A DNA stretch of 64,000 nt from Mobula hypostoma (taxonomy: Eukaryota), in assembly GCF_963921235.1 (NCBI RefSeq), contig NC_086097.1:172486001-172550000 (forward strand), in the 5' to 3' direction. Made by a program: the position numbers and the translations under genes. The notes beneath the pieces were generated by a model. That model searched no databases. It was not told the DNA's origin and saw nothing but the letters and a program-made list of their open reading frames with translations. Below, in pieces: positions 1-64,000 of this stretch (its first letter is position 1; every line of letters starts with the position of its first letter).

Positions 1-496
1 GAATTCTCGACCTATGAACAGCCATTTTGGCTGGATACAGGAACAAACCAACCAGTAGATCCTCCAAATGACTTAAACCCCTCCTCATTCAGTGGCCATA
101 ATCAGGAACTATCCGTCTAGTCTCAGCACAAGTTCTTTCTTTGGTTCATTCTTTGTTTTTTCTTACTTAGTGAGTGAGTTGGTTACAGTTATTTCTATGT
201 CTTGAACATCTAATAAAGCAGCAGTAACCAGAAGATTCTCGTTCTTGATTTCCAAATATCATGTCCAGATACAATAGTGGGCTGAATATCCTGTTCTGGT
301 TGCCATTTAGAATCACACACAACACCAAAATCTCTGGCCCAGCGTGTCCAACTGACTGTTAGGCACCCATCTCCACCATTCCTATGGTTCCACTTGCCTC
401 CCTTCAACTCACTGTAAAGCCAACTCTCCCCAACCGCACCCACCACCACCCGCATTCATCTCCCAATTCTCTTAGCAGTCTGCAGAGGGCAGCCTG

Positions 497-672
497 CAAT
501 GGCCAGTTAACCCACCAACCAGCACACTTTTGGGATTTGGGAAGAAACTGGAACACCTAGAGGAATTTCACATGGTCACAGGGAGCACAAACTCCATACT
601 TACAGCACCCGAGGTCAGAAATGAACCCCAGTTGTTGGAGTTGTGAGTAAGCAGCTCTAATCACTGCACCAT
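497..672 (-). mobile_element. tRNA-derived V-SINE (HE1-like), degenerate
   Basis: The reverse complement reads a tRNA-like head followed by the V-domain-like 'ctctaggtgttccagtttcttcccaaatcccaaaagtgtgctggttggtgggttaactggcc'. Confidence 0.65.
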
Positions 673-806
673 TCCTAAACAATGGTGAGGGTTGTCAGGT
701 AACTGAGTCTTTTAGAGGTACAGGAGGTGGAGTATATTTTAACATTAACTTATCATGGTGCACAGATGTGGTGGTTTAGTCTCAGTCCTTTCTTTTTCTC
801 TCTCAA

Positions 807-1456
807 TCTTTTTTTTAAATTTCAGATTAATATACATAACAATATTAATGATACAAAGAGATCGGTATAACATTGATAATGGTTAACATATACAAACATA
901 ATTCGAGTAAAATATATAATTCAAGCCTCCCAATCTTTAAGTAATTGAACATGAGAAAAGAATTTTATAAAGAATCCCCTAAATTAAAAAAAAACAAAAC
1001 AAAACTGGGATGTCCTATTCCTTCGGCTAAGAACATTATTTGTCATTAACTCCACTCCTCCATAGATAAACAAAAGATTGTTTATAGAAAGGGTTCTGAA
1101 AGGGACAACTTACATCATATGAAAATGTTGAATAAACGGTCTCCAGGTTTCTTCAAATTTAACTGAAGAATCAACCATACCACACCTAATTTTTTCCAGG
1201 TTTAAACATAATATAGTTTGAGAAAACCATTGAAAAGTAGTAGGAGGATCAGAATCTTTCCATTTAAGTAAGATGGATCTTTTAGCTATTAGTGTAACAA
1301 ATGCAATCAAACAGCAAGCCGAAAAGGATAAATGACCAACATCTGTCATTGGTGATCCAAAAATTGCAGTAATAGAGTGAGGTTTTAAATTAATATGCAA
1401 AACTGTTGAAATAATATCAAAAATATCTTTCCAATATTTATCTAAAAGAGGGCAAT
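807..1456 (-). mobile_element. L1-clade LINE 3' end (ORF2 C-terminus, 3'UTR, short poly(A))
   Basis: Minus-strand translation CPLLDKYWKDIF...AKRSILLKWKDSDPPT...LNLEKIR...WRPFIQH is typical of the fish L1 ORF2 C-terminus. T-run at about 809-816. Confidence 0.85.
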
Positions 1457-2270
1457 TTTAGCATTGCCAAATTTTAGATTTTATTATTGGGCAATTAATA
1501 TCCGATATTTAATGTTTTGGACGCAAGATTGGGATGAAACTCCTTGTCCACGATGGGTGAACCTGGAGGGTGAGTCTGTGCAGGGGTGCAGGGGTTCTCA
1601 TTAGTTTCTATTTTAGGAGCTTTGCCCCCCCCCCAACTTTTTGCATTAAACACACTGAATAAACAAATAATTAATCCAATAATTAAACATACAATACAAA
1701 TATGGTTTCAATTTCGCAAATTTTTTGGATTTTATCTAGTCCTATTATATCTAATTTTTTCTTTCAACCTTCTAGAATTGATCAAGTTTTTTTTCCTTAT
1801 GGAAAACAAGGGGAATAGCATGCTTTCGTGATTTATCCATGGATAATTGTTTCATGTCGTTTGAACAATTATCTAATAAATATAAGTTGCCTAGTTCACA
1901 TTTTTTTAGATATCTGCAGATTAGAAGTTTTTTGAATGATATTTTACCTAACTCTCCAATATTTCATGCAACTAATATTACAGAAAAAATTTGGGGTTTA
2001 AATCCCTATCAGAAGTGCTTAACTGCAGTTTTGTATGATTGAATTACGAAAATACATCTAGGTACATCTAATAAAATAAAAAATGACTGGGAAAGAGAAC
2101 TTCAGGTATCTTTATCTATAGAGAAGTGGGAGAAAATTCTTCAACTAGTTAATACTTCCTCAATGTGTGCTAGTCATACACTGATACAATTTAAAATAGT
2201 CCATGGGGCTCATATGTCTAAGGATAAATTAGCTCGTTTTTACTGACATATAAATCCTGCGTGTGACAAG
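1457..2270 (+). mobile_element. L1 ORF2 segment, inverted relative to the adjacent 3' end
   Basis: Translates LALPNFRFYYWAINIRY...SHFFRYLQIRSF...IQFKIVH...INPACDK, the part of ORF2 just upstream of the CPLLDKYW segment. Confidence 0.85.
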
Positions 2271-5200
2271 AAACAGTGCATCCGGATGCCTTCCACATCA
2301 TTGCGGGGAATTTCAATCAGGCCAGCTTGAAGAAGTCTTTGAACAATGACCACCAACAGGTCACCTATGGAACTAGAGGAGCCAACACACTTGACCACTG
2401 TTATACCACCATCAAAAACGCTTACAGGGCCATCCCACATCCACACTTTGGAAAGTACAATTGTTTGGCTGTACTCCCAGTGTACAGGCATAAGCTAAAG
2501 ACCGCAGCACCAATAGTGAGGACCAAGAAGGTATGGTCAAGGGAGTTAGAGGAGCACTTACAGTATTGCTTTGAATCAGTGGACTTAACAATATTCAAGG
2601 ATTCATCTCCGAGTTGGAATGAATACACCGACTTCCTCAAGACCTGTGTACATGAGTGTGTGCCTTTGAGAACATACCGGACATGTCCAAACCAAAAACC
2701 CTGGATGAACAAGGAGATTCATAGTCTGCTGAGGGCTGGATCTGTGGCATTCAAGACCGCTGATCCAGAACTATACAAGAAGTCTAAGTACTACCTACAG
2801 AAGGCCATTTTAAGTGTGAGAAAACAATTCTAATTGAAGTTAGAGACAGAATTGGATGCTTGTCAGCTGGCAGGTTTTGCAAGCCATTGCCTCTTATAAG
2901 GAAAAGCCTAATATCGTGTATGGCTGTAATGCTTTACTCCCAGAAGCCTTGTATGCACACTTTGAAAGGGAGAATAAAACTACATCTTTGCATGTCCCTG
3001 CAGCATCTGGTGACCCTGTGATCTCTGGCTCAGAGGCTAATGTCAGAACATCTTTCAAGAGTGTGAACCCTCACAAAGAGTCAGGCCCTGATGGTGTACC
3101 TCGTAGGGCTCCAAAAACCCATGCCAACCAACTAGTGGGAGGAATCAAGGGTGTTTTCAATCTCTCATTGTTGAAGTCAAAGGTTCCCACCTACTTCAAA
3201 AGGGCGATAATCATACCAGCGCCGAAGATCAGGGTGAGCTTCCTCAATGACTATTGCCTGGTTGCACTTACATCTACTGGTGATGAAATGCTTTGAGAGG
3301 TTGGTCATGCCAGAATCATCTGCTGCCTAAGCAAGGACCTGGACCCAATGCAATTTGCCTTTTGCCGCAATAGCTCTACAGCAGACGTAATCTCACTGAC
3401 TCTCCACTTGGCCTTGGATCAGCTGGACAGTAACAATACCTACATCAGGTTCATTGATTACAGCTCAGCGTTCAACAACATCATACCCTCAGTATTAATC
3501 AACAACCTCCAAAACCTGGGCCTCTATGCCTTCCTCTGCAACTAGATCATAGATTTCCTCGTCGGGAGACCAGTCAGGGTGGATCAGGAACAACTCCTCC
3601 TCACTGACAATGAACACCGCAAGGATGCCTGCTCGACTTGCTGCTCTACTCTCTCTGCACTCACAACTGTGTGGCTAGACACAGCACAAGTGCCACCGAT
3701 AAATTTTCCGATGACACAATTACTGTTGGCAAAATTTCAGATGGCGAAGAGTAATCATACAGGAGTGAGACAGATCAGTTGACTGAGTGGCTTCACAGCA
3801 ACAACCTTGCACTCAACATCAGTATGAGTAAGGAATTGACTGTGGACGTGAGACAGGAGAAGTCGCGGGAACACACACCAGTCTTCACTGAGGGATCAGC
3901 GGTGGAAAGGGTGAACAACTTCAAACTCCTGGTTGTGGATACAATATATTGATGCAATTGCAAAGAAGGCACAACAGCAGCCATCTTTCATTAGGAGTTT
4001 GAGGAGACTTGGTATGTACCACTGAGAGCATGTTAACTGGCTTTCTCACCATCTGGCATGGAGGAGCCACTGCACTGCACAGGATCTGGAAAAGCTGCAG
4101 AAGGTTGCAGACTCAGTCAGCTCCATCATGGGCACTAGCCTCCACAGCATTGAGGACAACTTCAAAAGGCGATGCCTCAAAAAGGTGGCATCCATCTTGA
4201 AGAAACCCCCTCACCCTGGCCTCTTCTCATGGCTACAATCAAGGAGGAGGTACAGGGGCCTGAAGACACACATTCAATGTTTAGGAACAGCTTCTCTAGA
4301 GGGTTCAATAGGTATATTTAACGTTAGAGAAATGTATACAATACGCATCCTGAAATTCTTCTTCTTCGCAAGGATCCACGAAAACAGAGGAGTGACCCAA
4401 AGAATGAATGACAGCTCAACGTGAGAACCCCAAAGACCCTCCCCAGCTCCCCTCCCATGCATAAGCAGCAGCAAGGCGACCCTCCTCCGCACCAACAAAG
4501 AAGCATCAGCATCCCCACTGAGCACGCAAGCATTCAGCAAAGCATCAATAAAGACACAGACTTGCAGTACACCAAAGACTACTCATTCACCCGGTATTCG
4601 ACATACCACAGGCTCTCTCTCTCCCTAATAAGGGTAAAAGAGGTGTCCCTGTTTCACAGCGAGAGGAGACATAACAAAGCAACGCGCTGACATATGGTGT
4701 TAAAAGTCTGTTGCGTCGCTCCGTCTGAACTCGGGTCCTTGGTACACAGCCGGCAGCCAGCTCGCTGCTTTTAATCTTCAGTCTCCACGATGCATCAAGC
4801 ATCTTGATCCAGCACCCTGAAGGCACACTAGTCTTCCAGGCCGCACCCCTGGCATATCGAAAAGCGGCCGGTTGTGAGGCTCCGAGAGCGAGTCCCATTT
4901 CCACAAAGAACCAAAGACAGCGTACAACTCCAGCTCAGGGTCTTCAAAAGAACCCTGAAAAAGGAAAAAAGAGATAACAAAGATGGAAATAAAGCTGTTA
5001 TCGAAGATGCAAGCAAAGAAGTTGTTGTTAGGCGCCATCATCCTCCTAAGTTCCTCCCATTCCACCATCAAATTTCCATTTGGACAATGAACCCGTATAC
5101 ACAACCTCACTTTTTTTCCTTTTTTTTGCTCTCTTTTTGCACTACTTATTTAATTTATGATATACTGGATATATTTCTTATTGGAATTTATAGTTTGTTT

Positions 5201-5287
5201 ATTATATGTATTGCAATGTATTACTGCCACAAAACAACAAATTTCTTGACGTATACCAGTCATATTAAACCTCCTTCTGATTCTGAA
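2271..5287 (+). mobile_element. Rex1/Babar LINE, 5'-truncated and decayed (EN C-terminus, RT, 3' tail)
   Basis: ORF fragments AGNFNQ, TRGANTLDHCY, PNQKPWMN, SGPDGVP, FIDYSSAFN; 3' tail ending 'ttctgattctga' at about 5285. Confidence 0.9.
4299..5047 (-). mobile_element. Non-coding retroposon nested in the Rex1 3' end
   Basis: Interrupts the Rex1 'aacagcttct...cccattccaccatc' motif. On the minus strand it begins with a GATGGCGCC-type LINE-like 5' end and ends in a LINE-like tail; CpG-rich, so relatively young. Confidence 0.55.
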
Positions 5288-5526
5288 GGGGTAGATTGGG
5301 AGATCATTCTTCCTTATTGTTTAAGAATCTGTTCAAGAGCCTTATAACGACAGAATAGAAGCTGATTTTGAACATGGCATGTGTTCTGAAGCCTTAGTAT
5401 TTTTTTGCCCAATGAAAATGGGGAGATGAGTACAATTGCTAATTAATGACAGGTATCCTTCCCTCTTTGACTTAACTTCAATCCAGCCTACAGGCTTTAG
5501 CTCCCTACATCTTCGGTCAAGTAGAG

Positions 5527-5745
5527 ACACAAGAGACCACAGGTGCTGGAATCTGAAGGCACAAGTAATCTGCTGGAAGGGCTCAGTGGTTTGAGCAGCA
5601 TTTGTCACAGAACTGTCAATGTTTTTGTTTGAATCCCTGCATCAGATTTGATGCAAAGTATCATTCCAAAACATTGACAATCGCTTTCCTCCCACAGATG
5701 CAGCTTGGCCCATCGAGTTCCTTCAGCAGGTTTTTTTTGTGCTTC
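5527..5745. mobile_element. Degenerate fold-back Penelope-derived element
   Basis: Inverted arms ('ctgctggaagggctcag...' / '...cgagttccttcagcag') around degenerate hammerhead-like cores near 5620-5680; related to 53086-53619. Confidence 0.5.
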
Positions 5746-6060
5746 AATTAAATTTCTATTCACTGAAGGCAAGAATCTGCAGATGCTGGATATTCTCAGT
5801 AGGACAGGCAGCATCAATAGTGAGAGAAACAGAAGTAAATTCTTGAGGTCGGTGGGATAAACAAGAAATAGAACAAGCTTGGAAATGAGGAGAAAGGGGA
5901 AGGATTTTTGAGTGATTCTAGAGGTTATGGGAACACATAGAAAGTGGACCAAAGGGCACGTTCTGGTCAGCTATGACCTCTTCGAATATGGAAGATCACT
6001 ACTCGCTCAAAACTAGTTATATCTCCAGATCCACTACAATGAGATAGATCCTGAAACGAC

Positions 6061-7083
6061 TGTTGTGATTGAACTGAAACTAAGCCACACAGAAACTGTA
6101 CCTGGGGGAAATAGAAAAGTCTTTATTCACACAACAAACTCCAGGAGAGAGAGAGAGAGAAAGAGTCCAGAAGAATCCAAAAGGATCTTTAACACAAAGA
6201 TAACAATAAATGATTAACAGCAGTATCAATTGTTCTAATCATCTACTTTAACATTTTGAATATGGTCAAGTAAATTTACATAATTGCATAAGAACATAAA
6301 AACATAAGAAACAGGAGCAGGAGTAGGCCATCTGGCCCATCGAGCCTGCTCCGCCATTCAATAAGATCATGGCTGACCTGGCTCCACCTACTTGCCTTTT
6401 CCCCATAATCCTTAATTCCCCTACTATGCAAAAATCTATCCAACCTTGTCTTAAATATATTTACTGAGGTAGCCTCTACTGCTTAATTGGGCAGAGAATT
6501 CCACAGTTCCACCCACTCTCTGGGAAAAGTAGTTCCTTCTCATCTTCATCATAAATCTACTCTCCCGAATCTTGAGGCTATATCCCCTAGTTCTAGTCTC
6601 ACCTTATCAGTGGAAACAACTTTCCTGTCTCTATCTTATCTATCCCTTTCATAATTTTATATGTTTCTATAAGAACTCCTCTCATCCTTCTGAAATCCAG
6701 GTGACTCAATCCTCCTCATAGTCTAACCCCTTTATTTATGGAATCAACCTGGTAAACCGCCTCCAAAGCCAGTATATCCTTCTTCAGGTAAGGAGAGCAG
6801 AACTTCAAGCAGTACTCCAGGTGCGGCCTCACCAGTATCCTGTACAGTTGCAGTATAACCTCCTTGCTCTTAACTTCAATCCCTCTAGCAACGAAGGCCA
6901 GCTTTCCATTTGGCTTCTTGGTAGCCCGCTGCACCTGCAAACCAACCTTTTGTGATTCATGCACAACCACTCCCAAGTCCCTCTGCATAGCAGCATGCTG
7001 CAATTTTTACCACTTAAGTAACAAACTGATCTTCAGTTTTCTTTCCAAAGCGGATAATCTCACATATTTAAAATGGTAACGCA
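6061..7083 (-). mobile_element. Probable solo LTR split by a CR1 insertion
   Basis: Starts TGTTGTG at 6061, has tttatt (minus-strand AATAAA) near 6122, resumes after the CR1 and ends near 'gtaacgca' at 7083, where the RTE frame resumes. Confidence 0.45.
6288..7056 (-). mobile_element. CR1 LINE 3' end
   Basis: ORF 6716-7003 (QRDLGVVV...LVRPHLEYC) and an (ATAAGAAC)n tail. Confidence 0.9.
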
Positions 7084-8074
7084 TGTCATGCATAGTCTGA
7101 GGTAGATCCTTGACATCTATTGGCAGGACCAAGTTGCAACCATAGAGGTTATTGACAGGACAGGGACCTTGAGCACTGAGGCCACAATTGTAAAAGCACA
7201 ATTCGGTGGACAGGGCTTGTCACATGTATGAAGAATTCACGAATCCTCAAACCGCTACTGTATGACAAGCTTTCCCTGGGCAAAAGAAATAGAGGCAGGC
7301 CCTGAAAAAGCTTCAAAGACTGTATAAAAACTAATATTGCACACGCTAAATTTGTTCCCAAATGTCTGGAGCAGAGTGCCCAAAACCAGACTGGTTGTCG
7401 AGCATTGATTAGAATCATTCACAACAGCCTAGAGGAGAGGCACCCAGTCACTGCATGAAAATAAGGAAATCTGAAGCAGTGGCTCCACTGCCAGATCCAG
7501 GCCATCCTCTATGTCCCTACTGTGAATGTCCATGTTGTTCACAACTTGGACTCAATTGCCACCTTCAAATGCAAACAGAAGAACTGCACAAATCGAACTG
7601 TCATTGTCAAATACGACAGACAACAAATCACAACCACATCCCACAAAATGCCAGAGGAACTCAGCTGGTCAGGCAGCAAACAAACAGTCAACATTTTGGG
7701 CCAAGACCCTTTCATTGAGTCCTGATGAAGAGCATCAGCAGAATCACTAGTATTTACAATCACATCCCAACTAGCAGAATCCCTTTGAATATTTGCTACT
7801 GGTGTCTGTTCTAAAAGCCTCTGACTACAAACATCAGACACCCAAAACATACCCCTTTTTAACAATGTTGAGGATTGGATCAATAAACATACAATGAACC
7901 GAAGGGTTAAGCTGCAGGGATACACTTTTAACAATGAGTAAGAATGTTCACCTATTTTCTTTCTCTGTGTTTCATTTGGGCAGAATCTCACTAGCCACTA
8001 ACTATAAGTTGTTAGTTAAATTGTGTACAGGTTTTATTTCCTGAAGACTTGATTTCATCTTAGAAAATTCTGAA

Positions 8075-8545
8075 ACACTCGTTCGCTGCTGTCATTACTG
8101 CGTGTTCAGGAATCTTTCGAAGGGTAGGCCCAAAAATCCCCGGCCTTGCCTGCTTTTGAACCGAGAAGGAGGTCAAATCATTCGGACAGTGATGGCGCTC
8201 AGTACTCGGTGTCGGAGAGCTGATCAGAGCTCGAAATTTTCGGATGACTCAGAGTCAGATTATGATCGGCATGCCAGGGAGAGCTTTTCTTCCTTTTCCC
8301 GTCTGCGTGAGATGTGGGACATTTGAGAGACTTTGAACTTTACTGTGCTCATGGACTTCTTCATCAAGTTATGGTATTGTTGCACTGTTGTAACTACATG
8401 TTATAATTATGTGGTTTTGTCAGTTTTTTCAGTCTTGGTCTGACCTGTGTTTTGTGATATCACACTGGAGGAAATATTGTGTCATTTCTTAATGCATGCA
8501 TTACTAAATGACAATAAAGGAGGACTACGTGTCTTCATAATCTAG
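8075..8545 (+). mobile_element. Non-coding retroposon with a LINE-like 3' tail
   Basis: CpG-rich body followed by a tail ending 'aaatgacaataaa...cataatcta'. Confidence 0.5.
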
Positions 8546-10384
8546 TTAATCCACAATTATGCTGTCCACAACGTCCTCTCTCCAGAATGATCCCTAACAA
8601 TAGCCCAAGTTATTCAAGAGCAATTAAACATGGGCTAACTTTGCCAGTGATCCCAGAAACCGGAGATGAAACATCAGTCCTCAAGTACATGATTGTGCCT
8701 TCCTATCCAGCTGTTGGCAGTTCAGCTACTATGTGAATTATGCCAAGCTGTAACTTAAGTGAGAAGCAGTCTTTGGAATATTTGTTCTAATATATATTGC
8801 AAGCAGTAATCAATTTGAAATTTATAAAGAATAATTTTTTAATACAAATACAGCAATTTCCTAAACAACAGGCTACAGCAAGAAGCTCAAGAGATCTGAT
8901 TTGGGAAGTGATGTGCCTAAGGGACATTCTCATCTGAAGCAAGACAATGGGTGTACCGTATATTAACCGGACAACATCAAACCAGGCAAAACTAGCTAAA
9001 GTTATTTTTTACCCTTTTGACCAAGTTCAAAATGCTTGCAGACCAGACTCATTTTGTCACTTAGCATGGTCACAAATACATTTGCTTTTGCAGTAATTGT
9101 GCACCCAGAGTCAGTCCTCATGCCTTTTGCATGATTTATTTATTTTTGTAACTTGTAATTTTTGTCTTGCACTGTACTGCTTTTGCAAAACAACAAATTT
9201 CACTGCATATATCAATGATAATAAACCTGATTCTGATTAATATTCGGTGTCTGCACTCTCTGTCCTAAGCTTTTAGACCATCCATGTAAAGGATCCCTGC
9301 AGAGCTATTTGAACATTCAGAGATGCTGTATCAGTTACAGTGTGCTTCCATGGCAAATATGTGCTTTAATGAAACCATTCTGTCAGATTCAAAGCTCTGA
9401 ATAAACAACTTTATTGTAATGATTGGCACTGTATTCAATCACCTGCTGTTACCTTTAAACTTCAGAATATGAAAACTTGTTGTACTTTGAGTTCAGGTAG
9501 ACTGTACTGAGAGGGTCAAGGGTCCTAGGAGAATGCCTGCTTGTAGTAATGAATAAAGACCCTTATATTGCCCAGCTTCAATGTCGCTTCATTGACTCAG
9601 TTCTGCAGTCACACACAGCTGTGTGGCATCACAGTCCCTGCTGTGTCCTGAAGCCATTCTCATCCAGGTTTCAAATAGCATCTGAGGTGACTTAATGAAG
9701 GATTTTGTCCATCACACACAGTGACTCATAATGTATGGTGAAGCATCATTAATGAAAATGCATAATACTGGAAATAATTAGTGGGCCAGGAGAGAGAAAC
9801 AGAGTTAATGCTTCAGATAGCTGACCTTTCTGATAAGGTGTCTGTTGGATATTCCTCGTTGTTTGATTAAACCACAACCAGGAGAGATGTGACAAGGCAA
9901 GAGGATACAGAATAAAATGATGCAAATTCAGTTGTTTATCGGTATAGGGGACCATGAAGTGTCTGCCAGCAGATTCTTAAATGCAATGGGACAGATCAGT
10001 CAGGTGGCTGGAATATTTTCCTTTCTTCTGTGAGGCAAAGAACATACGAGAAGCTTTTAGTAAGCCTGAAGTGTGTTAGTCTTCTAGCACAACAGAATGC
10101 CTGTTTGGGAATGCTGTAGACCGGCTCAGTTCAGCCTGAAGGTGTATGTACTGAGAGACGAACTGACACAGTCCATCCAATGCCGAACTTCAGTAGGGGT
10201 GAGGCTCTTTCCACTACTGCAAATAAAGGGTCAGGAATTGGGTGTAAAACCCCTCGAACAAAGAAAGGGCTATGAGATGTCAGGGCAGCACATCATGGCA
10301 ATGCTGCTTATGTTTGTGTTTTTTTTTCTCTTTTTAAAGTTATGTACTGATCAATAAGGTTATGTCCTTGCAAAGGTTCTTCCT

Positions 10385-10760
10385 TTGGTGTGCGTTATTA
10401 TAGCCAGGGGAGATAGTGGGTAAGCTCCCACTAATTACTAAGTGGTTCCAATGGTGTGCATCTGAAGTAGCCTCTGATAACCAAATGCAGCTCCTGGCCT
10501 TAATGTGAGGCTTAGCTACTAAACCCAGTGAAACCATTTCTACAGACAGGAGAAAGTGCAAAGGAGGGTTACTGGCACCTTAAAACCAGTCGCTTCGGGC
10601 TGATGGGGCTCAGCAGCCATGACTGGCAACTGACCGAGGAGAAAGGAAACGCTGATCTCAAATCTACACTGCCTTGTGACTATACCCACTCATGGGAAAG
10701 GCTAGGGGAACACACCCTGAGGAAAAATCTGAAGCTAAGGCAGTCCATCTGCCTTATGCA
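10385..10760 (+). mobile_element. RTE-derived non-autonomous element (5' part)
   Basis: Homologous to 57772-58336 (minus strand) and 37665-38020; contains the RTE 5'UTR-like 'ggagaaaggaaacgctgatctcaaa'. Confidence 0.65.
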
Positions 10761-11433
10761 TGCAATTAAGTATAGCACCTTCAGTTCTGCATTCATCACC
10801 CTTTTTGATTTTGGCCCTCTCATCCCACTTACTGCAATTTTGCCCTATCATGTGCCTGTCCCTTCTCAAGCCTCACTGCACACTGCACCTACTTGTATAC
10901 CAATTGACCCATCCTCATCCCTATCAATACGATTCCTATCCTCGTGCCAAGTTAGTTTAAACTCTCCCCGGCAGTTCTATAAAATCTGCCCACAATGATA
11001 TTGGTCCCCCTCGGGTTCAGGGTAAGCCGTCCTTTACGTACAGGTCATATCTTTGTCAGCAGAGGTCCCAATGATCCAGAATTCAGAAACCTTCCACCCA
11101 GCTGCAACTCTTCAGCTATGCATTCATCTTCCGAATCAACCTGTTCTTGCCATCACTGGCACATGGGACAGACAGCAATCCAGAGATTATTCAGGAGATC
11201 CTACTTTTCAGTTTTCTGCCTTACTCCCTATAATCTCTCCTCAAGACCTCCTACCTTTTCCTACCTATGTCGTTGGTACCAATATGTGCCACAACTTCTG
11301 CCTGGTCACCATCCCCCTTTAGAATGCCAGGGACCTTATCCAAGATAACCCTGACGCTGGCACCTGGGAGTCAACATACCATCCAGGCGTCTCTTTGACA
11401 TCCACAGAATCTGCTTTCTGTTCATCTGATTAC

Positions 11434-11690
11434 CGCAGTAGCGTAGTGGTTAGCACGCTGCTATTACTGCTCAGGGCCTTCCGGAATTTGGAGTTCAATT
11501 CCTGTTCCATTCAGTTTAGAAGTCTCTGTGGAATGCGTGAGTTTTTTCCAGGTGCTCTCACAGTCCAAACATGTACGGGGTGGGTTAATAGGTCATTGTA
11601 AATTGTCCCATGACTTGGTTAGAATTATCTGGGTTTGTGGGGTTGCTGGGCCAGAAGGGCTCACTCTGTACTGCATCAATAAATAAATAA
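11434..11690 (+). mobile_element. tRNA-derived V-SINE inserted in the CR1
   Basis: A-box 'tagtggttagc', B-box-like 'ggagttcaattcc', V-domain-like middle and (AAAT)n tail. Confidence 0.75.
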
Positions 11691-12256
11691 CCTACTGCAC
11701 TTCTCTTCTCTCCCCTTCCCTTCTGAGCCACAAAGCCAAACTCAGTGCCAGAAACCTGATCACGGCAGCTTCCTTCACCAATAGCGTCCAAAGCAGTATA
11801 CTTAATAATAGGGAGAACGCCACTGAGGTGCTCTTTACTGGTTGCCTTTTCCCTTTCCCTCTCCTGACCGTCACTTAAGGATCCACCTCCTTCAACTTCG
11901 GGGTGCCTACCTCCCTGTAACTCCTACCTATCACCTCCTCATTCTCCCGTATGAGACAAAGGTCATCAAGCTGCAGCTCCAGTTCCTTAACACGGTCTGT
12001 AAGGAGCCACAGCTCGATGCACTTCATGCAGGTGTAGTCATCAGGGACATACCACTACCTCCAGATCCTTTCCCAGTGCACTAGCAATGTACTAACAGAA
12101 AAAAAAGCTTACTAGAAATGTTCTTGCTTAATTTTTCAGATACTTCACTTGTGTTTGCCAATCCTGTTCTCGCCCAAGCCTGTTGAACCAAAGCTGAACC
12201 ACTCTAACAACGCCCCCCACACACAATTACACTTCCTTTCTTTTTATTGACCCCAT

Positions 12257-12540
12257 GCTGATCGCTGCTCATCAAGCAAAAAGCTGAAAAGTACCCAAGC
12301 TCTTTTTAAGCCTTGTGCTGTGTCACCAACAAATGATCTCTCGTGCTGATTGCCACCCGTGTGAAAAAAAACTGTAAAGTACCAGAGCTCCTTATAAACT
12401 TCGCACTACGTCACCAGTGAACAACCTCTCGTGCTGATTGCTGCCCGTGAGAAAAAACACTGAAAAGTGCCCAGAATCTTTTTAAGTCTTGTACTGTGTT
12501 GCCAATGAACAACCTCTCGCACTGACTGCTGCCCATCGAG
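12257..12540. repeat. About 88-bp tandem repeat, about 3.2 copies
   Basis: Units start gctgat(c/t)gc at about 12257, 12344, 12433 and 12521. Confidence 0.85.
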
Positions 12541-14024
12541 GTTACGCCGAGAGGATTGCATGTGGTTAAGGATTCAGCAAAGAGCAGGGAAAGGGCTGGC
12601 TGAATGCTTCGAGCTGCCTGAATGCTTCGAGCTGCATTCACCACACTAGGGGCAGAAAGGAACTCTGGATTTCACAGTTAATTCTGCAGGACACGATGTC
12701 TGCACCAAAAATAAGATTTTTATTCAATGCAAATGCTCCCTGTATTAAAAATAAAATAGTCTCTCATACAATTTTATTCCAGAAGAGTAGATTTTCATTT
12801 GGCAGTTGGAAAGCAATCGAACTCTTGCTGGGCTCTCACGTTCAATTATAAAGTCATTTATTCTAATAAGACATCATTCTTTCACTCGTCTGTAGCCTAC
12901 ACAAATCAGAACACATTATTTTGTATGCCTTGCAATGCCTGACCTTGTCAAATTAGCTTGGGTATAGATTCAAAACCGAATCTGCCTTCCATCATGGGAG
13001 AAAACATCAAGTACATTTTTGCAAGTTCTTGAAATCTTTCAATATTAAAGAATGTAGCTTGATTTCATGTATCTTGCCACAATGTACAGGGCTAATTAGA
13101 GAGCAGATGGGCTGGTGTTGTATGTCAGAATATTACAGTTCGATGATAACACTATCACTGGTATGCCACTCCATGCTGTGTGATTGCAATTGAAGCAAAG
13201 ACTGATTCACGTTTCTATACACAAGCCTACATAGAATTCTAGAATGGTTACAGCCCTTCAGTCCATCCTGTCTAATCTCACTCCAGCCATTGTCTCTAAT
13301 TCCCCCTTCCTTTTGAGCAGAAATTACAAAAACATGGAAGGATATGTGCTAAACGGGGAAATAGGGAGTAGTTGGGTGGGCACCATGGTTGGCATGGGGT
13401 TGATGGGCCGAAAGGCCTGTATCTCTGCTATATTTCTCCATGACTCTATGACAGCAGGCTCAAGGACAGCTTCTTCCCCTCCACCAAATGATTTCTGAAT
13501 AGGACATGGACCCATGAACACTGTTTCATTATTCCTTTATTTTTGTACCAATTATTCATAGATTTAGTAATTTATAGTAATATTTATGTGTTTGCACAGT
13601 AAAATGCCAGATTTAATATCATATAAGTCAATGATAATAAACTTGATCCTGAATCCAATTCAGGTTCTATTCTGCTGTTATCAGATACATGAACATACCC
13701 TCATACAATAAACAATGAGCTCTTAATCTCTCAGTCGATCTTGTCATGACCCCTGCATTTTATTTGTCCATCTGCACCTCATTTCCTTTGTAACTGTAAC
13801 ATTGTATTCTCAAAGTTTTCTAGATCTGCTGCAGTTTGCCTACAGACCCAACAAATCTGCAAATAATGCCGTTAACATTGGTCTGGACATCGTGCTGCAG
13901 CACTTTGATTCCCTGGTACACTCTCTTTGTCCATTTCTTTTCAGTTTTCAATACAATCATCCCTGGACATCAGCAAGAGAGTGTCTCCAAACTTAACATG
14001 ACAGCTCCCTCCACTCTGTTGCTC

Positions 14025-15185
14025 TGCTGGTAAAAAAGAAAATCAAATTATTAGAAAGAGGTGACACAGGGTCAGAAGGTGTTGAATCATTGTGGATAGA
14101 GCTAAGGAACTGCAAGGGTAAAAAGACCCTGATAGGAGTTGTATACAGAACCCCAAACAGTAGTAAGGATGTGGCCAACAAATTACAACAAGAGATAAAA
14201 AATGCATGCCAAAAAGGCAATGGTCATGGGGTATTTGAATATGCAGGTAGATTAGGAAAATCAGGTTAGTGCTGGACTACAGGAGGGAGAACTCCAAGAG
14301 TGCTTGCGAGATGGCTTTTTAGAGAAGCTCATGGTTGGAGCTCACTAGATGATTGGGTGTTGTGCAATGAACTAGAATTGACTAGAGAGCTTAAGGTAAA
14401 AGAGTCCTTAGGTGTAGTATTCATAATATGATCAAATTCATCCTGAAGTTTGAGAAGGGGAAACTGAAGTCAGATGTATCAGCATTACAGTGGAGAAAAG
14501 GGAATTACAGAGGCATGAGAGAGGAGTTGGCCTGAATTGACAGGAAAAGAACACTGGCAGGGATGATGGCAGAGCAGCAATGGCTGGAATTTCTGGAAGC
14601 AATTTGGATGACACAGGATATATACATCCCCAAGAGGAAGAAGTATTCCTAAAGGAAAGATGACACAATCATGACTATCAAGAGAAATTAATGCCAACAT
14701 AAAATCCAAAGACAGGGCATATAATAGAGCAAAAATTAGTGGTGGGAAGTTAGAGGACTGGGAAGTTTTCAAATACCAACAGACCACTAAACACTCATTA
14801 AGCAGATAAAGATGGAATACGAAAGTGATGGAATACGAAAGTGACAGACAAACTGAATAAGGATTTTGCATCAGTCTTCATTGTCGAAGACACTGACAGT
14901 ACAGTATGTTGGCAGTTCCTGTGTCAGGGCATGAAATATGTAAGGTTACCATTTCTACAGAGAAGGTTCTTGGGAAACTGAAAGGTCTGATACTAGATAA
15001 GTCACCTTGACCAGACGGTGTACACTACAGGGTTCTGAAAGGGGTGGCTAAAGAGATTGTGGAACCATTAGTAACGATCTTCCAAGAATCACTAGATTCT
15101 GGAATACTTCGGGAAGACTGGAAAATTGTAAATGTCACCCCACTCTTCAAGAAGGAAGAGAGGCAGAAGAAAGGAAACTATAGCC
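14025..15185 (+). mobile_element. CR1 ORF2 internal fragment (EN to RT N-terminus)
   Basis: Decayed ESLWIELRN...GVVYRTPN...DWKIVNVTPLFKK motifs. Confidence 0.85.
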
Positions 15186-16399
15186 CTGGTATATTTAAAG
15201 CTTGCTTGAAGTAGGTGGGTACCACACACTGCTAAAGTGAGAGGTTAAAGATCTGAGTAAACACAGGCATTAGTTTAATTGGGTGTCATTAGCTTAAGTA
15301 GTTCAGCACAACATCATGAGCCAAATGGCCTGTTCCTTGTGTATGTCACTGATCTTTGTTCAGCATTCTTGAAAGTTAATGTACACCACATCTGGTTTTT
15401 CTTGATATGTTCTATGTTACATCTTAAAAACAACTCTAGTATGTTCCATGCATTTCAGAAATCCATATTAACATTGTCTAATTCCCTTGATAATTGTTTC
15501 ATTTCCTATTATCTCATCATTCAATCTCCTCTGGTATTTTCCTCAGCTATCACGTCATATGTGCACGCTTCACTTAAAGTAAAAACGAACAGAGACTCAA
15601 ATCTCTTGGTTCCCTTTCAATTAATTTTTATGTTTTGGAGTTACAAAATGTAACACATGTATCCACTGTTTTCATGGCTACTTCTGTTAGCACACTGAGA
15701 TGCAAGTTATCAGGCCATGGGAAATTATCAGCTTTCAGTGCCAACAGCAGTGGTATTTTCATATTAATACTGATTTCCCTTAGTACTTTTATTATTCTCC
15801 TTTAAAAAAAGAACAGCAGCGAGGGATAAATGCATCCTTCCTTTGAGTCACTCTCTTGCCTCAATTATCTCTGACCTTACTGCATAACCCATACATTTTC
15901 TGTAGTTCTGTAACCTTGACAACCTGGGCCTCCCAGCTCCAGTCGATATACGGAGCCAGCTGGAGACAATCATTCGACTGTACTTACAGTCTTGTCTGAA
16001 CTTTTCCAATTACTTGATGTTCCTTTGGATTTTCCAGAGTTGTGCAAGGTTTAAAACAACATTTTGTTGCATTATAATTGTGGGAAATAAGTAAGTACGA
16101 AGAAAATGCAAATAGCTATTCAATCCAGTGAAACAATTGATTGACAGTGATCACCTCTAATCATGTTTGTGTATTTCTAAACATTAGCAAGAAAGCTAAA
16201 GTATCTTTTACAGCGAGTTAAACCATAGAACAGTACAGAAGAGTACAAGCCCTTCAGCCCACAATGTTGTGCCAGCCTTTTAACCTAATTCAAGATCAAT
16301 CCAAAAACAGGAATTCTGCAGATGCTGGAAATTCAAGCAACACACATCAAAGTTGCTGGTGAACGCAGCAGGCCAGGCAGCATCTATAGGAAGAGGCGC

Positions 16400-16435
16400 A
16401 GTCGACGTTTCAGGCCGAGACCCTTCGTCAGGACT
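16400..16435 (-). ncRNA. Minimal type I hammerhead ribozyme motif
   Basis: Minus strand: agtc-CUGACGA-agggucucggccu-GAAA-C-GUC-gacu; stem I agtc/gact, palindromic loopless stem III (ACGU). Confidence 0.75.
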
Positions 16436-16729
16436 AACTGAAGGAAGAGTGAGTAAGGGATTTGAAAGCTGGAGGGGGAGGGGGAGATGCAAAATGATAG
16501 GAGAAGACAGGAGGGGGAGGGATAGAGCCGAGAGCTGGACAGGTGATAGGCAAAAGGGGATACGAGAGGATCATGGGACAGGAGGTCCGGGAAGAAAGAC
16601 AAGGGGGGGGGAACCCAGAGGGTGGGCAAGAGGTATATTCAGAGGGACAGAGGGAGAAAAAGGAGAGTGAGAGAAAGAATGTGTGCATAAAAATGAGTAA
16701 CAGCTGGTGTACGAGGGGGAGGTGGGGCA

Positions 16730-17749
16730 TTAGCGGAAGTTAGAGAAGTCAATGTTCATGCCATCAGGTTGGAGGCTACCCAGACGGAATATAAGGTGTT
16801 GTTCCTCCAACCTGAGTGTGGCTTCATCTTTACAGTAGAGGAGGCCGTGGATAGACATGTCAGAATGGGAATGGGATGTGGAATTAAAATGTGTGGCCAC
16901 TGGGAGATCCTGCTTTCTCTGGCGAACAGAGCGTAGATGTTCAGCAAAGCGGTCTCCCAGTCTGCGTTGGGTCTCACCAATATATAAAAGGCCACATCGG
17001 GAGCACCGGACGCAGTATATCACCCCAGTCGACTCACAGGTGAAGTGATGCCTCACCTGGAAGGACTGTTTGGGGCCCTGAATGATGGTAAGGGAGGAAG
17101 TGTAAGGGCATGTGTAGCACTTATTCCGCTTACACGGATAAGTGCCAGGAGGGAGATCAGTGGGGAGGGATGGGGGGGACGAATGGACAAGGGAGTTGTG
17201 TAGGGAGCGATCCCTGCGGAATGCAGAGAGAGGGGGGGAGGGAAAGATGTGCTTAGTGGTGGGATCCCGTTGGAGGTGGCGGAAGTTACGGAGAATAATA
17301 TGTTGGACCCGGAGGCTGGTGGGGTGGTAGGTTAGGACCAGGGGAACCCTATTCCTAGTGGGGTGGTGGGAGGATGGAGTGAGAGCAGATGTACGTGAAA
17401 TGGGGGAGATGCGTTTAAGAGCAGAGTTGATAGTGGAGGAAGGGAAGCCCCTTTCTTTAAAAAATGAAGACATCTCCCTCGTCCTAGAATGAAAAGCCTC
17501 ATCCTGAGAGCAGATGCGGCGGAGACGGAGGAATTGCGAGAAGGGGATGGCATTTTTGCAAGAGACAGGGTGAGAAGAGGAATAGTCCAGATAGCGGTGA
17601 GAGTCAGTAGGCTTATAGTAGACATCAGTGGATAAGCTGTCTCCAGAGACAGAGACAGAAAGATCTAGAAAAGGGAGGGAGGTGTCGGAAATGGACCAGG
17701 TAAACTTGAGGGCAGGGTGAAAGTTGGAGGCAAAGTTAATAAAGTCAAC
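16730..17749 (-). CDS. Penelope RT thumb plus GIY-YIG endonuclease (partial, no start)
   Basis: FLDLSV, TDVYYKPTD, SSHP, CxxxxCxxC, 'GVIYCVRCSRCGLLYIGET...RFAEH', LEEQHLIFRLGSLQPDGMN. Confidence 0.9.
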   Translation of the reverse strand, partial: VDFINFASNFHPALKFTWSISDTSLPFLDLSVSVSGDSLSTDVYYKPTDSHRYLDYSSSHPVSCKNAIPFSQFLRLRRICSQDEAFHSRTREMSSFFKERGFPSSTINSALKRISPISRTSALTPSSHHPTRNRVPLVLTYHPTSLRVQHIILRNFRHLQRDPTTKHIFPSPPLSAFRRDRSLHNSLVHSSPPSLPTDLPPGTYPCKRNKCYTCPYTSSLTIIQGPKQSFQVRHHFTCESTGVIYCVRCSRCGLLYIGETQRRLGDRFAEHLRSVRQRKQDLPVATHFNSTSHSHSDMSIHGLLYCKDEATLRLEEQHLIFRLGSLQPDGMNIDFSNFR

Positions 17750-18544
17750 GATCAATCCAACCTTTCCCTTTCACATAACCCTTTTGCTTTTCTTTCATTC
17801 ATGTGCTTAAATGTCCCTAATGCATCTGCCCCTGCCAATGTGTTACATCTACATACCACTCTCCATGTTAAAAATCACTTCTGACATCCCTCCTATACTT
17901 TCATCCAATCACCTTAGAATTATACCTTCTTATATTAGCCATTTCTACCCTGGGAAAAAAAAGCACTAGCTGCCCACTCTACCTATACTTCTTGTCATCC
18001 TATAAACTTCTATCAAGTCAACTCTCGTCTTCACTCGAAAGAGCAGTCTTTCCTCATAAGCATGCTCTCTAATCCTGGTAAATCTCAGCACCTTCTCTGA
18101 AGCTTCTACATCCTTCCTAACCAGAGCTTGAACACAATTGGTGAAAAGGCTTCAAGAGGGGAATAGCTTCATTAGCATGATTTTTCTCACTAACCCCATA
18201 GCCCCTCTTAGTCTATTGCCTGCAGTTGTAGAAAACTTTGCTTTATCATAGGAGAAGGAACTGGGAGACCAGTCCAGTGTGGGCTTGTCATTACTGTTAC
18301 AAACCCAGAACTACAGCAGCATTTTAACAAAGCATACAGCCACTAAGAAAAATGTAAATATTTGACTCTTATTCTCCAAAGGAGATGTTGATCCACCTCA
18401 ACCAATAAACCTCTCGAGATACTTTCTTTCAATTGAGAACAAGAAATCTGAGAGGCTATTTGACCCATAAAGTCTTCACTGCATTATTTGGTCAACTCAG
18501 CTAAACTCCATTGCTGTACTGTTTCTGCCCAAGTGTTTATCTAA

Positions 18545-18868
18545 CTCAGTCTTAATGTTATGAGGACGTGATTTTAAGTTTTTTAACTCTGCTTGGTTCC
18601 AAGTTAGCCCATTGCTTTGCTTTGCTTTTAGTTAGTTGCATGGTGGTTTTTTTTGAGGTTTTTTTTTCCTTTTCTTTATTGATATATATATATATAAAAA
18701 TTAGTATACTATTATGTTACCTTAGTATGTTATGTTTAAATTACGTTGTTTGTATCATTTTTTTTGTATTAATACTTCCTGTAATTTTATTATATTCTAA
18801 CAGTGTATTAGTGCCTATATGGCTTACCTTTTTGTATACTTATTCAATAAAAAGATTTAAAAAGAAGA
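18545..18868 (+). mobile_element. L1-like 3'UTR fragment
   Basis: T-rich tail ending 'caataaaaagatttaaaaagaa'. Confidence 0.6.
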
Positions 18869-19312
18869 TGAATGTTACCAGTAAATTGGCTTCTAACAGG
18901 CTCTCATGGATTCCAGATCACAATCCACCACTTACTCTATCTTCTCTTCTTAACTTTACTACTTTATCAAATACCTTAACCTTGCATTCACCTGCCACCA
19001 GATATTTCACCTCTTTCACCATAAAATCTACTCATAAGTCTAAACCTTTGTATCAGCTTCTCCTTAACAACCTCATTTCTAAGGTAGGCAAACCCCGTTC
19101 TTCCGATCTTCAAGTTCAAAGTTCCTCATTCCTGTATCATCTCTAGCCCTTTCTCTATACTGCTGAGTTTTTAGAGTCTAGAACAGATGTTTTAGCAGAG
19201 ACATGTAAAGTTTCAGCTGAACTTTCAAGCTGATGCACCTCATTAGATTCAAATCTTCTTTTATTTCCCAACTTTGAAGATTCATGAGTTTTTTCTAAGA
19301 TATTCAGATAAT

Positions 19313-19713
19313 TGTAAAGAGCTCTTCAGGCCTGTGCAAGGAGCTGGGCAGCGTTGGTCTCTGAGGTTTCTAGAGTACCTGAATTGGATAATTGTTTAAC
19401 AAGAATCTTTAATCAGTTAGAGTTCCTTGCGTTTTCTCGAGTGACCCGTTCTTTGTAACTCATTCTCCTGGTGCTTTCTGTATAAACTTGTTGCGCTTCC
19501 TTTGAGGGACTCTGTGTTACTTGTATTATTTAAACAGATGCCTGATTAGTGCTAATTGCAGGGTCCTAGGCTTGGGAATGTTACGTCTCATGGTGTCACT
19601 CAACCAAGCCTCCTGTTGGAATTCTGATGAATAAACTTTGTATGCTGTCTCTATATTGGAATCTGTCTTTCCTCCGCACTTGGGTTCTGACATTGCCAGC
19701 ACACGTCACGACA
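19313..19713 (+). mobile_element. Solo LTR (401 bp) with a 6-bp TSD
   Basis: TGT...ACA termini, gataat on both sides (19307-19312 and 19714-19719), AATAAA near 19631. Confidence 0.8.
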
Positions 19714-20624
19714 GATAATAGTTTTAAAATGCAGTCAAACAACCCAGGGTGCAAGTAACTGTAGACTCCTTCTCTGGAGATCAAAATGCTGAAGAATATT
19801 AGTAACTCAGACAGAACTGAAGAAAGTGAGACAGGGTTATTGTTTCAATGTAAATAAAAATCTGATAAAGGATTTTGGACTTGTACTATTAACTGTCTCT
19901 AGTGTTTCCAGCATCTTCTGACTTTAATTGTTTATATTGGAAGAATGTTTTCCTGATTGGAATTCTATGATTAGTGGTGCACTACTGGGATGGGTGCAGG
20001 GACCTTGTTTTTTTTTATATATATATTAACTACATGGCTGTAAATGTAGGGGGAGGGAGATGATTAGTAGGTCTGCAAGTAATGTGAAAATTGATGGTGT
20101 TGTCGATAGTGAGGAAGATTGCCTTGGGCTAGAGCAGAATAATAATCAAATAGAAAACTGACTGAGCATTGTCAGACGGAATTTAATTCCATAAAATGTG
20201 AGGTGATGCATTTCAGGAAGTCAGACAGAGGTAGGACATACAGAATGTGGTAAAGGGGTAGGTGCAAAGGAATGTTACTGAACAGAGCTACCTTGTGATT
20301 CAAATTCATAATTCCCTAGAAGTGTCAACACAGATAAATATGGTGTTGAAGAAGGCGTATGGCATATTTGCCTTCATAGATTGGGGCAGAGTGTAAAAAT
20401 TGGAACGTTATATTGCAACTTTACAAAATGTTGGTTAGACTGTACTATTGTTCTGGTTATCATCCTGCAGGATGGACAGGAGAGCAGGCAGAGAAGATTC
20501 ACCAGAATTTTGTCTGGATCACAGGCCATTAGTAATGGAGAGACATTAGATATGCTGGGATTGTGTTCCTCGGAGTAAAGGAAGCTGAGAGGTAGCCTGG
20601 TAGAAGTATATAAGATTATAAGAA

Positions 20625-20937
20625 TAATAATAATAGGCATCTGTTAGTCTCGTGAGATCATGGATTTGCGCCTTGGAAGGTTTCCAGGGCGCAGGCCTGA
20701 GCAAGGTTGTATGGAAGACCGGCAGTTGCCCATGCTGCAAGTCTCCCCTCTCCACACCACCGATGTTGTCCAAGGGAAGGGCACAAGGGCCAATACTGCT
20801 TGGCACCAGTGTCATCGCAGAGCAATATGTGGTTACTTGCCTTGCTCAAGGACGCAACACGCTGCCTCAGCTGAGGCTCGAACTAGTGACCTTCAGATCA
20901 CTAGACTGACGCCTTAACCACTTGGCCACATGCCAAT
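20625..20937 (-). mobile_element. tRNA-headed SINE with an RTE-type tail
   Basis: Minus strand: A-box 'tggccaagtgg', B-box-like 'agttcgagcc', (TAT)n tail; TSD attata/gagaata on both flanks. Confidence 0.85.
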
Positions 20938-21111
20938 ACAATTATGAGAATAGATAAGGTATAAATTCATAATCTTTTTCCCATGGTGAGTGTATCAAAA
21001 CCAAAACAGCATTGGTTTAAGGTGAGGGGAAGGAACATTAAAGAGGATCAGAGGGGTAAGGTTATGTACACAGGGAGTGGCAGATATCTGAAATGTAGTG
21101 TCAGTTGAGGT

Positions 21112-21967
21112 TGTTACGTACCCCGTAACTGGGTTGCCAAACCAGCAGAAATGGATCACTCAGTTGGAGTCTGGAGTACTAGAACTAAGAAAGTTTTATT
21201 AAAGAAACAAGCAACACAGTAATCGAAAGGATAATAAATGCAACAGTTCAGCAATGATCACCACACATGTGCACAGAATTAAGATAACAGCATCAATCAA
21301 GCTCTATCGTTGTCTAGGGGTAAATGACCAAATTTAAAAGTGACTCAAAGTTCAGTCCAGTTTAGTAGTTCAGTTCGCAGTAATCGTTGCCATGGATGGA
21401 CAACGTGGGGGAAGAGAGAGATAGAACAGGAACAACTGATCATTCAGCACAGCTTCACTCACAGACCGGCGATATGGCTCACAAGCAGCTTTTGGGCGGG
21501 TCCTTGGTGATGTCACCTGAGGTCACCGACTGTGACCCCTCCTCCAGATGCGGTCGATCCTCTGCAGTGAACCCGGCACCCAGGCAACGGCGGACACACA
21601 CCGGGTTCCCGCTGATCATACCTTTCCACCCTGGTCGTTGTCTGGTACTTCTCACCCACTCGTGAAAGGCGCACCGCTTCCAGGGTCTCGTTACCTCGGG
21701 TGGCGTGTATGTCCTTGGCAAACCGGTCCCTTTTTATCCCCCTGCTGGGGTATCGCCTGTCCATCACTTCAAACAGTTCAAGGTTCAAAGAGGGGAGCCG
21801 CTCCAGACAGCTCTCTCTCCCCCGTCCCTTCATTACACATCTCCAGACGCTGCTCCATTGTTCCTTATCTCTCCTACCCCTGAGGGCAGGTGGCAGACCA
21901 CTTACTGATGTCACTGATGCTAACCCAGGCCAGCAAACATCTTAATTTTATGTGTATTCTCGTCACA
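21112..21967 (-). mobile_element. Solo LTR (856 bp), Gypsy/ERV-like
   Basis: TGTTACG...CGTCACA inverted termini, 4-bp TSD aggt, minus-strand AATAAA near 21195. Confidence 0.9.
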
Positions 21968-23379
21968 AGGTGATGGACTCAGATACAATCACCACATTGA
22001 AGAGGTATTTAGACAAGCACTTGTATAGGCAAACCACCAATAGCTACCATCCTAATGCAGGCAAATGGGATTTGTGTAGATGGGCAAATAGGTTGCAATG
22101 GAAGAGATGGTCTGAAGAGGCCATTTAGGTTCTGTATGACTCGATGACTCGACAAATCTAAACAGGATATGGAACACAGAGCCGAACCATGTTTGTGCTG
22201 ACTATGATGGCATTCGAAACCAATCCCAACTGTCTGCATATGGTCCATATCCCTCCATTTCCTGTCAGTGCATGCATCTGTCTAAATGTTCCCTGAACAT
22301 TGATATTATATTCACTTCCACCACCAGTTCAAACAGCCCATTCCAAGCACCTACTGACCTCTGTGTAAAAAACTAACTAACCACACATACCTTTTTTAAA
22401 ACTTTTCCCCTCTCACCGTAAACCTATGACATTTAGTATTTCACATTTCCTCCCTGGGGAAAAATACTATCTGTGTTACCTATATCTCTCATAATTTTAT
22501 ATATCTATCAGGTAAATCACAGATCATTGACCTTTTTACAGAACCTAGAGTATTTACACAGAGAACAAGTTTTAAGATTCAGAGAATGATGGAAGGGGAG
22601 ATGGAAAAGTTGGGTCAATGATAGGGTGGCAAACAGCGAACATTAAAAGGTCAAGGAGATGTTGGTGCAGGGTAAAAAGGGCATAGTGGAGTGACAAGTA
22701 GCAAAGTTATAGATAGGTCCAGGAGTGTAAATTTTCATGTGAAATTGCTAAGCCTGCAAGGAGGTAATAAACCAAGTCAGAAGTGTTGTCCTTTTGGAAA
22801 CATTAGGTTTCATTTGAGGCTGAGTACTGACAGATTAGAGTGACAGTGGGTCAGGTAGATTGATATGACAATTGACCAGAGGCTCAAGGTCATGCTTACA
22901 ATTGAAGAAAAGCACACTGTAAACTAAACACGCAATTTGCAGTTTGTCTTCCCAGAACCACACGGGGAGAAGTGAGTACTCTGTTGCAGAAAGTACAAGT
23001 AAATTGCTGACAATCCGAGAAAGAACAATTAGAACAAAAAAAAGCCAAAGTCCATTTTAATGCAAAGTGGTCAAAGTTGTCATGGTATTGCTAAACAGTA
23101 GTGACTGGGGATTATTGATGGTTGGTTCAAGAATTTATTGGTTGAAGGAAAGTAGCTGTTCCTGAACCTGGTGGGGCGTATTATGTTTTCTAACTCGAAC
23201 ACATAAAACTAACTGAAAGAAAAAACCATGGGAGAGCCAGGGATAACTCGTGTGTGTTTAGTTTTATCTTTACTTTTAGCCAAGGCACGCGCATATGACG
23301 TGGTGGCATAATGACATATGCCATTCACATAATTTTACATAATACATGTAATGAATTATTTCAACAAACGAAGAATGCA

Positions 23380-25661
23380 AAAAGTCGATACATAGAAGTC
23401 CCAAGGAAAGAGTGTGTGATACTTGATCTGCTAATAGGGAACGAGTCGGGAAGGTGACAGAAGTTTGTGTAGGGGAACACTTTGGATCTAGTAATTATAG
23501 TCCCATTAGTTTCAAAGTAAATATACAAAATGATAAATCTAATCCACAGGTTGAGATTGAGGCCAATTTTGATGGTATCAGAAAGGATCTGGCAAGTGTA
23601 GATTCAGAAAGGTTGTTTACTCACAAAAAGAATACAAAGCCTGTATGTGACTGCCATAATAAAAGGTAAAGGTAACAGGTTTAGGAAACTGTAGTTTTGA
23701 AGCACTGGTTAAGAAGGATAAAATGAGACACATAGCAGGTATAGGCAGGTAGGAACAAATGAGATGATTATGGAATATAAGAAATGCAAGAGAACATTTA
23801 AGAAAGAAATCAGGAGGGCTAAAAGAAGGCATGAGGTTGCCCTAGTAAACAAAGTGAAGGAGAATCCTAAGGGATTCTACAGCTACACTAAGAACAAAGG
23901 ATTGTAAGGGACAAAATTGATCCTCTAGAAGATCAGAATGATAACCCATGTGGAGCCACAAGATATGAAGGTGGTCTCAAACGATTTTTTTTTTGCGTCT
24001 GCATTTACTCAGGAGATGGCCACAAAGTTTATAGAAGTGAAGCAAAGTAGCATCGACTTCATGGACCCTGTACAGAAGAGGAGGAGGTGTTAGCTGTCCT
24101 GAGGGAAATTATGGTGGATAAATCCCCAGGGCCTGCAGGAGGGCAAGTAGAGGTGCCTGGGCCCTAGCAGAGATACTTGAATCATCTTTAGTGACAGGTG
24201 AGGAACCAGAGAACTGAAGGATAGGCAATGTTGTTCCCCTGTTTAAGGAAGGCTCTAAGAGTAACCCATGAAATTATATGCCGGTGAGCCTGATATCTGT
24301 AGTGGTAAGGTTATTGGAAGGTATTCTAAGGCACCGGATATGTGAGTATTTTGATAGACATGGACTGATTAAGGATAGTCAGCATGGGTTCGTGAGTGTT
24401 AGGACATGCCTAACCAATCTTATAGAGTTTTTCAAGGAAGTTTCCAGGAGAAGTGATGAAGGCAAAACAGTGCATGTTCTCTGCAAGGACTTTAGAATGA
24501 CACTTGACAAGGTCCCGCATGGGAGGTTGGCCAAGACATTTCCACAGCTCAGAATTCAATATGAGGTACTAAATTGGATTAGATATTGGCTTTGTGAGAG
24601 AAACCAGAGAGTGGCAGTGGACGGTTACCTCTCTGACTAGAGGTCTGTGACCAGTGGAATGCCGCAGGGATCAGTGCTGGGTCTGTTGTTGTTTGTCAAA
24701 TATATCAAGGATCTGGATGATAATGTGGTCAACTAGATCAGCAAATTTGCAGATGACACCAAGATTGGGGGGTGTAGTGGATAGCGAGGAAGGCTTTCAT
24801 GACTTGCAGCAGGATCTGGACCAGGTGGAAAAATGGACTGGAAAATGGCAGATGGAATTTAATGCTGACAAGTACGAGGTGTTGCACTTTGGGGGGGCTA
24901 ACCAGGGCAGGTCTTACACCGTGAACTGTAGGGCACTGGTGAGTGCAGTAGAACAAAGGGATCTGGAAATACCAGTCCGTAATTCATTGAAAGTGATGTC
25001 ACAGGTAGAGAGGGTCATGAAAAAAGCTTTTGCTCATTGGCCTTCATAAATCAAAGTATTGATACAGGAGATGGGATGCTACATTGAAGTTGTATAAGAT
25101 ATTGGTGAGGCCTAACTTGGATTATTGTGTACAGCTTTGGTCACCTACCTACAGGAAGGATGCAAATAAGGTCGAAAGAGTATAGAGAAAATTTACAAGG
25201 ATGTTGCCGGGTCTAGAGGACCTGAGTTATAATGAAAGATTAAGTAGGTTAGGATTTTATTCTTTGGAACATAGAAGATTAAGAGAAGATTTGATAGAAG
25301 TCTACAAAATTATGAGGGGTATGGATAGGGTAAATGCAAGCAGGCTTTTTCCACTGAGGTTGGGTGGGACTACAACTAGAGATCTTGTGTTAAGGGTAAA
25401 AGGTGAAAAGTTTAAAAGGGACATGAGGGGAAATGTCTTCACTCAGAGGTTCATGAGTGGAACAAGCTGCCAGCACAAGTGGTGCATGCAAGCTCAATTT
25501 CAACATTTAAGAGAAATTTGATTAGACACATGGAAGTTAGCGGTATGGAGGACAATCATCCTGGTGCAGGTCGATGGAAGTAGGCAATTTAAATGTTCGG
25601 CATGAACTAGATGGGCTGAAGGGCCAGCTTCGGTGCTGTACTTTTCTATGCCTCTATGACT
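23380..25661 (+). mobile_element. CR1 ORF2, 5'-truncated and decayed, nested in a probable LTR (about 23179-25724) within a minus-strand Rex1
   Basis: SQHGFV..RTCLTNL and FADDTKIGG motifs; (CTATGA)n tail. Confidence 0.85.
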
Positions 25662-27329
25662 ATGCTTAATCAAACACTATTTACAATATTACTGAAATAT
25701 TACTCAAATATTAAGTACACAACAGAGTGGGACTTCAGGCTTCTGTAGCTCCTGCCCAATTGTAGGTGTGTAAAGATGGCATGACCCAGATGATGGGGAT
25801 TTTAATGATGGATGCTGCCTTCCTGAGATAGCAACTCCTGTCAATCTATCAATGGTGGGGAAGGATGAACCTGTGATTTATTCGGCAGAATCCACTACAC
25901 TCTGCAGCACCTTACATTCCTACATATTTAAAGAGCTGTACCAGATCATAATGCAACCAGTCAGGATACCTTCAACAGTACTTCTGCAGAAGTTTGTTAT
26001 AGTGTTCAATGATAAGCCAAATCTTCTTAACCTCCCAAGAAAGTCAAAATCCTGGCATGCTTTCCTTATGATTGCATCTAAGTGCTGGACCCAGCACAGG
26101 TCGTCCGATATGTTAACACCCAGGAATTAAAGCTGCTGATTCCCCAATGTAGACTGGCGCATGTTCACTCTCCTTCCCCTTCCTGAAGTCAACAATCAGC
26201 TCTTCAGCTCCACAGGAGCAAAAGCAGAAAACAGCGCTGATGCAGCCGACAATGTGTTAGATAAAGAGGGAGGGAGGAGGTCAGACTGGAATGAAAGGAG
26301 GGTTCCACCAATCTCACTTAAAGGACAGAATGACAAGCATCGAAGAGCAGGACGATCCACTGCTATCAGAATTCTGAATGTTTTCCTCACTGCTTTCAGC
26401 ACAATGAACCAATCACCTCTTCACATCCTCTTCCTAGCGGTGCTATCACATTCTTAATTCTATCTCTTGTGTTATGTTACATTAGCATTTATTTTTGCAC
26501 TCGTTCCAATCGTGTTACTACACTTTGCAAAATTCCATCATTTCGTGCTTGTCACTGCTTTTAGTTCTGCATTTACCACTGCTACATACACTGTTCACTC
26601 TGAGGTTTACACAGGCAAGGAATTTCATTGCAGTCTGTTGCATAAAACAAAAAATAATCTAACATATCTCTTATAGAGAAATCGTCATAACATACAATCT
26701 GATTTGGATTTCCCACAAGTGGTTAACACTACTTTCCAACTCATTTCTTTACCTTGAAAGATAGGGAATGAAATCCAAAGGAACCTAAATTCAGCGTCAC
26801 AGATCTGCAGATTATTACGTCTGACAAAGACCACAAGACTTTAATGTGTAGGGCTAACAAGCCATGGAATCCACATCTTCAGCCACAGCTTGACAATGTC
26901 AATAGAAATGCAATTTCTGAGAAATAATCACATCATCAGAGGGAAGTTGGTGACGAGCTATGAATTTTGTCATGCTGCTGGCTGTCTGTGTGACGATGAT
27001 TAGTGTTACAGACACATAAAAAAGGAAGATAAGAGAAGGGACAAGATAAAGAAAGTCAGGGTGGCTATGCTCCCAGTTCTGTCGTGTACCTGGTGCAGCT
27101 GCCCTCAGCTGCCTGAAAGGGCTTCACAGCCATTGAGGTGCTTTGGAGCTGTATTCACAGCTGCCTTCAGGCAATAACAATGGACAGCTTGTACACAGCA
27201 AGGTCCCAAACCAGCAATGAGAGAATGAGCAACTTTAAGCAATTTTTCTCACAGAGCATGTGGCTGGAATTTAGAACATGCTGCCTGACGATGATGCTGG
27301 TGGTACATTTCCTCAATGTCTACAAAACA

Positions 27330-27990
27330 GAAGAAGTTGGCAGCGCGCATGCTCCCGTCTACATCAATGGTATCAAGACCCATAGTGGTGAGAGCTTCAA
27401 ATATCTAAATGAGAACAGCATGGCCTGGTCAACCATGTTGATGTAGCAGCCAAGAATGCTCAACAATGCTTCTAACTCCTCACAAAGCTAAAGAAATTTA
27501 GTACGTCTTCATCAAATGTTACCAGTTTTTTTATTAATGCACCATAGAAAGTATTCTGGGTAGATTCATAACAGCTTGGTATGGCAACTACTCTGCATGT
27601 GACTGCAAGAAACTGCAGAAGGTGGTAGACAAAGCTTTTATGGACTCGGTCTATACTTCTCCCTGCCTCAGTAAAGCAGCCGGCATAATCAAAGACTCTG
27701 CCAACCCCAAACATGTTCTCTTCTCCCCTTTCCTATCGGGCAGAAGATACAAAAGCCTAAACGCACGTACAAACAGGCACAAAGCAGCTTCCATCCCACT
27801 GTTATCAGACTCTTGAACGGACCGCTTGCAAGATAAGATGGATTCTTGGCCTCACAATCTATCTTGTAATGATCACGCACTTTACCCCCAACGCACCTTT
27901 TCAGAAGCTTTTGCACTTTATTCAGCATTGCTAATGCTTTACCATATTGTAGCTCAATGCACTATGTATCTTGGTACAAGTGACAATAAG
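27330..27990 (+). mobile_element. Rex1/Babar 3' fragment
   Basis: ITAWYGN and GRRYKSL motifs plus tail. Confidence 0.75.
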
Positions 27991-28921
27991 AAACCAATAT
28001 AAGGTTCCAAGAAAGTTCTCGAATCATCAAAGCACAGAGATCTATGGAGGTAATGACCTACTAGTATGATAAGTTGTACTCTTGATATCTGAACGCACTT
28101 CATTATGAGCTTGCACCTTATTGTCTACTTGTACTGCAGCTGGTACACTTTGTACTACATTGTTATTGTTTTACCCTGTTCTATCTCAATACATTTTGCA
28201 ATGATTTGATCTGTATGAACAGTATGCAAGACAGGATTTTCACTGTATCACAGTACTGGTGACAATAATAAACCAATTGCAATTTGAGTTCTAAACACTA
28301 AGGCAGTAAAATGCTATTTTTGGATGAGACTATAATGTAACATCGTATCTGACCTTTTCAGATAGGTTCTAAAAATTCCATTCCTTTATTTCAAACAGCA
28401 CAAAAAATTACGTCCAGCATTCTGGTCTATATTTATCCCTCTCCCAAAATCATCAAAACAAATCCAACAGGTTGCTACCTTGCGGCTGTTTATGGGACTT
28501 ATTGTACTTCAATTATACATCAAATTTTCTACAATACCACAGTGACTACGCTTTACAATTAGTTCAATGTTATGAGACATCCTGAAGTGCTATAGAAATG
28601 CCCTGTAGCATTCTATTCTGCATTCTGTTATAGCTTTTCCCTTGTACTACTTTAACATACTGATGTGATTAAATGATCAGTATAGATGGCATGTACACAT
28701 GGCAGTAACAGACTAACTTACCAATTTTAATACCGGTAAATGGAATTAATATTGATGAGTCCTGACAAAGGGTCTCAATCCAAGATGTCAACTGTTTATT
28801 TTTCTTCAAAGATCCTGTCTGACTTGCTGAGTTCCTCCTGTGTTTTGTGTGTGTTGCCCTGGTATAGTATAGGTGGGTGCAGGGACATGGTGGGCTGAAG
28901 GGCCACTTTCTCTGCTGTTTG

Positions 28922-29470
28922 ACAGAATCAGAATCGGGTTTATTATCACTGACATATATTGTGAAATTTGTTGTTTTGCAGCAGCAGTACAGTGCAAGAC
29001 ATAAAAATTACTATTGGTTACAAAATAAACATTGTGCAAAACAGAAATAATGAGGTTCATGGGTTCAGAAAGCTGGTGGCAGAGGGGAAAAGAAGCTATT
29101 CTTCAGATGTTAAGTGTGGGTTTGAGGCTTCTGTACTTCCTCCCTGTTGGTAGTAACACAGGAGGTCATGAGGTACCACCTCTTGAGGATGTTCTCAATG
29201 GCAGAGGGGGTTGTGCCTGTGTAGAACTGTCTGATTCTTTATCTCTCTGCAGTCTCTTTCGATCTTGCGCATTAGACCCTCCATACCAGGCTGCAATGCA
29301 ACCAGTCAGAATGCTCTTCACCGTATATCTGTAGAAATTTGCAAGAATCTTTGGTGACATATCAAGCTCCTCAGAATCCTGATGAAGTAGAACTGCTTGT
29401 GTGCCTTCTTCATTATTGCATCAATATATTTGGCCAAGGGTAGATCCCCTGAGATGCTGAAATCCAGGAA
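28922..29470 (-). mobile_element. Rex1/Babar 3' fragment
   Basis: ORF 29166-29360 (NFYRYTVKSILTGCIAAWYG) and a (TTCTGA)n tail. Confidence 0.8.
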
Positions 29471-31411
29471 CAGTGTTTATCCAGGGATCACTGTAGCCAC
29501 GGTGATGGAAATGGAATCAATAAAGATTTTCGAGAGAAAGCTGGGGATGTACAGTTTGAGGAAAGAATGTGGGAATGGGACTCATGAAACTAGTCTACCA
29601 GCAGGCCAAGTGCACTTCTTCTGTGCTATAATAATTCAGTGACTCTATCTGCATCACAAAGAACAAAACTGAAAATAAAAGAAACAATTAAATGAGTTTA
29701 TAACGTTAACCATGTAAAGCAATACCTCCAGGGTTCTTAGAAGTGAGCAATCATCTTTAATCTGGGATCCAGTCTGGTTCATTGCCTTTAATGATAATTG
29801 TTAATTTCTTTTGAATTCAGTTCTCTACAGCTATCTCCTGGATCTTTGGTTCTCGACTATATTCAGAAGATTTCATCTGCATTGATTTACATTAGTAACA
29901 CCTATGTGACATATTTTCCATTATGGCATTTGAAGAGAGCTGGTCCTGACCATCGATGCAAACACTTGGCCACAATTGTCAACCAGAATAACAAGCAGAA
30001 CAGTAAAGTCGCTCTGTTATTTAGGTAAATAGAAAGACTTGCATTCATATTGCACTTTCTACATCCATTTCACAATGTCCCATGATGCAGGATTTACATC
30101 TGAACAGTTAACTGAGGCAAGTGACAGATGTTTGGTTAAATGCCACAATCCAGATGTTTCCAGTTGTATCACTTCACTTTGTAACAGCAGCATTTTGAAG
30201 CACTGGAATTGATAGAGAGACAAAGGAAGGCTATAAAATCGGATTAAGATAAAAGGTAACTGGCAGAGAGGAATAGTAAAAACAAGCCAAAACCTCTCCC
30301 ACTTTTTTTGCTTTCTAAATGTGTTTGCCTTGCAGTTACAAACTAAACTGAACAATGCAGTTAAATTTTATCCAATCCACAACGAGTGTCCTTTTAACAA
30401 ACATTGCTGTTTGCTCATTGCTGCCAGGCATTGAAAGTTCCATGCATTCAGTCTTGTTCTTGCAACCCTTCCTGGGAAATATTAAAAATCATAACATTAA
30501 ACCTGTTTGCCCTTGTTTTTGTTTTTCCAATTTTTCTATGTCTTTTATCTCTCTCTCTCTCAAACTAGTTTTGGGATTTTCTTCTTTTTAATTCTGCACC
30601 TATTCATGTTTATACATTGAATTCACTCAATCTGTTCAAGATTCTTTTGCTACTTACTATTCAGCCCTTCAATCCAATGATGAAAGAGAAAATGGCTGCT
30701 GGCATTTCTCAAACAATCTGCTGGAGGAACTCAGCCAATTCAAGAGCATCAGTGGGGCGGAGCAAGGGATGGAATTATCGATGTTTCAGGTCAAAAGCCA
30801 GCTTTCAGAACAGGGTTTTAGTCCAGGATGTTGACAGTTCCTTTTCCCCAGCAGAAGCTACTCAGGCCACCAAATTTCCCTTTGCCAGACATTCTCATCC
30901 TCAAATACTCCAGCCACAATGGACTCTTGCTCTTCCCCCACCCCCCCACCCCCCCATCAGGCAGAAGATATAAAAGCTAAAAATACCTACCAACAGGCTC
31001 AAGGTCAACTTCTACCCCACTGTTTAAAGAGTATTGTATAGTTCTCTAGAATGGTAATTTCAAGAATGATTTCTAGAATTCTAGAATAATTTCTGGAATA
31101 TCTAGATAATTCCTCGTTCTCCATACTGATAAGAACGATTATTTCTTCAGCGGTGGACGTCAGCCAGTGAGAACAGCGAGAAGAGTTTAAAAAGAGACGG
31201 TTATTTCTTCAGCAGTTTAGTCAGGGCACGACTGCGCAAGCATGTGGACGTCAGCCAGTTAGTACAGTGGGAAGAGTTTAAAAGGAGACAGCTTTATAGA
31301 GCGGGCCTCAGCATAGAGGGAGACAGAGTAGGAAGGCTTTGGCTCAACGGGGTTTCGGAGGTAACGAGGCGAGGTGAGGTAGGTTGCCTAAGTAGAATAC
31401 AGACAGGGAGA

Positions 31412-32336
31412 ATGTGTGTGAGGCCAGTATTCTGTGCTCGGTGTCAGATGTGGGAAGTCCGGGAGATTCCCAGCCTCCCGTTCGGCCACATCTGCACCAG
31501 GTGCATCGAGCTGCAGCCCCTTTGGGAGTGTGTTAGGAAACTGGAGATGAAGCTCAATGACCTTCATCTGGTCAGGGAGAGTGAGGAGGTGATAGAGAGG
31601 AGCTATAGGCAGGTAGTCACTCCGGGGCCTAGGGAGACAAATAAGTGGGTAACAGTCAGGAGAGGGAAGGACAGAAGTCAGAAGTTAGAGAGTACCCCTG
31701 TGGCTGTACCCCTTGACAATAAGTACTCCTGCTTGAGTACTGTTGGGGGTGGAGGACAGCCTACCTGGGGGAAGCAACAGTGGCTGTGCCTCTGGCACAG
31801 GGTCTGGCCCTGTGGCTCAGAAGGGTAGGGAAAGGAAGAGGAAGACAGTAGTGATAGGGGACTCTATAGTTAGGGGGTCAGACAAGCGATTCTGTGGACA
31901 CATGAAAGAAGCACGGATGGTAGTTTGCCTCCCAGGCGACAGGGTCCAGGCTGTTTCTGATCGTGTCCACGATATCCTGAAGTGGGAAGGAGATCAGCAA
32001 GAGGTTGTGGTACATATTGGTACCAACAACATAGGCAGGAAAAGGGAGGAGATCCTGAAAGCAGACTACAGGGAGTTAGAAAGGAAGTTGAGAAGTAGGA
32101 CCACAAAGGTAATCATCTCGGGATTACTGCCTTTGCCACGTGACAGTGAGTATAGGAATAGAGTGAGGTGGAGGGTAAATGCGTGGCTGAGGGATTGGAG
32201 CAGGGGGCAGGGATTCAGATTTCTGGATCATTGGGACCTCTTTTGGTGCAGGGGACCAATATCCTGGCAGGGAGGTTTGCTAAGGCTACTAAGGACAGAT
32301 AAAACTAGGATTGCTGGAGGGCGGGAACCAAACTGA
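31412..32336 (+). pseudogene. CR1 ORF1 (CxxC zinc finger, coiled coil, SGNH esterase), frameshifted
   Basis: CARC...CTRC, VVIGDSIVRG, VCLPG, HIGTNN. Confidence 0.85.
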
Positions 32337-32439
32337 AGAGACGGAGGAAGAGGCAGTTGACTCACAAATAGAGAAAGATTGGAGACTGTGCAAGAGGGAA
32401 GATAGGCGGGTGATAGAGAAAGGACGTGCTCAGACCGAT

Positions 32440-35160
32440 GGTTTGAGATGTGTCTATTTTAATGCTAGGAGTATTATGAACAAAGCCGATGAGCTTGGAA
32501 TGCAGATCAGTACTTGGAGCTATGATGTTGTGGCCATTACAGAGGCTTGGATGGCTCAGGGACAGGAATGGTTACTTCGAGTGCTAGGCTTTAGATGTTT
32601 CAGAAAGGACAGGAAGGGAGGCAAAAGAGATGGGGGCATGGCACTGTTGATCAGAGATAATGTCACGACTGCAGAAAAGGAGGAAAATATGGAGGGACTG
32701 TCTAAAGAGTATCTGTGGGTGGAAGTTAGGAACAAGAAGGGGTCAATAACTCTACTGGGTATTTTTTATAGACCACCCAATAGTAACGGACATTGAGGAG
32801 CAGATAGGGAGACAGATTCTGGAAAGGTGTAATAATAACAGGGTTGTCGTGGTGGGAGATTTTAATTTCCTAAATATTGATTGGCATCTCCCTCGAGGGA
32901 GGGGTTTAGATGGGGTGGATTCAGGAAGGCTTTTTGACACAATATGTAGATAAGTCTACAAGATACTTGATCTGGTATTGGGAAATGAACCTGGTCACGT
33001 GTCAGATCTCTCAGTGGGAGAGCATTTTGGAGATGGTGATCACAATTCTATCTCCTTTACCATAGCATTGGAGAGGGATAGGAAAAGACAAGTTAGGAAA
33101 GCGTTTAATTGGAGTAAGGGGAAATATGAAGCTTTCAGGCAGAAACTTGGAAGCATAAATTGGGAACAAATGTTCTCAGGGAAATGTACCGAAGAAATGT
33201 GGCAAATGTTCAGGGGATATTTGCATGGAGTTCTGCATAGGTACGTTCCAATGAGACAGGGAAAGGATAGTAGGGTACAGGAACCGTGGTGTACAAAGGC
33301 TGTTGTTAATCTAGTCAAGAAGAAAAGAAGAGCTTATGAAAGGTTCAAAAAACTAGGTAATGATAGAGATCTAGAAAATTATAAAGCTAGTAGGAAGGAG
33401 CCTAAGAAAGAAATTAGGAGAGCCAGAAGGAGCCATGAGAAGGCTTTGGCGGACAGGATTAAGGAAAACCCCAAGGCATTCTAGAAGTATGTGAAGAGCA
33501 AGAGGATAATGTGTGAGAGAATAGGACCAATCAAGTGTGGCAATCGAAAAGTGTGTATGAAACTGGAGGAGATAGCAGAGGTACTTAATGAGTACTTTGC
33601 TTTAGTATTCACTACAGAAAAGGATCTTGGTGATTGTAGGGATGACTTACAGTGGACTGGAAAGCTTGAGCATGTAGATATTAAGAAAGAGAATGTGCTG
33701 GAGCTTTTGGAAAGCATCAAGTTGGATAAGTCACCGGGACCGGATGAGATGTACTCCAGGCTTCTGTGGGAGGCAAGGGAGGAGATTGCTGAGCCTCTGG
33801 CAATGATCCTTGCATCATCAATGGGGACGGAGAGGTTCGGGAGGATTGGAGGGTTGCGGATGTTGTTCCATTATTCAAGAAAGGAAGTAGCGACAGCCCA
33901 AGAATTTATCAACCAGTGAGTCTTACTTCTGTGGTCGGTAATTTGATGGAGAAGATTCTGAGAGACAGGATTTATGAACATTTGGAGAGGCATAATATGA
34001 TTAGGAATAGTCAGCATGGCTTTGTGAAAGGCAGGTCGTGCCTTATGAGCCTGATTGAATTTTTTGAGGATGTGACTAAACACATTGATGAAGGAAGAGC
34101 AGTAGATGTAGTGAATATGGATTTCAGCAAGGCATTTGACAAGGTACCCCAATCAAGGCTTATTGAGAAAGTAAGGATGCACGGGATCCAAGGGGACATT
34201 GCTTTGTGGATCCGGAAATGGCTTGCCCACAGAAGGCAAAGAGTGGTCGTAGATAGGTCATATTCTGCATGGAGGTCAGCGACCAGTGGTGTGCCTCAGG
34301 GATCTGTTCTGGGACCCCTACTCTTCGTGATTTTTCTAAATGACCTGGATGAGGAAGTGGAGGTATGGATTAGTATGTTTGCTGATGACGCAAAGTTTAG
34401 AGTTGTTGTGGATAGTGTGGAGGGCTGTTGGAGTTTACAGCGGGACATTGATAAGACACAAAACTGGGCTGAGAAGTAGCAGATGGAGTTCAACCCAGAT
34501 GAGTGTGAGGTGGTTTATTTTGGTAGGTCAAATAGGATGGCAGAGTGTAGTATTAATGGTAAGACTCTTGGCAGTGTGGAGGATCAGAGGGATCTTGGGG
34601 TCCAAGACCATAGGAGACTCAAAGCTGCTGCGCAGGTTGACTCTGTGGTTAAGAAAGCATACAGTGCATTGGCCTTCATCCATCATGGGATTGAGTTTAG
34701 GAGCCAAGAGGTAATGTTGCAGCTATATAAGACCCTGGTCAGACTCCACTTGGAGTGCTGTGCTCAGTTCTGGTCGCCTCACTACAGGAAGGGTGTGGAA
34801 ATCATAGAAAGGGTGCAAAGGAGATCTACAAGGATGTTGCCTGGATTGGGGAGCATGCCCTATGAGAATAGGTTGAGTGAACTCGGCCTTTTCTCCTTGG
34901 AGCAACGGAGGATGAGAGGTGACCTGCTAGAGGTGTATAAGATGATGAGAAGCATTAATCGTGTGGATAGTCAGAGGCTTTTCCCCAGGGCTGAAATAGC
35001 TAGCACAAGAGGGCACAGTTTTAAGGTGCTTGGAAGTAGGTACAGAGGAGATGTCAGGGGGTAAGATTTTTACGCAGAGAGTGGTGAATGCATGGAATGG
35101 GCTGCTGGTGACAGTGGTGGAGGCGGATACAATAGGGTCTTTTAAGAGACTCCTGGACAC
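32440..35160 (+). pseudogene. CR1 ORF2 (APE endonuclease and RT), multiple stops and frameshifts
   Basis: YFNARS, ITEAW, YRPPN, GDHN, SPGPD, DFSKAFDKVP, GVPQGSVLGP, FADD. Confidence 0.92.
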
Positions 35161-35408
35161 GTACATGGAGCTCAGAAAAATAGAGGGCTATAGGTAACCT
35201 TTGGTAATTTCTGAGGTAAGGATATGTTCGGCACAGCTTTGTGGGCCGAAGGGCCTGTATTGTGCTGTAGGCTTTCTATGTTTCTATGATAAGGTGGACT
35301 TGTCCACCTTGTTATGATCTTACACTTTTAATATTGTAACTGTACGTCCTCTGTAATTGTTATATATTATTTTGAATTCTGTTATTGCTTTACCTTTTTA
35401 CTACTTCA

Positions 35409-36211
35409 TGTCATGGTCCAGTCCGAAGTCCACATTCTGGTTCACGGTCCGATCCACGGACTCCGGGTCTTCCAGCTGTCCCTTGTTTTGGTTGGACTTA
35501 ACCATAAGCACCTGATGCTCATCATGGGGCTGGGAATATAAATGGCTCTGGGATTGAGTGTGGTTTCTGGGTTGTCTCATCATTCTCCCCTTGGAGCAAC
35601 CCTTGTGCAGTCATTGAGATATGGATTTGGCTGTTCCATAGCCTGCTGAGGTTACCAGCTGCCTTGGGTCTTGGAGCCACCCCAGACCTAGTTCCCTTCC
35701 TGTCCCTTGTCTCTGTCGGGTAAGCCAGGCCGTTTGCTGTTACCCTGTGGTTGGTTCCGTCCCTTCCTGTCCCATGCTTCTGTTGGGTAAGCCAGGCCAT
35801 TTGCCATTACCCTAAGGTTTGGTGTGTCCCTTCTTGTCCTTGCCTTCATGGGGTGGAGTCCCACGTCCTGCCCAGGAGTTGCCTCAAAGTACCCTTGCCC
35901 CATCGTGTCCTCGCCTGGCCTCCAAGAACCCAAGCCTCGTTGCGTCCTTGCGTGGTTTTGGGGTCTGAGCCTGAGTCAAGACCCAGGTTCTGGGTCCTTG
36001 TCCACTTTCTGGCTTGGAGTCACACGCCCATGCTCCTTGTTCCCAGTCCCTCGTCCTGGTCCTGCTTTCCTAGCCTAGTCTGTGTTCCTGTCCCTACTCC
36101 TAGTCTGTGTCCTGTCCCGTCACTTAGTTTTGTCCAGTCCTGTTCCTAGTATTTCAGTGCCTGCGTCTTGCATTTGGGTCTGTACCCAATGCGCCCCACC
36201 CCCTTATGACA
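35409..36211 (+). mobile_element. Solo LTR (803 bp) with internal short tandem repeats
   Basis: TGTCATG...TATGACA termini; 5-bp TSD cttca/cctca (one mismatch); TATATAAA near 35537. Confidence 0.8.
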
Positions 36212-36953
36212 CCTCAATACCCTATGTAATGATTTGATCTGTGTGAACAGTATGCAAGACAATCTTTTCACTATACCTTGGTAAATGTAGCAATAATAAA
36301 CCATTTCCAATTTTGCAGCACTTTATTTGTGGTCCCAGATTCCAGCATCTTGTACCTGTTGTATCTCTGTGGGCTTCTTTGAGGTTCAATACATTGTTTT
36401 CCCTCTCTCCATCTGATTACCAGTTTACATGTTCAGAAATGTTATTGGGCAACAGTATGTTGAGCTGAAGTATGCATGGCTTCTCTAACTACTCACCCTA
36501 CTTCATTTCATAGCCTTTTTCTCCCTCACGCCTTAAAAGTAGGCCTCGTTCCCCTTAATGCCAGGGCTAAAGTATTCCTCCATGTAACTTACTCTCTTAC
36601 ACATGCCTATCAAATCCTACCACAAGAAAAAGAAGCAGGAGTAGGCCAAAGCCCCTCAAACCACCCACTGATCTGCCTCTACCACCAACCATGGCAGGGT
36701 ATTCCACGCACTCACTACTGTCTGTGTAAAAACCTTACCTCTAACATCACCACCCTCCATACTTTCCTCCGATCAACTTAATGTTATGCCCTGATATTAG
36801 CCATTTCTGCCCCAGGAAACAGTCTGGCTATCCACTATCTCTACCTCGTATCATCTTGTATATCTGATCTGAGTCCTAATTCAGCTTCACAAAGTAAGGA
36901 AAAGCTGGTATAGAATGCATTCCTCATTCAGAATGTCAATGCAGTGTTTGGCA

Positions 36954-37062
36954 TCTAGCTGTCCAAATCAAAGTGAAATCATTCCTTTGGAAGCCCTGTT
37001 GCATATTTAGCACAGTAACTACTCAATATTGTATTAATTTACAACTGAAAATATTTGGATCA
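36954..37062 (+). repeat. 109-bp segment duplicated exactly at 38236-38344
   Basis: Base-by-base identity by eye from tctagctgtcc to atatttggatca. Confidence 0.95.
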
Positions 37063-37664
37063 GTCTTTTGTACTCCAGGGGGTGACTAGCTAATTGATTA
37101 ATTTATGAGAAGTACTGTAGTTAAAAGAAATTAGGGTATTTTGTCTGGAATTTCTGTGATAGATATTTACTCCTTAGCTGTTTAGTAAACTTCCTTTTTA
37201 AACACAGCAGCTGCCACTTTTAAGATCAAAACACATCTAAGTAAACTTCGCAACAATATCTCAGTGTTTAATTTCCGGTCATAAAACAGGAGGAGTCAGT
37301 CTTTAGATCCTAAAATGTACAAATGTAGATGGAGGGCAGTAATCAGCTTTAAGTTTAAAAAGACGTAGCTTTGGAAACAAGCTCCACATATAGTATACAG
37401 GCATTCTGTCTATGAGAATATGCTAGCTCACTGAACCTGCTTTATTGCTGCTCAGAAGTGCAGAAAAAGAAAAATGGGTTGCTTAATTTGGTTTGTTTCA
37501 ATCAGACAAGCTGACTAAATTGCTTAGTTCCAGGAAGCTTGCAGACCAGATGGATAATATTATTTAGCTTATCAAATAATTGATCTATTAAAGTTGAGAG
37601 ATTTATGTACACAAGGTTGTTAGTTTTACAGTATTAATTGTGGAACTGTGTCTTCATTTGGGAT

Positions 37665-38020
37665 GATGGGGTTCATCAGTTGTAGTTGGCAGCTCACTTA
37701 GGAGAAGAAAAACTGACCTCAAACCTTCATTGCCTTGTGGCTATATCCACTCAGGAGAAGGTTTTGGGAGTAAACCCTGAGGGAAAAATTCAGAGCTGGA
37801 GTCCCTAAGGCACTCCTACATTGAGTTAAATGCTGACTGGAAACTCCGACGATATTGGTGGTACTGAACTCTGCCATTCCTTTGGGTTCATCAGATGCGT
37901 GGAGAAGGGGAGATGCTACATGGGCAACAGCTTTCTCTCCATATCGTACTGCCCAGGCTTGCGTATTTAGACAGCTAGTACACAATGTCCATTGTCAACA
38001 CTAACTGACAGAAGCCTCAG
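37665..38020 (+). mobile_element. RTE-derived non-autonomous element (3' part)
   Basis: 'taggagaagaaaaactgacctcaaacc' and a tail homologous to 57772-58336. Confidence 0.7.
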
Positions 38021-38340
38021 GTTCCAAGGTGTTTTTAATCCTTTGGTGCTAAAAGGGTATCTGGGGAAATGTCATTTGCAGGTGGAGTCACCCAAGTTGG
38101 AGAAAAAGAGTATAAATGCAGACAGCAGCTAAGGCTTATTAGAAATGTGGTAAAAGAACATCAAGAGGAAATGCTTTTTTTTAGGAATAATTTGTGATTT
38201 AGAAATGTTTAAGATATTTCTAATATCTAATATATTCTAGCTGTCCAAATCAAAGTGAAATCATTCCTTTGGAAGCCCTGTTGCATATTTAGCACAGTAA
38301 CTACTCAATATTGTATTAATTTACAACTGAAAATATTTGG

Positions 38341-40590
38341 ATCAAATAAGTTCAGAAACAAAGGTTCTGAACTTAAAGAGGGGTGACTTTGAAGGTATGA
38401 GACGTGAATTAGCTAAGATAGACTGGCAAATGACACTTAAAGGATTGACGGTGGATATGCAATGGCAAGCATTTAAAGGTTGCATGGATGAACTACAACA
38501 ATTGTTCATCCCAGTTTAGCAAAAGAATAAATCAAGGAAGGTAGTGCACCCGTGGCTGACAAGAGAAATTAGGGATAGTATCAATTCCAAAGAAGAAGCA
38601 TACAAATTAGCCAGAGAAAGTGGCTCACCTGAGGACTGGGAGAAATTCAGAGTTCAGCAGAGGAGGACAAAGGGCTTAATTAGGAAGGTAAAAAAGATTA
38701 TGAGAGAAAACTGGCAGGGAACATAAAAACGGACTGTAAAAGCTTTTATAGATATGTAAAAAGGAAAAGACTGGTAAAGACAAATGTAGGTCCCCTGCAG
38801 ACAGAAACAGGTGAATTGATTATGGGGAGCAAGGACATGGCAGACCAATTGAATAATTACTTTGATTCTGTCTTCACTAAGGAGGACATAAATAATCTTC
38901 CAGAAATAGTAAGGGACAGAGGGTCCAGTGAGATGGAGGAACTGAGCGAAATACATGTTAGTAGGGAAGTGGTGTTAGGTAAATTGAAGGGATTGAAGGC
39001 AGATAAATCCCCAGGGCCAGATGGTCTGCATCCTAGAGTGCTTAAAGAAGTAGCCCAAGAAATAGTGGCTGCATTAGTGATAATTTTTCAAAACTCGTTA
39101 GATTCTGGACTAGTTCCTGAGGATTGGAGGGTGGCTAATGTAACCCCACTTTTTAAAAAAGGAGGGAGGGAGAAACCGGGGAATTATAGACCGGTTAGCC
39201 TAACGTCGGTGGTGGGGAAACTGCTGGAGTCAGTTATCAAGGATGTGATAACAGCACATTTGGAAAGCGGTGAAATGATCGGACAAAGTCAGCATAGATT
39301 TGTGAAAGGAAAATCATGTCTGACGAATCTCATAGAATTTTTTGAGAATGTAACTAGTAGAGTGGATAGGGGAGAACCAGTGGATGTGGTATATTTGGAT
39401 TTTCAAAAGGCTTTTGACAAGGTCCCACACAGGAGATTAGTGTGCAAACTTAAAGCACACGGTATTGGGGGTAAGGTATTGGTGTGGGTGGAGAATTGGT
39501 TAGCAGACAGGAAGCAAAGAGTGGGAATAAACGGGACCTTTTCAGAATGGCAGGCGGTGACTAGTGGGGTACCGCAAGGCTCAGTGCTGGGACCCCAGTT
39601 GTTTACAATATATATTAATGACTTGGATGAGGGAATTAAATGCAGCATCTCCAAGTTTGCGGATGACACGAAGCTGGGTGGCAGTGTTAGCAGTGAGGAG
39701 GATGCTAAGAGGATGCAGGGTGACTTGGATAGGTTGGGTGAGTGTGCAAATTCATGGCAGATGCAATTTAATGTGGATAAATGTGAAGTTATCCACTTTG
39801 GTGGCAAAAATAGGAAAACAGATTATTATCTGAATGGTGGCCGATTAGGAAAAGGGGAGGTGCAATGAGACCTGGGTGTCATTATACACCAGTCATTGAA
39901 AGTGGGCATGCAGGTACAGCAGGCGGTGAAAAAGGCGAATGGTATGCTGGCATTTATAGCGAGAGGATTCGAGTACAGGAGCAGGGAGGTACTACTGCAG
40001 TTGTACAAGGCCTTGGTGAGACCACACCTGGAGTACTGTGTGCAGTTTTGGTCCCCTAATCTGAGGAAAGACATCTTTGCCATAGAGGGAGTACAAAGAA
40101 GGTTTACCAGATTGATTCCTGGGATGGCAGGACTTTCATATGAAGAAAGACTGGATGAATTGGGCTTGTACTCGTTGGAATTTAGAAGATTGAGGGGGGA
40201 TCTGATTGAAACGTATAAGATCCTAAAGGGATTGGACAGGCTAGATGCAGGAAGATTGTTCCCGATGTTGGGGAAGTCCAGAACGAGGGGTCACAGTTTG
40301 AGGATAGAGGGGAAGCCTTTTAGGACCGAGATTAGGAAAAACTTCTTCACACAGAGAGTGGTGAATCTGTGGAATTCTCTGCCACAGGAAACTGTTGAGG
40401 CCAGTTCATTGGCTATATTTAAGAGGGAGTTAGATATGGCCCTTATGGCTACGGGGGTCAGGGGGTATGGAGGGAAGGCTGGGGCGGGTTCTGAGTTGGA
40501 TGATCAGCCATGATCATAATAAATGGCGGTGCAGGCTCGAAGGGCCAAATGGCCTACTCCTGCACCTATTTTCTATGTTTCTATGTTTCT
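38341..40590 (+). mobile_element. Young 5'-truncated CR1 (RT and C-terminus)
   Basis: ORF 38816-39868 has all RT motifs and continues past a CGA>TGA stop; near-identical to 56674-57665. Confidence 0.95.
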
Positions 40591-40743
40591 ATATCTAGCT
40601 CCATTTTACTGGGCATCTCTAGTGGTGCAGCTCGTTAGTTCCTCACCAACAGCCACCAAACTCAGCAGTGAGAAAATCATCTTTCTTAGAGTCCATATGT
40701 CTAGGGTAGACTTGGATCCCAGCAAACCCAGATATAGGATATC

Positions 40744-42435
40744 GAAAAGGATATTGGATATTGAATTGTGTAAGGTAAGGGAAACAGGTAGGCAAGTTAT
40801 GGAAACTATGGTGATTAAAGAGGAGGAAGTACTGGCACTTTTAAGGAATATAAAAGTGGATAACTCTCCTGGTCCTGACAGGATATTCCCTAGGACCTTA
40901 AGGGAAGTTAGTGTGGAAATAGTGAAGGCTCTGACAGAAATATTTCAAATGTCATTAGAAACGGGGATGGTGCCAGAAGATTGGTGTATTGTTCATATTG
41001 TTCCATTGTTTAAAAAGGGTTCTAAGGGTAAACCTAGCAATTATCGGCCTGTGAGTTTGATGTCAGTGGTGGGTAAATTGATGGAAAGTATTCTTAGAGA
41101 TGGTATATATAATTATCTGGATAGACAGGGTCTGATTAGGAACAGTCAACATGGATTTGTGCGTGGAAGGTCATGTTTGACAAATCTTATTGAATTTTTT
41201 GAAGAGGTTACTAGGAAAGTTGATGAGGGTAAAGCGGTGGATGTTGTCTATATGGACTTCAGTAAGGCCTTTGACAAGGTTCCACACGGAAGGTTAGTTA
41301 GGAAGGTTCAATCATTAGGTATTAATATTGAAGTAGTAAAATGGATTCAGCAGTGGCTGGATGGGAGATGCCAGAGAGTAGTGGTGGTTAACTGTTTGTC
41401 AGATTGGAGGCTGGTGACTAGTGGTGTGCCTCAGGGATCTGTACTGGGTCCAATGTTGCTTGTCATATACATTAATGATCTGGATGATAGAGTGGTAAAT
41501 TGGATTAGTAAGTATGCAGATGATACTAAGATTGGTGGAGTTGTGGATAATGAAGTAGGTTTTCAAAGCTTGCAGAGAGATTTAGGCCAGTTAGAAGAGT
41601 GGGCTGAAAGATGGCAGATGGAGTTTAATGCTGATGAATGTGAGGTGCTACATTTTGGTAGGACTAATCAAAATTGGACATACATGGTAAATGGTAGGGC
41701 ATTGAAGAATGCAGTAGAACAGAGGGATCTAGGAATAATGGTGCATAGTTCCTGAAGGTGGAATCTCATGTGGATAGGGTGGTGAAGAAAGCTATTAGTA
41801 TGCTGGCCTTTATAAATCAGAGCATTGAGTATAGGAGTTGGGATGTAATGTTGAAATTGTACAAGGCATTGGTAAGGCCAAATTTGAAGTATTGTGTACA
41901 GTTCTGGACACTGAATTACAGGAAAAATGTCAACAAAATAGAGAGAGTGCAGAGAAGATTTACTGAAATGTTACCTGGGTTTCATCAACTAAGTTACAGA
42001 GAAAGGTTGAACAAGTTGGGTCTTTATTCTTTGGAGCGTAGAAGGTTGAGGAGGGACTTGATAGAGTTATTTAAAATTATGAAGGGGATAGATAGAATTG
42101 GTGTGGAAAGGTTTTTTTCCATTGAGAGTGAGGAAGATTCAAACAAGAGGACATGAGTTGAGAGTTAAAGGGCAAAAGTTTAGGGGTAACATCAGGGGGA
42201 ACTTCTTTACTCAGAGGGTGGTAGCTGTGTGGAATGAGCTTCCAGCAGAAGTGGTTGAGGCAGGTTCGATATTGAGATTTAATGTTAAATTGGATAGCTA
42301 TATGGACAGGAAAGGAATGGAGAGTTATGGGCTGCATGCAGGTCAGTGGGACTACGTGAGAGTAAACATTCGGCATGGACTAGAAGGGCCGAGATGGCCT
42401 GTTTCCGTGCTGTAATTGTTATCTGGTTATATGGT
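40744..42435 (+). mobile_element. 5'-truncated CR1 (different subfamily)
   Basis: RT motifs SPGPD, GVPQGSVLGP, YADD; (GTTATATG)n-like tail. Confidence 0.92.
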
Positions 42436-43045
42436 TATAAACCCGTGAGGTTAGGATGTCTTACCCACCGAACCCTGATTTGTGTGAAAACTGTGTAACA
42501 TACTGCTCCCATGCAATCACCGTTGGCAGACAGTACACTACATACAATTATAAAGAAAGTATATTTAGGAATGTTTGCTTAGCCAAACAATTATTAAAGA
42601 AAAGAAAGAAAAAACAGAAGGGCCCATCAGAGTTAAGAAGTCAAATATGCATAGGTCGGAGCTCAAATCTTCCAGAAGGCTGTTGTGTCCAATGTACTCA
42701 CGGTGCCAACTCCTATTCACCAATCCCCAGTAGAACTTCGTCCTTTTGGGCTCCATTAAATCATGCATTTCCACAATATTCCTATGGCTAGTTCTCTCGA
42801 GCTTCTCTCTCCATCTACTGCCGAAAATGACCTTAACCCACCTCAGTGTCCATCCCTTTTCCCCCAGCTATCTCCAGAACCTTCTCCCAATTCCAGCATC
42901 CTGACTGGATAACACAACATTCCTAAGCATCCCTTATCTTTAATGGTAACCCAAACACCACCAGCAGAACACACAGTTTCTACAGAAAACCATTACATGA
43001 AATATCCTACAACATTAGCAATAAAGTCTTTATCAAGGTGTTACA
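42435..43045 (-). mobile_element. Probable solo LTR
   Basis: Ends 'ggtgttaca' at about 43045; left end degenerate; layout resembles the other minus-orientation LTRs here. Confidence 0.55.
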
Positions 43046-43049
43046 GATA

Positions 43050-44600
43050 GAAATCTTCAGTGAGTTTTAAATGTGCTTTAAGAATGCACTCTTTATTACA
43101 TTAATCCCCTTCTCATTTTGTTTTCCCTGAGCTGCAGAGGTGGGAGTGGACATTTGGGAGGGCACTGTCTCTCCATATATCTAAAGGATGAATAATGAGA
43201 TGGATCTTGCGGCATGTGCTCAGTTTCATACTCTTCATAATATCAATGGGGCCTTGAATGCTCTCTGTTTTGGAAGGAGTATCTTGGTCTCAGACTTTTT
43301 TTCTGCAAAGGCAGGGTAGAGTTAAAGGTCATGGCCTATTCCTGGTGTCTATCCATCTAAGTTATGGGTGGATATCCCTATCTAAGGCAGGCGGTCTCCA
43401 GGGAACTTGTTTGGTTTGTTGATTATGTCTTTGCTGCTGAGAGGCTGTGGTAGAATGGTGTGAGTGGGATCAACCCAAGGGATGAGGTTTGTTAATGACC
43501 TGACATTCACTTTAAAGGCATAAAGGGAGGGCTCTGTGCCAGCCCATCGTTGCCCTTGTGTGGGAATGAATGGTAATCCTACTACCACCATGTGGGTGCG
43601 CAAGATCTCTTGGACAACCTGAAATTGTTCAGGTATTCGCTGTTGATTAAGAGTTATTCCACACATGCTGCAGAGATTTTCACTCAGATAAAGAAGTATC
43701 ACTATAGAATGGACAAGGTTCCAGCCTGCCCTTGTCATTTGCTCTCTGACCCTATCAGCGGTTATTAAGCCCTGGCTTTTGGCTGTTTTACTCAATATAA
43801 TAGTAAGTACTTCACATACAGCTGTACCATTTATATGTTTATAAATCCTATCATATGTCTGATATGGATTTCCACTCTCGTGTGGAGTTTGTACCAAGGC
43901 TATGGGAAATAACCTTAAAAAGAACTGCTGAATATGTTGAGTATGACTGGCCCAGAAGGCCTCTAACCTCCCATCAATCTGCAGTGGCACTTCAGAATTT
44001 CTTCAGGATCAGCTGGAGACATGACACATGCTGCCTGCAAATTCTGAGTAGTCCAAGGTCCAAAAGCTTAATGGGATGTTTGTACTGGAGAAGCTGCAGT
44101 GGCTCCCTGTACAGGAGTCTGTCCATGTATATTTCTTTTTATTGGCTTCAGTCAATCTTTTTATTATTTCTATTGTATGTTCCCAAGCATCTGTTCTATA
44201 GGCTTCATTAGCACATCTCGAATAGGGGTTCCCAACCTTTTTAATGCCATGGACGTCTGTTATTAACTGAGGGGTCTGTGGACCCCAGTTTGGGAACACC
44301 TGCTCTACAGTTTACTGGTGAGGGTTCTACCTCCTGTGTGCATTTAGGAATACATGATACCCCTATGCATCTGGAATAAGATACGGGTCACCAGCTTCTA
44401 TCACATAAGCATATGGTGCCCACCCGGGTGCTTGGTTTTTATCCAAAAAGGGGCCAATTTGTTGCCTCCAGGCACAGATTACTGCAACATTGCTTGAACC
44501 CAGTACAACTTATGACGGTCTGAGTCCAGCAGGTCTAACAATGGGGTTTGGTCTGCCTAATCTGCATCCTATTCAATGGTACATGTTTAAACCCAAACAA
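43050..44600 (-). pseudogene. gag: Foamy-virus-like gag (N-terminal domain remnant, capsid-like domains, basic tail), inverted
   Basis: PGWAPYAYVIEAGDPY (GDPY at 44381-44392) vs PFV PLRFGPLANGHYVQGDPY; TQNLQAACVMSPADPEEIL (about 43993-44050) vs IQHIRSVTGEPPRNPREIP; ORF 43382-43990 IYKHINGT...SQGLITAD...GWNLVHSIV...VVGL vs LFIRTHGT...QEGVATAY...NYQLVSGII...ILGL. No Cys-His knuckle seen. Confidence 0.8.
44224..44302. mobile_element. hAT/Charlie-type MITE (about 80 bp) inserted in gag
   Basis: TIRs (t)aggggttcccaacc / gtttgggaacacctg; TSD not clean. Confidence 0.7.
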
Positions 44601-45878
44601 CATTCTGCCCGTTATTTCCTCAAAGAACTCCAACAGATTTGTCAGGGAAGATTTCCCCTTAAGGAAACCATGCTGACTTCGGCCAATTTTATCATGTGCC
44701 TCCAAATACTCTGAAGCATCCTTAATAATAGACTCCAACATCTTTCGCACCAATGAAGGCAGGCTAACTGGCCTATAATTTCCTTTCTACTGCCTCCTTC
44801 CTTTCTTAAATAGTGGAGTGACATTTGTAATTTTCCAATCCTCAGGAACCATTCCAGAAATTAGTTTTTCTTGAAAGATCACTACTCATGCCTCCACAAT
44901 CTCTTCAGCTGTCTCATTCAGAGCTTTGGTGTGCAGTCCATGGTGACATCTACCGTCAGACTTTTCAGCTTCTCAAGCATCTTCTCCTTAGTAATAGGAA
45001 CAAAACCCACTTCTTCCCTCTGGCACTCTCACATTTCTGGCATTCTGCTCGTGTCTTCTTGAGTCAAGACTGATAGAAAATACATATTAAGCTCCTCTGC
45101 CATTTCTTTGTCCCCACCCCCTCCCCCATTACCACCTCTCCATATCCACTCTTGTCTGTCTTTTACTCCTTATATATCTGAAAATATGTTTTGTGTCCTC
45201 TTTTATATTACTAACAAGCTTACCTTCATATTTCATCTTTCTCTCTTTAGAGCTTTTGTAGTTGCTTTCTGATGGTTTTTAAAAGCCTCCAACCCACTAC
45301 CATCCCATGAATTTTTGCTCTATTTTATGGCCTCTCTTTTGTTCTTATGTTGTCTTTGACTTCCCTTGTCAGCCATGGTTTCCTCATCCTCCCTTTAGAA
45401 TACTTCTTCATCTTTGGGATGCATCTTTCCTGCACCTTCCACATTTTCCCCAGAATTACCAGCCTTTGATATTCTGCCGTCATCCCTCCTTGTGTCCCCC
45501 TTCCTATCAACGTTGGCCAGCTCTTCTGTCATGCCTCTGTAATTCCCTTTACTCCACTGTAATACTGATGCATCCAATTTTAGTGCCTCCTTCTGAGACT
45601 GCAGGGTAAATTCTATCATATTATGATCACTGACTGCTAAGGGTTGCTTTACCTTCAGTTCCATTATCAAATCTGGATCATTACATAGCTCCCAATCCAG
45701 AATTGCTGTTCCCCTGTTGGGCTAAACCACAAATTGCTCTAAAAATCCATCGTACAATCGTAGAATGCCATTATGGGCATTCTACGATCCCTCACCCCCC
45801 CGGGATCCAGCACCAACCAGGATTTCCCAATCTACCTGCATATTGAAATTTTCCATGATTATCCCAACATTGCCCTTT
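44601..45878 (-). mobile_element. CR1 ORF2 internal fragment lacking both ends
   Basis: SDHNMIEF...KPWLTREVK...SQHGFLKGKSSLTNLLEFFEE, ending abruptly at the gag junction with no 3' tail. Confidence 0.9.
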
Positions 45879-48526
45879 CACCTGATTATGCCTGACTGTT
45901 CTCAATTTTTAAGATGATTATATGACATTTGTAAACCAAAAAAATGCAAAACATTTTTTAATCCCTGAAGATAGAGGTACTAGAGAAATCGATGAATATT
46001 GTTCATCAAGCAATAAACTTTTGAACTGACCTAACAAAATTTCTTCTATGAATTTGTGTTTCTCTAAAAACTGCTGTAGCCACTCACTATAATGAGGGTG
46101 AAGAAACACAAGCACCCATACACTATACCTCATATAATTTCACCTCATATAATTTCACCTCAACAGAATTCCCTGCCTGAATGCTACGGTATTCCATACA
46201 TTTATTGCTGTAAGGCTATAGCAAGGAACAAACCAATTATTATATAAACAGAGCTTGCAGCCTTGAAAAATGATATAAATTACCAACAAATGAATGGAGT
46301 GCTAGATATGGCAAATGGCAAATACTTTTACAAGACATCAGCTTAAAGTTAGAATATGTTCCTGAGAGCTATGACTTACAATCTTTACCTTTCATGGAAG
46401 ATGTAGAACCATTTTATCCGTGACCTAATGTAGCACGACATCCTTTGGAGCACTATTCTTATATACGGTGCTGTGATGGATCAGCATTGAAAATCCAGAA
46501 AGATGGATCCACTCTATTATAATGCTGGCTCCTGAGTATACAAAGAAAACTTCTTTAGAAACTGAATTTGAACCATATGAGATGCCAGTGCATCCTTTGG
46601 GGAATCATAAGCTCATCTTGCAGAACTTGAAACGCTGGAATTATGTCTGAAACAAGCTAATGTAACAGAACCAATCTTGATATGTAATGACTGTGATTAT
46701 GTTAGGAATGTGGTTAGAAAGGGCCGGCTGGTGGCACAATGACATCAGCGCCGGACCCGGGAGTGGAGGTTCCTGGGTTCGAAACTGGTTGGGTCTGCCC
46801 CCAAGCACGCTTTCTATCCGTGCCGGGTTGAGTGTCGAGATCGCAACTCGACCTTGTAAAATAAAGGGAAAATATGCTGCGAAAATGTCTGTGTGGGGAG
46901 TGGTGCACCACGGTCTCTCTCTCTCTCTCTCTCTCACTCTGCGCCTTGGAAAAAGCCATGAAAAGTCCATCGTCACAGATGCACGCACGGACACACAGAC
47001 ACACGGATGCGCACAGACTCGCACGCACGCAGGCACACGCCAATAAAAAAAAAGGAATGCGGTAGAAAGAGCTCATCTGGTCAACGATCAAATGGAGAAC
47101 ACACAAAGGTAAGTACTTCCACATTTGTCCACATGGAAGAATATTATTGACTAGATCATTAGTACAGGTTTTACACATCCCGGAACATAGTGCAGGCCTC
47201 TTACACAGCTGTGGTAATAAACTAAGTAATGAACAAGTAAAACAAGCTGTCAGGATGGACCTTACTACGGTAAGGGAGACAGGGTTTTGCTAGTAAGTAA
47301 GTAACAAATAAAAATAACCAGGATGATGTTTTAAGAATTCTCCTCAATACTACTGAACCCAATTACAAAGGATTTCCAACGGGGTACGAATATGACACTG
47401 ATGGTGAAAGGAAGGCTTCGGTGTGCTGCCCTAAAGAAAAGATAAGAAGCAAATGCCTCCTACCCACAAGTGGGAAACGCTGATTCAAGAAGCCCACCCA
47501 GGAGCCAGATACAGTCACAGTGGCGGACAAGCTACATGTGAAATTAGTCATGTTACACTAGTTCCTTCAATGTTGAGTGATTGTAAGTAATTTGTTGTAA
47601 ATAGTAAAGAATGTCTAGTCTATATTAAAGGAGCAGTCACAAGACCACCTGTGAGAAGACAAACAAAACCAACTGCAGCATTGCAGGTGTGGAAATTGAT
47701 TATATAGGGCTATTTCTGGCATCCCAAGGCAACCCACCTTATCAGAAAGCTGATAAATATATATGTGTGATCACTGAGCTTTGTACAGGATATACGTGGT
47801 TAGTCTCCATGACTTCTTGAGATCACAACCATCACAACACCCCCACCTGCATACCTGCTGACCATGGATCTTCCTTCCCTGGTAAAGGCTTTCAAGTCAT
47901 GTGTGAACAACTAGGCATACAGGTGGAGTACAGCACTCCCTTCCAGATGCATGGCGGAACAACGAATTGAGACATTAAAGAGTCCTGGCAAAACTGGTCT
48001 ACTCTAGAGGCAAAACAGGCTACACTTGTCCCCGAAGTGCAACAGTGTGTAAACAATGTGCTTAGTGTAAATAAAGGAATACAGAAGAATGTTACACGTT
48101 ATTTCTTAATGTGCAATGTCCACTTTAAAAACACCCCTGATTGCTAACTCAGGCCAACCATTGCCTACAGCTGATTCAGCTCTCCGTACAGAATTGAGAG
48201 AGTTTATGGGAACCTGACAAGGCAGCCTGGAGAGCACTAAAGGGGGACTGAGCTCCAAGAAGATGAAATTTCATAAAAATAATTCTGACTCCGGTTTCTG
48301 TCCTAGGTGGAAACCTTGTCTCATTAACCAGGTTATCAATGATAGGGCTGTAGCAATCAAGACTGGAAGGGGAAACAAGATTGTAAATAAAGCTGTCTCC
48401 ATAGATAACATCCAACCTGCCCCAACAGGATTATTGGCGCAGAATGAGTGGTACCCTCATATGAGACCAGTACATGAGTCCACCACGGAACACCTGCAGC
48501 CTGACGGGAAGGGAATTGAAATATAA
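45879..48526 (+). pseudogene. pol: Foamy-virus-like pol: RT thumb/connection, RNase H, integrase
   Basis: HYNEGEETQAPIHYTSYNF (46085) vs PFV YYNETGKKPIMYLNYVF; RHPLEHYSYIRCCDGSALK vs KHPSQYEGVFYTDGSAIK; PLGNH/AHLAE (46594) vs PLGNHTAQMAE; LPHLSTWKNI vs LKHISKWKSI; NYKGFPTGYEY (47361) vs YIKGYPKQYTY; IDYIGLFLASQG (47695) vs IDYIGPLPPSQG; TGYTWL; ADHGSSF; GIQVEYSTPF; PRWK...VINDRAV...GN...VSIDNI vs PRWH...VLNPRTV...GNNRTVSIDNL. Confidence 0.93.
46722..47053 (+). mobile_element. tRNA-derived SINE with poly(A), inserted in the foamy RNase H
   Basis: A-box-like 'tggcacaatg', B-box 'ggttcgaaac', poly(A) 47045-47053, about 17-bp TSD ggaatgtggttagaaag / ggaatgcggtagaaag. Confidence 0.9.
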
Positions 48527-49892
48527 AACATATGTTTAGAGCGAACAAGCAACAAAAAAAATTCTAGTTCACATAAGGAAGATCTCCTAGATAAATTGCC
48601 CAGGGATAGTGGGCAATGATCCCGAATGTGTTGTTGCTTTCAGACTAAGACAGTCTCAAGCTCCAGGAGACTCAGCTCCATTTTGCCGCATTTTACTCTT
48701 AATACTTGTGCTTGTGATTATATTGTTCAGAGCTGCCTTACTCACCATTTGATTTTTCGCATCCAAAGTCACATTTGCTACAGATATGATCTCATCTGAC
48801 TCAGTAACTCCTAAAACTTAATGACTCTGAGAATGTTAGATTAAGGGGACCTGTGAGCAATGATGATTGTAATTTAAATACCATTAAATGGTCCTTACTT
48901 CTTGGTCATATGTGAAGTCATTGGAACCCTTAATTCTTGCCTCTAGCAAAGTGATTGTTACTGTGCACTTAAGCATTCACTCTGGCCACATTACAGATGA
49001 AATAAACATAATACGTGAGAAGGCAAAGAATCACTTGCAGAAATGATTAATAACACCCTAACAAAACAGAAAGATTCCAGCACAGATATTGGAAGTTAAT
49101 GACTAGAGGAATCCCAGCCTTTGATCCGGGTTTTTGCATGGAAAGGTACAATGGAAAGATGCATTGAAGCAGAATGCAAGATAAATGAAAATATTTTCCT
49201 CCTTGACCAACTGGAACTGATAAGACCATAAACCTTTAGGAGATTTTAATCCCATAGACTATTGTATCTATCTGGATATCCTATATGCCCTTAATCAAAC
49301 AGTCGTGAATAGTTCATGCTGTGGTGCAAATAATATCTTACAGTGAAAATTACTTCAGAATTACACTTTGGAAAACAAGGAAACAAACCAACGACCAATT
49401 ATACAGTTGGACACCAATTGATAATGCTAAATGTTGCTAAAAAAAATCAATTCATGATGAATTTAAAGGATATTCTAGAAGGATGGTATTTGGTAATAAT
49501 GGCAGAAAGAAGCTCAGTGAAGTTAAGAGAATATTTCTCTTTACATTACAAGAGTAACAGAACTGACACAATCAGACAAGCAAGGGATCTCCTTTCACAA
49601 ATTTCCTTTGCAGACTCATACCAATCCCAAGACTCATACCTGACTGGCTTAATGCTTTAGCTGAAACAGTAGGTAAGACCTTTCTAACTGTTTCAAATTT
49701 AGCTTCTGCAGCAGTAAATACATTTTCCAGATGAATTAGCATTACTCTAAATTGAGTTGAAGATTTTTTTTTGCAGTTTTCCAATGGACAATTCCCATAG
49801 CTATGGGAATTATTGCTTTTGTAAGTGTTCTTTTTGCTGAAATGTTGAAACCAGCAAGGATAGAGAATTGTTGTCTTCTGCTTTTAATATAA
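48440..49892 (+). pseudogene. env: Foamy-virus-like env (leader peptide, SU start, TM C-terminus; large internal deletion)
   Basis: Hydrophobic ILLLILVLVIILFRAALLTI (48690-48749); EPLILASSKVIVTVHLSIHSGHI...EGKESLAEMINN vs PFV EPIVVKERVLGLSQILMINSENI...EVKKLLTEMVNE; DTIRQARDLLSQISF...IPDWLNALAETV vs EQIERAKAELLRLDI...TPAWIQQLAAAT; anchor WTIPIAMGIIAFVSVLF vs YLKPILIGVGVILLVILIF. Confidence 0.82.
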
Positions 49893-50144
49893 TGGCACCA
49901 CTCCTAAGACTTTGTTAATTCCAATACTTAACCTGCACTGCTGTGGGTTATCTCTTGATTGGCTGTGATTCCTTTGCTGCACACTCCCTTGTACTTGCCT
50001 CTTTACCTATTCATCTGGTTCATCCTCCACCTTGGAAGAGCAAAAAACAAGGATTACCTTGATCGCGTTACCATTGCCCCTCTCCTTTTCCTAGTCCTGA
50101 TTACTAACATTGCACACAGGTACGCATGTTTCATGTCTCATCTT

Positions 50145-50152
50145 GAGAGGGG
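50145..50152 (+). promoter_or_regulatory. 3' polypurine tract (GAGAGGGG) of the provirus
   Basis: Purine run one base before TGTGATG at 50154, resembling the foamy AGGAGAGGG-TGT junction, about 250 bp after env. Confidence 0.7.
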
Positions 50153-50590
50153 TTGTGATGTGTCATGAATAATTGGTCTAATAACACAATCCCTGGAAAG
50201 ATGTACCAACAAACATTATTTTTTACTTACCTATTTGGATGTTCTATATTTACATTTTATCATGGGTAACGTTTTATATAATATGGTTCTTAAGATTTTA
50301 CATACTGTAATATAAATTTATTAATGTGTAGTTCATTGCTGATGATAACATTACACTATCATGGTTTGAACCTTTGATTTTAAAACCATCAATAATTACT
50401 ATATTTTGTGTGTCATTTTACTCAATGGTAAAAGACTTACCAGGACAAGACAGATGGCTAGCAAAGAGCAATGTTGAGCAATGCAAGATAGCTACCTCTG
50501 AGTAATGCTATAATCCTGATAACCTTTTTACCTATCCTGTTGAGGTTTCTTCGAAAACGGAGATGTAATCCTAGACCTCCAAGGTTTACA

Positions 50591-51925
50591 ATTCCACCTT
50601 CCAACTACATTGGATGCTTTCCATTTCATCTACCACTCAAGCTGGTCCACTGATAATGCCATATCCTCAGCCCTCCATTCCGTCTTGTCCCACCTAGAAA
50701 AAGATGCCTCATATACCAGGATCTTATTCATCGACTTCAGCTCAGGGTTTAACACAACCATCCCTCAGAAGGCTGGTGGGTAAACTGTCCTCATTGGGAC
50801 TTAACTCCCCTTTCTGTAGTTGGATCTTGGACTTCTTGATGGAAAGACCCCCAGACAGTTGGAGTTGGCAACAACATTTCAAGCTCCATTATGCTGAGCG
50901 CAGGTGCCATTCTCCCCTCCCCTCCACCCCACGGCTGTGTGCTCAACCTGCTGCTGTTTACACTGCTGACTCACAACTGCACTGTCAGACTTGGCTCAAT
51001 CCCCATCATCAAGTTCACTAATGGTACAACAGTGGTTGGCCCCATCACCAATAACCATGAATCGGCAAACAGAGAGGAGGTAGAGAGGCTTGACAAATGG
51101 TGCGTGAACAATAAACTGAGTCTCAGTGTGCTCAAGACAAAAGCGATGATGTGGACTTTAGGAAGACACAGGTCGACCTCTCTCCATTACACATCAATGG
51201 CTCTGCCATGAAGAGAGTACAGAGCTCAGATTTCCTCAGTGTGTACATAATGGATGATCTAACCTGGTTCCACAACACCTCCTCACTAGTCAAAAAGGCA
51301 CAGCAGCATCTGCACTTTCTGAGGTGATCGAGCTGTACAAGGCTTCACGGCTCAATTCTAACAGCTTTCTACAGAAACACCACTGAGAGTGTCCTGTTTG
51401 GCTACATCACTGTGTGATACAGAAGCTACAAGGCTTCGGACTACAAGATGCAACGGAGGATTGTGAAAACCACCGAGAGGATCACCAGTGTCTCCTTCCC
51501 CCACTATTTGTGACATTTATTGAGAGCATTGTAAATGAAAGGCCCAAGCATTGTGAGGATCCCTACCACGCATCCCACAACCTTTTTGACCCAATACCAT
51601 CAGGAAAGCAGTACAGAAACATCAGGCCAAACTGGGTAACAGCTTCTTCCCTCGGACTAATGAATACCCTGCCACACCTGAGATCTCATCACTAGCACAG
51701 TGCACTCTTTACTGATTACTGTACTGCTTTCTGTTTACTGTTTACCTGTGCTGCACACGACATAGATTTTGAATTATATTTTATTAGCTTATTCATGGTT
51801 ATATTTTTGTTCACGTTTTGTGTGTTCTATATGTTTTGTGGGTGCCCCGTTGCCCAGAGGAACGTTGTTTCACTTGTTTGCATATATGTACAGTCAGGTG
51901 ACAATCAACCTGGACTTGATCTTGA
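50591..51925 (+). mobile_element. Rex1/Babar RT and 3' end inserted in the putative foamy LTR
   Basis: ILFIDFSS, LCSWILDFL-like, PHGCVLNLLLFTL, IIKFTNGTTVVG; (CTTGA)n tail. Confidence 0.85.
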
Positions 51926-52084
51926 ACAAAGCTTTATATTGTTACAAGATAGAACAATTAGAATGTGCTTACAATTTGAGTATAAGCATATAATATTTGC
52001 GTGGTTCCCCTACAGTAAAACACATGGGACCACTAAGTCTACCAATACTGCTATTCGTGTTATAATTAACGTTACTAGAATAGT

Positions 52085-52178
52085 CCTGCTGAAGGGTCTC
52101 AGCCCGAAAAGTTGACCGTACCCTTTTCCTAGATGCTGCCTGGCCTGCTGAGTTCCTCCAGAATTTTTGTATGGGTTG
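52085..52178 (+). mobile_element. Penelope-derived mini-insertion with a degenerate hammerhead motif
   Basis: TSD ctagaatagt at 52075-52084 and 52179-52188; 'ctgctgaagggtctcagcccgaaaagttgac'. Confidence 0.8.
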
Positions 52179-53085
52179 CTAGAATAGTTTATATATTTGG
52201 TTGATAAATTCTCATGGTTTGACAGAGCAGACTTAGTAACCTTGCTCTGTTAAAGTTTTCTGGGAAAACACTAAAGTTGGGAAGACGTGTCAGTTCTTCT
52301 CTGTTCGGCCCAATCTTTAACAAACTAAAGGGAGAAGACCTGAACAATTATACCCAGACCTCAGAATCATGAATATGGGAAGAAGCTGATGCAGATAGTA
52401 CGATTGGTATCGGAATGTTAAGGTACAGCATACCAATGGGTATTCGCTCCCATGGGAGGGACATAACCAACCCCGAGGTTCTGACATATCTTTCTGAGAA
52501 ACTAGAATTAAAGAGAAAGACAGAATCCTCAACACGAGAACTGTTCTCTTTCTTACTTTGGTAAATATTTCTTTTTTTTTATGTACATTATTATATTGTG
52601 AGGTAATTTAACTCTTATATATAAATTTCTGTAACTAAAATATGAGATTACTAAACCTTAGGCAAAAGGAGACAGCAATACACAATCTGTAACTTTTACA
52701 AGATTTCTGGTTTAAGATAATGCTGGTGAAGCTCAGTGACTACTTGCTGGTGGCAAATAAAAGAAAAAAAACAACTAAGTACTTTATTAATCACACTTTT
52801 TTTCTGGTAAGTGATCATTGCAAACAGTAGACTGTAACTTCCCTGTTGGAGTTAATCATTTGAACCGCCTGTCTGACCGAGCATTTTTGTGGTGGGAGCT
52901 GAAGTCTCGAAGGTGCAGAACAGTTGGGGTGTGGTGTGTACAGGCTACATCAAGGCAGCAGGGTCCAGCACGGACAGAGGAGAGTGAGCCAGCGTTTGGC
53001 TGGTGTTGGCTTGGAAGCAGGAAGTCCAACACCCAGTTGCACAGTGATGTATTTAGACCGAGGAGCAGGAGTTTGTGGACAATAG

Positions 53086-53619
53086 AAACACTCACAATGC
53101 GCTGGAGGAACTCAGCAGGTCAGTCAGCATCAGTTGAAAAGATTAGTTGACGTTTCGGGCCGAAACCCTTCGTCAGGACTGAAGGAAGAACTTTGGAGAG
53201 GGTTTGACGAATGCTGGTAGTTGAAAAAAACAGTAATTTGAAAGACAAAGGGGTGGGGGAGGGGAAGCAGGGAGGTGATTGGCAGGAGAACAATGCACAG
53301 TAGTAGAAGGAGGCGGAACTATGAGGGAGGTGATGTGAAATAGGGATAGAAGAAGGGAGGGGGAGGGAAATACCAGAAGTTGGAGACTTCTATGTTAACA
53401 TAGAGTCCCTGCTTCCCCTCCCCCACCCCTTTGTCTTTCAAATTACTGTTTTTTTCAACTACCAGCATTCTTTAAACCCTCCCCAAAGTTCTTCCTCCAG
53501 TCCTGACGAAGGGTTTCGGCCCGAAACGTCGACTAATCTTTTCAACTGATGCTGACTGACCTCCTGAGTTCCTTCAGCGCATTGTGAGTGTTCCTTTGAC
53601 AACAGCATCTGCAGATTAT
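53086..53619. mobile_element. Fold-back Penelope-derived element with hammerhead motifs on both strands, 14-bp TSD
   Basis: TSD tttgtggacaatag at 53072-53085 and 53620-53633; about 190-bp inverted arms; motifs at 53145-53180 (-) and 53499-53534 (+). Confidence 0.9.
53499..53534 (+). ncRNA. Minimal type I hammerhead ribozyme motif
   Basis: agtc-CUGACGA-a-ggg-uuucgg-ccc-GAAA-C-GUC-gacu; predicted cleavage after 53530. Confidence 0.8.
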
Positions 53620-54519
53620 TTTGTGGACAATAGTGTTGAATGCCGAAATGAAATCCAGAAACAGCATTCTGACATAGGTGTCTCAGGGCCCAGTGCACGA
53701 CAGATTCTATGGCATCTGTGTTAGAATGGTTCTGTCGGTAAGCATATTGGAGAGTGTCCAGTGTGGCAGGAATGGAGTTTTTACTGTATGCTACTAACAG
53801 CTGTTCAAAGCACTTCATAAGGATTGGTGTCAGTGCCACCGGCCAGTAATTGTTTGGATCTATATGAATAGAATTCTTTGGTAAAGAGATAATGGTGGCT
53901 GATTTGAAGCCAGTGGGGATAGCAGTCTGGATGGGTGAAGTGTTAAAGATGTCAGTGAGTTGGTGAGCACACTCTCTGAATACTTGGCCTGGGGTGTTAT
54001 CTGACTCAGCAGCCTTATGGGAGTTGACTCTCTGCAAAGTCCTTCTCATGTCTGCTGCTGTTACAGACAGTGGCTGCTCTCAGGGGGTGGGGTGGGTGGG
54101 GGATGGTTTAAGGGTTAGCTTTCATGGCTGGTGTTGTGTTGCATGCTTCAAAGCATGCATAAAGGTTGTTTGGAGCATCAGGGAAGGCGGCATCACTAGT
54201 ACAGTTGATGAAGTTTCTCCTTGCCTTGTCAGTAACGCCCTTGATGTCCAGCCACATACACCAGGGATCATTATTGGACAGGTATTCCTGAATTTTTTGT
54301 GAGTAGGCAGTCTTTGCCTTCTTTATGCCTCTTAATGTCTAAGACAGAAGGGAGAGAGCCTTTATAAAGAAGTGAAGGGGTAGGGGTGGATCAATAGGTG
54401 GCAGGCGATAGATGGATCCAGGAGAGAAGGAGTAATGTCCAGATAGCAGAGGGGAGATCAGATTTAGCGGCAGAGGCTTGGGAGTTATTGACACATTTCA
54501 GAAGATGCCCTTCCTGCCC

Positions 54520-54755
54520 AATGAGCTGATTTGCCCAGCAACCCACCTAATAAAACTCACCGCAGGGCAATTTACAATGAACAATTAACCTACTAACCAG
54601 TATGCCTTTGGACTGTGGGAGGAAACCAGAGCACCCAGAGGATACACACACAGTCACGGGGTGAACATACAAATTCCTTCCAGGTGGCACCAGAATTGAA
54701 CTCTGAACTCCTATGCCCCAAGCTGTAATAGTGTCATGCTAAAGGCTACTCTACC
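54520..54755 (-). mobile_element. HE1-like V-SINE
   Basis: 'tttggactgtgggaggaaaccagagcaccc' V-domain and a tRNA-like head on the minus strand. Confidence 0.75.
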
Positions 54756-56076
54756 AACGAAGGGAAACAACAAAGGGCTACAGATGGTGGAATCTGGTGG
54801 GAAAGTTAGGTGGGCATGGAACGAAATGGACCCAAAAAGCCTGCAGTCCATTTCCCTCTACAGATGTGCCTGACTCACTGAGTTCTTCCAGCATTTTACT
54901 TGTTGCTTCAGATTCCAGCAGCTGCAGTTTATTGTGTTGTCCTATAAATACTTGCAGGCCATTGCTTCTCCCAATAGGAGTGTCACCAGGCCCTGGCACT
55001 CAAGGATGATGAAGTAGAATTAGATAGTTTGAGAAGCAAGACTGTCAGCCACTGTGGAAATTATGCTCAAACGTTTGAACAATAACATACTTCCCTGCAT
55101 AACATGAGTGATGGACAGCAAAACTACAAGGGCATTTGAAGAGCTTATTGCCATCAGACAGAAGTAAATCAGAGAGAATGATAGCGAGCAGGATTACCAT
55201 CCACAAATACACCCATAAGAACAATTAATGTTCTAATTGTTTTCTGCATATTTTAATTTTATTATGAAGGTTTAACACTTCATTTGCATTTGCAGTTCCT
55301 TAGTAAACACATAGATTCAGCAAAACCTCAAAAACATTCTTGGCGTGTGTACATGTACAGGGTATGTGTAGTTTCCACATACTCCCTGTGATAGTGTGGG
55401 TTTCCTCTGCATGGTCTGAGTTCCACCGACATCCCAAAAACAGGTCGGATGGTGGGTCAGCAGGCCGCTCTAAGTTGCTGCTAGTGTGCAGGTGAGTGGT
55501 CGAATCTGGGGGGAAGATTAAAAAAGGGGATTATGTATGATCAGACCCTGGATATTCTCTCTTCTCCCCTATTCCATCAGGCAGAAGATGCAAAACCTGA
55601 AAGTATGTAACACCAGGTCAAAGAGCAGATTCTAGCACACTGTTAAATAGTACGATATGTTGGTCTCTTGATCTCACAATCTACCCCGTTATGATCTTGC
55701 ATCCTACTGTTTACCTGCACTGCACTTTCTCTATAGCTTTATTCTGCCTTGCTATTGTTTTACCTTACTGTACGTCAATGCACCATATGATGAGCTGACC
55801 TGTATGCACAAAAGTAAACTTCCCACTGTGGCACGTTACATGTGACAATAATAAACAAATTCCAACTCCAATGCCCAGCACAGACTTAGGAGGTCAAAGG
55901 GCCTATTTCTGTGCTGTATCTCTCTATGATTCTATGTAGCTAAAGTGCCAAATTTGATCATCTCCAACAAGGGAGAGAATAACTACCTACCATTAACACT
56001 CAATGGCATTACCATCTCTACGTCCCTGCATCATCAATAGCATGGAAGGCACACTCAACAGACCAGCACCTAAGTA

Positions 56077-56563
56077 CAGTCGGCCCTCCGTATTCGTGGG
56101 TTCCGCATCCGCGGATTCAACCAACCGCGAATCAAAAATACTGTACAGGTTTCCCCCGCTATCCGAAAGTAGAGCATTCCTATGAAGCCTTTCGTAAACT
56201 GAACCTAAAAAATAACCTACCAAATCATACCAGATAACGCATAAAACCTAAAATAATAACAGATAGTAAAAGCAGGAATTATATGCTACTAGCAGAACCA
56301 ATAGTAACATCGGCAGCTTTCAAGATTCTTTCTCTTTGCGTGTAAATAGTACAAATGGTGGACACAGGCAAGTTCAACTCATGCACAATGTCTTTATTTC
56401 GTTCAATACGATCAAAATGCTTAATTACGCCCAGTTTTACGCTAAGCATAACACCCTTACGAGGTCTCTTAGGCTTTTATATAAGACACTTGAGCATCCG
56501 CGGATTTTGGTATCCGCTGGGGGCTCCCGGAACCAATCCCCTGCGGATACGGAGGGCCGACTG
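56077..56563. mobile_element. Tigger/pogo-type (MER2-like) non-autonomous DNA transposon
   Basis: Perfect 17-bp TIR CAGTCGGCCCTCCGTAT...ATACGGAGGGCCGACTG with TA on both sides. Confidence 0.9.
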
Positions 56564-56673
56564 TATTGTAGCTACCAAAACAGGTCAGAGACTGAGCATT
56601 CTGCAGTGAGTGTTGCCTCAAAGTCTTTCATTTTTATTTATTTAGATTTTTTTTCATTTAGAGATACAGCAAG

Positions 56674-57665
56674 GTTGTTTACAATATATATTAATGACTT
56701 GGATGAGGGAATTAAATGCAGCATTTCCAAGTTTGCGGATGACACGAAGCTGGGTGGCAGTGTTAGCAGTGAGGAGGATGCTAAGAGGATGCAGGGTGAC
56801 TTGGATAGGTTGGGTGAGTGGGCAAACTCATGGCAGATGCAATTTAATGTGGATAAATGTGAAGTTATCCACTTTGGTGGCAAAAATAGGAAAACAGATT
56901 ATTATCTGAATGGTGGCCGATTAGGAAAAGGGGAGGTGCAACGAGACCTGGGTGTCATTATACACCAGTCATTGAAAGTGGGCATGCAGGTACAGCAGGC
57001 GGTGAAAAAGGCGAACGGTATGCTGGCATTTATAGCGAGAGGATTCGAGTACAGGAGCAGGGAGGTACTACTGCAGTTGTACAAGGCCTTGGTGAGACCA
57101 CACCTGGAGTATTGTGTGCAGTTTTGGTCCCCTAATCTGAGGAAAGACATCCTTGCCATAGAGGGAGTACAAAGAAGGTTCACCAGATTGATTCCTGGGA
57201 TGGCAGGTCTTTCATATGAAGAAAGACTGGATGAACTGGGCTTGTACTCGTTGGAATTTAGAAGATTGAGGGGGGATCTGATTGAAACGTATAAGATCCT
57301 AAAGGGATTGGACAGGCTAGATGCGGGAAGATTGTTCCCGATGTTGGGGAGGTCTAGAACGAGGGGTCACAGTTTGAGGATAGAGGGGAAGCCTTTTAGG
57401 ACCGAGGTTAGGAAAAACTTCTTCACACAGAGAGTGGTGAATCTGTGGAATTCTCTGCCACAGCAAACTGTTGAGGCCAGTTCATTAGCTATGTTTAAAA
57501 GGAAGTTAGATATGGCCCTTGTGGCTACAGGGGTCACGGGGTATGGAGGGAAGGCTGGGTTCTGAGTTGGATGATCAGCCATGATCATAATAAATGGCGG
57601 TGCAGGCTCGAAGGGCCGAATGGCCTACTCCTGCACCTATTTTCTATGTTTCTATGTTTCTATGT
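56674..57665 (+). mobile_element. Very young 5'-truncated CR1 inserted in a SINE tail
   Basis: Uninterrupted frame from LFTIYINDL to the stop at 57565; (TTCTATGT)n tail. Confidence 0.95.
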
Positions 57666-57771
57666 AATAGGCCCTTTCGGCCCAATGAGCCTGCATCACC
57701 CAGTTTCATTCATGTGACAATTGACCTACTATCCCATATGTCTTTGGAACGTGTGAGGAAACTAGAGTACC

Positions 57772-58336
57772 TCTGGTGGTCAGGGCTGACCATGGATGTT
57801 GCATCCTAGATGTCTAGATATGCAAGTCAGGGCAGTACAATATGAAGAGCAAGCTGCTACCCACATAGCAAGCTCCACGTATCTGCTGAACCGAAAGGAA
57901 CAATACAATTTGACACCAGCAGCATTGCAGGAGCTATCAGTCAGTGTTGAACTCAACATAGGACTCCCTTAGGGACTCCAGCTCTGCATTCTTCCCTCGG
58001 GGTTTACAGCCAAAGCCTTCCTATGGGAGAGTATAGCTGCAAGGCAGTGAAGGTTTGCGATCAGAGTTTTCCTCCTCCTAGATGAGCTGTCCACCACAGC
58101 TGATGAGCCCCATCTGCCTGAAGCGACTAGCTTTAAGGCACCAGTAATCTACCTTTGCCCCTTCTCCTGTCAGTCAAAACAGTTCCGCCGGGCTCAGTAG
58201 ATAAGCCACACGTGAAGACCAGGAGCCGGACTTGGTTGTCAGAGGCTACCTGAGTCACACATCCACTGGAAGTATTTAGTAGGTAGGAGGAGCTTGTCCC
58301 CACTACTTCCCCTGGCTATAACAATTTTAAGGAACC
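57772..58336 (-). mobile_element. RTE-derived non-autonomous element nested in an HE1-like SINE
   Basis: Most complete copy of the family at 10385-10760 and 37665-38020; SINE halves on both sides (57665-57771 and 58337-58445). Confidence 0.75.
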
Positions 58337-59284
58337 AAGGAAACCCACACGATCATGGGGGAATGTACAAGCTCCTTACAGACAGCAGTGGAAAATGAAC
58401 CCTGATCTTTGGCGCTTTAACAGCATTATGCAAACCGCTATGGAACCATGTTATCCCTTTTCATCATCTACAAGAAACAAGTCAGGGAATCAGGAGTGTG
58501 AAGTGATATGTTCTAGTTGCCTGAATGACTGCTGCTCCAGCAACTCTGAGGGATGGGTGACTAAACACCTTCATCTCTTGCACCATTTATTTTTTCCTGT
58601 AAATAATAAATTCATAGTAATTTCTATATCACCCATTGTACTGCCACCGCAAAGCAACAGATTTCATGACAACACACCCAAAACGAAGAAGGAAGTCAAT
58701 GTGTTATGGAAATGAATATACAGTTAATATTTCAGGCTGAGACCCCTTCACCAGGACTGGAGAGGATGGGGAAAGACACCAGATAATTTCCAGCATCTAC
58801 AGAAGCTCTTGTGTTTAAAATTTCACAACACAATCAGTGATAATAAGCCCGATTCAGATTCTATATTAGCAACTCCTCATTTTAAACAGGTTCTGGGGTT
58901 CACCCTCAGCAGGAACCATCCCATCCAGATCCATCCTGTCAAAATCATTCAAGATCTTAAATATTCCAGTCATTCCCTCTCTCTAATTGTCACGCCTGTG
59001 GATGTGAACCTAGCCTGTCCAAACTCCTCTCATGATGTAAACTATCGATTCCAATGCAGACCTTCTCTTCATTGCTTGTAATGCATGACTGTACACAGTT
59101 CTCCAGATGTGGCTTCACCACTGCCCTTTAGAACTGTAGCACAGTGGCACAGATAGTGGCTCCACAATCTCACTACGCCAATGATCCAGGTTCAATCCTG
59201 AGCTCAGGATGATGAAGTCCTGATGAAGGATCTGGGCCCGAAACATGAACTGTTTATTCCACTCCATTGATGCTGCCTGACTAT

Positions 59285-60250
59285 TAGACTAGAAGACAAA
59301 AGAGCAGAATTAGGCCATTCAGCCCAGCAAGCCCGCCCAGCCATTTCATTCTCCTACTTTCTCCCCACAATCTTTCAGGCCCTGGCTTATCAAGAACCTA
59401 GCAACCTCACCCTTAAGTGCACCCAGAGACCTGGCCTCCACAGCCACCTGTGGCAACAAATTCCACTGATTCACCCCCGTCTGGCTAAAGAAATTCCTCC
59501 TTATCTCTGTTCTAAATGCACATCCCTCTATTTTGAGGCTGAGCCCTCTGATCATGCACTCACGCACTAAAGGAAACATCCTCTTCACATCCACTCTATC
59601 GGGGTCTTACAACATTCAACAGGTTTCGGTGAGATCCCCCTCATTCTTCCAAATTTCACTGAGTACAGGCCCAGAGCCTTCAATTACTGCCCTAATGATA
59701 ACCTTTTAATTCCCGGAATTATTCTCGTGAACCTCTTCAGAACCCTCTCCAATGTCAGCACATCCTTTCTTAGGTAAGGAGCCCAACACTGCTCACAATG
59801 CAGCAAGTGAAGCCTCAGCAGTGCCTTATATAACCTCAGCATTACATCCTTGCTTTTATATTCTAGTCCTCTTGAAATGAACACTAACATTGCATTTGCC
59901 TTCCTCACTACTGTTTCAACCTGCAAATTAACCTTTAGAGAATCCTGTATGAGTATTCCCAAAACCCTCTACACCTGGGATTTTTGAATGTCCTTCCCCA
60001 TCAGAAAATAGACTATGCTTTTATTTCTTCTACCAAAGTGCACGGCCATACACTTCCTGACGCTGTATTCCATCTGCGACCTCTTTACCCATTCTCCTAA
60101 TCTGTCCTTCTGCAGCCTCTCTGCTTCTTGAACACTACCCACCCCTCTACCTGTGCTCGTATTTCCACAAACTTTGCCACAAAGCTATCAACTTCATCAT
60201 CCAAATCATTGACATACAATGAAGAAGGAAAGGGTCCCAGCACAGTCCCC
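59285..60250 (-). mobile_element. CR1 3' fragment
   Basis: ORFs 59684-59962 and 59346-59594 (LRLYKALLR, RRNFFSQ). Confidence 0.85.
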
Positions 60251-60582
60251 TGTTCTTCCAGAATTCTGTGTTTGTTTCTCTGGATTTCCAGCATCTGTAG
60301 AATCTCTTGTGTTTCTGAAAAACAGCCTCCCCTCTACTGACTCTGTCTACACCTCCTACTGACTCTGTCTACACCTCCTGCTGCCTCAAGAAAGCAGCCA
60401 ACATAATCAAAATCCTCCTCCCGGCTGGTCATTTTCTCTTCTCCCTCCACTCATCAGGCAGAATATACAAAACTGTGAGAACATGTACTGCCAGCTCAAG
60501 ATCATCTTCTATCTCACCACTGAATGGACCTCATATACAAAAAGAACTCCTGATCTCTTGTGTCTACCTCTTGGCTTTTGCA

Positions 60583-60882
60583 ACACACATCAAAGTTGCT
60601 GGTGAATGCAGCAGGCCAGGCAGCATCTCTAGGAAGAGGTACAGTCGACGCTTCAGGCCGACACCCTTCGTCATGACTAACTGAAGGAAGAGTTAGTAAA
60701 AGATTTAATCTCTTTAAGAGAAAAAGTCTCTTACTAACTCTTCCTTCAGTTAGTCCTGACGAAGGGTCTCGGCCTGAAACGTCGACTGTACCTTTTCCGA
60801 GAGATGCTGCCTGGCCTGCTGCGTTCACCAGCAACTTTGATGTGTGTTGCTTGAATTTCCAGCATCTGTAGAATTCCTGCTG
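60583..60882. mobile_element. About 300-bp fold-back Penelope-derived element with opposed hammerhead motifs
   Basis: TSD tcttggc/ttttgca at 60569-60582 and 60883-60896; about 125-bp inverted arms; intact motif 60752-60787 (+), mutated motif 60643-60678 (-). Confidence 0.9.
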
Positions 60883-62429
60883 TCTTGGTTTTTGCACCAT
60901 ATTTATCTACCTGCATTAATTTTTCTCTAAACTGTAACTCTATTCTACAGTCAGTTTTTTTTTTGATCCTTTTGTACTATCTTGACTGATCTGTCATGAA
61001 ATATAGGCAATGATTTGGCTGGATAGCATGCAGAAAAAAGCCATGGTACATGTGATAATATTAGACCAATTCCAATGATCAATTAACCATATTTACTCCC
61101 AATCAGCAACCCTGTCCTGAGGATGTGAAAAATGCACTCTCAAAACATGTCCTTCTTACTGTCACTTAGCATGGACTGAAGTGAAATGTGGTAACATTTA
61201 GTAAAATCCTTATCTGAGTCCAGAGGTTATCTTCCTCACAGCCATGCACAAATTGCTAGATAAATCACTCAGCTTCAGAAATACACCAGGGTTCATTCAT
61301 AATCATAGAGGTGGGTTGTAAATCACCCTCTTCTCTCTGCCCTAAATGCCTGATGTAACAATGTAAAGGATTTCCACTCTGCTTCAGAAATTCAAATTTA
61401 GAATTTAATCGAAACAAACTTCAGAAATCAATTCCAATGTGCATACATTACACCTTGATGTGTTTATCTCCTGTGATAAAAGGTGACCTTCTACACATGG
61501 ACACAAAAGACTCTGCAGATGCTAGGAATCCTGAGCAACACACTCAGATTGCTAGAGGAACTCAGCAATTCAGGCAGCATCTATGTAGGGGAATAAATAG
61601 TCAACTTTTCAGGCTGAGATCATTCATGAGGTCTGGAAAGGAAAATTGCAGAAGCCAGAATAAGAGGATGGGTGGAAGGGGAGGAGTTGGTAATGCAGGC
61701 TATTCAATCCATCCTGCCTTTTCTAGCTCCTTGATTCCCTTGGTAGTCCATATATTTTAATACTTAATTTTAACTGTTGATAATTTCCCTTCATGGAGGA
61801 TCCTATTAAATCTGCTTCCAGATCCCAACCAGAGAAAAATATTAGCCTAGCTCTTTGGCTTACCTTTTTGAAATGGGGCACTTTTAAAAAGATGGGTCAC
61901 TCTTCTGATATCCCAAGGAGAGCTGCAATCAGGTTAAAAGCAAATTCACAGTGTCATGCAGCACTGCAGCAGGCGCTTTCACCCACCCTGTCTGTACTGG
62001 TGACCATCAGCACCTTGAAGACAAAAGGCAATTGCACGGGTACCTGGATAAAAAGGTTTTAAAAGGTTATAGGTCAAACACTGGCAAATCAGACCAGTTT
62101 GGGTGAACATCTTGTTTTGCGTGGATCAATTGGGCTAAAAGGCTTGTTTCTATGCCATATGAAACTGTGACTCTAAGGACTTATTCATACTCATTCAACT
62201 GTAATATACAATGGTGTTCCAAAGGCTACTTGCAATGGAGATGACTGATATCAGATGTGTGATATGTTTGGTGAAATCTCCCCAACTCTGCTAAAGTTTT
62301 GATTGATGCTTGATGCACTGGACACTATTTCGTGCTTTCAAGACATTGGACATCTAAATCAAACTATCCAAACCAGGCTCTCATTGCCATGTGTCAAACA
62401 AACAGTAACTTCCAAACAGCTTGATAAAG

Positions 62430-63830
62430 CAAAACAACAGTGCAAGAGCTGGCTATTAACTTCAAAAACGCACACATTCCTGTACGTATAAACTGTGTTC
62501 AGGGTGAAAGGATTGAGTGCTTCAAGTTTCTAGGTGGAAACATCACCAATAGCCTGTCCTATGTCTTCATCAACTCTTACCAGTTTTCACTGATGCGCCA
62601 TAGAAAGCAATCTGTCTGGATGCATAATGGCTTGGTATGGTAACTGCTCTGCACGTAACCACAAAAACCTGAGGAGTTGTGGACACAGCTCAGCAAAACA
62701 CAGGAACCAGCCTCCCCTCTGTAGACTCTGTCTATACTACTCACTGCCTCAGTAACGCAGCCAGCATAATCAAAGTGCCAGCACATCAAACATTTTCTCT
62801 TCTCCCTCTCCCATTGGGCAGAAGATATAAAAGCCTGAAAGCATGTACAACCAGGCTCAAGGACAGCCTCTGTCCCACTTGTATCAGACTCTTGGACACA
62901 CCTCTTATGCGATGATTCAAGGTTGTTCAATGCCATTTCCAGTACACAAGTGTAAAGGAGAATGAAATAATTATTACTCCAGGTCCAAAGCAGCACAAAA
63001 AACACAAGAAGATAAAGAACACCATAATTAAAAAGAATAATAAATATTAATACATAAGATATTTTATATACATATATTTGATTGTATGTCCATAAAGTGA
63101 CGCTAGGCACAGGAGTGTCTGTACATAAGATAACTGACAGTAGTGGTGGTGGGGGGGGGGGAGGTTGTGAAAGAATAGGTTAGTGGGTGGAGGTCTACCG
63201 CATTATGATCTTGCACTTCATCTTTTACACTTTATTCTGCATTTTTAAACCTTATTCTAGCTCTAAGCAATGACTTTCCACTTTATCTTACGACATGAGA
63301 CAACAGTAAACCAGTACAAATCAGCCTTACTGCTTAGGGAAAGTGACTGCTTTTGAGTCTGCTGGTCCTGGCGTGAATGATTCATAGCCTTCTCACTGAC
63401 AGGAGTAGGACGAGCAGGGTGGGTGGGATTCTTCGTGATATTACTGACCCTTTTCCGGCACCTCTCTGCATATATGCCTTGATGTTGGGTAGGTTGGTGC
63501 CAGTGATGCATTGGACAGTTTTGACTACCTGTTATAGGGACTTCTTGTCCGCTATACTATACAGTGATGCAGCATATTAGGATGCTCTCTACTGCACACC
63601 TGTAGAATGATGTGAGTCTAGATGTGTATAGTGCAGCTCTCTTCGGCCTCCCCAGTAAGTAGAGACAATGCTGAGGTTTTTTGATGGTGTAGGATGTGTT
63701 CTGGGATCATCAGAGATTGTGCGAGATTTGCACTCCCAGAGGTTTAAAACTGTTGTCATTTACAGTATCTTAAGTACATTGCTGTGCTACTGATGTAAAG
63801 AGAGGTGTGAGATGTGCCTGTTCTCCTAAA
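62430..63830. mobile_element. Cluster of decayed Rex1/Babar 3' fragments in both orientations
   Basis: ORF 62679-62915 (LPLGRRYKSLK, +) and ORF 63263-63511 (CRKRVSNITKNPTHP, -). Confidence 0.7.
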
Positions 63831-64000
63831 GTCTGATGGTCTCTTGGCCCCACCATCTACCTCATTATGATCTTGCATTTCATCATTTACCTGCACTGCA
63901 CTCTTTTGGTAGCTTTTACACTTTATTCTGCATTGTTTTTTTAACCTTATTCTAGCTCGATGCTTTGTGTAATAATTTGATTTGTATAAACACTATGCAA

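Follow-up and report, generated by a model that had tools for sequence, protein, structure and literature searches.

The window analysed here, a stretch of 64,000 nucleotides from the genome of Mobula hypostoma, very probably contains a dead, rearranged provirus from an ancient family of foamy-like endogenous retroviruses. As judged from sequence, the foamy-like identity is supported by similarity in Gag, RT and integrase, together with a Lys1,2-type PBS and the absence of Cys-His boxes. The presence of a foamy-like provirus, which was the core of the original prediction, is upheld by best matches to foamy proteins for Gag (through the profile PF20672), for the RT of the family and for the integrase of the window. 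Within the PDB, the integrase piece of the window matched PFV integrase best (E=2.7e-6), and the RT fingers and palm of one family copy matched foamy PR-RT with 70.7 and 54.5 bits and Ty3 with 17 bits, with no orthoretroviral RT matching this region at E<=10. The RT thumb of a family copy matched PFV at E=3.2e-8, compared with 0.39-0.53 for MLV-type RTs. PF20672 (Gag_FV_central) was matched by six of 13 Gag fragments (best 4.6e-9), and three of 36 candidates passed its cut-off in a genome-wide profile search. A Gag without zinc knuckles had been predicted, and CCHC motifs were absent from all 14 gag loci, in a test that is weakened by decay. Searching protein databases yielded one weak 22-residue match and no relative that could be used, no match was found among viral contigs or plasmids, and the window Gag ORF had no Atlas match. 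In the PDB, neither the Gag ORF nor the Gag profile found a match and nothing of relevance came up for the connection/RNase H frame; the predicted Gag structure was of low confidence (pLDDT 51) and fold searches were uninformative.

The placement is based on best matches among solved structures, a set without fish foamy-like, loki, snakehead or ERV-L proteins. It is unlikely, yet deserves consideration, that the family represents another class III or basal retrovirus (a lokiretrovirus, a snakehead-like element of clade Huo or an ERV-L-like element) that resembles foamy viruses as its nearest solved structures. The lokiretrovirus, snakehead-like and ERV-L-like groups are missing from the PDB, the RNase H of loki and foamy elements forms one group in the available text of PMC7947760, and a snakehead-like ERV lineage exists in C. 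milii (PMC4422223); moreover, gag, stop and pol in one frame is an orthoretrovirus-like trait, and the Env of the family has no foamy match. However, the family Gag matches PF20672, which is spumavirus-specific, whereas loki Gag is by description MuLV/Ty3-CA-like (PMC7947760, same text) and loki Env by description PF00523-like, with no PF00523 match among 36 decayed frames and fragments of the family. The Lys1,2 PBS, the absence of Cys-His boxes, the integrase SH3_11 domain and the probable 4-nt target duplication also fit foamy-like elements as characterised in the available part of PMC5210030. The Ty3 RT score of 17 bits, against 70.7 bits for foamy RT, and an env-like gene of ~2.1 kb after pol do not agree with membership of Ty3/Gypsy or Odin.

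The foamy-like family has the layout LTR (~1.07 kb), PBS, gag, pol, env-like gene, post-env region (~1.7 kb), PPT and LTR, and pol is followed by env without an additional gene in between. The LTR is bounded by TG and CA and carries an 8-nt terminal inverted repeat. In six copies the PBS resembles TGGCGCCCAACGTGGGG, the HFV PBS quoted in the accessible portion of PMC3386198, and is of Lys1,2 type; it has been lost from the window copy. Target duplications are probably 4 nt long: by hand count of three solo LTRs, a small sample (three usable among 10 LTR loci), a 4-nt duplication fits 9 of 12 letters, compared with 7 of 15 for a 5-nt duplication. Neither of two copies examined for paired-LTR dating had both LTR ends. 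The PPT/LTR border was visible in two copies, one reading GAGAGG and then TG, and the other GAGGAGGG before being cut; GGGTG at this border is a trait of foamy-like ERVs (FLERV/EFV, clade Tu), according to the available text of PMC5210030. A PPT/LTR junction, GAGAGGGG-T-TGTG, had been placed at ~50147 in the window, but two copies align straight through this point and do not keep the motif. None of the 40 scored genome matches to 49850-50595 begin there, whereas in a separate search 11 of 40 matches begin at the true LTR start, ~1.5 kb further on. A reading of 50150-52700 as U3 was rejected on these results.

In the window copy, the first part of the 5' LTR starts with TG and lies on the plus strand at 37155..37656 (68-77% to the 5' LTRs of other copies), and the second, at 38023..38214 (+), likewise matches the 5' LTRs of other copies. 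It is set apart by ~4.8 kb of DNA that inserted later, for the most part CR1 LINE with CR1 ORFs present, from the third part at 43036..43090 (+; 81-88% to the LTR of L027, L034 and L045), which is cut at the left breakpoint of an inversion. The remnants from ~37155 move the start of the element ~6 kb to the left of the predicted 43050. The gag gene, at 43086..44578 on the minus strand (PF20672 E=5.8e-4), is inverted relative to pol and env, and is colinear with pol in other copies. It lacks ~200 nt at its 5' end, contains stops and frameshifts as well as a 206-codon stop-free stretch (43385-44002, minus strand) that is the source of the PF20672 match, and is interrupted by a MITE with visible terminal inverted repeats (44219..44302; a gap in the alignment to other copies). 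The Gag motifs GDPY (44392), PADPEEI (44016) and NGTAVC (43831) were read correctly, but lie on the minus strand; the predicted colinearity of the three genes gives way to a minus-strand gag and plus-strand pol and env with a CR1 LINE piece between. This CR1-type fragment (44580..45880, minus strand), at the right breakpoint, has a weak RVT_1 match, is homologous to other LINEs of the window, stands where the PBS/5' gag and 5' pol, now lost, would have been, and is spanned by contigs of another species' genome.

The window copy has no protease or RT polymerase core, and its pol begins at the end of the thumb at ~45888. The first pol segment (45888..46721, +) comprises the RT thumb end, the connection/tether and the first half of RNase H, and matches, at 70-73%, family copies in which the thumb lying upstream has foamy PR-RT matches. 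A SINE at 46722..47053 (+), recognised from its flanks and a gap in the alignment to other copies, splits RNase H and has a ~16-nt target duplication. The second segment (47054..48450, +) holds the rest of RNase H and the integrase, with zinc-binding, core and SH3-like C-terminal parts; the PFV integrase match falls here, profile scanning gave rve at 1.2e-4, Integrase_H2C2 at 0.045 and SH3_11 (PF18103) at 2.6e-5, and ~50 nt have been lost near 47820. The predicted pol motifs were recovered on the plus strand, namely HP..DGSALK (46439), PLGNH (46594), IDYIG..SQG (47695), TGYTWL (47785), EYSTP (47926), PRW (48302) and VSIDN (48395), and the integrase extension motif is present at 47367 (+) as KGFP rather than KGYP. 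All eight tested pol motifs occur, compared with at most three of eight in 1000 shuffles, a comparison that is partly circular, the motifs having been read off the same sequence.

The env-like gene follows at approximately 48520..49900 (+), assigned from position and layout; the alignment to other copies shows that ~320 and ~360 nt have gone from two places inside it, and it gave no profile match. The post-env region, a candidate accessory-gene region and not LTR, lies in three parts on the plus strand: 49900..50591, with no Pfam match, 51926..52085, recognised by homology to other copies, and 52181..52703, where family homology stops before the PPT. The first two are separated by a LINE fragment at 50592..51925 (+; gap against L034, L046 and L047; PF09004 E=2.3e-10), which we take to be Rex1-like, as it was first named, and the last two by a short high-copy repeat at 52086..52180, formerly called a mini-PLE, which is seen as a gap against other copies and belongs among repeat families. 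The SINE, the MITE, the Rex1-like fragment and this small repeat were all correctly foreseen as insertions, given the gaps against other copies; the predicted 3' LTR was not found up to 8 kb past the window. After proviral insertion, an inversion, with one break inside the 5' LTR and the other at the end of gag, would have come first, followed by the CR1 insertion with loss of adjoining viral DNA, by four further TE insertions and by loss of the 3' end; this order seems the most plausible. Twin-priming as the cause of the window inversion was rejected, as LTR DNA lies on its left. Two or more further copies, among them C9:31.33 Mb and L009, carry gag/pol inversions as well.

The env-like gene spans ~2.1 kb in the family and remains a candidate Env, assigned from its position, hydrophobic layout (an N-terminal hydrophobic helix and a C-terminal membrane anchor) and motifs. 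The predicted motifs EPLIL (48924), LAEMINN (49034), IRQARDLL (49571) and PDWLNALA (49639) are present on the plus strand, and the foamy Env reading stands as far as layout and motifs, but not as far as any profile or PDB match. The profile scans proposed with the original prediction thus found the spumavirus Gag (PF20672) but not foamy Env (PF03408), which matched none of 36 decayed frames and fragments; none of three Env searches against the PDB, and none of nine candidates under a stricter look for foamy Env, gave a match. The protease profile Spuma_A9PTase (PF03539) matched none of 24 genome candidates and none of seven long-form frames, with control genomes equally silent, and nine frames of the ~1.7 kb post-env region gave no match to foamy accessory genes (tas/bel2).

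In 11 of 18 copies gag is closed by a stop beyond which pol runs on in frame, and four of the 18 have CAG in place of the stop. After the boundary, no in-frame ATG was found in 17 of the 18 over a stretch of up to ~33 aligned codons, which in most copies is long enough to include the protease Asp, and the one exception is frame-shifted. An in-frame pol without an AUG suggests read-through of the stop rather than a foamy-type spliced pol, and Pol would most likely be made by read-through at the end of gag. The Spumaretrovirinae trait of a spliced pol mRNA with its own start codon is not seen at this level in the 18 copies, and the family is termed foamy-like rather than a strict member of the Spumaretrovirinae because pol, past a stop, stays in the frame of gag and has no AUG of its own. 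Expression of Pol from a spliced mRNA, with the gag-end stop doubling as, or lying near, a splice acceptor, is a less probable but substantial alternative: mammalian foamy viruses splice pol (PMC3705302, in its available text), and YAG occupies 13 of 18 boundary triplets with G next in most, as fits an acceptor, but the scheme needs a pol start codon past the acceptor, where 17 of 18 copies have no in-frame ATG. This alternative touches the expression step alone and does not conflict with the other parts of the preferred account.

A match to the anchor was found at 30 loci, of which 14 are short-form, 10 long-form (representing nine copies) and six untyped, so that internal pol deletions are common to 14 of 23 typed copies. 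The short form lacks ~660 nt (most of the protease and the RT fingers) and ~215 nt (from RT motif B to YxDD), both deletions being present at all 11 loci where both gaps were measured as short, and short direct repeats lie at both sites. The idea that the whole family is without RT was rejected by the nine long-form copies; DNA found only in the long form has 97 genome candidates, and all 40 of those scored match. An earlier one-sided typing result was traced to a short-form query copy. On the RNase H-integrase tree, long and short forms are weakly separated (two changes, compared with 4.9-5.0 when shuffled) and do not form one clade each, and there is one diagnostic column, no better than shuffles; diagnostic columns failed on the window copy, which is not typable as long or short.

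The shared deletions suggest that the short form spread in trans. The family would have entered the germ line and undergone one short amplification burst, during which an RT template switch between the short direct repeats may have produced a derivative in which both pol stretches were deleted but LTRs, PBS, PPT, gag, RNase H, integrase and the DNA of env survived. Full-length members would then have copied this derivative in trans until it was at least equal in number among typed copies. Within a foamy-like family, the short form could also have spread from a single defective copy through segmental duplication or through retroposition by LINEs, given that LINEs are plentiful and that LINE twin-priming can make gag/pol inversions such as those in the window and at least two other copies, but this is unlikely: K2P is 0.28 among short-form copies and 0.27 to long-form copies, L046 (short form) and L034 (first edge kept) hold the U5 end of the 5' LTR and the PBS, L046 in addition has the start of U3, which sets these copies apart from processed ones, and the LTR DNA left of the window inversion is what a genomic inversion predicts.

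The proposed genome-wide collection of copies revealed a high-copy family, with hundreds of copies in the genome. In its star-like tree none of 26 inner branches is well supported and end branches are ~0.13 changes per site per copy; a check for orthologues found the window insertion under two other species labels, 1.9% and 5.7% different. The predicted old age of the lineage is supported by this divergence and these orthologues. A wider and rather doubtful reading is that of a basal chondrichthyan foamy lineage with foamy Gag, PBS and integrase, Pol made by Gag-Pol read-through, and, as a first for an endogenous foamy-like family, a protease/RT-less derivative that was copied in trans until it was about as numerous as its parent. 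If so, read-through would represent the condition from which splicing of pol later evolved. The junction of gag, stop and pol in one frame is relevant to the timing of Gag-independent Pol expression, a hallmark of foamy viruses. If the derivative was copied in trans, such mobilisation would be open to foamy-like genomes in a germ line. Cartilaginous fishes lie near the root of foamy history and mostly pol fragments are described in the literature examined; many copies and cross-species orthologues offer, for the chondrichthyan branch, gag, env and a candidate accessory region as well as a lower bound in time.

A cartilaginous fish endogenous foamy virus has reportedly been described by Wang, Chen and Cui in 2023 (J Virol 97:e01816-22), by title an element of the same kind and from the same host class as the window family, so that the lineage may already be known; the basic claim is less new than first held because cartilaginous-fish endogenous foamy viruses are, by title, already in print. 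No ray foamy-like family, non-autonomous foamy derivative or foamy gag-pol read-through was found in the literature searched, a scope that excluded supplements, Wang 2023 and Chen 2021. The family shares a foamy-like chondrichthyan pol with CmiFLERV of Callorhinchus milii, and with fish FLERVs a Lys PBS and a post-env region, which in those elements is accessory, but only pol was detected for CmiFLERV in the available text of PMC5512871 (Aiewsakun & Katzourakis 2017), whereas gag, an env-like gene, a post-env region and LTRs are present across the family copies. Another elasmobranch ERV named Spuma, ERV-Spuma.0-Sca of Scyliorhinus canicula (compared by description only), comprises 293 elements with a ZFERV-like RT and no Gag domain, reported only from the catshark among 12 chondrichthyans screened, according to the accessible text of PMC10699275; the present family, in contrast, has a PF20672 Gag. 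With coelacanth CoeEFV (PMC3386198, available portion) and mammalian Spumaretrovirinae it shares this Gag, the Lys1,2 PBS, the lack of any Cys-His box and a post-env region, and its RT and integrase match PFV and marmoset FV structures best. In the same text, Env of CoeEFV has a pfam03408 match 887 residues long, whereas decayed single copies of the family gave no such match and their env-like gene spans only ~2.1 kb, and mammalian FVs have a spliced pol with its own AUG, whereas in the family pol lies in the gag frame behind a stop. Finally, endogenous foamy fossils are called rare in the available part of PMC8922424, whereas copies of this family number in the hundreds.

The element is real and very probably foamy-like, an identity carried by matches of its reverse transcriptase (RT), integrase and Gag, by its primer binding site (PBS) and by the lack of a Cys-His box. 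RT fingers and palm of one family copy scored 70.7 bits against the foamy Pr125Pol structure 7O0H, 54.5 bits against 7KSE and 17 bits against Ty3, with no orthoretroviral RT among the matches listed in this search of solved structures, and an RT thumb piece of the family gave E=3.2e-8 on 7KSE vs 0.39-0.53 on MLV-type RTs. The integrase core of the window copy matched prototype foamy virus integrase best in the PDB (E=2.7e-6), together with the profiles rve (E=1.2e-4) and SH3_11 (E=2.6e-5, slightly below the profile's cut-off). The spumavirus Gag profile PF20672 was matched by 6 of 13 Gag fragments (best E=4.6e-9) and, in the window, by 43385-44002 (E=5.8e-4); as predicted, zinc knuckles were absent, with no Cys-His box at any of 14 gag loci. 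The Gag C-terminus carries an RPRYSLR stretch, presumably similar to the foamy chromatin-binding site. A VN-VI site about 20 residues upstream of the gag stop resembles the foamy p3 site (VX|XV; PMC5210030, in part). Env is the weak point of the foamy identification: place and hydrophobic layout were of env type, as anticipated, but the predicted foamy Env found no profile or structure match, whether among 36 frames or fragments against the relevant Pfam families, in three PDB searches or among nine genome candidates. The gene's resemblance to foamy Env is putative. On sequence comparison, with the closest solved structures rather than a reference tree as basis, the element is classed as foamy-like and not as a strict member of the Spumaretrovirinae.

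A six-frame scan of 42500-53500 placed integrase-type matches on the plus strand and the spumavirus Gag match on the minus strand. The original prediction of a foamy-like provirus was sound as to the element itself, and its motifs were found in place, but the annotation was wrong in part: gag is not colinear with pol and env but opposite to them, with a CR1 LINE fragment in between, and the supposed PPT/LTR junction at 50147 falls within the post-env region. In other family copies gag and pol are colinear. Remnants of the 5' LTR lie at 37155-37656, 38023-38214 and 43036-43090; family homology ends at 52703; a 3' LTR was sought up to 8 kb past the window and not found. A single inversion that broke the LTR and the end of gag, together with a CR1 insertion in place of the DNA at the right breakpoint, would account for this layout. 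Internal inversions, of gag or an RT part relative to the rest or inside env, also occur at G000:C9:31335550-31337280, L009:457-1284 and L013:690-1409 (L-numbers being fetched loci and G000:C contigs of this genome), so inversion is recurrent in these old copies. CR1 pieces at 39598-39897 and 56674-56973, one of them within the provirus 5' LTR, share 99% identity over 300 nt and belong to a young LINE family, and members of a short high-copy repeat family at 53084-53595 and 60580-60850 lie as inverted pairs that are nearly perfect, at 96% over 190 nt and 93% over 135 nt. The repeat types would point to a cartilaginous fish, probably a ray, as host.

Across the 3.48 Gb genome (200 contigs), a pol/env DNA query gave 632 candidates (40 scored, mostly 70-78% match) and LTR-part queries gave 1602 and 3691; these are search candidates, not numbers of copies, and point to hundreds of proviruses with far more numerous solo LTRs. 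Loci L023 and L026 (G000:C2:229.79 Mb) overlap within one copy, as do L028 and L037 (G000:C1:208.43 Mb) within another, and each of the two copies was counted once. The LTR is about 1.07 kb, with ends TGTGATGG...CCATCACA, and what follows the 5' LTR in six copies matches, in decayed form, the foamy Lys1,2 PBS (sequence from PMC3386198, in part). Ten LTR loci were fetched, three being solo LTRs with both ends readable; by manual count a 4-nt target duplication fits 9/12 letters, about the expectation from ~25% pairwise decay, and a 5-nt one 7/15. The PPT lies ~1.7 kb downstream of env (two copies), and the LTR start adjoining it is the start point of 11 of 40 LTR matches. The post-env region (window 49900-50400, L034:3600-4030, L047:410-800) resembles decayed coding sequence, with a hydrophobic stretch common to the three copies and a second, charged stretch near the PPT, and has no Pfam match. 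L034 (G000:C40:66074133-66078279) is a further deletion type: almost all pol and env are gone, and gag with the beginning of protease is fused directly to the post-env region.

In the 18 copies covering the gag/pol junction, protease stands in the same frame as the Gag C-terminus, with one codon between them (TAG in 9, CAG in 4, TAA in 2, TAT in 2 and TCA in 1), and an in-frame ATG is absent from the aligned downstream stretch in 17. Mammalian foamy viruses translate pol from an mRNA made by splicing, with a start codon of its own (PMC3705302, in part), a precedent for the alternative that a splice acceptor at the gag-end site yields Pol; in this family, by contrast, pol stands in the gag frame, in most copies behind a stop, like the single-frame gag-UAG-pol of MuLV (PMC4178896, in part). 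Read-through of the gag stop is for this reason the preferred and moderately probable source of Pol.

The protease start, RT motif A and the RT thumb served as three anchors, sought in 48 loci and matched in 30, of which 14 were short form (including the reference locus and one selected by short-form search), 10 (9 copies) long form and 6 untyped. Gaps between anchors were ~10 and ~15 nt in the short form, and 442-1100 and 206-238 nt in the long form, which was otherwise recognised by LPQG/YVDD-type motifs upstream; wherever both gaps could be measured in a single locus (11 loci), both were short. The first deletion, of ~660 nt, takes out most of protease and the RT fingers; the second, of ~215 nt, runs from motif B to YxDD. 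Each is located at short direct repeats, as is typical of RT template switching. Lacking protease and the RT active site, the short form would need helper enzymes for copying, for which the long form is the obvious candidate. Every long-form copy examined also carries stops and frameshifts. On the RNase H-IN tree the forms cluster weakly, with 2 changes vs ~5 shuffled, and are not single clades; one diagnostic column separates them no better than shuffles. This fits a derivative that arose early in a brief burst, or recombination between forms. The typing region is lost from the window copy, which is assigned to neither. Copies at G000:C1:235043366-235043775 and C18:81616198-81616685 share a similar extra loss spanning the gag/pol boundary (query 118 to 234/246), which may mark a sub-lineage or be a splice-like join.

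The 29 copies compared form a star tree, its end branches measuring ~0.13 (mean K2P 0.264 over 406 pairs; 0.226 with CpG-like columns masked). The window's exact insertion is present in sequencing runs labelled as two other species, B and C, differing at 68/3626 and 157/2741 letters, respectively (compared over the 8 long pieces listed for one run of each); divergence far lower than between paralogues identifies these as the same insertion, and B contigs span the gag/CR1 and CR1/pol joints. Copy divergence set against the difference between the window's species (A) and C puts the burst at about four times the age of the A-C split. In absolute terms the age varies with the rate, at ~50-60 My for 2.2e-9 per site per year and ~230-260 My for 0.5e-9, the rate applied to a catshark (PMC10699275, in part).

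Foamy-like elements of the same kind have already been reported in cartilaginous fish. Wang, Chen and Cui (2023) reportedly describe an endogenous foamy virus of this group, and the present lineage may already be included there or in Chen 2021. In Callorhinchus milii pol alone was found, according to part of PMC5512871; further comparison literature, likewise in part, comprises PMC7947760, PMC9040795, PMC6001957, PMC8922424, PMC8227577, PMC4422223, PMC11468914, PMC10581153, PMC12386078 and PMC12323578. Two features, its non-autonomous derivative and its gag-stop-pol junction, make the element a variant deserving specialist attention.
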